Positions 1-64,000 of a stretch of DNA of 64,000 bases are shown here, piece after piece (positions within the stretch are counted from its first letter, which is position 1; the number at the start of each line of letters is the position of its first letter). The notes below the pieces were generated by a model. The model was not told the origin of the DNA. It did not search any database and saw nothing but the letters and a program-made list of their open reading frames with translations. Origin of the DNA: Flaccisagitta enflata. Taxonomy: Eukaryota. Made by a program: the position numbers and the translations under genes. Location: contig OZ231126.1 in the NCBI GenBank assembly GCA_965153355.1, positions 10,912,001-10,976,000 of the forward strand, read 5' to 3'.

Positions 1-585
1 GCCAGCTGTGACTGTAAAATTGAGAACGTATAATCAAATCTAAAAGAAAAAATTAGGAAAAAAAAAACAGGAAAAAATAGCTAGAATATCATAATGCTTA
101 TCAAAAATAACTAAAATTAGCTAAAAATTGCATGATTAGCTAGACTTTTTTTCAAACTTTGCCAGAATTAGCTAGGTATAGCTAGATTAGTCAGATGAAT
201 TATTAAAATTTCCTGGAATTAGCTCGATTTAGCTAGTTTAGCTAGGTCTTTCTCAAAAAAGATAATTAGTTAGATAATTAGCTAGTAGCAAGATCCCCAA
301 ATTCTGTAGCAAAGAGGCTTTCAAATTCGCTAGGAAAAGCTACAAAATCGCTAAATTAGCAGCAGAGGTCGTATCAATAGTGTTGCTCATAATTATGAGG
401 GACCTGTAGCGCTAAAGCGTGACTGGTTTCAATTGCAGGCGAAAGAAAGAGTTAAATGTTGTCATGTTTCAAAAATGTTCGTAAACAACAAGATGAGTCT
501 GCTGCATATAACTTTGAAAATTTTCATGCATTAAGATATTCGTTAACCATCTTTTTGTCTGTCTGTCTGTCTCTTTCTCACTGTC

Positions 586-656
<71 letters not shown>

Positions 657-1085
657 TTTCAGACTACCATTCCAATTAAAGAACTCAACATTTTTTTTTG
701 CCCCACTGTTATACCTTTCTTTAATGCTTAATGTTATACCTTTCTTTAATGCCAATTCTTAGTTACCCTTTGCCTGAGTTTGTGGATTTCTATTTTTCGA
801 CTGTTTAAAAAACTTGAAATTTAGTTTGACACTTTTCTTGCGTCCGTCACAACTTCCCTCATGTCCATCTGCTTATGCAATCAATCAGTTAATCAATCAG
901 TCTGCCTGTCCATAAGTCAATACTGCAAAAGTATGTGTGTGTGCCATAGATGCGCTCTCCCTGGCTTGAGCTGTTTATGAGAAAGCTTACAAGCATATCT
1001 GTCTGAGCTTGGGGTTATGCTACCACTTTTAAACAAGCACTTGGCTTTACTAAATTATGAAGTTTGTCTCTGAAAAGAGAAAAAT

Positions 1086-1272
1086 AACAAGGCCGGATAC
1101 ACGGCCAATACCAGTTGCGGACGGGTGGGCAGGGGCGGAAATGCGCGTTTTCACACTTTCCAACTCGATCACCACGGACCAACGGACGGACCAACGGACG
1201 GACCAACGGACGGACCGACTGACTGACGGACGAACAAAGCCTCTTATGGAGTAGCGTGTCCGCAACTAAAAA
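1086..1272 (+). mobile_element. HINE/DINE-1-like (Helentron-associated) short repeat, family A
   Basis: AACAAGGCCGGATACACGGC... + (GGAC)n core + terminal hairpin + TAAAAA. Further copies at ~30720-30880, 30957-31147, 42238-42370, 44065-44235, 46400-46550, 60460-60672 (-) and 63575-63755 (-). Confidence 0.65.
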
Positions 1273-1430
1273 TACCAAATATTTGCCATTTATCTGATGG
1301 AGTGATATTCTTAGTTGCGGACACGCAACTCTATAAGAGGCTTTGTCCGTCCGTCCGTCCATCCGTCCGTTCGTCGGTTCTTTGGTCCGTTCGTCCGTGT
1401 GCACGAGTCAAAAAGTGGGAAAACGAGAGC

Positions 1431-1977
1431 TTTTTGGGCAGCGGCCCCAAAGGGCCGATGTCCTGTAGAACACAGGGGGGAATTTCAAGATGTCCGTCCT
1501 TCCGTCCGTCCGTCCGTTCCCCCCCCCCCGTTGACCATCAAGGCTTCAGATTAGCCCTCCCAGACGTCAGATTAGCCCTCCCAGACCTCAATTTAGCCCT
1601 CCAGGCCTCAAATCAGCCCTCATGGCTTCAAATCAGCCCCCCCCATGCCTCAAAACTGCCCTCCAGACCTCAAATCTGCCCTCCAGACCTTCAATCAGCT
1701 CTCCAAGCATGAAACCAGCCCTCCAAACCTCAAATCAGCACTCTGTGCCTTAATCATGCCCTCCGGCCCTCAAATATGCCTTCAGTGGCCTATATCAACC
1801 ATCTAGAGCCCCTTCAGGATAGACGGAAGGACGGATGTCTCGAAATTCCCCCCTGTGTTCTACAGGACATCGGCCCTTTGGAGCCACTGCCCTGCTCTCA
1901 CTCCACTTCTTCACTGGATCACTCCCAGCAGGGCATCGGGTACCGCTGACCATGTGCGATCCTTGGATGACTAGTTA
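1431..1977 (+). mobile_element. HINE-like repeat family B with internal ~21-bp minisatellite
   Basis: TTTTTGGGCAGCGGCCCCAAAGGGCCGATGTCCT with an internal inverted copy, (GTCC)n, CCCTCCAGACCTCAAATC-like units and a GGTACCGCTGACCA tail. Related copies at 11578-12105, 50215-50722 (-) and 56800-57488 (-). Confidence 0.65.
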
Positions 1978-2581
1978 TGTATGTATCTGTGTTGGGTGGG
2001 ACGTTGGTTATGGATGGGGGTTGACTGCCCCTGCCCACCCATCTGCAACGATATTGTGACCCCGTGTCACTTGTTACTGATGGATGAATATTTGAAAAAA
2101 CGCGTGGCTCAGCTTAGTCAAGGAACCTGATGTTTGTGGGGATCCTAAGTGAAGTTGAGCTAGCATGATGGCTAGGAAATTTGATCACGCTGTAAAGTGG
2201 CATGTATAAAAAATCTACTCAGCAGTTTGAATTGTATAGAGAACAGACAGTCTATCTACCCAATGATATCACAAGTGACTAACATTAGGTTCCTGAGGGG
2301 GGGGGGGGCGGCTTTCCTTTAAAGTTGGCAGCGTTTAGGGGAAATTTTTTCTCGATAGAAATTAGGGGCGGAATTAAGAGGCCTGAGAACTATAAGTGTA
2401 AAAGTTATAGCCATTGTATCAAACATATCTCAACAAATAAACACTATTGTGACGAATCCACACTATTATGGAAGCTTAGTATGAAGTTATGTTGTCCAAC
2501 CGTCATAAGTATTCTCCATTTCTCCCTATAATCACTGTTTTGTACCAGGTGTTCCTACTAATCAACACTCTCATGACACAG

Positions 2582-2764
2582 GTATTGTGCAAATTAACAC
2601 CGTTGCCGTCGTGGCTATCGATCGATACATTTGCATCACTCGGCCTATGTCGCCGATGAAGTTGAACCAAGCCAAAGCGAAGATGTGCGTAGGAGTTGTT
2701 TGGGGAATTGCCATTCTCATCGCTTTCTTCCCATTTTTAGGGTGGAACCAATACGTTCCAGAAG
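2582..2764 (+). CDS. Opsin exon (TM3-TM4-ECL2 start); the 5' exons were not found in the window and presumably lie upstream of it
   Basis: Acceptor acacag|gt and donor GAAG|gtaagc. Translates GIVQINTVAVVAIDRYICITRP...AFFPFLGWNQYVPEG, with the DRY motif and the opsin-type YxPEG (E181-equivalent). Confidence 0.92.
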
Positions 2765-2849
2765 GTAAGCAAGCTCAACCTCCCACACACAAATGCACGG
2801 CAAAGAATAAGACAGACAGACAGACAGACAGACAAGCACATTAGGTCGT

Positions 2850-3404
2850 TGGATGCATCATTTGAAGGACCAATAACGACACATGACATGGATTGGTTTA
2901 GTCAGGACTTGATTTATGGAACCATTGAATAAAACAATCTTTCATTCTAAATTTCTAATTATCCATTGAAGGACCAATGAAGCATTCTCTTCATCCATTT
3001 AAGGTCCAATCAGAAGACAGGACATGGGATACTGAATAAGTCGGAATTTTATTAGTTGAATTAATTGAAAAAACAATTACTCATTCCTTCGTTATATCCA
3101 TTGAAGGTCCAAAAACGACATATGGCATCAATTGGTTCAGTCAGAATTTCTTTCATGGAACTATTCAATGAAACAATAATTCATTCGATTTATCCGTTGA
3201 AGGTCCAATGACAACATGTGGTATTGATTGATAAAGTCAGGATTTCATTTAAAGAGCTATCCAATAAAACAAATGTCCATTCTCTTCATCCATTTAAGGT
3301 CCAATCACGACATGTGGTACAGATTGATTAAGTCGGGATTTCATTGACATTGATTGAATGAATTGATAAAACAATTACTCATTCGTTCGTTTTATCCATT
3401 TAAG
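2850..3404 (+). repeat. ~100-bp degenerate tandem repeat derived from the opsin 3' splice site plus exon start
   Basis: About six copies of TCCATT(T/G)AAGG(T/A)CCAAT..ACATGTGG..GATTG..AGTC.GGA.T precede the true acceptor at 3404. Confidence 0.85.
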
Positions 3405-3541
3405 GCCCAATGACGACATGTGGCATCGATTGGTTTAGTCGGGACTCTGGGGATCGATCTTACATCATCATGATCTTTCTCCTCAACTTCGTCATCCCGC
3501 TTTTTATAGCAGTGTTCTGTTACTACTTCGTTTATTCAACG
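3405..3541 (+). CDS. Opsin exon (ECL2-TM5)
   Basis: Acceptor tttaag|gc (phase 1, compatible with the previous exon) and donor ACG|gtatgt. Translates PMTTCGIDWFSRDSGDRSYIIMIFLLNFVIPLFIAVFCYYFVYST. An alternative in-frame donor CAG|gttccg lies 9 nt downstream. Confidence 0.9.
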
Positions 3542-3782
3542 GTATGTCAGGTTCCGTCAGTAATTCATTCATTCAATTATTCATTCCTTCGTTCATTCCT
3601 TTTTCATGTAGAGAAAATGAGGACAACAATTTAGAAACTGACGCATGATTCTGCTTGGTCGCATCTTCGGGGGTTCATTCATTCATTCATTCATTCATTC
3701 ATTCATTCATTCATTCATTCATTCATTCATTCATTCATTCATTCATTCATTCATTCATTCATTCATTTTTTTAACTTTATAG

Positions 3783-3888
3783 ATTCGAAACGTGGCCCGC
3801 AATGGTGTTTGGGACATCAATTCGGAGAAAGGAAAGAAAAACTTGGCAGCAGAAAAGAAGATGCTGAAAACTTGCATCGCACTTTTAC
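3783..3888 (+). CDS. Opsin exon (ICL3-TM6 start)
   Basis: Acceptor tttatag|ATT and donor TTAC|gtaaga. Translates IRNVARNGVWDINSEKGKKNLAAEKKMLKTCIALL; phases match both neighbours. Not in the ORF track. Confidence 0.88.
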
Positions 3889-4741
3889 GTAAGATTTAAG
3901 ATGATGTTTACTGTAACTGTCTTTGTTAGTTTCTCTGTCTGCCAGTCTTTAAGCGTGTGTGTGTGTGCAGGCGTGCTTTTTATTCTTTCCTTCCGGGTCG
4001 CATGTAAATCCTCCTTGTACCTTCCGACTTATCCAATATCATATTTCTGTCTAATAACTTGTTTAACTTCTCATATAAACCCATCTGACAAGCCTATTCC
4101 TCTTACAATTTATTAAAACTGAGCCTTAATGCCCAAATCCTTGGCAAATCCCTGTCAAATTTCAATCTAATGGCCTAAATCCAAAATGAGCGACAAAACT
4201 CTCATTTGCATATCGTAGTTACGAGATAATTGTTCCACTGCAACGGCTATAATCTTTAAAAGAAAGTCGATTGGAGTTAATTGTCAACTTAGATGAAAAT
4301 TCATATCATAACAAAGGAATCAAAGGACCATTTTTGCAACTAAAAAAGTTGCTAACATCCCTTTTTGCGTTATTCAGCCTTCTGCAACTAAAATTGATAT
4401 TTGTGTATCGATTTTTAAAAAGCTTCCTTCGTTGAAATTGTTTGGAAAAAAGTCGAAGAGACGAAGTCCCTTCGGTCGTTTTGAGTCCTGCAGAAAAAAA
4501 CGGATTTCTCTTTGTATTATGAAGCGTTTGAGAAAGTTGATGTATTTTGGGGGCAGAATGGGACTACGCATGAAATTCATATCTGAGAAAGAGCTAATTC
4601 TCCTCTTTCAGATGACGCCAAGCAGAATTCTGTGCGATCGATAGTTTTGGAGCTATGATTTTTTGAATCTTTTTTTATTTTTTCGTATTTTTCCCAAAAA
4701 CGCGGAATCGAGTTAATTGAAGTCTCTCTCTCTCTCTCTTG

Positions 4742-4802
<61 letters not shown>

Positions 4803-5351
4803 TCAGCAATTACGACTTTTTTCCTACGGCGATTAGCCGCCTTTATTGGTATGCTGTCTTCCGTTGACTTATCGCTATAATGGAGAGGACTGAGGACGCG
4901 AGATGACTTCATTCCTAGAATGGGATATGTGTGGCACTTTGAAGGTTTAGAACCCCCAAGTCAGCATGCGCAACTATGGATCTAAATTTGAACGGACGAG
5001 TTAAAAAGGCCAATTATTCACAGCCATAAACCACTTGGAAAGAGCGCAAAAAGGCTTAAGCAGCCTTGAGCAGGTATGCTCACATACACACTTTTTGTTA
5101 TTTGCATGCTTAAGACTTTAGATAAGTATGCTTATAAACAAAACGTCTTTTATGCAATTTGGAAAAAAAATCGATGTAATTATTTCATACAAAAAGATAA
5201 AAAGAATCTCAACTCAACTTTATTCTCTCTCTTCTTCTTCTTCTTCTTCTTCTTCTTCTTCTTCTTCTTCTTCTTCTTCTTCTTCTTCTTCTTCTTCTTC
5301 TTCTTTTTCTTGCAAGATCTTCCGAGAGGCGCTCATAAGCATATGCCTCCG

Positions 5352-7041
5352 CACACATCTCTGGATACCCCCCAAAGAAAATCAAAATACCCATTTTTTC
5401 TGACTGTGTAATTTGTCTTCAGGAACATGTGGGCTACTAAAAAAAACAAAAAACAAAAAAATTCATCTGAAATTTTTTCATTTATATCACTTTTTAGGCC
5501 AAAAAAGGGTATTTTTAGCGCTTTTTGAGCATGAAATTGTATATATAGCTTTGAAAATCTCAAAAAACACCGTAAATGTGTGGCATTAGCTAGAATATAT
5601 ATGTTTTCATCATTATCAAAAAGTTTTTATGGAATATCCCAAAGATGAGAGCATTAGAAAGTCAAAAAATGGCAAAACATCGTTTTTTTTATATTTTTAC
5701 ATTCTAATTTGTTAATACAGCATAAAAGCTCCTGAAAAATCCTAGAAACATGAGGCAATAGCTAACATATACATGTTTTAACCCTTATCAAAAAGTTTTT
5801 TTGGGAAATCTCAAAAATAAGAGTATAAAAAAAGCAAAAAACAGCAAAACATAGCTTTTTTCAGTATTTTTAAGTCTTAATTTGTTTATATTGTATAAAA
5901 ACTGCTGAAAAATCCTAGAAATGTATAGCAACAGCTATAATATACATGTTTTTACCTTTTATAAAAAGTTTTTTTAGGATATCTTAAAGACAAAAGCATA
6001 AAAAAAACCAAAAAACGGCAAAATATCATTTTTTTCAGGATTTTTACGTCTTAATTTGTCCATGCAGCATAGCAACTCCTGAAAAGTCCTGGAAATGTAT
6101 CATAGTAGTCTGAGTATAACTATTTTCACCCTGAACAACTAGTCAATCATAATAGTTTTGTGTTTTAAGCCTTAAGATAGCTTAAAAATAGCAAAATATT
6201 AGTGTTTTAAGCTATTTTAAGGCTCAAAACACAAAAGTATTGTGAATGACTAGTTATTCAGGGTGAAAATAGCTATACTTAGACTACTACTACACATTTC
6301 CAGGCTTTTTCAGGGGTTGTTATGCTATATGAACGAATTAGGACGTAAAAATACTGAAAAAAATGATATTTTGCTGTTTTTTAGTTTTTTTTATACTCAT
6401 ATCTTTATGATATTCCAAAAAAAAGAATTTTTAAAGATAAGAACATGTATATTCTAGCTGTTGCTATACATTTCTAGGATTTTTCAGCAGTTTTTATACG
6501 GTATAAACAAATTAAGACTTAAAAATACTGAAAAAAGCTATGTTTTGCTGTTTTTTGCTTTTTTTATACTCCTTTTTTTTAGATTTCCCTACAAAACTTT
6601 CTGATAAGGGTTAAAACATGTAAATTTTAGCTATTGCCACACATTTCTAGGATTTTTCAGGAGCTTTTCTGCTGTATTAACAAATTAGGACGTAAAAATA
6701 CTAAAAAAAACGATATTTTGCTATTTTTTGACTTTTTTATGCTCTTATCTTTGGGATATTCCAAAAAAACCTTTAGATAATGGTTAAAACATATATATTT
6801 TAGCTAATGCCACACATTTACGGTGTTTTTTGAGATTTTCAAAGTTGTACATACAATTTTATGCTCAAAAAGTGCTAAAAATACCCTTTTTTTGCCTAAA
6901 AAGTGATATAAATGAAAAAATTTCAGATGAATTTTTTTGTTTTTTGTTTTTTTTAGTAGGCCACATGTTCCTGAAGACAAATGACACAGTCAGAAAAAAT
7001 GGGTTTTTGATTTTCTTTGGGGGGGTATCCAGAGATGTGTG
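5352..7041. mobile_element. 1.69-kb foldback element, CAC..GTG termini, 4-bp TSD (Chapaev-like, non-autonomous)
   Basis: CACACATCTCTGGATACCCCC... / ...GGGGTATCCAGAGATGTGTG and TSD TCCG (5348-5351, 7042-7045). Inverted symmetry runs almost to the centre (~6190). Arms contain ~180-bp subrepeats. Confidence 0.85.
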
Positions 7042-7081
7042 TCCGAGTAGCGGCGCTACTCGCTTCTCCAGAAAAAGCACG

Positions 7082-7172
<91 letters not shown>

Positions 7173-7403
7173 CGTACGTGCGTGCGTGCGTGTGTGCATC
7201 AATATCCCTTGAACTCACGCCCAATGTGCATGGAAGTCGAACATGGGCCGAAAGTAAGACAACTTGTGGTCAAACTCATGTGGATGTGGAGATGGCCATG
7301 AGATATAAGGAAAGTATTTCCTGCCAGCTGCCTTACACAAGAAAGCGTGCGGGACTGCCATTCCTGACGCCGGGCCTGTACGTGAAATGTGCGGATATGA
7401 ATC

Positions 7404-7507
<104 letters not shown>

Positions 7508-7769
7508 TCAAATCTTCCTACACGATTGCGATAGTATCATTCATTATGATGTCGAAACCTCGTTTCAATTTCATTCTTTCATTTTTTTATTCATTCATTA
7601 TTCATTCGTTCATTCATTCATTTATTCATTCAATTATTCATTCATTCATTCATTCCATCATTCATTCATGAATTCATTCATTCATTCATTCATTCATTCA
7701 TTCATTCATTCATTCATTCATTCATTCATTCATTCATTCATTCATTCATTCATTCATTCATTCATTCAG

Positions 7770-7935
7770 TGGCGTTCGTGGTGGCGTGGACGCCCTACGC
7801 TCTGACGGCCTTCGTTAACGCTTTCGGCGACCCGAACAGCATTCCGATGTTCTTCCAATGTTTCACTCCCATTTTTGCCAAGACTCAAGCAACTTTAGAT
7901 CCTATCTTATACGTAGGAACCAACAAGAGATTTAG
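7770..7935 (+). CDS. Opsin exon (TM6-TM7, retinal-binding Lys)
   Basis: Acceptor cattcag|tg and donor TTTAG|gtgcgt. Translates LAFVVAWTPYALTAFVNAFGDPNSIPMFFQCFTPIFAKTQATLDPILYVGTNKRFR, with WxPY, the K296-equivalent in FAK, and (N/D)PxxY. Confidence 0.93.
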
Positions 7936-8015
7936 GTGCGTTAAGTGGCAAAATATGTGTTGATGAATGTTTTAAAATCTACCCGCACACAGATATTCAC
8001 ACACCGTATCTTTAA

Positions 8016-8291
<276 letters not shown>

Positions 8292-8380
8292 CAAAACATC
8301 TTACAAAACCTCGTACAAAACAAAACGATTTCTGATAAAAATTATGCCTTGTGTAACTGGCCACTTTTCTCACAATATAG

Positions 8381-8465
8381 GGAGGCGTTTCTGGAAATGC
8401 TGCCATGCCAATGTATGGCCGATGATGATGATGATGACGACGAGCCAAAGAAGGGTGGAAATAAG
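8381..8465 (+). CDS. Opsin exon (helix 8 / C-tail)
   Basis: Acceptor aatatag|g (phase 2) and donor AAG|gtaaaa. Translates EAFLEMLPCQCMADDDDDDDEPKKGGNK, with candidate palmitoylation Cys residues. Confidence 0.82.
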
Positions 8466-8586
8466 GTAAAACTGTGTTTTTTTCACGTTTGTATTATGCA
8501 ATTGTGATTTCATAGGACACAACTCGAACCTTCAAAACATTTCTGTCTCTCCACAATAAAGAGATAAGAGCTAAACAAATGTCAAC

Positions 8587-9462
<876 letters not shown>

Positions 9463-9622
9463 ATGTCAACAGTGTGCAGTGTGTGTCAGAGCTTTTGGAT
9501 GCTACAAAATACATTTATCCATTGAATTGAATGATTGATTCATTTTTTTTTCATTTCGTTCATCAATCGCTTCATATTGTATTTATTCATTTGTTCATTT
9601 ATAATCATTTATTTTGATAAAG

Positions 9623-9676
9623 GTGGCTCCCGAGGCAAGCACTCAAGTAACCGAGCAGACAACGGCCGTCGCTTAA
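9623..9676 (+). CDS. Opsin terminal coding exon
   Basis: Acceptor gataaag|GTG in phase 0. Translates VAPEASTQVTEQTTAVA* (Ser/Thr-rich tail); AATAAA follows within ~10 nt of the stop. Confidence 0.7.
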   Translation: MAPEASTQVTEQTTAVA

Positions 9677-12560
9677 GCGAGACAATAAAAAACGGTTATA
9701 AAACTCTCTTAATCTCGCTCTTGTCAAGCACATTCTTATCATTTTAACAAACACAAACACACAAACAAAAATTATTTATGTATCCAAAATGATTTGCGCT
9801 GGTTTTCCTTTTTGCTACAACTTGCGACCAATAATTTCATATGACCATCTGACACCATCACGCCTTATCGGGCAACGATGCGTCCTTATAACATCCTCAG
9901 ATGGAGTGAATATTGCTTTTAAAATGTCTGACAGATCGATATACAGAGGGACATCTTGGGTACGCTAACACGCATCTGACTTATGTGGAAAGGCACACTG
10001 ATTCATGGAATAACGGCATCTCTTATAGAGATGTGAGGTTGCACCTTCAGAAACGTTACGGACATTGTCATAGAAAAAAAAACCTCGACCTAGTACAGAT
10101 TTCTAGAACTGTTTTATCACAAATTTGTCTGTGTTTACTCTTAGTTTTAAAAAAAATCGTTAGCAGCTTTATGACATAGAAAATAACATGAGATGCAGTC
10201 CCAGATATATTGTAAAGAGCAACATAAAAGCCTGCAACATGCAGCACTAAGTATGTAACATATATAGTGACTACAAGCGTCTCCAGTATTCATGGCGGTG
10301 TACCAGAAGAGGGCGAGAATCATGTTGGCTTATAAAAAAAATATGTACTGTATCTGTAATCATCTCTCTGTATTTGCTCTTTTTTTACTTAGACGAGTCA
10401 AGAATGTTCATTTCTTTGTAGAAGATGCAGGTGTGAAAAAGTAAATTATTTTCCACGTTACTCTTAGCCCTGAGTGTTTTAGCCAGGTGCCTACAGTGTC
10501 AATGATTATTGTCTGTCAAAATTGTAGGTTCAATCATTAAATCTATGAAACGTTTTGATTGACGATTCACGGTCTCGTTAAATCATTCGTGATTATATGT
10601 AATCGTTTTTACTTAAGAAACGACCAAGCAAATCTTCGACTAAGCTGATTCTACTAGTATGCAATATGAAAAATACTTTAAGCTGGGTTGAGATTCCCTC
10701 ACAATGGATAGGTAACTCGATAGTTTTGTTGTTTCCATCTGGCTGCGAAAGATACTAACGTCAAAGGGTTGGACGAATGAAGCTATCAAACTATGTTCGG
10801 TTGCATAACATGAGAATAAGCTTTATCTAATTAGGAGCACTCAAGATAGTAAAGATCATTCATGATGAATCATAATATGCATAAACGACGTTTATAAAAC
10901 GTAAGCAAAGCTGTCTGGGACCAGGCCTCTTGAATCTTCGATTCTCTCGAGAAGCAAAACTGTCAAAATCATATCTTGACTTTTTGTAATTTTTTTTCTC
11001 TTAGATCAATGTAAGTAGTAAGTAACTAGTATGTAGCTGTATGTTGCCACTCTGCTCTGACGTTTATGTCGAATAAAAGATATTATATCTTGCCTCGGCG
11101 TAGACAACAATCTCATCTTAAATCTAATTGCGCTGAATTGATGACGACAAATTTACGAAAAGGTGTCCCTCGCCGCTTTATGAACAACAAAGAGCTCATT
11201 TGTACATCGCAGTTGCTCAATTTCTTCCAAATTCTATGACGCTAAGGTCACTTTAATCTGATTTGCTTGGGTGAATGTCGATGAAGATGCCCACTTGACT
11301 CCCGCTCTAAGGGCGTATTCCTAGTGAAGACGAATAAAAAATTCATTCCCGCCAAACGCGATTACAGCGTGAACACATATTCGAGAATTTCAACTGTCTC
11401 ACGAGAGAGTGAGCGAAGTGAGTGAGCGAGCCTGTGAATGGAGCAAGCGGGCAAAGCAAGCGTAGCGAAGTGAAGCTAGTGAGCGGAGTTAGCGGTGCGA
11501 ACGAACGAACGGAGCAAGCGATTGAGTGACCTGTTCAAAACGCGATTGTCTCTGACTAGAAACGCCCCCTCAGTATCCTTTTTGGGCAGCGGCCCCAAAG
11601 GGCCGATGTCCTATAGAACACAGGGGGGAATTTCCATACATCCGTCCTTCCGTCCGTCCTTCCGTCCGTCTGTCCTTCCGTCCCCCCCTCCCGTTGGCCT
11701 CAAATCTGCCCTCCCAGCCCTCAAATTTGCCCTCCCAGCCCTCAATTTAGCCCTCCAGGCCTCAAATCAGCTTTCCAGGCTTCAAATCAGCCCCCCCCCA
11801 CCTCAAATCTGACCTCCAGACCTCAAATCTGCCTTCCAGACCATCAATTAGCCCTCCATGCATAGAATCCGCCCTCCATGGCTTAAATTTGCCCTCCAAA
11901 CCTCAAATTGGCTCTCCGAGCCTTAATTCTGTCCTCCAGCCTTCAAATATGCCTTCAATAACCCTAATCAGTCATCTAAAGCCTGAAATATGCCCCCTCA
12001 GGACGTATGGAAATTCCCCCCTGCTCTCACTCCACTTCTTCACTGGATCACTCCCTGCAGGGCATCGGGTACCGCTGACCATGTGCGATCCTTGGATGAC
12101 TAGTTTATGTATATATGAAATCACTCTACTGGCGTCAGACATTTTCTTTGTTCAACCGACCTGATTACCTTCCGGGGGCATTTTACACGGCGGGGTAGCA
12201 ACCCTGCCTATTCACCCAGCGGTTCGGGGGGACTCGGAGTGGGGCAGGGGTAGTGGGGTTTACTGCCTATGAGGGCGCTTCCGCAGTAGGATTGTGAGTC
12301 AGGTGAAATGAACGATTTAGGTATCGTTGGCATCCGATGAAAAAGACAGATTAACCATTTTTTAGTCGCAGACTCGGGACTCTATCCGAGGCTCTGTCCA
12401 TCTATTTGACTATTTGTCCATCGATCCGTCGGTCACGCTTGAGTTAGAGAGTGTAAAAACACACGTTTAAGATGTTACGGTTGCGCGCGCGCTTGCGTGT
12501 GACAGTGTGTGTGTGCGTGTTTTTGTGCGTGTTTGTGCGTGTTTGTGCGTGTTTGTGTGT

Positions 12561-12704
<144 letters not shown>

Positions 12705-13430
12705 GCACGCCCCCACCCACATTTCTTGTCCTGTTATTAAGCTTTTACAAGATTGTTGCAGACTATTTGTTCTAAGACAAAAGATACATAAACTGTAGAC
12801 TGCAGACTATTTGTTCTAAAGATGCATAAACTAAGTTTTTGCAGAAGAACGGAATGTCCGCTGGAACAATGTTTGCTGTCATTGGATAAAAAGTATTGTA
12901 TTTTTTTTAATTTGATAAGGTTAATATGGTGATATTAGAAAATAAAAAATATATCTAGAATTGTAAGACGCTCACCTTTAATATGACTATAGACTTGACA
13001 TAATGTAAAAATTGTTTATTCTAAATATAATAACAAAAAAGAGAGAAAAAACAAAAAGATATCCTTGAAGAGAGTCTTGTTTAGCCTAACCATACGCAAT
13101 TAATGATTTGAAATATTGACTTGTTTCCCTGGAATCTCGTACAGCATGCTGTGACAATGATTCAAGCAAAATTTGAGAAAGCAAAATTTGAGAAGCTCAT
13201 CCTATTTTCTTAGTAATTTCTTAAACGCATGAAATATTAAAACTTTGCTTTGGCCAACTTCCTGTGCTTGCATCAAGCTGCACACTGAGATTCAACTACC
13301 CCTGATATCTATCTATGCGTGTGCAAAAGCTCAATACGATCTGTAGAGTCAGCTAGAGTCAGCTCGCGTTCAAAGATATTCCTCAAATATGCAAATTAAG
13401 TAAATGCAAAACGAAATTTATTTGGTAATG

Positions 13431-13602
<172 letters not shown>

Positions 13603-13848
13603 CAAGCACGCAGATAAAAATGCAGGAAAAGATTGGTATGAATAAATTCCTTACTTCAGATTATGAATTTTTTTAACACAATAATTTTCCAGATTCCGCT
13701 GAATTGAATAATTTTCTTTGTTTTTACAATACTCAGGTTTAACCATGTTTTATGATTTTTTTTGTTTTGAGCAATTTAAATAAAAAAATAAGAAAACAGA
13801 TAGCTCAGCAATGTCTACAAAAATCTACAAGCATCTTTCTCTCTCCAT

Positions 13849-13893
<45 letters not shown>

Positions 13894-15670
13894 TTCTCTT
13901 TCTTTCTCACTAGTTTTAATCAGCAACCCTGTTTTTATAAACAGAACAGATAGGCGGCAAAATATTCACTTGAGGGTCTTGTGATAGGGACGAAAAAAAC
14001 AAAGCACCATTTTCAGCTTGTCCGCAGTATTTTCGCCGGGCTATCCAAAAATGATGGTCTCGAAAGGCTACAGAAAACATTTCAATATCTTATGCTAATA
14101 GATGCATAAACTAAGGCACGTAAGAGTGCATGTCTATCAGTTAGTTCATTTGTTTTTAAACTAGTTTGTTTTATTCTTTTAATCTGCCCCAGCTTGAAAA
14201 GGCTCTTATCATCAATGTCCCTCCACACTCTTATGCCCCCCAACCCTTATGGCTTTTGTTTTCTGTTTTGTTTGTTCCTGTTTTGTTTTGCAATGGATAT
14301 AAAAGAAAGCCTGAACCTTCCCTATGCATACATATTCTCTTATCTTTGGTAGCCAGGGAAAGTGAAAATTTTGAAATAGTCAAAAATGTCTATCTTTTGT
14401 CTTTAAGCACATGTATAAAAAAAAACATATAAGAAAAAAAAAAAAGAAGAAACACGACATCTCTTCGACCTTCGCGACTTTCCAACAAAATTTGTTAAAA
14501 AACTGCCTTACAAGTAGTGTAGAAAGCTGAAAATATACTCAAAATTCCATCTTGTCAATCTCCCCCCGACTGTAAATTTTCATCTCAATCAGTGGTTGGG
14601 AAGGGTCAAAATCATGAAAAACAAGGCCAACACCTATAAGTCGCGTGCGAGATTTACAGGGTAAGAAGGACTTAGAATGACTTAAAATGACTTAGAATGA
14701 CTTAGAACAACTTTGAATGACTAAAAATGTCCAAAAAGGACTTAAAATGTCTAAAAAACCTAACGACCAAAAATGACTTATAATAACTTAAAATGACTTT
14801 GAATAACTTAAAATGACTTAGAATGACTCAAAATGACTTAGAATAACTATTAATGACTAAAAAAGACTTAAAATGACCTAAGAGTTGACGCTTTATTACA
14901 AAAAAAGTAAAGTGTGACGGAAGGACCGACGGATGGACGGACGGACCGACGGACGGACGGATGGACCAACGGACGGACTGACGGACGGACTGACAAAGCG
15001 GGGTGTAGAGTCGTGTGCACGCGACTAAAAAGACCATCATCATTTTATTTCGTCATCTCAAAAATCGCTATCTCTGTCTCACTCTCTCTCATCGCCTCAT
15101 ATGTTTTAAATCCAAAGTCCAAGTGAATCAATTCTCCAGCTTCGGTCTTCATGTGTAACAACTTAAAAAAAGAATTTCTGTTAAAACAAAATTGTTCACC
15201 CCTTCACCATCAAGACAAAAATTCATAGAAAGACTGAATCGTCCTTAAAAACTTTAAATGGCTGTAAAATCTGAAATAATGATCTGACTGAGCTGTTCTT
15301 GTGGTCTAGGATAGGTAAAATTTTCTGCCAAATCCAATGATCTAGGTGAGAACACTCAATATTGATGTCTTCATGCACTTTGATTTCACGAGTTATTTTT
15401 TTTGACAGCCAAATATGTTCAAGGAATTAAGTATCTTTTAATTAAGTTATGTACAAAAAATGAAGTTTAAGAAATAAAATTAAAATAACAAAAATAAATC
15501 CTCCAGTTTTAGCCGGGTTTGCTCGAAAGGTACTGTAACCTAAGACTGATTGTCAAAGAGTCGGAAGTTACTGGGCACTGGGGCAGTTGGCACAAGCGCC
15601 ACTCTTTGAGATAAAGAGCTATCTAGAACAGTCTCGGTTTCATCCTGCTCTGACAATCTGAACTCAAGAC

Positions 15671-16603
15671 ATGGAGATAATACAGCGTGATATTGTAAAA
15701 CTGAAAAACAATCTAGAGAAGTTAATTAGTGTCATTGACAGCGTTAACAGTCATGATTCTACTTTGAATGATTCGATCAATTTGCTTTCCAAAAAAATGC
15801 AAAAACACATCACAAGTGCTGATTCCTTCAAAGCACAAGTGGTAAAGCATCAGGTTTCCTCTAAAACCGACTCTGAAGCCATTCAGAAGAAATCCACCAA
15901 ATTGCAACAACAGCTCGATGCGATGAATTGCAAGTTTGAACAGGAGAAAAAAGAAATAAGGCATATCAAAGATGAAATAAATACTAAGATGAATGCTATC
16001 GGAGAAAGAGCCTCATCCACTGATGTCCAATTGCAACAGCTTCAAACCGAATTTCAAGCCATCAAAGCTAAAGTGGATGAAATTGAAAATTACGCCCAAA
16101 GTTCAACCAACTTAGCCACAACAGCAAATGGCACAACTGTGCAATTTGTTCCAGAGTGGGTCTTACGCGAAAGAAAGAAGAACAACATCATAATTTTTGG
16201 GCTACATGAAATGGATGACGACCTTGCAGTGATCAAATTGCTTGCTGCCGACTTGGAATTGGACCTGGATCCTTCTTGTGACATCGTCCATAATTTTCGT
16301 GTTGGAACATCAAACAATGGCAACGTGTGCCCCCTGGTGGTTAAATATCCATGCTTGGAAAAAAAGAATGCAATGCTCCTGAAGGCAAAGAAGCTGAAAG
16401 GGATGGAAAAATGGAACGGGGTTATTGTCACTCACGACATGACAAAATTAGAATGTCAAGTGGGGAAAGCATGGGAGATGAAGCTACGACAAGATGCAGA
16501 GCAATTGAACAATTCTCTTTCTGCGGATGAAAAAAGTGTCAAGTTTTTTAAAGTTATTGGCGGCCGTCGTGAGCCAAGAATAGCATGCTTTCCGATTAAA
16601 TGA
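15671..16603 (+). CDS. LINE ORF1-like protein (coiled coil + RRM/CTD-like region), 310 aa, no ORF2 visible
   Basis: Heptad-rich N-terminal half, then ERKKNNIIIFGLHE...FRVG...PLVVKY...LLKAKKLK...IVTHDMT, a pattern typical of L1/L2/CR1-type ORF1 proteins. Confidence 0.7.
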   Translation: MEIIQRDIVKLKNNLEKLISVIDSVNSHDSTLNDSINLLSKKMQKHITSADSFKAQVVKHQVSSKTDSEAIQKKSTKLQQQLDAMNCKFEQEKKEIRHIKDEINTKMNAIGERASSTDVQLQQLQTEFQAIKAKVDEIENYAQSSTNLATTANGTTVQFVPEWVLRERKKNNIIIFGLHEMDDDLAVIKLLAADLELDLDPSCDIVHNFRVGTSNNGNVCPLVVKYPCLEKKNAMLLKAKKLKGMEKWNGVIVTHDMTKLECQVGKAWEMKLRQDAEQLNNSLSADEKSVKFFKVIGGRREPRIACFPIK

Positions 16604-16771
16604 CTCACTAACTTAGCGACCATAAGAGCATGATGATCAAAACAGAGATTTTCTTTTTTTTTCTCTCTACAAACGGTTTCTTAATATCATAAAATCCTCA
16701 GTATTTGCTCAGAGAATAATCACTGATATTATTTGCACTTATGAAAGCATCATATTTTCTAGTTGGATGTA

Positions 16772-17521
16772 CACCGTCTTTAGATCGATTTGAAAAATGT
16801 TAAACTTTTATAATTCCTAAACAACTTGGCAAAAAGTCTTCAAATTTTCAGCAAACATTGCTGACATGTGACCGTTTTGTTGTGCAAAAGTTTAGATATA
16901 GATACAGAATAATTGGGGTACAGCAAAACACTGAAAGAATGAGCATTTTTAAGCCATGGTAAATTTTTCTTCGGCTCTTTTTGAAGAAGCTGTCTTTTTC
17001 TTCTTGTAACTTTTAAACAGATCAAACTAAAACGTTAAAATTGGTATAAAATCATTGGTAATTAGTTGCAGAAAATATATTTTTGGAAAATTAAAAATTA
17101 GATTGGATACTTAACGGAATTTTTACAAAGTTTGGGTAATTTTTGAGAATTGTTAATGGCAAACATGGAAAATCAATCATTTTTTTTCAAAACTAATAAA
17201 AATCATAACATTTTCAAGCAAAATGGAAGTGTATGTATGTTCATCATCAGTCTGTAAGTGTGTTTGGGGTTCTAGTTCAGTTGGTTCAGCAGCGTAAGAC
17301 AGCTTCTTCTAAAAAAAGGTGAGAAAAGGTTTATTTTGCTTCAAAAATGACTGTTTTATCAGGGTTTTGCTGTACCTCAATCATTCAGTATCTGTATCTA
17401 AGGTTTTGCATAACAAAACGGTCACATGTTAGCAATGTTCACTCAAAATTTGAAGACTTTTTGCCTAGTAGTTAAGGAGCTATAAAGGTTTAACATTTTT
17501 CAAATCGATCTAAAGACGGTG
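16772..17521. mobile_element. Tc1/mariner-type MITE
   Basis: TA-flanked; long imperfect TIRs beginning CACCGTCTTTAGATCGATTTG. Related to 39466-40229. Confidence 0.82.
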
Positions 17522-18186
17522 TATTTATAGTCTTCATTTTTATATTTTGGAAAGTCGTTAAATTTTGGTGAAAATGCAACTTTTTTTTCACTGATTTATA
17601 CTTTAGATTTTTAAAAACTAGTGACTGGTCAATTTTGAATATTTCTAACATGGAATTTTCAATTTTTAGAAGTTGCATGGTAACAATGCTCGCTTTTGGT
17701 TCTTAAGAACTACTGACTGGTTAGTTCTTTGCCACGTGCTTTTGGTTTTGAAGAACTACTGACTGGTCATTTTTCTTTGCCACATAATTGTAATTGTTCT
17801 GTCGGAACAGCTACCATCTCGATGAGCAACTCGTAAAAAGGTTGCTTCCTTTGGTAGCTTTACTTTTATATTTATATTATTTGTTTGGTAAGATTACTTA
17901 ACACGATTTCAGCCCAAATACTGAGAGGCGCAAACAGCCCCAAACTTATCCCTAGTCTACATTAGGGGGGGTCATACAGGGTTGTTTTTGGAAATTCCTT
18001 ATGAGACTCTGGAATCTGGGGGTTTATTGAATGTAGAAAAGGATAGAAAAAAAATTGGGTATCCATGTCTTAAGGAAAAATAATCCATTTTTGATCAAAA
18101 ATGAGGTATCAGATAGGCGAAAATCGCGAAAATCGCAAAAATCGCGAAAAGCGCCAAGATATAGGCCATTGGTAATAGCCACCAGG

Positions 18187-18788
18187 CACATTGTAACTTT
18201 GTAGTATAATTGTGGCCAGGGGGGAATTTTCTTCTTCACTTCCATCTAAGTTTTTTGGAAGAGAGGAATTTTGGTGGAGAGGAATTTTGGAGGAGAGGAA
18301 TTTTTTATTTACTGGGGAATTTTGGAGGAGAGGAATTTTGGAGGAGAGGAATTTTAGAGAGGAGGAATTTTGAAGAGAGGAACTTTGGAGAGGAAGAGGA
18401 ATTTTAGAGGAGAGGAATTTTGGAGGAGAGGATTTTTCATTTACTGAAAAGTGGCATATTTACCGAGATTAAAAAGTAAGAACTTGGTAACTTACCATTG
18501 GCATAGCAACTTTTACCGATAATTAGGTAAAATAAAAAATAAGGTAATTTACCCAAATGAAAGTAAAAAAGTAAAAGAGTAAGAAAGTAAGAAAGCAAGG
18601 AAGCTAATTATGGACGAGGTAAAAAGTAAGAAAGTAAGAGAGTAAAAAAGCAAAAGAGTAAAAAAGTAAGAAACTGAATTACTGAAAGTAAGCAAGTAAA
18701 TTGTAGGTTATTTACTGGAATAACAGTAAAGTAACGAAAGAGTAAGAGTAAGAGAAAAATCCGCCTTGGCCATGGAAGTTACATTGTG
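18187..18788. mobile_element. Transib-like non-autonomous element nested in the left hAT arm
   Basis: Termini CACATTGTAACTT / AAGTTACATTGTG and 5-bp TSD CCAGG (18182-18186, 18789-18793). Absent from the right arm at the equivalent position. Interior has GGAGAGGAATTTT and AGTAAAA repeats. Confidence 0.8.
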
Positions 18789-19290
18789 CCAGGACACTAA
18801 AAAACATTTGTTTTTGGCTTAGATGATGTATTTTTGCCTTACTCTTACCTCTCATGACAATAATTAGGCTTCCAATGCAAGCTTTTTTTCATTTTTAGGG
18901 CTTTATACATGCTGCCATAAAGGCAAAAATTAGCGAAAAATCAAAAAAAATTGAGAAAATCTTTAAAAAAAGGAAAAAATTGTACTGTCTAGTGTGTGTT
19001 AAAAAAATGTGCCTGTTTGTTTTAAAGATGCTTGTTTGATTTAGTATTTTCATTATTCTCATATTCTTTTCCCTTTTATGTTAAAAAAAAACCATTTTTT
19101 AACCATGAAATATTTGCAATAAAGGCAGAAATAAGCGAAATCAACAAAAATTGCAAAACTCAGTGCTCAAGCTTCTTCCTCCAGGACTTGCAACCTGGCA
19201 TGGGTGTTTTACTGAAGGTTTTTTTTTTGGTTTTTAAGATTTTTTTTTGTTTTTTTTTTTTTTGGTTAATCAATGTTTGCACCTACACAA

Positions 19291-19642
19291 TACGAATGTC
19301 AGAGTGCCGGAATCGGCTGAAACTGGCTTTTCCCCCACCATCATCTGTTTTCTTTGCTTAAATGCTATCAAATGAGCCGTTGTGCGATTTTCAAATCGAT
19401 CGGGAACCATCGTTAGGGTGACCTTGAAGTTTTCATAGAAACCAATGAGGAAAGTAAAATTTGCATGAGAGAAATGTTGATTCCAATGTTAATTCAATAC
19501 AAACTTCAACCTCACCCTAACGATGGTTCCCGATCGAATTGAAGGTCGCGCGATGGCTCGTTTGACAGAATTTTTGCATAAGAAAAAGATGATGGCGGGA
19601 GGAAAGCCAGTTTCGCCCGTTTTTGGCACCCTGACACTCGTA
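19291..19642. mobile_element. Palindromic MITE with 8-bp TSD nested in the left hAT arm
   Basis: TIRs TACGAATGTCAGAGTGCC / GGCACCCTGACACTCGTA and TSD CTACACAA (19283-19290, 19643-19650). Absent from the right arm; imperfect inverted symmetry through most of its length. Confidence 0.85.
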
Positions 19643-20042
19643 CTACACAAGTATGGATAGGGCTTGACGGTCAAACTAAGAACTAGTTTGACGGAACGGC
19701 TGATTTTTAACCACTAAGGTAGGGAACATGAAAAGATATGCACATTTCAGATAAAAACAATATGAAAAATAAAAAACAGTATAGAAAACAAAGTAAATGA
19801 GATAACTGAGCGGGAGCTGATTCAGCTCACCAAGACCTCAGTTATAACATAAACATAAAAAATAAAGAGGTCACAATGAAAAAAATGCATTGGACTCTTA
19901 AGATGAAAACATTTGAATGTCTTATGAAAGAAGCACAGTTGAAATTCATAACGCTATAATGTAGTAATCTTAAAATCTTGTTTCTTGAAAAAATTACATT
20001 GAAAAATCATTACATTCAAATGTTTTATCTTTTGAATTTGAT

Positions 20043-20912
20043 TCAATGCTCTTGTGAAGAGATCTCCAGGAAACCGGTTGGAATTTGCCCAGACCAGCAT
20101 GAATCTTCCCACATCCCCATGCCATAAATTGTGTCACAGAAACGGTTACCAAAGAACTGATATCCAAGCTCAAGGAGTTGGATTGCAGAGTCTGTCTCCA
20201 CCTTGACTGCATGACTTGCATTTGGCCGATAGTTGCTCTCTTTGGCACAAAAGTTAACCCCTCCCTTCCTCTGCTGCTGAGAGATAAACCCTGCCAACAA
20301 AATGTCTTTGACTGCACTAGTGTTGTGGACCAAAGGGCAAAGCTGTTGCAAAGATTCCTTCCCCAGCAAGTAATGCCCAGGGGGAGCAAGAACTCCGAAG
20401 CTGTGTCCCCCAAGTGCTGCCACTCTGATGGTAACCGAGGCATCTGGGTGGAAAAACTCAAGTGCTACAAATCGCACTTTCCTTTCTGTATCATACATGG
20501 GACTGATGGCAAGCAGGATTTTCTCTCTGGAAAAACAAAGATCTCTCTTGAGGGCGGATATTGGCACCGACCCATCTTGACATGAGTATTGTCCATGAGG
20601 CATATTGTGGCGAAGAAAATAACTCATTTTCTTGGAAATCCAAGTGCCCTCAGCAAATGGCAATTCAAGGAAAGGATTGATGCCAACATCTTTCACTTTC
20701 TTGAATGTCAGAGATTTTTCCAGCCAAATGCTCAAAGCTTTGACCGAACCTGCTTCAGCCCCAGATTCTCGTAGCTCAGAAAGTTCTTCTTGAAGTTTTT
20801 CTTGGTTTTTTATCAAAAGTTGCCTAAAATTTCTCATTTCAACTCTCTCCTTCTTCTGCCTTGATCTCTCCCTTGCAGTTTTCCAGGGCACGCGAACAGG
20901 AGCTTCTGCCAT
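20043..20912 (-). CDS. Divergent Tpt1/KptA-family (RNA 2'-phosphotransferase, ART-fold) protein, 289 aa, transposon cargo
   Basis: First ATG at 20912 (the ORF track start at 20957 is a TTG). Colinear motifs: SKKMSYFLRH, DGSVPI, DTERKVRF, IRVAALGGHS, LVHNT, GFISQQQR..VNF, YRPNA, GYQFF..N, GQIP..FL. These match the Tpt1/KptA pattern SKxLSxxLRH, DGxV, DxKxRF, IRAxQGHS, LxHGT, GLxxMxRxHVH, GxxF..N, IPP. Confidence 0.78.
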   Translation of the reverse strand: MAEAPVRVPWKTARERSRQKKERVEMRNFRQLLIKNQEKLQEELSELRESGAEAGSVKALSIWLEKSLTFKKVKDVGINPFLELPFAEGTWISKKMSYFLRHNMPHGQYSCQDGSVPISALKRDLCFSREKILLAISPMYDTERKVRFVALEFFHPDASVTIRVAALGGHSFGVLAPPGHYLLGKESLQQLCPLVHNTSAVKDILLAGFISQQQRKGGVNFCAKESNYRPNASHAVKVETDSAIQLLELGYQFFGNRFCDTIYGMGMWEDSCWSGQIPTGFLEISSQEH

Positions 20913-21211
20913 AATCAAATCAAGAAAATGATCCTGAAGATATTTGAATGAGTACAAGTTAACCTAGTTTTTCTTCAGTTAGTTCGTAAAATGCTTAAAA
21001 ACTTAAGAGCTTAATTGTTTGAATATCAGTATATAGTAAAACCACTCCTAAACTTGAAGTCAATCCAGTTAACAGATTAAAACATTTATCTAGTGAGGAT
21101 AATCTGATTATCTTGAATTTCTTAGCTTTAATCTGCAGATTTTCCTCTGAAAGATTGATGTGCCATAGCACATTCTTCCTGAAAATTCTTTACCCAAAAT
21201 AATCAAAGGAG
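20913..21211. promoter_or_regulatory. Putative bidirectional promoter between cargo and transposase
   Basis: 299-bp AT-rich spacer between two divergent ATGs; function inferred from geometry only. Confidence 0.45.
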
Positions 21212-23659
21212 ATGGCAAAATCTTTGAGATCCAATGAACACAAGGTCATTGGGTCTGCCTCCTCTTTTCCTGAGAATGTCCTCCCTACAAAGTCAGATGT
21301 TGTGAAGAGGACGCAATTGAGCAAAGATCACCTTGAGTTCTCGACAGGTAAGCAGAAAATTCCAGTTTCTCAGATCCTAGAACCAGTTCTTGAAGAACTA
21401 GGTCAGCTTTGGCAGAAAGCCTCAATTCCAACAATTAGCAAATCCGGAATTGAGAAGGCAGTAAGCAAGTTGTGGGAACATTCAAAGCAAGGCCTCAAAA
21501 ATGAACAGTCCAAGACCCGAGCTCAAGATGAAAATCAAAGACTTCTTGATATCTCTGCCTGCAAGTGCAAACAGATCAGTTGCGTTCAAGCAAAATGCCA
21601 AACAGATGCCTGTGATGACCTCCACTTGGACTGCAAATGCGACTCCTCAAAGAGGGTTCCACAGCAAGAGATAAAGTTCCTTTTTGACCAAAGAGGCCCA
21701 CGGAAAATGCTGATGTCTGGAATAGACCGAAAAGTTACCCAAAGTCTTAAGAGGTCTTTTGATAAGGTGGAGGCTTTCGAGGCCCAACGAGAGAGAGAAA
21801 AAAGGCGGCGGAAAGACGAAGAGGAGAACAATGCTGCTGCTACACGTGAATTCTTTGCAGAGGAGGCAGATGAGGAAGAGAAAGATGATGATCACGCTCA
21901 AGAAAGGAAGGATCCAACTTTTGCTCCAGATGGTCCCAACTCAGCAGATCCAGGGCCAAAAACAAGAAACACTCATGCTCTTCCAAGAACTGGTGCGGAG
22001 TGTGACAGATGGGATGTCTCCAGCAAAGCTGCGGCTGACTTGGTAAACTCCTTTGCCATTGATATGGGTTTGCTCACTGATTCAAACAAGTCCACCATGA
22101 CAACAGATAAGGCAAAGATTGATCGTTGGAGAAAAGCAGGTCGGAAAAAGGCAAACGCAGAGCGCAAGAAAGCAATTGGAGCAAAGGATATCTCTGGTAT
22201 TTACTTTGATGGGAAGAAAGATTTCACTTTGACCACAGTAGAGAGGAATGGCAAGCCCAACCCAAGGAAGGTTATTGAAGACCACTATGTCATGTTGGGT
22301 GAGCCAGAGAATGTCTACCTGGGACATGAAGTCCCCTATTCAGGACACGGCATCAGCATTGGCCTGAGACTCTTTCGCTCATTGAAGGAGAAGAATTTGG
22401 CAGCTAAGATGATTGTGGCAGGTGCAGATGGATGCAATGTGAATGTTGGCAACAATGAAGGCGCCTTGGTCTACTTAGAATTGCTTCTAGGAAAGCCTCT
22501 TCATTGGTTCATCGGTATGCTTCATGGATGCGAATTGCCATTCAGAGCACTAGTCCGCAAACTAGATGGTGGAACGTCAGGCCCTCTCTCACTCAAAGGT
22601 CCAATTGGGAGTACTTTAGTTGAGGATCTCACAGAATTGCCGGTGATAAACTTTCGTAGCATCCCAAATCCAGATTTTCCCACTGTTGCAGAGGAGGACT
22701 CTTATGAGTTAAGCAAGGCTCAACGGTACACATACAGAATGTGCCGGGCTATCATAAGTGGCGAAATGCCCCCTGGTCTTGCTGATGAAGAACCTGGGAA
22801 ATACCATGGTGCAAGATGGAACACACTTGCCAACAGGCTCATGCGCAAATATGTTGCAACTCCTCGTCCTTCTCGAAAATTTCAAAAGTTGATCCATTCG
22901 ATCATTCACCATTATGCTCCCTCTTGGTTCCAAATCAAGACCCATCCAAGATGCGTTGATGGTCCAAAGAACTTTTACAAGATGGTTGAATACCAGCGAA
23001 AGCTTGAGCCAGAACTGCAAGAGGAAGTTCAGAAAGTCATGCAGAGAAATGCATACTTTGCTCATCCCGAGGCAATCCTTCTCTCTATGCTTGCAGACAG
23101 TGACCGTGAGGTGCGAGCTCAAGCAGTTAACACCATCTTGACCATTCGGATGAAATTGGACCAAGCAAGGGCTGACCTCTGTCAAGAGGATGATGGGCGA
23201 GGAGTGGATGAGGAAGATGAAGATGAGGAAGAACCTCCTGAAGGGGAAGAAGATGATGCCTTCCAATTGGACCCTTCAGAAGATCATGCCATTTCAAATT
23301 CCCAAGTTAGGAAATTTGTTCTTCCCAAAGTGAATTTCAGTGCAACTAGCTACACTGAACTGATTGACTGGGAATCAGCAAAGCTGACAGAGCCACCTTT
23401 CACTTTGGATTTCAAGGAAGCTGACCTATTTGCCATCAAAGAGGCCCCCCTTGAAGTACCAAATTACCCATGCCACACCCAGGCAGTGGAAAGGGCCATC
23501 AAGCTTGTCTCTGAGGCTTCTGCTGCAGTGGTTGGACAAGAAGCAAGAGAAGGTTTCATCTCTCAACAGATCAAAGAAAGGCAGGAGTTGAGCAAGTTTG
23601 AATCAAAGAAGGACTACTTTCCAAAGGTGGAAGCTGCTTGCCAACCAAATGTCGAATGA
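21212..23659 (+). CDS. hAT (hATm-like) DDE transposase, 815 aa, intronless
   Basis: Uninterrupted ORF between the TIRs. N-terminal Cys/His cluster (CKC..C..C..C..H..CKC). Candidate catalytic D (GIYFDG), D (GADG) and E (HTQAVER); RW motif (GARWNT). The CxxH position reads GMLH. Confidence 0.9.
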   Translation: MAKSLRSNEHKVIGSASSFPENVLPTKSDVVKRTQLSKDHLEFSTGKQKIPVSQILEPVLEELGQLWQKASIPTISKSGIEKAVSKLWEHSKQGLKNEQSKTRAQDENQRLLDISACKCKQISCVQAKCQTDACDDLHLDCKCDSSKRVPQQEIKFLFDQRGPRKMLMSGIDRKVTQSLKRSFDKVEAFEAQREREKRRRKDEEENNAAATREFFAEEADEEEKDDDHAQERKDPTFAPDGPNSADPGPKTRNTHALPRTGAECDRWDVSSKAAADLVNSFAIDMGLLTDSNKSTMTTDKAKIDRWRKAGRKKANAERKKAIGAKDISGIYFDGKKDFTLTTVERNGKPNPRKVIEDHYVMLGEPENVYLGHEVPYSGHGISIGLRLFRSLKEKNLAAKMIVAGADGCNVNVGNNEGALVYLELLLGKPLHWFIGMLHGCELPFRALVRKLDGGTSGPLSLKGPIGSTLVEDLTELPVINFRSIPNPDFPTVAEEDSYELSKAQRYTYRMCRAIISGEMPPGLADEEPGKYHGARWNTLANRLMRKYVATPRPSRKFQKLIHSIIHHYAPSWFQIKTHPRCVDGPKNFYKMVEYQRKLEPELQEEVQKVMQRNAYFAHPEAILLSMLADSDREVRAQAVNTILTIRMKLDQARADLCQEDDGRGVDEEDEDEEEPPEGEEDDAFQLDPSEDHAISNSQVRKFVLPKVNFSATSYTELIDWESAKLTEPPFTLDFKEADLFAIKEAPLEVPNYPCHTQAVERAIKLVSEASAAVVGQEAREGFISQQIKERQELSKFESKKDYFPKVEAACQPNVE

Positions 23660-25577
23660 GAATATTGAAAATAGTAAATGAGGTCTTGGTGATTTTACAC
23701 AAATCCCGCTCATTTACTGTCATTGTTTTTTTTTTGCAAATTGTATTCTTTTTTTTTGAACTGAGGTCATGGTGATCTAGCACAGAGCCCGCTCAGTTTT
23801 TAATTTTTCAATTTGATTTTTGATGCTGATATTCAATTATATAATCTGTATTACTAATTATTGTTGCCTTAGTAGTTAAAAATCAGCCGCTGGATCAAAC
23901 ATTTTACAGTTTGAACTCATCACCTAATTGTGTATTTCATGGTACAATACTTTGATTCATTGAAAAAATTGTTTGTCATTTCTACTGCTTTTGATGAAAT
24001 TGCCTTTGTGGTTAAAAATCAGCCATTCCGTCAAACTAGTTCTTAGTTTGACCGTCAAGCCCTATCCATACTTGTGTAGGTGCAAACATTGATTAACCAA
24101 AAAAAAAAAAAAAAAAAAAAAAATCAAAAAAAATCTTAAAAACCAAAAAAAAAAAACCTTCAGTAAAACACCCATGCCAGGTTGCAAGTCCTGGAGGAAG
24201 AAGCTTGAGCACTGAGTTTTGCAATTTTTGTTGATTTCGCTTATTTCTGCCTTTATTGCAAATATTTCATGGTTAAAAAATGTTTTTTTTTAACATAAAA
24301 GGGAAAAGAATATGAGAATAATGAAAATACTAAATCAAACAAGCATCTTTAAAACAAACAGGCACATTTTTTAAACACACACTAGACAGTACAATTTTTT
24401 CCTTTTTTTAAAGATTTTCTCAATTTTTTTGATTTTTCGCTAATTTTTGCCTTTATGGCAGCATGTATAAAGCCCTAAAAATGAAAAAAAGCTTGCATTG
24501 GAAGCCTAATTATTGTCATGAGAGGTAAGAGTAAGGCAAAAATACATCATCTAAGCCAAAAACAAATGGTTTTTAGCGTCCTGGTGGCTATTACCAATGG
24601 CCTATATCTTGGCGATTTTCGCGATTTTCGCGATTTTCGCGATTTTCGCCTATCTGATACCTCATTTTTGATCGAAAATGGATTATTTTTCCTTAAGACA
24701 TGGATACCCAATTTTTTTTCTATCCTTTTCTACATTCAATAAACCCCCAGATTCCAGAGTCTCATAAGGAATTTCCAAAAACAACCCTGTATGACCCCCC
24801 CTAGTCTACATGAAATATTTTGTCAGAAAAACTATTTCATTCAAAAAATCACAACTCAGTCGTTTTCTGATGGAAATAGGAAAAATTAGTGACCAAAATG
24901 TAGAATTTTTTAAGGGGCATCTGATACTTTTTTGCGCGACTAAATCGGTTCAGCCGTTCAAAAGATATGGCCACTTAAAGATGGAAAAAGGAGAAAAAAA
25001 AGTCAAAATATGAAATTTTTCATTCTTTTCCGCATAGTTTCGTCCTTTTTTTCACTCTTTAAACCTCGTCTGGTTCTGAAGGCTGTGTTGAGTGCTCATC
25101 TGGCAGCTTGGTCAGGTTTATTTAAGCAAAAAATGATCTTCGAGTGGTAAAAAACAACCTAAACTAGCACTTATGAAAACAAGGCCGAATACACGGGTGG
25201 GCAGGGGCCATATTTGAGGTCACTTGATCATTTTGGCAGTAGCAGTGAGGCAAAAGACCGCAAAAACCCAAGAAAAGTAAAGTGTGACCAACGGATGGAC
25301 CAACCGACGGACTGACAGACTAACAAAGCGGCATGTAGTCGCGTAGCACGCGACTAAAAAAAGTTTCGGTTATGATTTTTTTTATTTCCTTTGATTATAT
25401 CACCTCATTGAAAGAAATAAATTCATGCACAGAAAAATTTTTGATTGCTTTACAGGTCCATCACAGGTCAAAAATTGGTAAAAAGTGGTTAGATAAAGAA
25501 AACTTTACATTTTTGTGTGCAAATTTTAGCTAGCTTGTATTTCACTCGGCTTTGGTCTGTCTGTCTGTTGGTCTCTG

Positions 25578-25770
<193 letters not shown>

Positions 25771-26977
25771 TCGGGCTGTGTCTTAGCTTGTATTGATCAT
25801 GTGACATATGTATGGAGAGACAGATGGACAAACAGACGAGTGAAAAGACTCTCGAAACATGCTGGTTGATCATTTGTTTCAGTGTAGGATCTCACCGTGG
25901 CCAAAAACAGACGAGAAACGCGGTTTTTGCACAGGCGTAACGGACGGACGGACGGACGGACGGACAGACGGACGGACAGACGGACGGACCAACGGACGGA
26001 CCAACGGACGGACAGACGGACGGACACTCTTATAGAGATGCGTTCCTGATGGACGCATCTAAAAACAGGTTGGATTTGTATAAAGATACATCTGATGTGT
26101 TTGTACTGTCTGGTTTACGCGATCTAAACTTTTTATCAAGTCAATGGACCTCTATAAATCTATTTCTATCAACTAGTTGCTACGTGTTACAGAGAAAAAA
26201 AAATCATCACATCAGAAGGGGGAGAAGAAGAAGAAGATGAAGAAGAAGAAGAAGAAGAAGAAGAAGGAGAAGAAGAAGAAGAAGAAGAAGAGGAAGAAAA
26301 AGAAAACGAAAAAGTAGGAGAAGATCGAAATGGAAATGATGGTAATTGCAGTCAGCATTGATATCATTTGCATAATGTAGTTTTATGATGACTGCTCTTG
26401 TGTAACTTGGTTGATTTGGAAAACTGTGAGTTTGAATCAAAAATATGATAAGAACTTAATCCTTCATGTTGTGAACTAAAAAGAAGGAAAATCTTAATTG
26501 CAAGTAAAACTTATCAACATCGTCATGCGTTTAATGTAGCCACCCGGCCAAAAGTGGATATCGATGATTATATTACTGAAAAAAATCATGCGCTCCAGAA
26601 ATTCTATCGCCTTCAAGTTGTTACTAAGCGCGCTCAGGCGGAGGTGAGACTTAAGAGCCAGCACTGGCTTGGCAAGAATTTGTGGGCAGTTGCCAGACTC
26701 AAGTAAAGTAATCGTGTTGTGAAACCGGTGTCTGGCTGGGGAAGGCAACCTCCTCCATCATTCACTGACCCCCACTTTTTTAAGTTAAGTTGGCAGCGCT
26801 CAGGGGAAAATTTTGCTTGTCGGCAGTAAAGAACAATCAAGAGGCCTGATAGATGTAGTTCAAACATCGCTGTTTCACGCTGGTAACTGGCCGCCCCTTG
26901 ACCTGTATTGATATGTAATGATTGAAATGAGATTTTTTATTCTTATATATGACATAAATCATTCATTTTGTGTTCTA

Positions 26978-27380
26978 TATGATAGGTGGAACAACATCCC
27001 TCACTATACCCAAACTGAAATGAATGGAAGAGGGCCTTGTGAGCCCTCACTGACTAGTTACTACGCGCATCACTCCTAGTTTTCCATAAAACAGAATTTG
27101 ATAAACATTTCCTCTCACTCTAACCCAAAAGAAAACTCCTCACCAAAATAGTTAAGGGCTAATGTCTGCTACCTTTGTTACCAAAATTCAACAAATCACC
27201 CGAGGGTAACATTGTTAAGAAACCATACCCTTAGAGGATAGAATCGAGGTCAAGCTTACTGCGACCGCCGGACATTCCAATCCAAGGTACTGAGTAGTAT
27301 GATAGGTGGAACAACATCCCTCACTATACCCAAACTGAAATAAATGGAAGAGGGCCTTGTGAGCCCTCACTGACTAGTTA
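26978..27380 (+). repeat. 83-bp direct repeat pair bracketing ~240 bp
   Basis: TATGATAGGTGGAACAACATCCC...GAGGGCCTTGTGAGCCCTCACTGACTAGTTA at 26978-27060 and 27298-27380 (1 mismatch). Confidence 0.85.
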
Positions 27381-28462
27381 TGTATATTATATCAATGTTA
27401 AAAATGAGCGATTTATGACAAAAATTTAATTTGCCTCAGTCGCGTTCACTTTTCCCCGCTATCTTTGGTCTAATCAACAATTTTTATACTATTTTCATGT
27501 TCATACATGTGTTATCACATCTAGCTAATTTTCTTGCTACTTGATGAAATATTCTAACTAATTCCAGCGATTTTTAAGGCCCAAGCGACGAGTTTTCGTC
27601 AGCCACAGTCAGCACCAGAGGATACGAATGCCTTGAGACGGGCGGGGGAAATCCACTTTCTCTCAGTCACAGTCACAAGTTTCAGTTCTTACTTTAGTGG
27701 CGTCGCAAAGTGAAAGCACTAAGGAAGATTCTACTGAGTTACGTCATTTTTTCAACATATATTTCCTTTCAAACAAAACTCAATGATAGTTGAAAGAAAA
27801 GAGATTCTAGAATTAAATCAATCATGCCTGCTTATTTTCGTTGTCATGGGGCTTTTTATTGTCGTTAAAATAGATAATCAACTGACGATACGAAATAACT
27901 TTTTTTCGTAATGAAGAATTTTATTTATCGTAAGAAATATGCAAATGAGGATTAGATCCACTGACGAATGAATCACCTGCGCAGACTTCATCAAATTTAA
28001 ACGTTGGAGGATCCTTCTTTCTTTCTTTCTTTCTTTCTTTCCTGTATCCTCCTGCATCCTAGGCCGGCACTTCGGCGCTCTCCTGCCGTGTAGCGTTGCT
28101 ACCGTGCTACACAAAATCGGCACCTCTGGTCTGAAGATTGACTTTTTAATCTGCGATTCTTTGAAAGAACATATCTCGAAAAAAAAAAAGATTAAACAGT
28201 TCCCTATATGGGCATAGTAGGTTTAAAAAACTTCGCCTTTTTAATTTTCTTTTCTCCATTAACTTGATTTTCTTGATTTTCTGGACTGGCTTGATTTCCT
28301 CATTTTCCATCTTTTACTTTTCTTCTTCTTCTTCTTCTTCTTCTGGATTAGCATTACAAACACAGTTTAAGACAAATTATTTAATATAATAAAATGGTTG
28401 AAAACAACAAGAATTAGATACTCAATCACGGCTTTTCTTTCCTTGCGAAAAAAATGTCCATT

Positions 28463-28516
28463 TCAAATGTCCAACTCTGGAAGATCGACCGTATTTAAAA
28501 TTTCTTGAAGGATGAC
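28463..28516 (-). CDS. Group 7 allergen-like protein, exon 5 (total product 233 aa)
   Basis: Acceptor cctcag|GTC in phase 0. Translates VILQEILNTVDLPELDI*. Confidence 0.8.
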   Translation of the reverse strand, partial: VILQEILNTVDLPELDI

Positions 28517-28721
28517 CTGAGGAGAAAAAAAATCCGTTTGTGTAAAATTCCATGAAGTCTGTATGGCTGCCTGTGTCCGTTTTTTTTTGTCTGTTTGGCG
28601 CTCTCCGGTTGTCCTTCTCTGTCTCTGTCCACTGTTTGGCTGTGTATCTGTGTGTCTGTCTATGTGTCTATGTGTCTGTGTTTCTGCCTGGGTCTGTCCG
28701 TCTGTCTGTCTAAGTTAGATT

Positions 28722-28776
<55 letters not shown>

Positions 28777-28777
<1 letters not shown>

Positions 28778-28956
28778 TTCATGGGTGGTCCCAAAGCCAA
28801 AGCCACGACGTCCTTGATGATGTTGATGACGAAGTTGTTGAACTTGTTGAGGATGAAGTTGAGGATGTTGAGATTTCCTTTGATTTCCGTTTTGATTTCT
28901 CCCAAATCCACGATGGCGAAATTGTGAAGCGTCGGACGAGCGCCTTTCTCCAATGG
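28777..28956 (-). CDS. Group 7 allergen-like protein, exon 4
   Basis: Acceptor acatag|CCA and donor AAG|gtgaga. Translates PLEKGARPTLHNFAIVDLGEIKTEIKGNLNILNFILNKFNNFVINIIKDVVALALGPPMK (long amphipathic C-terminal helix). Confidence 0.87.
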
Positions 28957-29175
28957 CTATGTATGAACGGAATGAATGAATGAATGAATGAATGAATGAA
29001 TGAATTACCTAATGAATGAATGAATGAATGAATGAATGAATTACCTAATGAATGAATGAATGAATGAATGAATGAATGAATGAATGAATGAATGAATGAA
29101 TGAATGAATTAATGACTTTATAAGCTATTAACCCTTGGATATTCGGATACGCTCTCCTTGCCCTTAGCCCCTTAC

Positions 29176-29350
29176 CTTTTCGATTTCAAATGTAAATCCA
29201 ACAGCTTGCATGGCGATGTTGACACCAAATGAAGGACCGACATTCATGAACTTGGCGGAAGCTTTGTAGTTCCCGGTCAAATCATTGACTCCAACTGTAG
29301 CGCGGATTCGAGTCCCGTTGTCCATCTTTGTTGTTGATGCCAATCCAGTT
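29176..29350 (-). CDS. Group 7 allergen-like protein, exon 3
   Basis: Acceptor cttcag|A (phase 2) and donor AAG|gtaagg. Translates TGLASTTKMDNGTRIRATVGVNDLTGNYKASAKFMNVGPSFGVNIAMQAVGFTFEIEK. Confidence 0.87.
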
Positions 29351-30030
29351 CTGAAGATTCATCAGTAATTCCCGGTCAATGTGTAGATATTGACCTCAGA
29401 TCCTAAATCTGAGTCCTTGTGAATTTTCCTATTTCTCTTTTATATGCGGCCGGTCCGAAGGTAGTAAAGGCATGGGCTCTAGCTTGAACTAATCTGCTTG
29501 AATTTGGTCCTGAAAGATACCTTGGCGTATGCACATAACTCTGTCCATCTCATTTACCAAAATTTTGAACTTCTTAGGGGCCCCTAGGGGCCCCCAAAAA
29601 AGCCCTTAATGAGAATATTTTTTTGAGAAAAAAAAGTGGGGTGCAATCGATAGGAAATTGCTCATTCGCCTAGATCCAAAATCTTGTAATTTCACTTTTT
29701 TGAAAAAAACTTAGAAAACTTTTGTGTCGGCCATATTATAAAAAAAAAGTTTACAGATTCTCCGGGAATTTTTTCAGCCTGATATGGTTCAAACAAATGT
29801 TCATAACTTCCGAAGTATTTGAGCCAGAACCTTGAAATTTGAAACGTGCAATATTGAAAGCATTGGGCAGGTCCATGCAAAAGATTGAGCTACTGACGGA
29901 CCTATGAAAATTTTTGAGTCTAAGTCTACAATGTGACATTAACATATCCCATTTGATTGGAGGGTTGCAAGGGGCTGTCTAAAAATCAACAAATGCATCA
30001 TGGCTTCCTGTTTTCACTTTTACACAATTA

Positions 30031-30235
30031 CAGTTAACCCTGCTTCAACAAACCCGTCACAAAAGAAACTCCGCCTATGGTGGATGCAAGTTCATACTTC
30101 CTTCATGTTGTTTCTTTTCATTTCTATTAACAGAATCTATTTCCATCAACAGAATTATTTCTATTAACAAATTTCCGCTTATAACAGATGCAATTTGTTT
30201 GTCCTCAGAAGTCCGTTTGAGCGAGATTTTAACTG
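30031..30235. mobile_element. Short pogo/Tigger-like MITE inserted in a splice donor
   Basis: TA|CAGTTAA... / ...TTAACTG|TA with imperfect ~25-bp TIRs. Confidence 0.6.
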
Positions 30236-30238
30236 TAC

Positions 30239-30399
30239 CTGTGAATAGAGCTGAGGCCTTTTAGGAAGCCATCGTAGACCTTCGCCGAACCACGCAGTTC
30301 CATGCCGAGAACCTTCTTGGAGAATTCAAAGGACCTGATGGGCAACATGAGAGGGTCTAATCCCGTGTTCTTGATCGCCACTCGAAGGTTCTTCAAAAT
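30239..30399 (-). CDS. Group 7 allergen-like protein, exon 2
   Basis: Acceptor caacag|ATT and donor CACAG|gtacag. Translates ILKNLRVAIKNTGLDPLMLPIRSFEFSKKVLGMELRGSAKVYDGFLKGLSSIHR; GLDPLxLP and GxLxGLSxIxR are typical of the Grp7/TULIP family. Confidence 0.88.
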
Positions 30400-31163
30400 C
30401 TGTTGAAAGACATACGATGACTGATGAACGAAAGTGGAATCCTAGAACTCATTTTACTATGAGCCAGTATGGCGAACTGCCGTTGACTCCTAGGACTCAA
30501 GCCACTATGAGCCCTCTTACAGAGTTGGCCTGATGTTGGTGTATGTAATTGGAAACGGATTGGTCAGTGACCAATCTGGTATTTATTACAGATGGCAATC
30601 GCCCTCAAGGGGCCTTCAATAATTCAAACCATTTCGATGAAAACCATCCGGTTGTAACTTTGAAATTACGGCAACCTTCGTCTCGCAAAAGTACAAAAGG
30701 AAACAAACTGACATAAGAAAACAAGGCCGGATACACGGCCAATACCAGTTGCGGACGGGTGGGCAGGAGCAGAAATGCGCGTTTCCACACTTTCCAACTC
30801 GATCACCATGACGGACCAACCGACGGACCGACGGACGGACGGACAAAGCCTCTTATAGAGTTGCGTGTCCGCAACTAAAAACAAAGCTTATCTGTATTGC
30901 ATGATGTCTTTGATGAGAAGATAGAGAACGCTGACCTAATCTTTTCGACCAAAGAAACAAGGCCGGATACACGGCCAATACCAGTCGCGGACGGGTGGGC
31001 AGGGGCGGAAATGCGCGTTTTCACACTTTCAAACTCGATCACCACGGACCGACGGACCGACGGACCGACGGACGGACGGACCAACGGACGGACGGACGGA
31101 CAGACGGACAAAGCCTCTTATAGAGTCGCTTGTCCGCGACTAAAAAAGAAGTTAAAAGCCTAC

Positions 31164-31295
31164 CTCATCAGCGTAATCGTTGGCATTTCCACTGTGGACA
31201 TCGACGATTCCTTCAATTCCATCACCAGCAGTTTGAGGCCGAGCTGAGGCCAAACTTAAACACACCAACAAAAAGACGCAAACTGAGGATCTCAT
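31164..31295 (-). CDS. Group 7 allergen (Der p 7)/TULIP-like secreted protein, exon 1
   Basis: ATG at 31295. MRSSVCVFLLVCLSLASA (signal peptide-like) followed by RPQTAGDGIEGIVDVHSGNANDYADE; donor GAG|gtaggc. Confidence 0.85.
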
Positions 31296-31432
31296 CTTTC
31301 TCGTTGGTTGTGTGAAAATTCGACGGGATTCGAAATGGATGTCAACAGTTTAAACAGATTAAAAGTATACTAATTCTTTTTTTTTAAAGATTATACAAGC
31401 CGCGAAAATCCATTTTCGTGTTCAAGCCATCG

Positions 31433-31440
31433 TTTTTATA
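31433..31440 (-). promoter_or_regulatory. Candidate TATA box of the Grp7-like gene
   Basis: TATAAAAA on the minus strand ~140 bp upstream of the ATG; position-based inference only. Confidence 0.3.
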
Positions 31441-31787
31441 TGAGTAATAAGCCGTATTTAATGGGGCTGAAGATCGTGATCGACTTCAAATGTGACCCCA
31501 TTAATAACAAGTTATGAGCACTTAACTAGGCTGATCAGATGTGAGGTTCTCATGAAATACACTCTTTTTTTCTTATAAGAACATGTTATTTTTTTCTGAG
31601 GCTCAATGTTCTTATTTCCAGAACAATATGAGGTTCAAATTATTCTTGGGATGTTTTTTTTTTCCAAAACTCAGCTCATACAGGAATACTCAAATTCTGA
31701 TTGCTAATTAAAAGGACATGAGAAATGAATGATCAATCACAAACAAATTGTATTTAAGTTTAAAACTCATTGAAGTAAACTATAATA

Positions 31788-34155
31788 CAGTGGACTACCG
31801 CCTTTTCGTCACCTGATTTAACGACATTTCGGATTTAACATCCAGGTTTCCTTGGTCCCAAATTTTAACAGGCTTATGTAATGTTAATTTTACCTGATTT
31901 AATGACACCTAATATAACAGCCAAACCTGATTTAAAGTCGCTTTTTTCAGGTCCCTTGAAATTTTTTTTCCTGATTTAGTGACCTTTACTTTTTAGTTTA
32001 GTTAGGTGATTTGAATCTTCATTGAAGCTATGATGTATTATAGAATTGTAGAAAAATATTTTAATATAAACTAAGACTGAGACAAAAACGTGAACAAGAT
32101 AGCAACTAAAGAATGAAAAAAATTATGCACCCCCCTCTACATAGCCCCCAAAAGAAAAACCAAAAAACCGTCTCTGGGGACCCTAAGAACTATCATCTGG
32201 GATGTCTTAGCTACCTAAAACAACATCAGACTAAATCATTTGAATGCAAAATTTTGATAAAAGTCATTTTTTTGGTAAAAATCAAGCATTTTTTAGCATA
32301 TTTAGCATTTTTTCTGTTCACTTAGCTTCCAAAACTTTAGAAAATATCTGAAAAGTGTAGGGATACCTAATATACAACTGCTTTTACCATTTCAAGCTAG
32401 TTTTGGTTAATATTTTAAAGATTAGAGCAAAAAAAATAGCAAAAAAACAGCAAATTAAGCTCTTTTTTAACATTTTTTCTGTCTAAAATTGTTCTAGCTA
32501 CTTCAAAAAGCCTGTAAACTATAAAAAGTGTGTGCATGTAGTTTTACTTTTTTAGCAATTTTAATGAAATATCTATCACTTAAAAGTTTAAAAAATGACT
32601 TAGAAACGGTAAATTCAGGCCTTTGTAGGTGCGACAAAGCACCTTTATAACTGGCTGTGTCCGTCGGTTGGTTTGTCGGTTGGTTGGTAATGCATTACGT
32701 ACGCTAGCATGTTGGTCATTCATCTACACACCCCCCTCTGCATGGCCCCAAAAGTATAAACAAGATTTTTTTTTTGCTCTTTAGGCTATATTTCAGGTAA
32801 TATGTTAAAATAGCTATTTGATAAAGGAATGGTAAAAATTATAAGATTATTATTATATGATGCAATAACCTGAGATATTTCCAAGATTCTATGCATTTTC
32901 ATCATTCTCAACTCGATCACCATAACGGACGGACGGATCAACGGACCGATGGACAGAAAAACGGACGGACGGACAAAGCTTCTTATAGAGATGCGTGGAT
33001 GCATCTAAAAATGCTATGGGATGGAGTGACCAACCTGCCGACCAACACAGCAAGGTGTAAGGTTGCGAGTCCATGATTAAGACTACAAAATAATGAAATA
33101 TATGTAAAAATATATGTAATAGTTAGATATCTATGAAAATATATATAATATATATCTTTAATTAAACAAAATAATTAAGAAACAATTTGATCATGATGAA
33201 GCTTGAAAATACAAAAAAAAACCTGAATTTACGGTTTCCAAGTCATTTTTTAAACTTTTAAGTGATAGATATTTCATTAAAATTGCTAAAAAAGTCGAAA
33301 CTATGTAGTCCAACTGTTTCCACACACTTTTTATAGTTTACAGGCTTTTTGAAATAGCTAGAACAATTTTAAGGCAGAAAAAATATTAAAAAACAGCTTT
33401 ATTTACTGTTTTTTTGCTATTTTTTTGCTCTTATCTTTAAAATATTAACCAAAACTAGCTTGAAATGGTAAAACCAGTTGTATATTAGGTATCCCTACAC
33501 TTTTCAGGTGTTTTCTAAAGTTTTGGAAGCTATGTGAACAGAAAAAATGCCAAATATGCTGAAAAATACTTGATTTTTGCAAAAAAAATGACTTTTATCT
33601 AAATTTTGCATTAAAATGATTTAGTCTGATGTTGTTTTAGGTAGCCAAGACATCCTAGATGATAGTTCTTGGGGTCCCCAGAAACGGTTTTTTGGTTTTT
33701 CTTTTGGGGGCTATGTAGAGGGGGGTGTATGAACAAAAACAATGAAATATCATCAGTAGATAGGTTTTTTTTTTTTATTGAATTAAAATCAGTTATTTTT
33801 TAGTAATATTTTTTATCCCATAAATGATTTATGGCATCTTAAACTTATCTTTTACATGACATTGTGAGTCGTTACAAGGCTACATTTATCTCTCTGTTTT
33901 TGTTTGTCTGTTGTTCTGTTTGTCTATATGTCTGTCATTCTGTTTATCTTTTGCTCTGTCTTTATGTCTGTTGACTATTTACACAATTACTTGAATACTG
34001 ACTATAATAATCAATTAGGCACTGATGCTAGCCTTTATTGCTTATGAAGCAGTTTAGATCAATGAGAGAAAATGATAGATTCGATTTAACAACATTCGGA
34101 TTTAACGACCAAAATTTTCTGGTCCCTTCAAGGTCGTTAAATCGGGTTCCCACTG
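31788..34155. mobile_element. pogo/Tigger-like MITE interrupted by the 32128-33727 foldback
   Basis: TA|CAGTGGA... and ...CCCACTG|TA ends, with recurrent GATTTAACGAC motifs near both ends. Confidence 0.65.
32128..33727. mobile_element. 1.6-kb foldback element, CAC..GTG termini, 4-bp TSD (Chapaev-like)
   Basis: CACCCCCCTCTACATAGCCCCC / GGGGGCTATGTAGAGGGGGGTG and TSD TATG (32124-32127, 33728-33731). ~490-bp inverted arms; interior holds HINE-like inserts. Confidence 0.85.
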
Positions 34156-34843
34156 TAATCACACAATCACAATTATTTTTATTTACAGCAGTTCCCTCAT
34201 TAACCTAAAGCAAAAACAGAAAGAATGTTCTTATAACCACCCCTACTGTGAGACTGACGATATTCTTATGATTGTTCTTATTTTTTTCAAAATATGAGCC
34301 TCAATGTTCTTATAAACAAGGTTCTTAGTCAAAGAAAAGAGTGTAGAACACCGAGAGCGTGAAGATTGCTAGTTTGTTAGTGTTACCGAGAGTTTTTAGA
34401 TGCGTCGACGCATTTGTAGAAGCGGGTTTGCCTTTCTGTCCCTTCGTCCTTACATACATTCGTCCTTCCCTTCTTCCGTCCTCCCGTCCTTCCGTCCACC
34501 CGTCCACCTGATCTTTCAGAAATGACTATCATATAAAGCCAAATGGGCTCTTACAAGTTGCTACTTATCAGTTACTACTTAGACTGGGGATTGGGGACGC
34601 AGCTGACAAAGTGGGAAGCGTTTATTTAGGTTTCTGGGCGGGTTACGCTCTTTAAATTAAATAAGTTCTGAGGCCTTTGTTTAAAAAGATTTTCGGGTCC
34701 TATTCCTGTTGGCGACGTTGTGTATCAACTCTATATCGACCAACGATTACCGAAAACAAAAGACATAGACTCAGAGAAAAAGTTTAACGGTAACTTCAAT
34801 CGAATGATGTGCACTGACGGGCACTAGGGCTACTTAGCAAATT

Positions 34844-35560
34844 CAGGCCTCTAGATTTTGGAGCAGCGAGCAGCGCCGCTTCTCGGCAGGGAAAGGGAGA
34901 TGTCGGCAGGTCCCAATCATAGAAGAAGGAGAAGAAGAAGAAGAAGAAGAAGAAGAAGAAGAAGGAGAAGAAGAAGAAGAAGAAGAAGAAGAAGAAGAAG
35001 GAAAAAGCTAGGAAACAGAAGAAGAAGGAGAAGATCGAAATGGAGATGATGGCAATTGCAGTCAGCATTGATATCATTTGCATATTGTAGTCTTACGATT
35101 ACTGCTCTTGCATAACTTAGTTGATTCGGAAATCTGTGAGTTTGAATTAAGGTATAATAACAACTTAGTCCTTTATGTTGTGAACTGAAAAAAGAAAAAT
35201 CTTATTCGCATGTAAAAATTATCAACATCAACATGTGTTTCATGAAGCCGCCCCCCAAAAAATGGATATTGATGATACAATCACCGAAAAAAACTGGAAA
35301 AATTAGAAATATACTGATTGATATGTTCGCTACTGTGTAAGCTTTAAACACATTGGTGGGGATGAGAGCCATCATTGCTCATTAGCTTGGCGGGTAACTG
35401 TAGGCAGTGCCGCAGTGGCAGGGCCCAGGTTGACAAACCAGCCACACCTGCATTGGAAGTGGAACTTTTTGTTTTCCATTGACCCCTTTTTTAAGTTAAA
35501 TTGGCAGCGTTCAGGGGAAAATTTTTGCTTGTCGGCAGAAAAGAACAATCAAGAGGCCTG
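34844..35560. mobile_element. Interspersed repeat with CAGGCCTCT..AGAGGCCTG ends; second copy at ~26220-26848
   Basis: About 600 bp of shared sequence starting at a (GAA)n tract and ending ...GAACAATCAAGAGGCCTG. A related end occurs at ~2320-2385. Confidence 0.6.
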
Positions 35561-36750
35561 CTTAGCATGATTCGGGAACATGCCTGAGATGCCCTGTGAG
35601 GGCTCAAAGTTGCCCTACTATCTTGGAATAAAAATCTTTCCTCACGTTTTAACAAATATCTCTGGTGTTATACAACCAATCTTAAAAAAAGTTGGAGACG
35701 GAATTTAAGCCCTTCAAATTTGCAAGTGAGCTATGCAAACCGCATCTTTCCTGGTATGTCATTGCTTAAAAGGGGCCCAAAATCTGGCCCCATATCTTGA
35801 TGCTAGATCTGGTTTTGAGCGATGACATATCACCATCTTTTTAACTTTAAGTCATTAAACTGTAAATGAAATCTTTCAATTTAGCTTTTGCCATTTCTAC
35901 ACAATCTTCTAACAAATCACTTCACTCTTTTTTAAATTACTACTAAATGAGCTGGGCTAGACAGATGCGGTTTGCGAAGACTGCTTGCAAATTCGAAGGG
36001 CTTCATTTATGTCACCTACTGTTCTATAATTTGTAGAGTCTGTTTAGAGCTTCAAGTCTAAACTTAGCAAAAGAAGAGATCAAGAAAATGGCGTTAATGG
36101 TCTGGAGCGCCATAACTCCAGAGTACCTCAAGAAGCTCTACGAATTGCTTTCTGGATGAATGACAGTTGTGATTCAATCAAAAGGGACTCACACTATATA
36201 TTTTACTATATATTTTAAATTATTATGCACTCATGTTTATATCAATAAATGAACTTATTTTCAAAAAGGAAAGATTTTTTTTCCAAGATAGTATCAAGCC
36301 ATAACTCTGGTTACTCAGGCTCTTATTCAGCCTTTGAATTTGCAAATTTACCCTCAAATCAGTCCCTAATATACCTGATATTTGCGCTCTAAGCAATCAA
36401 AACAGCCCTTAGATGTTCCCTCGTCTAGCCGGCTGGATATACAACCCTGTGTTTTACAGGTCATCGGTCCTAAGAGGCTGATGCTGCTCCACTTCTTCAG
36501 CTAATGTGTTTTGTTTTGTGGCTTAAGTTTATACTCGTGCCATGGGATGGGATGGGATGTGGGTGGGTTTGAACTTAGGATTAGGTGTGGTGTTAGAGAA
36601 GGAGTTGGGCTTAGAGGTGGTGTAGTGTAATGGATTAAGTTAAGAGTATGGCAGAGTGAAGGATTAAGTTACGGCAGAGTTGGGCTTCCGGTTGTGGTTT
36701 TGATTTCGTGCCCTCCCCCCCCCCCAAAAAAAAAGTCAGGAGTGTATATA

Positions 36751-37314
36751 CAGTATGTTTCATCTCGACTGTAACATTTCATGACGGTGTAGCTCCAAAA
36801 GTAATAAAGATAATTCAATTCTGTAAAAAACATCTGGAAGATAATACTTTAGCATTTTGTTATCAATAATTCCTAGGACTTTTTTAAGAAATATCAGCCT
36901 TTAAAAACATTATGAGCTGGAAAATATGCTATGCAAAAAAAGGATATTTTACTATTTTGCCAGTTATACTGTCTTTCCTTAAATTGCTCTTATTTTCAAA
37001 CAGTTTTAGCTACTGATGCCAGATTGGTCTTAAATGAGAGAAATTTTTTTGTAGTTTGTAAATAATGAAAAAGAAAAGAAGCCTATTGATATATACCTCA
37101 GAAATATAAAGAATAAAATAACATTTTTTGCATTTTGTGCGATCTAGCTAGCTATGTGATAAAAGCGTCCAATTTTTGTCAAAAAAACCTAAGAATTGAT
37201 GAACATTAAATGCTAAAGTATTATCTTTCAGATATTTTTTACAGAATTGAATTATCTTTAATACTTTTGGAGCTACATTGTCATGAAATGTTACAGTCGA
37301 GATGAAACATACTG
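36751..37314. mobile_element. Tc1/mariner-type MITE
   Basis: TA-flanked; >100-bp TIRs beginning CAGTATGTTTCATCTCGACTGTAAC. Confidence 0.85.
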
Positions 37315-38192
37315 TAATTGAGTGGCTTTTGATATTCCCCCCCCCCCCTGCCTTTGATTTTCTTTCCCGCGCTGCATCACGTCGCGTTACGAAATCTATG
37401 ATTTTCTTCCCGATAAAGCAATAAAACAGTGTATGTAAGGTTTAAATAGTGTTAAATTGTGTTTTACTAATCAAGTTTCATGACATGGTACTGCCAAAAG
37501 TTATATTTTCCCCAAATTTTCTATTTTTTATTTTTTCCCCCTTCCTTTCCCTTCCCCATCTCCAAGCCCTTTGATTCCCCCCCCCCCCCCCCCCGCCGGG
37601 GCGGGGGGGAACTCAATTATATACAGGCCTGGTTAAAAACACACACGAAAGAACAATTCGTTAAAATCGTGTTAGGCCACAATTATCGCCATAAAATTCG
37701 ATATCTCATCACGTGCTTGAATCTGCGAATGATCGTGCTTCATGCAAACAGGACCGTGGAAAAACAAGGCCAACACCTATGAGTTGCGTGCAAGACATAA
37801 ATAACTTAAGATGACTTTTGTTGACTCAAAATGACTTAAAATGACTCAAGACAACTTTAAATGACTTGAAAAGACCTTAAATGACTGAAATGACTACTTT
37901 TACCTATTTGACTTAAGTGACTTAAAATAACTTAGAATGACTTAGAATGACTTAGAATAATTTAAAATGACTTAGAATGACTAGAAATAACTTAAAGTAT
38001 AATAAAAAAGTAAAGTGTGATGGACGGACGGACCGATGGACCGACGGACGGATGGACGGACGGACCGACGGACCGACGAACCGACAAAGCGGGTTGTAGA
38101 GTCGCGTGCACGCAACTAAAAACTCGTTAAATGTGTAAATTAGTGAGAAAAGATTCGCAGAGAATTCGAGAATGCGCAACCTGTTTCAACGG

Positions 38193-38269
<77 letters not shown>

Positions 38270-38490
38270 GCGTTTGTTTTTCTGTCTTTCCCTGTCTGTT
38301 CGCCTGTCTGTCTGTCTGTCTGTCTGTCTGTCTTTGTTTCTCTGTCTCTGTCCCACTGTCTGTATGTCCGCCTTAGTCTCATTGTCTGTCTCTGTCCGTT
38401 TGTCCGTTTGTCTGTATGTCTTTCTGTCTTTCACGTTCAGTTTGTTTGTCTATCTAGATGTCTTTCGTTGTCAGTTACTGTCTTCATCTT

Positions 38491-38580
<90 letters not shown>

Positions 38581-38582
38581 TC

Positions 38583-38673
<91 letters not shown>

Positions 38674-39465
38674 CTCTCATTCATGCCTGGTTCAGGGCCG
38701 GTATGGGTTGGGCAATAGCTCATCGTGTTTTTGCTCGGTGATGTGGGGGTCATTAAAACAATCCGGGGGAAATTGTGAGAGAAATTTTCACTTTGATCCG
38801 TATCTAAAAATAAAGAATGAAAGGAAATGGATTATATTTGATTTTTGCAAAAAAAAAATGGTAAATGTGCGAGGTTTTGAAAAGGTTGTTCATCTAGAAT
38901 CTTTTACTGTTTAGTGTTTCATTTAAGCAATTTATTATCTTGCCTTGGCCTTGAGATGCACTTTTCGAAATTCGACAGAGGTAAAATCAATTTAAAAATA
39001 TTTAAAAAGACGTACACGCAGTCATGTTGTGACTTAGCAACATGCACATGCACATGCGCATTCGGTATTCAGGGTTGTAAGCTTGAGCTTCAATATGAAT
39101 CGTGTATTCTTCAGATAGTCGATGATTATTTCTGAATGAGCGACTGTGCTTGCAGCTTCATGCTTGCAGCTTCATGCTTGCAGCTTCTTGCTTTCTCCCA
39201 TCCACACGGGATGGTGAAACCATGTCAGAGAGTTTACTGCAATTTGCAATATACAATTTGTAACTTCGCTCACAAAATTGCCTACGAAATATTGCAAGCA
39301 TGAATAAAAACTCGTGCCGCTAGGAGAGGCATAAATGAAGTCTTACCCTGCATATATGAAAATGTTTTGAATTTTTTTTGTTTTTTTTTTAATTATTTTC
39401 TATTAAGTTAAAAGTAAAAAGATTTTAGATGAATTCCCCTGGAAGAGAATAATTTCCTTCATCTA

Positions 39466-40229
39466 CACCGTCTTTAAATCGAATTGAGTTATGTTAAACC
39501 TTTATAAATGCTAAACTACTTGACAAAAAGTCTTCAAATTTTCAAAGAATGTTGGCAACATACTACGGTTTTGTTATACAAAACCTCAAATTAGAGTATT
39601 AGATAGTTGAGGATTGGCAAAACATCAAATAAAATTCACTTTTGAAGCAGCGACAATTCTTCCATATTTTCTTCCGCGAAGAAGCTTTCTTTATTTGCAC
39701 GCTATTTCTAAAGAAAAAAAGCTATAGCCCCGGGGAAGGTCTCAAATGGCAGACAACATATCATAGATTTTAATTCTGTCAAAAAAAATTAGAAAATTTG
39801 GATATTTCAAGAGGTTACGATTGATTTGAAAAAAAAATTCTGCTGTCATGCAGACTTCAAATTCTGGAAAATTGATCAAAATCTTCATTAATGTAAAAAA
39901 TGGTCAAAAATTTTGCCAAAACTAACAAATATGATCTTTTTTTTTTTATTGGAGACCAGTCTCAGGGTTCCAGCTCAATGTATTTTGAAATGGGAAATTC
40001 ATAATAACAACTTCTTTCAAAAAACCCGATGAAATAAGTGATTTTGCCCATAAAAATCCACTTTTTTCAATGATTTGCTGATCCTCACCTTTCTATGACC
40101 AAAAATTGAAGTTTTGCTTAACAAAACCGTAGTATATTACCAACATTCTCTGAAAATTTGAAGATTTTTTGCCAAGTAGTTTAGGATTTATAAAGGTTTA
40201 ACATAACTCAATTCGATTTAAAGACGGTG
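39466..40229. mobile_element. Tc1/mariner-type MITE (related to 16772-17521)
   Basis: TA-flanked; TIRs CACCGTCTTTAAATCGAATTGAG / CTCAATTCGATTTAAAGACGGTG. Confidence 0.82.
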
Positions 40230-40329
40230 TATCTTACATCACTCGTTGATGTTTAAGATAACTGTTTTTTTATCATTCAATAACAGAAAATGTTTTAATA
40301 GAAAATCAGACCAGCGAAAGGTGGCGAAA

Positions 40330-40905
40330 TCTGAGTTAAAAAAATTCCTCGATGGTTGTGACATGTATAATTAAATACAATTCATTGTTGAGAATTGATG
40401 TTGACCTTTAAAAAAAAATTTCCCTTTAAATTTTTTTGTAAAATTCATTAAAAATTATCAATTTTCCCCTAAAATTTCATATAAATCTGAAGGATATATC
40501 TATTCTAAAACTCTGATTCAAGATTCATATTCCTGGTAAAATTTCCAATCATTTGATAGGTCACACTATATAGTTTCATGAAAAAATAAGATTTTCATGT
40601 TTTATGCCACCGTTACTTTATTTGTAATGGTGGTATAGAAATTGAAAATTTTGTTTATTGATAAGATTATATAGTGCGACCTATCAAATGATTGAATATT
40701 TTATCAGGAAAATTAATCTTGAATCAGAAATTCAAAACACATAAATCTTAAAGTTTTATATCAAATATTTGAAAAATTTAAAACGTTTTAGTCATTTTTG
40801 CAAAAATTTTCGAAGGAATTTTTTTTAAAGGGTCAACATTTATTCTCCACTAAAAATTGTACCAGCTTACACCAGTCACTACCAATGAGGATTTTTTTGA
40901 ACTCA
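40330..40905. mobile_element. Degenerate palindromic MITE
   Basis: Imperfect inverted symmetry, e.g. GTTGACCTTTAAAAAAA vs TTTTTTTAAAGGGTCAAC, and AATCATTTGATAGGTC vs GACCTATCAAATGATT. Ends not resolved. Confidence 0.55.
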
Positions 40906-41538
40906 TATCCAATTAAGGCCCACTGCACTAAGATTTGAGAAAACAGAGTGTCCGGCAATTCATTGTTTTTATAGAAAAAAATTATGAAACCCACCAATAA
41001 CCTCGTTAGGCATACCCGATTTACCGAGGGTAATTATGTGTCACCAGGCCTTAAAGTCTTTGGAGAAAAAAATTAAGTTCAAATTTTCGATATTTCCTTC
41101 CTCCAGTTTTACCCATCATGCGAACACGCTTTACGACACCTCATAGTGGATTACCCCTTACTTTTTGTGCTTTTTCTTATGAGCCGTCGTTTGCTTTTGA
41201 GTCACGTCAAGAACTTGAAGTTTCCAAAAATGTCACTATGCACACCAGAGCCTGCGCCGGCCCCCCACGCGCCATTGTTCGATGATGACCTCTTAATATC
41301 CACTCCATAATTATCGGACACTTTTGTACGGCAGGTTACGGCGCATCAAGTGAAAAATTGTTTTTGAATTTTATTTTCTCACAGCTCGACGAAGCAGTTA
41401 TCGCGGAATTATTCGAACTTTTTATCTAGGCTTGTGTAAATACCGATTCCTTTGCTAGGTTTCTATTTCGTTAGATTAGGGGGATATTCAAATGAGCGTC
41501 TGCCATTCTTTCTGTCTGCTTTATAAGAAAACTATCTT

Positions 41539-41593
<55 letters not shown>

Positions 41594-42379
41594 GAGATGA
41601 AGACTTTCCGATTAATTTGATAAAAGCGATAAAACAACGATATAAAGAACATATTATAAACATATGAAATGTGTAAAAAACAAACAGGAATCAAATAGAT
41701 AAATGGACGCACAAAGGAATAAACAAACAATTGAATAGGCTAACGGGTAAACAAATGAACTAACATTCGAACTAATGAATAATCAAACGGAAAAAATAAG
41801 TAGTCGCTTGCAGGTGGGCAGGAGCAGTATGTGGGTGGGTGCATGAAAGATTTTCCTACGTAGAGTCAGTTAGCTAGCGACTAGAAAAGCGAAGGATTAA
41901 AAAGCAAAAACCCATTGAACGGACAGATAATTTAAGATACAAAGAACAAAGCTGTTTTTGTCGCTTGCTTAGCGACTCTATGAGACGTCCGTTTCCCGTG
42001 GCTGGTTCTCGCGTAATGTCCGTTTGATCGTTTTCAGTCGCACACACGCGACCCTGTCCGTCCGTCGGTCTGTCCATTGGTAGAGGGGGTTCTCGGCGGC
42101 GGAGGGGGATGAAACTCGGTAGAACATGTCAGGAGGTGTTCATATTTTGAAGGCGCGGGGCGCGCCGCGGCTCGGAAGATCAGGAAGCTTGTTGGAAGGA
42201 AAGGAAAGACAAGGAGGGAAAAGGGATAAGGAAAGAAACAAGGCCGGATACACGGCCAATACCAGTCACGGACGGGTGGGCAGGGGCGGAAATACGCATT
42301 TTTCAACTTTTCGACTCATGCTCACCAACGGACCGACAAACCAACGGACGGACAAAGCCTCTTATAGAGAATTAATCCG

Positions 42380-43570
42380 GACTTACACCAGACATAAACC
42401 AGACCTAAATCTGACCTAAACCAGACCTTAGCCAAAACTAAACCAGACCTTAACCAGACTTCAACCAGACATAAATCAGACATAAACCAGACTTAAACCA
42501 CACTTAAATGAGACTCTAACCAAACCTTAACAAAACTTAAACCAGACTAAAACCAGACTTAAACCAGACTTAAACCAGACTTAAACCAGACTTTAACCAA
42601 ACTTAAACCAGACTTGAACCAGACTTGAACCAGACTCAAACCAGACTTTAGCCAGACTTTAGCCAGACTTGAACCATTTTAAACCAGACCTAAACCAGAC
42701 CTAATCCAGAATCAATCCAGATGTAAACCAAACGTAAACCAGACTTAAATCTGACCTAAACCAGACCTGAACCAGACCTAAACCAGACTTAAACAGACTT
42801 AAACCAGACTTAAACCAGACTTACTCCAGACTTACTCCAGACTTACTCCAGACTTACTCCAGACTTACTCCAGACTTAATCCAGACTTACTCCAGACTTA
42901 CTCCAGACTTAATCCAGACTTAATCCAGACTTAATCCAGACTTAATCCAGACTTAAACCAGACTTAAACCAGACTTAAACCAGACTTAAACCAGATTTAA
43001 ACCAGACTTTAACAAAACTTAAACCAAACTTAAACCAGACTTTAACAAAACTTAAACCAAACTTAAACCAAACTTAAACCAGACTTAAGCCAGGCATAAA
43101 CCAGACTTAAACCAGACTTAAACCAAACTTAAACCAAACTTAAACCAGACATAAACCAGACATTACCCAGACTTAAACCAGACCTTAAGAAAAAAGAAAT
43201 GACTAAAAGTGGCTCAAAATGACTAAGAATGACTTAAAATGACTTGAGATGACTTGAGATGACTAAAAATGACTCGAGATGACTTAAAATGATGCAAATT
43301 GACAAAAATTACAAAAGCCAAAAAATGACTTAGAGTGACTTAGAATGACTAATAATGACTTATCTTGACTTATAATGACTTAAAATGACTTAAAATGACT
43401 TAGCATGACTTAGCATGACTTAAAATGACTTATAATAACTTAAAATGACAAAAATAACAAAAAATGACAAAATGACTTAGATGACTGAAATGACTCAAGA
43501 TGACTGGAAATGACATAAAATGACTTAAAATGACTTAAAATAACCTAATATGACATCAAATGACGCAAAA
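42380..43570 (+). repeat. Adjacent minisatellites: 11-bp (AAACCAGACTT)n then 10-bp (AATGACTTAA)n
   Basis: Read directly from the sequence. The 10-bp unit also occurs at ~14660-14880 and 37800-37995. Confidence 0.9.
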
Positions 43571-45169
43571 CGACAAAAAAAAGCTAAATGTTACCGACCC
43601 ACGGACAGACCGACCGACCGACGAAGCGGGTCATAGAGTCGCGTGCACGCGACTAAAAATGTTACCAGCGGACCTACCGACCGACACGGCAAGGTGCAGA
43701 GTCGCGTGTCCGCGACTAAAAAGAGGAAGAAAAATACAAGGACAAGTAGGCCAATATGGTGCGCCGTGTGGATCGTCGAACGAATGCTTTACCGACGGAC
43801 AGACCGACCAACGGACACAGCCAGTTATAGAGGTGCTTTGGCGCACCTAAAAAATAAGGCCAAATACACTAACAAGGCCGGATACACGGCTACCCAAGTC
43901 GCGTGTAGGTGGGCACGGGCAGTGATGAAATAGACCAGTTAGGCAGTTGGGCAGGAGCTGTAACCCCAAAACCGCCCATAAACGCCAAAAAAGCACAATT
44001 TAACACTATTTAAACCTTAACTACATAGTTTTTTTGCTATATGGGGAAGAAAATCATGGATATAACAAGGTCGGATACACGGCCATCAGTTGCGGACGGA
44101 TGGGCAGGGGCGGAAATGCGCGTTTTCCCACTTTTCGACTCGATGGTTACGGACGGACCAACGGACCAACGGACCGACGGACCAACGGACGGACGGACAA
44201 AGCCTCTTATAGAGTTGCGTGTCCGCAACTAAAAACGCAATGCGACGCGTCGCGGGGAAGAAAATCAAAGGCAGGGGGGAAAAAAATCAAAAGCAACTCA
44301 AGAATATACACCCCTGAAGCAAAGTGTTACCGACAGACAGACGGACAGTGGGTTGTAGAGTCGTGTGCACGCGACTAAAAAATCTCAGGATTATGTCAAA
44401 ATTTTGGTATTTTACCCTCCATCCCATACCAGACCAATTTGACCCCAGGAATCCGAATCTGCAGTCAAAAATGGTCTCAGGTCAATATTTCAATAGGCTA
44501 CCGCTACATTTCTCAGGTCAAAATACTGTATAAGGTCAAATTTTCAAAATTGAAAATTTGTCAATCTGATTGCAGATTCAAAATCCTTGGAAAAAACTAT
44601 CAAAAGAAAGTGTCTTTCGTTTTTTTGAAATTTTGAGTAGGACATAGTCAAAATTTTGACATAATCCTGAGATTTTTTACCGAATACACGGCCAATAAGT
44701 AGTCGCTTGCAGGTGGGTAGGAGCAGTAATGAGGGTGGGCAACGGCAGTATGTGGGTAGACGGGGCTGTATTTTAGGCTGGGCAGGGGCCGTAATGCTCA
44801 TAAATCACCATTTCAGCCGATTTCGCGTCATTCTGATTTACGCGTCACGGATCTTCCTAGCTTCCTACCAAGAGACACACCCTCTTATAAAGTCGCTTAG
44901 CAAGCAACTAAAAAGGGGGAAAGAAAAATAGAAGAAAACGAAAACAAAGGAAAACAAATTTGTGAATGACTGACAGACTGACGGACACAGCATATTCCAG
45001 AGTAGCGTTTCCGTGACTAAAAAAAAACATAGAGGAAGAGGAAGTAGTAAATGCGTGTTTATGCACTTAACGGACTGACCAACATAGCTGTTCATTGAGT
45101 TGCATAGCACGAAACTAAAAAATGTGTCGGACGGACTTGCGGATGGACCGACATGGCAAGGGGTAGACT

Positions 45170-45890
45170 GTAGACCACACTCGATGGTCCACACTCGACC
45201 AGCCACACTCGACTGACCACACTTGACAGATCACACTTGACAGACCACACTCGACAGACCACACTCGACGGACCACACTCGACGGACCACACTTGACGGA
45301 CCACACTTGACGGACCACACTCGACCTACCTCACTCGACCAACCACACTTGACCGACCACACTCGACTGACCACACTCGACTGACCACACTCAACAGACC
45401 ACACTCGACAAACCACACCTGACCGACCACACTCGACCGACCACACTTGACCGACCACACCTGAACAACCACACTTGACTGACCACACTTGACCGACCAC
45501 ACTAGACCAACCACACTTGACCAACCGCACTTGACAGACCACACTTGACCGACCACACTTGACCAACCACACTTGACCGACTACACTTGACCGACCAGAC
45601 TCGACCAACCACACTCGACCAACCACACTCGACGGACTACACTACCAACCAAACTCAACAAACCTCACTCAACCAAGCACACTCGACCAAACTCACTTGA
45701 CTGACCACACTCAAAAAACTTCACTCAACCGACTACAAACTGACTACGCTCGACCAACCACACTCAGACTACTCTTTACAATCTACACTTGAATGACCAC
45801 ACTCAATAGACTACACTCGTCCAATTCTTGACCAACTACACTGGACTTACTACACTAAACCAACTTCACTCAACCAACTACACTCAATCA
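45170..45890 (+). repeat. 13-14-bp minisatellite (GACCACACTYGAC)n
   Basis: Read directly from the sequence; explains the VWSVECG ORFs. Confidence 0.9.
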
Positions 45891-46691
45891 ATTTGGTAAA
45901 GTTATCCATTTTTGAAAATTTTGGACGACGACACCCACCCGCCAAGAATTAAAGTCCGCGTCGGAATGATGTTCTGTCATGGACAGAAATCATCACTCTA
46001 CCACACAACCAAGAAATGAATGAATGAACGAACGAATGAATGAATGAATGAACAAGTTGTCTCATATTTTGCTGGGGGGAGGGGGGGGGGCTGACGACTC
46101 CAATTTCCCGACATGTGACAACATCCAAATTCTTTTTGGTGCATTTTCCCATAAAATGGTGCATAAATCTCTCGAACAAAAGGGCTCCGACGATGTTTAG
46201 TCTTTTAGTTTAAATTCCAAGCACACATGCTTTGGTATCATGCCGTGTGCGTGTTAACATTATACTTCATTTTTCAACGTTTTCGCATCACCCAAAGGTT
46301 TGATTGAACTATTTAATGTCTGCCCTCCCGCACATAACTGGGGTCGCTGTGTATCTGGCCTTACTTTTGCCTTAGGAAGGAATGAGCAAAAACACAAAAA
46401 TAAGGCCGGATACACGGCAATCCAGTCGCGGATGGTTGGGCAGGAGCAGTAATGCGAAAATCGCTCGCAATTCAAAAATGTGATGGACGGACTTGCGGAC
46501 GGACCAACATGGCAAGGGGTAGACTGTAGAGTCGCGTGTCCGTGGCTAAAAACTATGTTTACGTGCGGGTGAGCGAGAGGCAGCCGTCGCGGTCCTTAGG
46601 CAGGGGCAGAAAAGCAAAAAAAAAAAATCATAAGCCCAAAAAGACCGCTAAAGCCCAAAAAGACCGTTAACGACTGACAGAGAGACTGTCC

Positions 46692-46778
<87 letters not shown>

Positions 46779-47524
46779 ATCACTGCCGATTTGGTTATAA
46801 AACGTGTTCGCATGTTCGCTCAATTAGAATGAGCCTAAGAAAGTGATTGATAGAAAACTAGCGTTTTCAACTAGGCCGAATCCTTCAACTTAGAGATTTT
46901 TTTCTGGAAACGCGCGCTGACCAAAAATTGCAGTATGTGAAATTTGGAAAACAGCAACGGAAAAATTTTTTTGACACTACCAGTCGTCTGGGCATCCTAC
47001 CGAAGGTAAAACCTATACTCAATCTGGGTCCGACCCCAATCTTGTAGCTTCGTGCACTGTGGGGCTGTAACATGGCGGGGAAAGTCATCGCTAAACATCG
47101 CGTTACCATCCGACGGACCTCCCTTCGGACCCACACCCTCTTTTACCGTCGTTTAGCCAGAGACAAAAAACTGACGATATGTGTTTTACATTGACACACT
47201 CGCCAAGGTCCCACACCCACTCAGATCATACACACAAATTAAGAAGACAAACGTGTTAATCTGCTGTGTGAAGGGTAGATCGATCGAGACCGGGGTTTGA
47301 AAAGAATCAATCAAAAAGTGGTTGAACTCACGTACGTAACTATGTAAAGGACAGAAAAGATATTCGAGAAGAATTGAAATCAAATTAAATCGGCGGCTTT
47401 CTAGGGGCTATTCACGTCTCATGGTCTTTTTTAAGTAACGTACAAGCGACTCAATAACGCGACTCAACAGCCGGCTATGTCTGTCGATCAGTCGGTCCAA
47501 CATTCACGGGCATTCACAGGCGGT

Positions 47525-47855
47525 TTTTAGATGCGTCCTCGCATCTCTATAAGAGGGTCTGTTCGTCCGTCCGTCCGTCCGTCCGCCCGTACTTCCGTCC
47601 GTCCGTCCGTCCGTCCGTCCTTCCGTCCGTCCGTCCGTCCGTCCGTCCGTCTGTCCGTCCGTCCGTTACCCCTCCTTGAAAATCGCAGTTTTTGGCACTT
47701 TTAAGCCGCGAGGATGTCATGTATCAAGTAATTAGAATATTTTGAGAGCCTCATTCGATACTAAGTCTTTATCTGTCTGTCCGTCCAAGTCTAGCGCCAA
47801 AGTCAATACACGTAGAGACACAGTCAGGACGCATCGTTGCCTGATCGGGCATGTT
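47525..47855 (+). mobile_element. HINE-like repeat family C
   Basis: TTTTTAGATGCGTCCTCGCATCTCTATAAGAG hairpin + (CCGT)n + GGACGCATCGTT tail. Related copies at ~25790-26065 and 32890-33010 on -. Confidence 0.6.
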
Positions 47856-48234
47856 ACATTACGGCTACTACCCAAATAATTGATTGACCTATTTTAACAT
47901 TGCCCTGCCCACCCTCACGCGACGTGGGTAACCATGTATCCGGCCTATTTTAAAAAGGTGTGAAAAAAGTACAAAATCTCAGCCATATTTTCACTGCGTC
48001 TAATTGTAATAACTTACCTAAAATAAAACAGAAGGAAAAGAAAAAAAAAACAGGTCCTGCTTAGAAATATACCAGTTAATGTGACAGCGATCATTGACAG
48101 CATTACTAGTTGTGGTAAGTGATAACTCATAAACGCAAAAATCCTGACATAAAATTTGTCAACTTCTTCATACTTGTCGTAAACCCTTTGATGTTGATAG
48201 GGTAAGTGATCATCATGTCAACTTTATACCAATC

Positions 48235-48328
<94 letters not shown>

Positions 48329-48412
48329 AGAGAGAGAGAGAGAGACAGACAGATAGAGACAGTAGACAAAGAGGCGAGCGGAAAGATAGACCATGGGACA
48401 GAGGAACGCATA

Positions 48413-49006
48413 ACAGGGTGTGCAAAATTATCCGGACATGGCAGTTATTTTTGTCACAAATGCTGTTTAAACAATGATTTTTGAAAGCATGAAGGGTAGA
48501 TATGAAAAAGTATTCTTTTTAGCATTCACAACTAAATTTCTCAAAGAGAAAGAAAGCAGAAATAAAGCTTTTCAGGTAAGTTTAACTCAGATAAAACACA
48601 CCTTAAAAATATTCATTAAAAAAAGCTGAAATTCTGTTATTAGTTTTTCTTGCCCTTTAAGCCTAGTTTATTTGCTTTCATGTGCTCAATTGATATTGAT
48701 TTAACTTACCTTCCTAAGCAGAATGTGTGTCAAGCTAAAAAAGTTACTATGGAGTAGTTACAAATATAAGAATCTATGATTTTGTAACCTTTTTTTCCCA
48801 TGAAATAAAATCCTGTGAAAATCTAAATCTTTGCTTCAAATCATTTAACTCCTACAGTGACAAGGGATTTAGAAAAGACCTGCAATCAATTCTTGCTTCT
48901 GATATGACTCGCTGGGGTACTCTGGCTCAAATTTCATGGTCCTGGATCACTTCCAAGTATGGTTTTCTCTCTATGAAGCAAGTCCGGATAATTTTGCACA
49001 CCCTGT
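48413..49006. mobile_element. Tc1/mariner-type MITE
   Basis: TIRs ACAGGGTGTGCAAAATTATCCGGAC / GTCCGGATAATTTTGCACACCCTGT, flanked by TA. Confidence 0.8.
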
Positions 49007-49719
49007 TAGAACGAAATAATAATTTAAAGATGGCAATAAGAAGAGATAATGAGCGGGGAAAATCAATTAAATCCGATGTTACAGCAGATGTACACATTTA
49101 CTGGGTCATTACGTTTGATTGTCAGGCTCTAATCAGTTTCATCATCATCACGTTAATTTTCTCTTTTACCTGCTCCTTTCCTCGTTTCTTCCGTTTCTTT
49201 CCTTTTGTGCCTCCTCTTCCTCTCTTTCCTTTTCCTCTTCCTCCTTTTTCTCGTCTTCCGCTCCTTTTCCTCCTCCGTTTTCTTCCTCTCCGTCATCATT
49301 GTTTTGTCCTTAACGTTTGCTAGTCTCTGTGAAATTAACTCTGTGAAACTCATCATCACTTTTGTTGTCCGTTTTTTAGGTGCGCCATAGCACCTCTATA
49401 ACTAGCTCTGTCTGTCGGTCAGTCGGTCGGTCGGTCGGTTGGTTGGTCGGTTGGTCGGTCACGCTCGAGTTGAAAATCTCAAAAAGAAGCAAAAATCACT
49501 GGAAATGATTCAGAAATATGCTAGGATGATCCCCAGGTGCGCCATAGCACCTCTATAAGAGGCTCTGTCTGTTCGTCCATCCGTCGGTCACGCTCGAATG
49601 AAAAATCGCTAAAAATGTTTGAAATCGATTGAAAACTAATATTGTTCATCATTGATGATACTCGTCATTTCATTCTCAAAAATAATCAGCTACAGTTAGG
49701 TCTGATGGAGCTGGGGAAA

Positions 49720-49920
49720 GGTCAGAGACTCAGATAGGTCTGGTGATAGGTCGGATAGGTGTGGGGATAGGTCTGATAGAGCTCGGGATAAGTCTGATGG
49801 AGCTCGGAATAGGTCTGAAAGAGCTCGGGATAGGTCTGATGGAGCTTGGGATAGGCCTGATAGAGCTCGGGATAGGTCTGATAGAGCTAGGGATAGGTCT
49901 GATGGAGCTAGGGATAGATC
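49720..49920 (+). repeat. 21-bp minisatellite (GGATAGGTCTGATRGAGCTCG)n
   Basis: Read directly from the sequence. Confidence 0.85.
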
Positions 49921-51089
49921 TAAGAATAATACCGCCCGGCGCACCGTCTTGGCCCGTGTATTCGGCCTTGTTTAAAGTCCAACTATTAGCATTATTGACG
50001 ATTCCTTAAGTATCTAAATGCGTCGCAACTCTTTGGTGGTACGTTCCTCGGACGGTCCGTTACTAAAGGACCATGAGCTAGCATAGACCATGAGCTAACA
50101 TTGATAAATCGAAGCTTGGTACACCGAATTCGTTATCAACAAGTTCATCGTAACAATGACGCATGTGTTAGTCCTTACAATCAAAATTTCTTACGAACAT
50201 GAAAAACAAAAACAAACAGGTCGCCCAAGGGCAATATGTGGTCAGCGATACCCGTTGCCCTGCTTTGAGTGATTGTGAATTGGAGTGAGGGGAAGCAGGG
50301 CAGCGGCCCCGAAGGGGACGAAGTCCTGTAGAACACAGGGGGACTTTCGTTCGTCCTGCCTGAAGAAGTGGATAAGATGCTATAGAGGGCTTACTGAAGG
50401 TCTCCAAGAGCCTAAACTGAGGCCTAAGAAGGCTAATATAATGCCTCAGAATGCCAATGGGAAGCTTTAGAGGGCTGACTTGAGGCTTGAGAGAGCTGGA
50501 TTAAGGCTTGAAAGGTCAGAGGACTGATTTGAAGCCTGAGAGCAATAAATTGAGGCTTAGATAGCTGATTTGAGGCCTGAGAGGCCAGGTTTGAGGCCTG
50601 AGAAGCCTTATTTGATGCCTAATGGGGGGGGGACGCACGAACGAACGAACGCACAAACGGACGAACGAAAGTCCCCCTGTGTTCTACAGGACTTCGTCCC
50701 CTTCGGGGCCGCTGCCCAAAAAGCAAACAAAAAACACTTCCAACAGTCAAACAGGGCCTCGAAAGTTGAATTCGACTCGGGGATGCTCAAGAATGAAGGA
50801 GCAGCCCATAGGCAGTATATGGTCAGCGGTACCCGAGCCCTGCTGTTGTGGTTTGTGATTAAAGTTGAGGGTGAGAGCAGGGTAACGGCCCCAGAGTTAA
50901 CGAAGCCATATTGTTGCTTCGTCTGAACCCTCGAATTTGAAAAACAATTGATGGCCATTTTTTCCATTGATGAAAAAATAACAATGCATTTTTTGATTCA
51001 TTTGAAACCTTCATACTTAATCTCAACTGTACATTACAATATTTGGGTGTTGTGTGTTATTAAGTAATGGAGAAAAAAAAATGTTCACG

Positions 51090-51149
<60 letters not shown>

Positions 51150-53957
51150 TCGCCACTCCTCATCCCCATAACTTCTCATCCTCCTCATCCTCTTCCTGTC
51201 CATGCTTTTGCTGACGATCTCAGACTTTCGTCTGCCGTCTGTTGTTTGAAATTTAGCCAAGTAAAAGAGAGTAAAAAGGTACTTGTATCAACAACAAGAA
51301 AAAAGAAACATATGGGTAATGAAAAAAACGACAACAACCCAAAAACAACAACGACTCTTGTATCTCTGTTGTTTGAAATTCAGCCAAGTAAAAGAGAGAG
51401 TAAACAAAAAAAGTTACTTGTATCAACGTGAAGGGAAAAGAAACATCACTTTTGGGTATTGGCAAGAAAACAATAAAACGACCACTCTTGTATCTCTGAT
51501 GTAGTCATCATTCTACGTTGTTTAGAGAAAAAGAATAAACAGAAAGTAGAAGATAAGAAAGATTCAAATCAAGTCCACATAGTGAATGAGATAAACAAAT
51601 ACGCGCCGACTTACGCGCTCACCCAAAAACGCCGTTTCTCTCGAGTAAAGACGGCGACCGCGCGGACGACGAGGATATCCATTTTCATCGTGGAACATCC
51701 GTTGAAGTCGCGTAGCGCGGAACGCGAAAAGTTGTTTATGATAATGTAGTTTTTTTGTGGTTGATCCTTTTTTATATGAACCTGGTCTGTATTGGTCCAC
51801 GTCCTCTCTCTCTTTAACGTGTAAGACAATCCCCGCCGAAAGCTACAACAGAACAAAAATAAAAGAAACAAAAAACAAGAAAAAAAAAAAAAGAGAACGA
51901 GAAAACCCGACTGAGATGTGAAAAGAAGATGAGAAAAGAATGAAACAAGATAGAAAAACAAGATAAAAAGAGAGATAAGTCCGAAGAGGAAAGGATTGAG
52001 AAAAAAAAGGTCTGCGAATTGAAATAGCAAAAAAGAAAACAAAAAAGTAATAAGTAAAAAGGAGAAAAAATTGAGAGAGAAACAGAGAAATTAAAGGGGA
52101 TTAAAAAGAAAATTTGGGGAAAAAACTCGCACATACAATTTTAAAAAAAGAAATCATTCAACATCAACTCGTCTGATTCGCGGAAATCCACCACCAGCAT
52201 CAGAAAGAAAAAAAAGAGAGGAAGAGAAAAAAAAAACCAAAAAACAAAAAAAAACCGAAACAAAGTAGAAATGAAATAATGAAATAGCAAACAGTTAAAC
52301 TTCAGCGTCTCTCTTTCTCTTTCTCTTGCATGCGCCGTCATCTGTACTATCATCAATGACGATGTCGAGGCCAGATGTGGACAGACCATCACTACTACCA
52401 TTTTGTCACCTCCTAAACACCGACTTATGATGTTGCTGTTGTGGATCTGATCGCTGGAACACGCTGATGCTGTTGTGGTCGTTACAACAGCGACTGTCAT
52501 AAGCAGATGCTGTTGTGGTCGTTATATACTTATATTGCAGCAACTGCACTGTCATCAGCTTCGCCATCTACATCATTATCATCACTATCTCATCGTCGTC
52601 ATCGCCTTCGGTTGCTGTAAAAAGTAACTGGTGATTGTTCTTGTAAGTGTTGTGATTTTTTCTCTCTCTCTTTCTGTGGTGTTACTTTTTTCGACCATCG
52701 AAGTGATGAGTTGAAAAAAAAAAAATCGAAGACTAAATTATAACCTTTTTTTTCGACGGTGGCTGCATTTTAAACGATTTTAAACGATTTTATCGGCAAA
52801 GAAAAAAAGACATTAGAAAAGGAAAACAAAAACAAAAAAAAAGACCAAAAGAGGTGAAAAACGAAAAAAAACTTTTTCTCATCTGATTGGGTTGAAAGTT
52901 GAAACATTCTTTTGTGCATAACCTTGCTTGATGTCATAGACCGCGCTGCATCTCAAACCAAATTCTGTATTCTTTTATTCTCTCTCTCTTTGTCTTAATG
53001 TATACACATCGCTTTCTCGCTAAAGAAACAAAGAATGAAACCAACAAGATACAAAGGAAATAGAGTCTAAAAAAGTGGAATCGAAAAAAAAAAAGAATTA
53101 TCGAAAAAATAAATTGTGAACGACCTTTCGCTACGACCTTTTCGGGCCGCGCCTTCTGCGCTTGAAGTGTTGCTCGCGCGCGCTTGCAAAACAAGAAATT
53201 CCTCCGCCGCTTCCATCATTTGTGTGTGTTTTTATTCTTTATTTTCTTTTGTAAACAAACATTGTAAACGTAAACAATGTATACCTCAATCGTTCAAGTT
53301 CCACCCGTGTTTACCATCAACAAAAAGGCCGCCGCCATTCCAAAAGACGAAACGTGGCAACCGCAAAACTTAGCTATCGGTGAGAAAAATAATCAATGAC
53401 CTATCAACCATAATTTGTAATCTATAATCTGCATTCTAAAATCTAGAATATAACCTATAACCTACGATCTACAATCTTTGGTTTGTGATCTATGATCTAT
53501 AATCTATTATCAATACCCTCTGATTGATAATCTATAACCCTATGAACAATCTAGATGTGATAAAATTGATAGGTTTTGATATGGCTTCAACATTGTTTTA
53601 AAGCGTGAGCAACGAAAGCCGAAAAGAATGCGTGCTTGTGCGTGTTTGTTATAAATTTATTGTTAGGGTACCCTGTTGGAAAAATATTTTAGGACTTTAC
53701 AGGCTATCCCTCGGGGCGGGCTTTTTACAATTCCCTTACATTGTAATTGCAGCGATCTCGTAAATAGAATTCATTCATTCTTGAATGACAGTCTTGAAAG
53801 AAGGAACGAGTTCATGAATGAAAGACTAAATGAACGAATTGCTTAATGAATGAATGACCAAAACAAGGATTTGAACGCAAAGTGTGGAAGCCGATATTTT
53901 TTCAGCTTTATCAGCTTTAACAGGGTAAAAGAAATAAGTAAGAAAAAAGGATAAATA

Positions 53958-54864
53958 CAGGGTGTTTCATGCCAAATTAGTTATTAGAAAACGATGGCAT
54001 TCTGCTTCTAAAAATACAAAAATAGATCTGAAAAAAAATTCAAAAAGCTTATAAGCTCAGGCATTTCAAAAAAAGATTTCATGGGTCTGGGTCAAATATT
54101 CTAGCCACAACATCAATTTGAAGTGAACTGGGCATTTGGAGGAGAAGCTCTTTGAACTTGATTTTGACTCTGAAAGTTCTTTTTTATATGCTCTCGTTTA
54201 TAAATGGCTTAAGTCACAATGCCGGATTTGTTCCAAATTAAAGCTTATCAAATTTTCTTTACTTTGAGACCAATCTGGCATCTGTGGCGTAAGCCATTTA
54301 GAAATGAGACCAATTTAAAAGAAATCTTCCAGGATTACTATCATTGTTCCTTTTTTTGTCAACATTTATATGCGACAATCCAAGCAGAAAGTACAATCTT
54401 AAGGTCTGCTACAGAAATAGACGGAATGGGGAAAGAAAAAAAATATAAAGAGAGATCAAGAAGACTGGGGGGGCGAGAATCACAAGGTTTTGCTCTTTTC
54501 TTTTTCTTGGGGCTCACGTAGGAGAAGAGGGATTTAAGGACTTTGTTATTATGATCCATATGAGAATATTGAAAGTATAATCTAGCCTTCTCAAACATCA
54601 ATTGAGTCATAGCCATAAAATTCGCGTATTCGTCTGATACTCTGCCATTGGCAAAAACCAAAGGTTAATTGAAAATCAGCTGTGATTATTTATTTTACTT
54701 CATCCTGATATTATGGCTAAACTATTTTACTCAGACCAATGAAATTTTCACACAAAAAACCGGAGCTCAAGTGCTCTTTGAATTTCTTTTTCAGAACTAC
54801 TTTTGCATTTGTAGAAAAAGAATGGCATCGTTTTCTCATATCTTATTTGGCATGAAACACCCTG
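53958..54864. mobile_element. Tc1/mariner-type MITE
   Basis: TA-flanked; TIRs CAGGGTGTTTCATGCCAAAT / ATTTGGCATGAAACACCCTG with imperfect inward extension. Confidence 0.8.
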
Positions 54865-56155
54865 TAAATAAAAACAACTTAAACAAACAGAAGAAGATAT
54901 GAAAATAAGATTTTAGCGCCTTTCAATGGCAAAAAACCGAAACAGTAAAAATAAAAACTGAAACTTAATGTTGTAATCTCGGTAACTTTGGACCAATATC
55001 AAGCATATTCCCTCGATTGATGGCCGAACGCACAACATAGAACAACATGTTTTACAGAAATAGGTGACTTATGATTTTGGTTAGTCTTTTTTCTCATTTT
55101 CACACTTCTACAATTAATGGTTAGTTTAACTAATCACAAAATGTTGCATAACTCATAAAATGTTTGAAATAGGGTGGTTACCCAAGGGCCTTGATGAATG
55201 GATATTTTAGAATTCAACGTTCGGTTAATCATGTATGAATGATTCAGACAAGCAGAGGCCAATATTTAATCAAGGAACCCGCACGACAACACTAATGGCT
55301 TTCAATGAAATGAATGATTCGATTCTTGCATCGTGTTGCCTTGCGGACTCCCATTTTATTACCGACCTCTGCTTGTCTGATCCACCTAATGTGTATAGCC
55401 TATTGTATGACAAAGTTTAAATTCTACCCATTAAAAAAAAACTACTTAGTGTGGAAGACATCTTATCGCATTTCTCCTATTTAGCGTCCCCTCCCTAAGT
55501 AGCGCCCCCTCTTATCAGAAAAAGAAAAACATGCTACAGCTATACAAACTTCAAATCTTTTTATATCATTTCATGGAAAAGAATGAGAACATTAAAATGT
55601 TTCAAATTAAAGAATTTTTTTCCTTTTGTCTTTGCTTTTTTTCACTATCTGTCTTCTTTTATCTTTAATTCTATACTTTTTTTAAAAGACGATAGGATCT
55701 AATGAGGGTAAAATGGCATAGTCAAAAAATGGTTTTACAAGCACCCGGGGGGTTATTTAGGAGAATTAAGGTATCTTGTTTCTAGACATTGAGGATCCTG
55801 TAAAGTGTTCACAGAAATGGTAAATTAGAAAGTTGGAGCGGCGGCATTCAGAGAGCCATTCAAAAAAAAATCGTCGTTTTTTAAAAAAAACTATGCTATG
55901 TTGTCTACTTCAATTCAAATTTAACATTGAACCCAAAGATATTTTGGCAATTATTCGTAGGATTTTAATTGTCAGGTAAAAAAAGCATGTAACGATCTGA
56001 GATGAGAAAAAAACTCTCTTTCTTTTTTATTTGAATACCGCCATTCAACAGTATTCTGACAGACACCTGTTACCGCTCTGGCTCTTGGTTTTAAAAATTC
56101 AGTTGTTCGTAAGCCAATTTTATCAAGTAACGAAAAATTGCAAGAAAAAAAGAGT

Positions 56156-56403
<248 letters not shown>

Positions 56404-56492
56404 AACAGAGACACAGATACAAATAACAATTCCAAATACACGCACACACAGCTAGACAGACAGACAGACAGACAGACACACACACACACACA

Positions 56493-56587
<95 letters not shown>

Positions 56588-58197
56588 TGATCAAATATTG
56601 GATCCCACTCAACAACATCAGGTAGAGAGAGAAAAAAGTCAACCAATTTCGCTATGGTAAGAGAACACGAAAAAGAACCAAATTCATTGATTTATATTTC
56701 GTGTTCACGATCAAGGATCGCAATTTGACTTTTTAAAACCGCACAAAAGAGACCATTTATAAAAGTTTTAAAAGACCTTTAATAGTCGCAAAAGCGTTAG
56801 ATGGTCAGCGGTACCTGTTGCCCCAATGTGAGTGTATGTTGGTGTGAGGTGGTTAGAGGGGCAGCGGCCCCGAAGGGGCCGATGACCTATGCTGTTTTTA
56901 TTTGAGCTTCAAGGCTGGAATTAGGGCCTGAAGGCTGGGATATGAGCCTTGCAGCTGGGATTTGAGCCTTGGAGCTGGGATTAGAGCCTCAAGCTAATAT
57001 TTGAGCCTCAAGGCTGGGATTTGAGCCTCAATGCTGGGATCTCAGCCTTGAGGCAAGGATTTGGACCTCAAGACCAGCATTTGGGCCTCGAGGCTGGCAT
57101 TTGAGCCTTGAGACTGGGATTTGAGCCTCGAGACTGGGATTTGAGCTTTGAGGCTTGGGTTTGAGCCTAGAGGCTGGGATTTGAGCCTCAAGGCTGAGAT
57201 TTGAGCCTTGAGGCTGGATTTGAGCCTTGAGGCTGGATTTGAGCCTCGAGACTAAGATTTGAGCCTCGAGACTGGGATTTGAGCTTTGAGGCTCGGATTT
57301 GAGCTTTGGGGCTGGGATTTGAGCCTCAAGGCTAGGATTTGGGCCTTGAGACTAGGATTAGGGCCTTGAGACTAAGATTTGGGTCTCGACAAGGGGGGGG
57401 GGGGACGTAGAAGAAGAAGGAGAAGGAGGAGAAATTTCTCCTGTGTGAAAGCATAGGTCATCGGCCCCTTCGGGGCCGCTGCCCAAAAAGCAGAATTGAT
57501 GAACTTTTTTCTCTCTCTGCGCGTCTCTTATGTGGGCCCCAAAAATGAGAGACCATGTACCACGCGTATAAAAAAAAGACAAAAAAAAGACGCACTTTTG
57601 AATGGCTATTTGTAGAAATACATTTCACAAATACCATTTCTAAACCATTGGAATGCCCATTAAAAGTACAATGTTGTTGCGGACGGGTGGGCAGCGGCAT
57701 CCTAACCGCATCCACCCCCCCCCAACACTCAAACATACACAAAAAGTCTCTACAACACAAGTGGTTATCAAAAATTTAGGCAAAATTGTTTGTTTTTGCT
57801 TCTCTGCACTGAACTCTCCATCATGAAATTACAAATCGTTTTCAGTACTCGTTTTCCCACTTTTCAACTCAATGACCCTGGAAGGACGGACGAACGGACA
57901 AAGCCTGTTAAAGAATTGTGTGTCTGCAACTAAAAATTCATTTGCTATCTTTTTATATCTGTGTAATTAATGAAAAGAAGGGTGTCTTTTTTTTAAACTC
58001 GTGTGGTACATCGAGGATTGCAAGATAGAGAGATGCTTTATGGGACTTGATGTGTTATTTATTTCCCTACCCTCGGATTCAAGCATCGCCGTTTGTCATT
58101 AACCTCCTTCTACTTGTAAAACTAGGCCCTCTGATCTTCTCCTTTGTTAAGGGGCAGATCGCTACTTTTCGGTCGGTGGGCAGATTGGCAGCTGGGT

Positions 58198-58276
58198 AGC
58201 ATATTTTCAGGATGGGAAGCATATTTTCAGGATGGGAAGCATATTTTCAGGATGGGAAGCATATTTTCAGGATGGG
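58198..58276 (+). repeat. 20-bp tandem repeat x4 (AGCATATTTTCAGGATGGGA)
   Basis: Read directly from the sequence. Confidence 0.9.
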
Positions 58277-58997
58277 ATGGAGTTTTAAGCTTGATCATGA
58301 TCTTGATCTTGATCTTGATCTTCCTTCGTCTTTCGTCGTTTCTTTCTGTGCTTCTGCCCCTGCCCAAATTCTTGATTTGCTTTCAATCCTACTCCTACCC
58401 ATTCGTGTTCCTGTGACTGACGCCATCTGGCCCTTAAAAAGTTTCTTCCTGTATCTCGGCTCCTTTCCAAACGCTTAATCAGCCTTCAATGCTACCCATA
58501 CTCATTAAGGCGGCTTCCTAAGGGTATTGATGAGTGAATATTTCAGAATTGGACATACAGTTAACCATGTATTCGATTTTAAATTCATAAATGAAATCAA
58601 AACGAAGGAGGCCAGTATCTGATCAAGAAACCTGCACGGCAACACAAATGAGTTTCTATGGACTAAAAAATGCCTGTATAGATACTCTGCCGTGTGTGTT
58701 CCCCATTCAAACACCGACCTCTACTTGACTTCTGTTCTAGAGGCCGCTAAGCGTGTATGGTAAATTGTATGACGAATTTAAAATTTTGACCAAACATCAC
58801 CCCTTGAGGAACCAGCCTTCTACTCCTTTGAATTCCCGCGACTAAGGCCATCAGGCCATCTTTCTGCTGCTCCTTCCCATTGAACAATGCCCTAATCAAT
58901 GCTCTCAATGTTTCTCCTTACACACAGCTTCACTTCATCCCTCGTGTCAGTTTATTTTCAACTTCAAGCCTAGATCTTTCATCACATACTGGTTTCT

Positions 58998-59057
<60 letters not shown>

Positions 59058-60839
59058 CCCTACATTTCATCGCAGACCAGGTTACCCCCCGGCCTCCCGC
59101 CTTTGACGGATACGAGCTTACTAAATATTTATGCTAGTTTACGAATAATGTTCACCTTTTATCCTCCGCCTTCGGGCCACAACACTCTATTACGGGACAA
59201 TGACCTAAGAGCTTACACATTGATTATCTATCCAATTTAACCCATAGATTTTCCCATCATTAAACGGGAGTAAAGTTCGATATGAATGGAAGTATAAAGA
59301 TCCCGTTAATTTTTATTTGATACAGTTGTAGATAACAATATCTTAATTCTATACAAATTATTATAAACTCCTTGGTAAAAACGGAGATCAAACTTAAATG
59401 TAAATCGCACAACATTACTACTCAAACCCAAACAACCGGGGGATGAGAGCCTTTGGAGGTTTCAATGATGTTCACCGTTTTTGAGTCTTTGAGTCTTTGA
59501 TTGTCCAAACAGGTCAGGTAGGATGGTTGTGCCTTTTCGATCATGGGCGAAAGGAGGAAAGCTCCCTTTTTGTATCCTTTCTTTTTTCTTTCCTCTCTAA
59601 CACAAGTCGTTCTTGCTTCCATTTCAACTTTCCTCAACACACGTTAATAAGAGGCGGTGCCCGTCGGTCGGTCAGTCGGTTGGTGGGTTGGTAACTAGTT
59701 TGCTGGACGCTGGCGCACGTACCGAGAACTGCGTTGTGGTTTCAAAGTTGAGTTTTACCCTGAGCGCGTCCAATTCATTGTTCTTGTTCTTGGCCGTGTT
59801 TCTGTCTTCGTTCTCATCCTTGGTTTTGAATTTGTCCCAGGTTCGATTTTAACCTGGTCAGTAGCCCGCTGGTCACGTCCTTGGATCTGAGAGTGAGACA
59901 AATTTGATTTGGGAACCGGCCTTCAATGAAAATGGTAGCTCTTTACGTTGCTGTGTGAGTCTGTCGGTTGCAGGGGCAGTATCGCGGTTGTGCAGTGTGG
60001 GCGGGGGCTGCAACATGGCTGGACAGGGGCAGTCCTGCTCTGAAATCACAATTTCAGCCGATTTCATGTCATGCCATATTCTGCCTCATGTGGAATCGCT
60101 GAGCGAGCGACTAAAAAGCGCAGCTCATCAACAACTCATTATCGTTCTTCTTTTTTTCGGATGTCATCAGCACATCATCACATGCTTTGCAATTCTTATG
60201 AAGAATCGAAGATGCTGATATTTCTCGTTTGTCTTGTTTTTCGGGGGGGGGGTCGAAGTGAACAGTTCTGAAATGACACGACGAGTATGAAATGACACGA
60301 CGAGTACGAGCTTCACTCTCGTTGTTGATTCAATTCAGCAGTCGGACAATTATGATGTAAAATGATATCATAATTCGAAAGATACCTTTTTCACTAGATG
60401 AAGTCATTCATCAGTTCAAACAGTCAAGCCAGACCCTCACGATCGCATTTGAAACAGCTTTTTAGTTGCGGACACGCAACTCTGTTAGTTCCTGGTCTGT
60501 CCGTCGGTCCGTCAGTCGGTCGGTCGGTCGGTCCATCGGTCGGTCCATGGACACTAGTCGAAAAGTGAGAAAATGAGTTGGTCCTTAATGATCGAGTTTA
60601 CAAGTGGGAATACGTTGCATTTCCGCCCCTGCCCACCCATCCGCAACTGATGGCCGTGTATCCGGCCTTGTTTTGGATCTCTATTGAGGTCATGTTCGTC
60701 CTTTGATCAGTCTGTTTAACGCTTTAGAGAGGAACCCGAAAAATATTCATATTCACCACCACAACTAAACGTGCGTCTTCATTCATTCATTCATTCATTC
60801 ATTCATTCATTCATTCATTCATTCATTCATTCACCATAG

Positions 60840-60968
60840 CTGTATTATCGAGCTGGAATCCTAGGTCATCGAACTCAAGTATTAACATTTGAGGAAGAGG
60901 AATTAGAAGCTTCAACCAATGCAGTGGGGAAGAGTCGAAAAAAGAGGAGCAAGAGGATGGAGAACTGA
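60840..60968 (+). other. Candidate terminal exon of an unidentified gene or pseudogene
   Basis: (ATTC)n tract, then accatag|CTG TAT TAT...; phase-0 reading LYYRAGILGHRTQVLTFEEEELEASTNAVGKSRKKRSKRMEN*. No family recognised. Confidence 0.25.
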
Positions 60969-62647
60969 TAGGAAAAGAGGAGGAGGAAGTGTTAAGAGCA
61001 TCGGGAGCTCTGTGTGTGGCCAAACGGCCAAGATACCGACTATGCAGATCTAAACGTTTTTTTCATAATTATGTCTGATTTAGATAGAAGATTATATTCT
61101 ATGAAAACAATCAATAATATTTATTCAATTATATCTATATATAATCTATTATGAAAATCTTTATGATTTTCAACAAAATTAAATAAAAAAAAAAAAAAAT
61201 ATAAACACAAAAAAAAAAGAAAGAAACTTATATATTGTATTTGTTAGAAAAGGTTTTTTAATATAAAGCTCAAAACTTTTATGTTTAGAGTGATTTTTTA
61301 GTTTAAACATTTGGATGAACTTTTACTGCTATAGCATTAAAGATTCTCAATTATTTATTAAAAAGCTTTAAAGTTTATCTTGAGTTAAAAATTTTTTTTT
61401 TTTGTAGTTTACAAAACAGTAGCAGAGAAAAAATGATAGTCATCTAAAAGAGAATTTTTTTAATATCTTAAGTTTGTTTTCATGAATTATTTAAAAAAGG
61501 ACAAAGAAAAAAAAACAAATAAAAAAAACAAAAGTGACAAAATAATAAAAAAAAGAGAGAGAAGAGAGAGAGGAGAGAGAGAGAAGAGAGACAGAGAGAG
61601 ACAGAGAAGAAAAAAAAGTTGAAAAGAGGATTGGATAGAGAAGAAGAGAAAAAGTTAAAAAAATAAACAAAAAAAAAAAAGACAAAAAAAAAGGAAAGAA
61701 AAACAAAAATGATAAATAAGAATGAAGAGGGGAGACTGAGGGAATAAAAAAAAAACAATGTCCAAGAAAGAAAAAGAATAAAATAAACAAAGCCGAATAC
61801 AGGGCAATTCAGGAGCAAACAGTTGGGCAGGAGCAGTAATGCTGAAAAAAATTTAAAGTCCTTAAGCTGATAGAAGACTAAGTCCGATTGCCACAAAAAT
61901 TTAAGTGGTAATTAGGTTGTCTGTCTTCTCATGCCAGTTCAATTTTTGTGTTAATCGGGTGATTTTCACTATGGCTGTCATTCTTTTTTTATTCCAGATC
62001 TCAGAAAAAAGCACTAAAATTGACATCCTTTGCTTCAGTTGCATTTATTTCACTACTGTCTTAACAAAACATTTTCTTTGATGATCCAACCTAAACATCT
62101 TTTCCAGAGCTTCAAAATCATCATGAATTTGATGTGAATTTTGTCAAATTTTCATGGTCAAAATGATTCAAAAAGAGACCGGTTGTTATCGCATAAACTC
62201 GATTTTTTCTTGAAAATTTTCAAATCTTTTTCATGATAAAAAGGATAGAAAAAATTGTCCGATTTGAATAATTTTTTAGGAGCTGTTAGATGAAGGTATG
62301 TATTGGTTTCAGTTTAAGTTTTATCCAAATCAGAGAAGGTCTACTATGGTTTTTGGATATTTATTTTTGAGCAATCATTCTTGACATGAGGTCAGAGCAG
62401 AAAAGGGGTAATCTCACTCAATTAGCTCTAACTTTTTAAAGGTTTGAGTCAGAGTTCCCAGACACGACTCAAATGACAGATCTTTCGAAGAGCTTTCTAA
62501 ACATCACTGATTTTGATTAGTTTTTCTCAATCTAAGGTAGATAGAATTAGATTTCAAAATTCCGCCATTTTTTATTTCCCCAAGGTTAAGGAATGAATGA
62601 AGGAATGGATCATTGAATGAATGAATTGCTGACGGAACCTGACATAC

Positions 62648-63040
62648 CGTTGAATAAACGAAGTAGTAACAGAACACTGCTATAAAAAGCGGGATGACGA
62701 AGTTGAGGAGAAAGATCATGATGATGTAAGATCGATCTCCAGAGTCCCGACTGAACCAATCGATACCACATGTTGTCATTGGGCCTTAAATGGATAAAAC
62801 GAACGAATGAGTAGTTGTTTTATCAATTAATGAAATCCCGACTTAATAAGTCAGTACCACATGTCTTGATTGGATCTCAAATGGATGAAGAGAATACTTC
62901 ATTGGTCCTTCAATGGATAATTAGAAATTTAGAATGAAAGATTGTTGTATTCGATGGTTCCATGAATCAAGTCCTTACTAAACCAATCAATGTCATGTGT
63001 CGTCATTGGTCCTTCAAATGAAGCATCCAACAATCTAATG

Positions 63041-63083
<43 letters not shown>

Positions 63084-63324
63084 TTCTTTGCCGTGCATTT
63101 GTGTGTGGGAGGTTGAGCTTGCTTACCCTCTGGAACGTATTGGTTCCACCCTAAAAATGGGAAGAAAGCGATGAGAATGGCAATTCCCCAAACAACTCCT
63201 ACGCACATCTTCCCTACGCACATCTTCGCTTTGGCTTGGTTCAACTTCATCGGCGACATTGGCCGAGTGATGCAAATGTATCGATCGATCGCCACGACGG
63301 CAACGGTGTTAATTTGCACAATAC
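62648..63324 (-). pseudogene. Inverted partial duplicate of the opsin (exons 63127-63324 and 62648-62784)
   Basis: Near-identical to 2582-2764 and 3405-3541, including splice sites and intron. Carries an in-frame 15-bp tandem duplication (KMCVG-KMCVG). I could not find the downstream exons (ICL3, TM6-7) anywhere to its left. Confidence 0.75.
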
Positions 63325-64000
63325 CTGTGTCATAAGAGTGTTGATTAGTAGGAACACCTGGTACAAAATAGTAGAAGGTAGGTAGACCGAAGTCGAACCG
63401 AAGCCGAAGATTACAGTGACTTTGTTTGCGAAACCGAATCCGAAGTTTGCCAAAGTCCAAAACTAAAGTTTGAAGTTACTTCAATTTTGTTGATTGAATC
63501 AAATTTTTCTTAGATTATCAAAACAAATATCAAATTTTGATTTTTTTTAAAGCATGTTTTTTTAATTTGCAGACACACAACTCTATAAGAGACTTTGTCC
63601 GAATGTCCGTCGGTGATTAGTTGGTCCCGATGCATTGGTGGTCATGGACATGATCAGAAAAGTGAAATGACGTTTAGAAGCATTTAGTTGCGGACAGTTG
63701 CATTTCCGCCCCTGCCCACCCATCCGCAACTGATGGCCATGTATCCGACCTTGTTTATTTTCATCTTGCACAATTTTTTACTTTTATTTCTCTTTTTTAA
63801 AAAGAGTGAATTCAAATCGTTTATTGATTTATCATTTCTTTTTATTTTTGAAAGGGAAAAATACTAGAATACTAATAAGTGAAATTTATTTTATTTAATC
63901 ATATCAATATAAATATGTGCTTGTTTCTCAAACTTTTCTCAAACTTTAAGTTAAAGTTTAAGTTAATCTCTGAAGCAAAACAAGTGGTTTTGATATTTCT

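Follow-up and report, generated by a model that had tools for sequence, protein, structure and literature searches.

The window is a stretch of 64,000 nucleotides of Flaccisagitta enflata DNA. Between positions 17963 and 24803 it carries an element of 6,841 bp, within which two open reading frames point away from each other (Table 1). The frame on the minus strand starts with an ATG at 20912, runs for 289 codons without interruption and encodes a protein resembling the eukaryotic enzyme Tpt1/TRPT1. The frame on the plus strand, ORF815, encodes a protein resembling the hAT transposases. The spacer between the two frames presumably acts as a two-way promoter.

Table 1. Features of the element and its flanks, in window coordinates
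Feature	Position	Strand	Basis
Target-site duplication, left copy GTCTACAT, 8 bp	17955..17962		Identical to 24804-24811
Left terminal inverted repeat, start TAGGGGGGGTCATACAGGG, split by two nested insertions	17963..19719	+	blastn of element against window; inverted-repeat search agrees
Nested insertion 1 in left arm, 602 bp, termini CACATTGTAAC / GTTACATTGTG, 5-bp duplication CCAGG	18187..18788		Missing in right arm, where the two blast blocks share 5 nt
Nested insertion 2 in left arm, 352 bp, palindromic, MITE-like, 8-bp duplication CTACACAA	19291..19642		In right arm the two blast blocks share 8 nt
Tpt1/TRPT1-like ORF, 289 aa + stop	20043..20912	-	ORF scan, Pfam, profile, AlphaFold, structural alignment
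Codons 85-289 of Tpt1-like ORF, two-lobe Tpt1 fold (predicted)	20046..20660	-	VIA structural alignment, profile alignments, column counts
Codons 1-84 of Tpt1-like ORF, N-terminal extension: basic stretch 11-23, predicted helices 21-49 and 51-67	20661..20912	-	AlphaFold model, family alignments, TRPT1 structural alignment starting at 85
Spacer between divergent ORFs, 299 bp	20913..21211		Sequence
hAT-like transposase ORF (ORF815), 815 aa	21212..23659	+	Family alignment, AlphaFold, Foldseek, VIA
Right terminal inverted repeat, 801 bp, uninterrupted	24003..24803	-	blastn, window sequence
Target-site duplication, right copy GTCTACAT, 8 bp	24804..24811		Window sequence

The inverted ends of the element are about 800 bp long and 96-99% alike. 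In blastn the left end pairs with the right end in three blocks, 17963-18186 with 24803-24580 (98.7%), 18789-19290 with 24584-24072 (96.3%) and 19643-19719 with 24079-24003 (97.4%), which are separated by the two nested insertions. The second of these insertions has a very high depth in run X13. A Mutator-like reading of the element, having a 10-bp duplication and GGGGGGG termini, was rejected, because it would make the two ends asymmetric.

The Tpt1-like gene had originally been predicted to be the cargo of a transposon. This was confirmed by the transposase-like frame alongside it, the long inverted repeats and the 8-bp duplication immediately outside them, and the gene is very probably Tpt1-derived transposon cargo. 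The window holds only one full copy of the element, as might be expected if a host gene merely happened to lie between repeats, outside any mobile element. Such a coincidence is barely credible, however, because the duplication that flanks the matching ends is perfect and because other copies of the element exist. The contigs of these copies part from the window exactly at 17962/17963 and continue into unrelated flanks (loose ends at 17962 were found in X6, X14 and X1). Contigs from three studies join both frames, and other contigs represent internal-deletion derivatives, in which 20565 is joined to 23141, 20973 to 23329 and 21190 to 24708. The linkage of the Tpt1-like gene to ORF815 has been seen only within this family of near-identical elements. 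An attempt to extend it by means of contigs of equal size was rejected: the longest contig is 4,087 nt for one Tpt1-like relative and also for one ORF815 relative, but a parallel coincidence at 3,456 nt is too small for two full genes. Contigs from RNA libraries span the Tpt1-like gene. They are not counted as expression, because DNA may end up in libraries of this kind and one of the contigs covers both divergent genes.

The AlphaFold model of ORF815 has a pLDDT of 79.4, and all nine of its Foldseek matches at E<=0.001 are chains of Hermes. The VIA alignment with Hermes has a Z score of 13.7 over 342 aligned residues, placing residues 292-794 of the model onto residues 136-609 of Hermes; the next family, ISCth4, reaches 10.9. 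Across 20 sequences of the ORF815 family D333, D406 and E760 do not vary, the glutamate being part of a VER motif at 759-761. A C-x-x-H motif occupies residues 435-438, although this copy has G435 in place of a nearly invariant cysteine. The predicted structure has a Hermes-type architecture, in which an RNase H-like D-D-E core carries a large helical insertion, with a modest margin over other transposases. No Pfam family, including the hAT dimerisation domain and the BED finger, matches ORF815 at E<=0.1, and no PDB sequence is matched by either the single sequence or the profile. A piggyBac identity was considered on account of a Pfam domain found on one weak relative of ORF815; the 8-bp duplication speaks against it, as does the Hermes-like fold. 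When the Tpt1-like protein was modelled together with residues 255-815 of ORF815, the score was 0.00, which is uninformative both ways.

The AlphaFold model of the Tpt1-like protein has a mean pLDDT of 86.9. A Foldseek search with this model places Tpt1/KptA structures at ranks 1-19, 17 of them at E<=0.001. Residues 85-289 align with mouse TRPT1 (7yw2) with a VIA Z score of 18.4, an rmsd of 2.2 Å over 184 of 206 residues and 28% identity, and with human TRPT1 (7yw3) with a Z score of 18.0. Both alignments extend over the two lobes of the fold, the winged-helix RNA lobe and the ADP-ribosyltransferase NAD+ lobe, which are present in this part of the predicted model. Against Pfam PF01885, for which the cut-off is 26 bits, the sequence on its own reaches 24.2 bits (E 3.9e-5), and a phmmer search with it against the PDB finds no solved Tpt1, the lone weak match being unrelated. 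The Pfam family is matched by 23 of 31 members of the protein's own family at E<=0.01 (best 1e-14). A profile of these 31 members aligns with yeast Tpt1 (7yw4) at E 2.3e-11 and also with human TRPT1. Judged from the model and these alignments, the protein is a member of a diverged and unnamed family having the Tpt1/TRPT1 fold.

The sequence had been taken to be long diverged and not a recent copy of the host TRPT1, in agreement with the searches. With phmmer, 102 relatives, of which 17 have E<=1e-30, were detected among 1.84 billion representatives; the family profile detected 32. All of them are unnamed, and canonical Tpt1 is absent from both sets. By these searches the gene is not a recent copy of host TRPT1. 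The ESM Atlas has no usable match for the protein. One metagenome contig of 1,483 nt holds an intact relative of 309 residues and is too short to include a neighbouring gene. The suggestion of a bacterial or viral origin was not supported, as mammalian TRPT1 leads the structural matches (Z 18.0-18.4, 26-28% identity). For archaeal and bacterial enzymes the Z scores are 13.7-15.2 and the identities 17-23%, while the six viral matches in BFVD at E<=0.001 have identities of 13-21%. The NCBIfam equivalog models for prokaryotic KptA do not match the protein, pattern and tblastn searches of 185,579 prokaryote species genomes found no close relatives, and no relative was found among the IMG/VR viral contigs.

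This copy of the element is slightly decayed. In its Tpt1-like frame six differences from the run contigs are listed, of which four change the protein (at E15, R30, K122 and I136) and two are silent. Furthermore, relatives of ORF815 are annotated in a moth genome and no annotated genome yielded a Tpt1-like relative, showing that the Tpt1-like gene is not universal in the transposase family. Both observations would be consistent with a passenger, that is, a host or foreign gene captured by the transposon, having no role for the element and drifting to decay. Yet in any transposon individual insertions decay neutrally, the 102 representatives make up a family of full-length, intact frames, and no canonical Tpt1 is near enough to have been a recent donor. 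The invariance of functional residues described below and the retention of a specific N-terminal extension across deep branches also speak against a passenger, which is very unlikely.

The extension, originally put at about 90 basic and coiled-coil residues, was verified: the structural alignment with TRPT1 begins only after its 84 residues, and the AlphaFold model has two helices within it (Table 1). Its basic stretch has the sequence KTARERSRQKKER, in which R16 and R23 are nearly invariant in an alignment of 11 family sequences. The basic motif is common to the whole family, and alignments and the tree show the extension to be present on deep branches.

The motifs quoted for the Tpt1 fold are all in place, namely FLRH (R101-H102), RVAALGGHS (163-171), KVRF (R147), HNT (196-198), QQQR (R215) and RKGGVNF (215-221). 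In the profile alignments R101, H102, R147 and R215 correspond to R40, H41, R86 and R150 of human TRPT1, which form the Tpt1 tetrad and are R23, H24, R71 and R138 in the yeast enzyme (PMC10415124). Likewise, K145 corresponds to human K84, and H196 and T198 to H130 and T132. The aligned human residues are reported as catalytic or NAD-binding in passages of PMC10415124 and PMC6333775. The LLRH, KxRF, GHS and HxT motifs and the last arginine of the family profile align with the corresponding motifs of both 7yw4 and 7yw3. The predicted Arg-His-Arg-Arg tetrad is thus found on the tetrad columns of Tpt1, a placement that the 31-member profile shows to be beyond chance. The clustering of the tetrad was judged from the alignment to solved structures and not from residue distances in the model.

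Conservation was counted by column over the 31 family members, whose identity goes down to 27%. R101, K145, H196, T198 and R215 are invariant; H170, I204, Y228 and N256 are each retained in 30 members and R147 in 29. Residue 102 is histidine in 19 members, tryptophan in eight, aspartate in two and lysine in one. Because of these replacements, His102 is not needed by the family as a whole. It is kept throughout a clade of 15 rows that includes the window protein and has a support of 100/100.

The NAD lobe departs from the canonical enzyme at two positions. The second histidine of the H-H-h triad (human H154, yeast H142) is N220 here, the column having asparagine in 27 of the 31 members and histidine in one. 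In human TRPT1, H154 of this triad hydrogen-bonds the distal ribose (PMC10415124). The SGxR loop reads SNYR, its glycine being replaced by Asn227; changes of Ser or Gly to Trp in this donor loop of TRPT1 nearly abolish ADP-ribosylation (PMC10415124). The earlier description of the NAD-lobe motifs as altered therefore stands for these two substitutions. The alteration is nevertheless milder than claimed, because H196 and T198 of HxT, G-H-S and R215 are retained.

The two substitutions, the tryptophan that takes the place of the tetrad histidine in eight of the 31 members and the conserved basic N-terminal motif would all suit a protein in which catalysis has been lost. It would then be an accessory factor without enzymatic function, whose Tpt1 scaffold and basic N-terminus contact nucleic acid or the transposase. 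The Myb-like protein that PIF/Harbinger elements encode as their second product is a comparable factor. However, the five invariant residues, together with I204 and N256, are hard to account for without binding of NAD+ and phosphate, and an asparagine could still make the ribose hydrogen bond. A non-enzymatic protein seems somewhat unlikely. The Tpt1-like protein is fairly likely to be catalytically active.

The protein is probably an active NAD+-dependent ADP-ribosyltransferase that modifies the phosphates of nucleic acids and has been kept as an accessory gene of the transposon. In such an enzyme the N-terminal, or RNA, lobe with R101, H102, K145 and R147 would grip the phosphate of an RNA or DNA molecule. 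The C-terminal, or NAD, lobe would hold NAD+ by means of H196/T198, I204/Q213, R215, N220, the S226-R229 loop and N256/F258. Attack of the phosphate on C1'' of NAD+ would release nicotinamide and leave a phospho-ADP-ribosylated nucleic acid. If the substrate is a terminal 5'-phosphate, the ADP-ribose would remain as a cap, and 5'-phospho-ADP-ribose caps are made on RNA and DNA by Tpt1 enzymes (PMC6182162, PMC10415124). The 84 N-terminal residues, which are basic and helical, may guide the protein onto nucleic acid or into the nucleus. The transposon may have retained the gene because modified phosphorylated ends aid transposition or dampen the response of the host.

A more specific version, which is distinctly unlikely, is that animal DNA transposons of one family carry a nucleic-acid phosphate ADP-ribosyltransferase of their own in order to cap 5'-phosphates. 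Caps could be placed on the ends left by excision, on both the element and the broken donor site, or on small RNAs of the host for which a free 5'-phosphate is required. Were such 5'-end capping to occur, the element would steer repair or escape silencing, and this would be the first transposon-encoded nucleic-acid ADP-ribosylation in eukaryotes. According to PMC6333775 and PMC13247085, the role of Tpt1/TRPT1 in animals is an open question, the enzyme not being needed there for tRNA splicing. Here a Tpt1-type enzyme has survived deep divergence on a selfish element, its phosphate- and NAD-binding residues still in place, which gives the search for a natural substrate a specific context. The accessory genes described for eukaryotic cut-and-paste transposons make up a short list, to which the element adds an enzyme class. 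Searches of open-access papers found no transposon described as carrying a Tpt1-like gene.

The closest known systems are the eukaryotic enzymes Tpt1 and TRPT1 (7yw2, 7yw3 and 7yw4). The window protein shares with them the two-lobe fold (rmsd 2.2 Å), the Arg-His-Arg-Arg tetrad with a lysine before the second arginine, G-H-S, H-x-T, the Ile/Gln(Met) adenine pair and the loop arginine. Unlike them, it has a basic and helical N-terminal extension of about 84 residues, an asparagine for the second histidine of H-H-V and SNYR for SGxR, and it is too distant from them to be related by phmmer. Its gene is borne by a transposon, whereas Tpt1/TRPT1 is a single-copy housekeeping gene. The archaeal and bacterial KptA/Tpt1 enzymes (for example 9ld6, 8tg4, 8tfi and 6e3a) have the same fold and tetrad, at lower scores and identities than mammalian TRPT1. 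Viral Tpt1/KptA proteins, known from a sawfly nucleopolyhedrovirus, giant viruses and RNA-virus polyproteins, also place a Tpt1 domain on a selfish element, but their identity to the window protein is only 13-21%. These viral cases are surveyed in PMC9503650, in the accessible text of which the word "transposon" does not occur.

The carrier element resembles hAT elements such as Hermes in its 8-bp target duplication and in having ends that start with TAG. ORF815 has in common with the Hermes transposase an RNase H-like core that bears the D-D-E triad and is divided by a large helical insertion, and a C-x-x-H motif after the second aspartate. It differs from hAT in that ORF815 has no Pfam hAT or BED match and in that the element has a second gene and inverted ends of about 800 bp, those of hAT elements being short. 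The fungal transposons carrying a TET/JBP dioxygenase likewise combine a transposase with an enzyme that modifies nucleic acids in a cut-and-paste element (PMC12730594), although they differ from the window element in the enzyme, the host kingdom and the transposase lineages.

The Tpt1-like gene is carried by a transposon. Its status as cargo, put forward in the original prediction, is borne out by matching inverted ends, a perfect flanking duplication and a transposase-like partner, ORF815; that it is instead a host gene lying between chance repeats is hardly credible. The ends pair in three segments when the region is compared with the window by blastn. The right arm, 801 bp, is uninterrupted, while the left arm was interrupted twice at a later time, each insertion having produced a target duplication of its own. 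The interior of the first consists chiefly of short tandem repeats; its heptamer-like end together with the 5-bp duplication is the hallmark of Transib-type elements. The second must be a very abundant repeat, since its summed depth in the public sequencing run X13 is about 229,000, as against about 1,700-3,000 over the greater part of the element's coding interior. Tandem units situated about 150 bp inward from each inverted end are possible transposase binding sites.

Features of the window and residues of the Tpt1-like ORF, with equivalents from the A1 profile alignment and counts among the 31 A1 members
Feature	Position	Equivalent or detail	A1 members
Element	17963-24803	6,841 bp; TAGGGGGGGTCATACAGGG at both ends; duplication GTCTACAT outside	
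Inverted ends	17963-18186 / 24803-24580	98.7%	
Inverted ends	18789-19290 / 24584-24072	96.3%	
Inverted ends	19643-19719 / 24079-24003	97.4%	
First insertion	18187-18788	602 bp; termini CACATTGTAAC / GTTACATTGTG; 5-bp duplication CCAGG	
Second insertion	19291-19642	352 bp; palindromic, MITE-like; 8-bp duplication CTACACAA	
Tandem CGCGAAAAT-like units	18118-18155; 24612-24650		
Tpt1-like ORF	20043-20912 (-)	289 codons without break; ATG at 20912	
ORF815	21212-23659 (+)	815 aa	
Adjoining ORF	15671-16603 (+)	310 aa	
Inverted repeat pair	16770-16982 / 17311-17523	213 nt; 83% complementary; 328 nt apart	
Receptor-like frame	63035-63475 (-)	PF00001, E 5.8e-10	
Basic stretch KTARERSRQKKER	residues 11-23		
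Window-copy residues	15, 30, 122, 136	E, R, K, I; K, G, E, T in contigs and close relatives	
FLRH	R101-H102	human R40-H41; yeast R23-H24	R101 31; position 102: His 19, Trp 8, Asp 2, Lys 1, gap 1
Lys	K145	human K84	31
KVRF	R147	human R86; yeast R71	29
RVAALGGHS	residues 163-171		
G-H-S	residues 169-171	human G-H-S	H170 30
HNT	residues 196-198		
H/T	H196 / T198	human H130 / T132	31 each
Adenine pair	I204, Q213	human Ile/Gln; 213 is Met in yeast, Gln in human	I204 30; 213: Met 15, Gln 14
QQQR	R215	human R150; yeast R138	31
RKGGVNF	residues 215-221		
Triad	N220	human H154	27; His once
Loop	S226-N227-Y228-R229	human S167-G168-M169-R170	Y228 30; R229 25
Asn	N256		30

Immediately left of the element is an inverted repeat pair, probably a further MITE-like repeat. 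The ORF adjoining the element outside has a long, coiled-coil-like N-terminal half and sub-threshold Pfam matches only, and may be part of another mobile element. The distant frame matching rhodopsin-family 7TM receptors probably represents one exon from a GPCR gene of the host, consistent with an animal genome.

ORF815 lies on the opposite strand, 299 bp from the Tpt1-like ORF. It has no sequence match in Pfam or PDB. Among its 42 relatives are uncharacterised moth proteins (Amyelois transitella), and its Atlas clusters are mostly arthropod. Residues D333, D406 and E760 are invariant in 20 aligned members, with a C-x-x-H after the second Asp. When the AlphaFold model (pLDDT 79.4) was searched with Foldseek, all nine matches at E<=0.001 were chains of Hermes, a hAT transposase; in VIA, Hermes gave Z 13.7 with 342 aligned residues (model 292-794), the next family Z 10.9.

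The stretch 19900-23700 is present in 20 of the 24 public runs listed, from 10 studies, comprising marine metagenomes, metatranscriptomes and one coded organism (A). Contigs of four runs were compared with 17500-25200. Both genes are found on a 3,098-nt DNA contig (20595-23692) and on a 4,050-nt RNA-library contig (19699-23692), the latter not being proof of transcription. The linkage shown here concerns one near-identical element family only. In three runs the contigs change to unrelated sequence directly before 17963, which confirms the left terminus and the existence of copies at other sites. Internal-deletion derivatives with joints 20565->23141, 20973->23329 and 21190->24708 also occur in run contigs, the second retaining the entire Tpt1-like ORF.

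Among the differences listed between the window copy and the run contigs, six fall in the Tpt1-like ORF (four amino-acid, two silent) and ten, in nine codons, in ORF815, seven of these changing the residue. Codon 435 of ORF815 (22514) encodes Gly in place of the nearly invariant family Cys of C-x-x-H, which the contigs of all four runs retain; the window's transposase may be impaired. By its private changes in both genes, this copy is an ageing insertion, although the consensus of its family looks functional. None of the changes falls on a catalytic residue mapped to TRPT1/Tpt1. It is improbable that the gene is a functionless passenger.

By itself the window protein matches PTS_2-RNA (PF01885) with 24.2 bits (E 3.9e-5), below the Pfam cut-off of 26, and phmmer against solved structures found no Tpt1 match. 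Its relatives, all from ENA or Logan assemblies, number 24 at E<=0.001 in a word-indexed search, 32 in a profile search and 102 by exhaustive phmmer of 1.84 billion cluster representatives (64 at E<=1e-10, 17 at E<=1e-30); canonical Tpt1 is absent from all three sets. PF01885 is matched at E<=0.01 by 23 of the 31 full-length members aligned in A1 (best 1e-14), and the A1 profile matches yeast Tpt1 (7yw4, E 2.3e-11), mouse TRPT1 (7yw2, E 0.0024) and human TRPT1 (7yw3, E 0.02). Judged by these profiles, the protein belongs to a Tpt1-related family.

The AlphaFold2 model made from A1 has mean pLDDT 86.9 and pTM 0.70. Foldseek ranks 1-19 in the PDB are Tpt1/KptA entries only, led by human TRPT1 (E 2.6e-8). 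In VIA-align the model gives Z 18.4 with mouse TRPT1 (rmsd 2.2 Å, 184 aligned, 28% identity) and 18.0 with human TRPT1, against 13.7-15.2 (17-23% identity) with archaeal and bacterial enzymes. These alignments span residues about 85-289 and therefore cover both lobes. Viral homologues in BFVD (one sawfly nucleopolyhedrovirus, three giant viruses, two RNA-virus polyproteins) are 13-21% identical, and the NCBIfam prokaryotic KptA models are unmatched. Eukaryotic TRPT1s are thus the nearest known structures, and nothing in this unrooted comparison favours the bacterial or viral donor once proposed.

Residues 1-84 lie beyond the Tpt1 fold. Helices are predicted with moderate confidence at 21-49 and 51-67, and a basic motif near R16 and R23 is common to the family, with a linker of variable length; the extension might plausibly serve in nuclear targeting or in binding nucleic acid. 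In one 365-aa member (P0004) the N-terminal helical segment is internally duplicated, so that the extension varies in length and the Tpt1 domain does not.

All strings quoted in the original prediction occur at the residue numbers given there, and R101-H102, R147 and R215 fall on the tetrad positions of human and yeast enzymes. The NAD-lobe motifs, described as altered, depart in two places only, as the residue mapping and the counts in 31 members indicate: the second triad His (N220) and the loop Gly (N227). The remainder of that claim was overstated. NAD+ binding requires H-T, I-Q and the last Arg; H130-H154-V198 is the H-H-V version of the H-H-h triad; and the SGR loop is a mobile donor loop where nearly all activity is lost when Ser or Gly is changed to Trp (PMC10415124). 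The bacterial mutational data described in PMC6333775 agree with these roles. Maximum-likelihood analysis of the 31 rows places the window protein in a clade of 15 (support 100/100), all with His102. By alignment to solved structures, the active-site residues would cluster in space.

The protein is probably an active Tpt1-type enzyme; a non-catalytic binding factor is a distinctly weaker candidate. The predicted enzyme would hold an RNA or DNA phosphate with R101, H102, K145 and R147, and this phosphate would attack NAD+ bound in the C-lobe; a terminal 5'-phosphate would retain the cap. Such capping by Tpt1 enzymes has been demonstrated (PMC6182162, PMC10415124). The human equivalent of R147 is described as essential for 2'-phosphate transfer and partly dispensable for capping (PMC10415124), so that its conservation hints at retention of the two-step chemistry. 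A cut-and-paste element might use the enzyme to modify phosphorylated ends from excision and repair, or alternatively nucleic acids of the host response.

The Hermes-like ORF815 model and the 8-bp duplication flanking the element make the carrier hAT-like; its very long ends and its lack of hAT sequence domains make it a candidate for formal membership rather than a certain member. Among the main texts of freely accessible papers, none was found that describes a transposon with a Tpt1-like gene, though this element may already have an entry in a repeat database. One survey of viral NAD+/ADP-ribose systems (PMC9503650) records KptA from phages, one baculovirus group, one giant virus and the polyproteins of RNA viruses; the word 'transposon' does not occur in it. 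The nearest analogy found is with the fungal DNA transposons bearing TET/JBP dioxygenases (PMC12730594).
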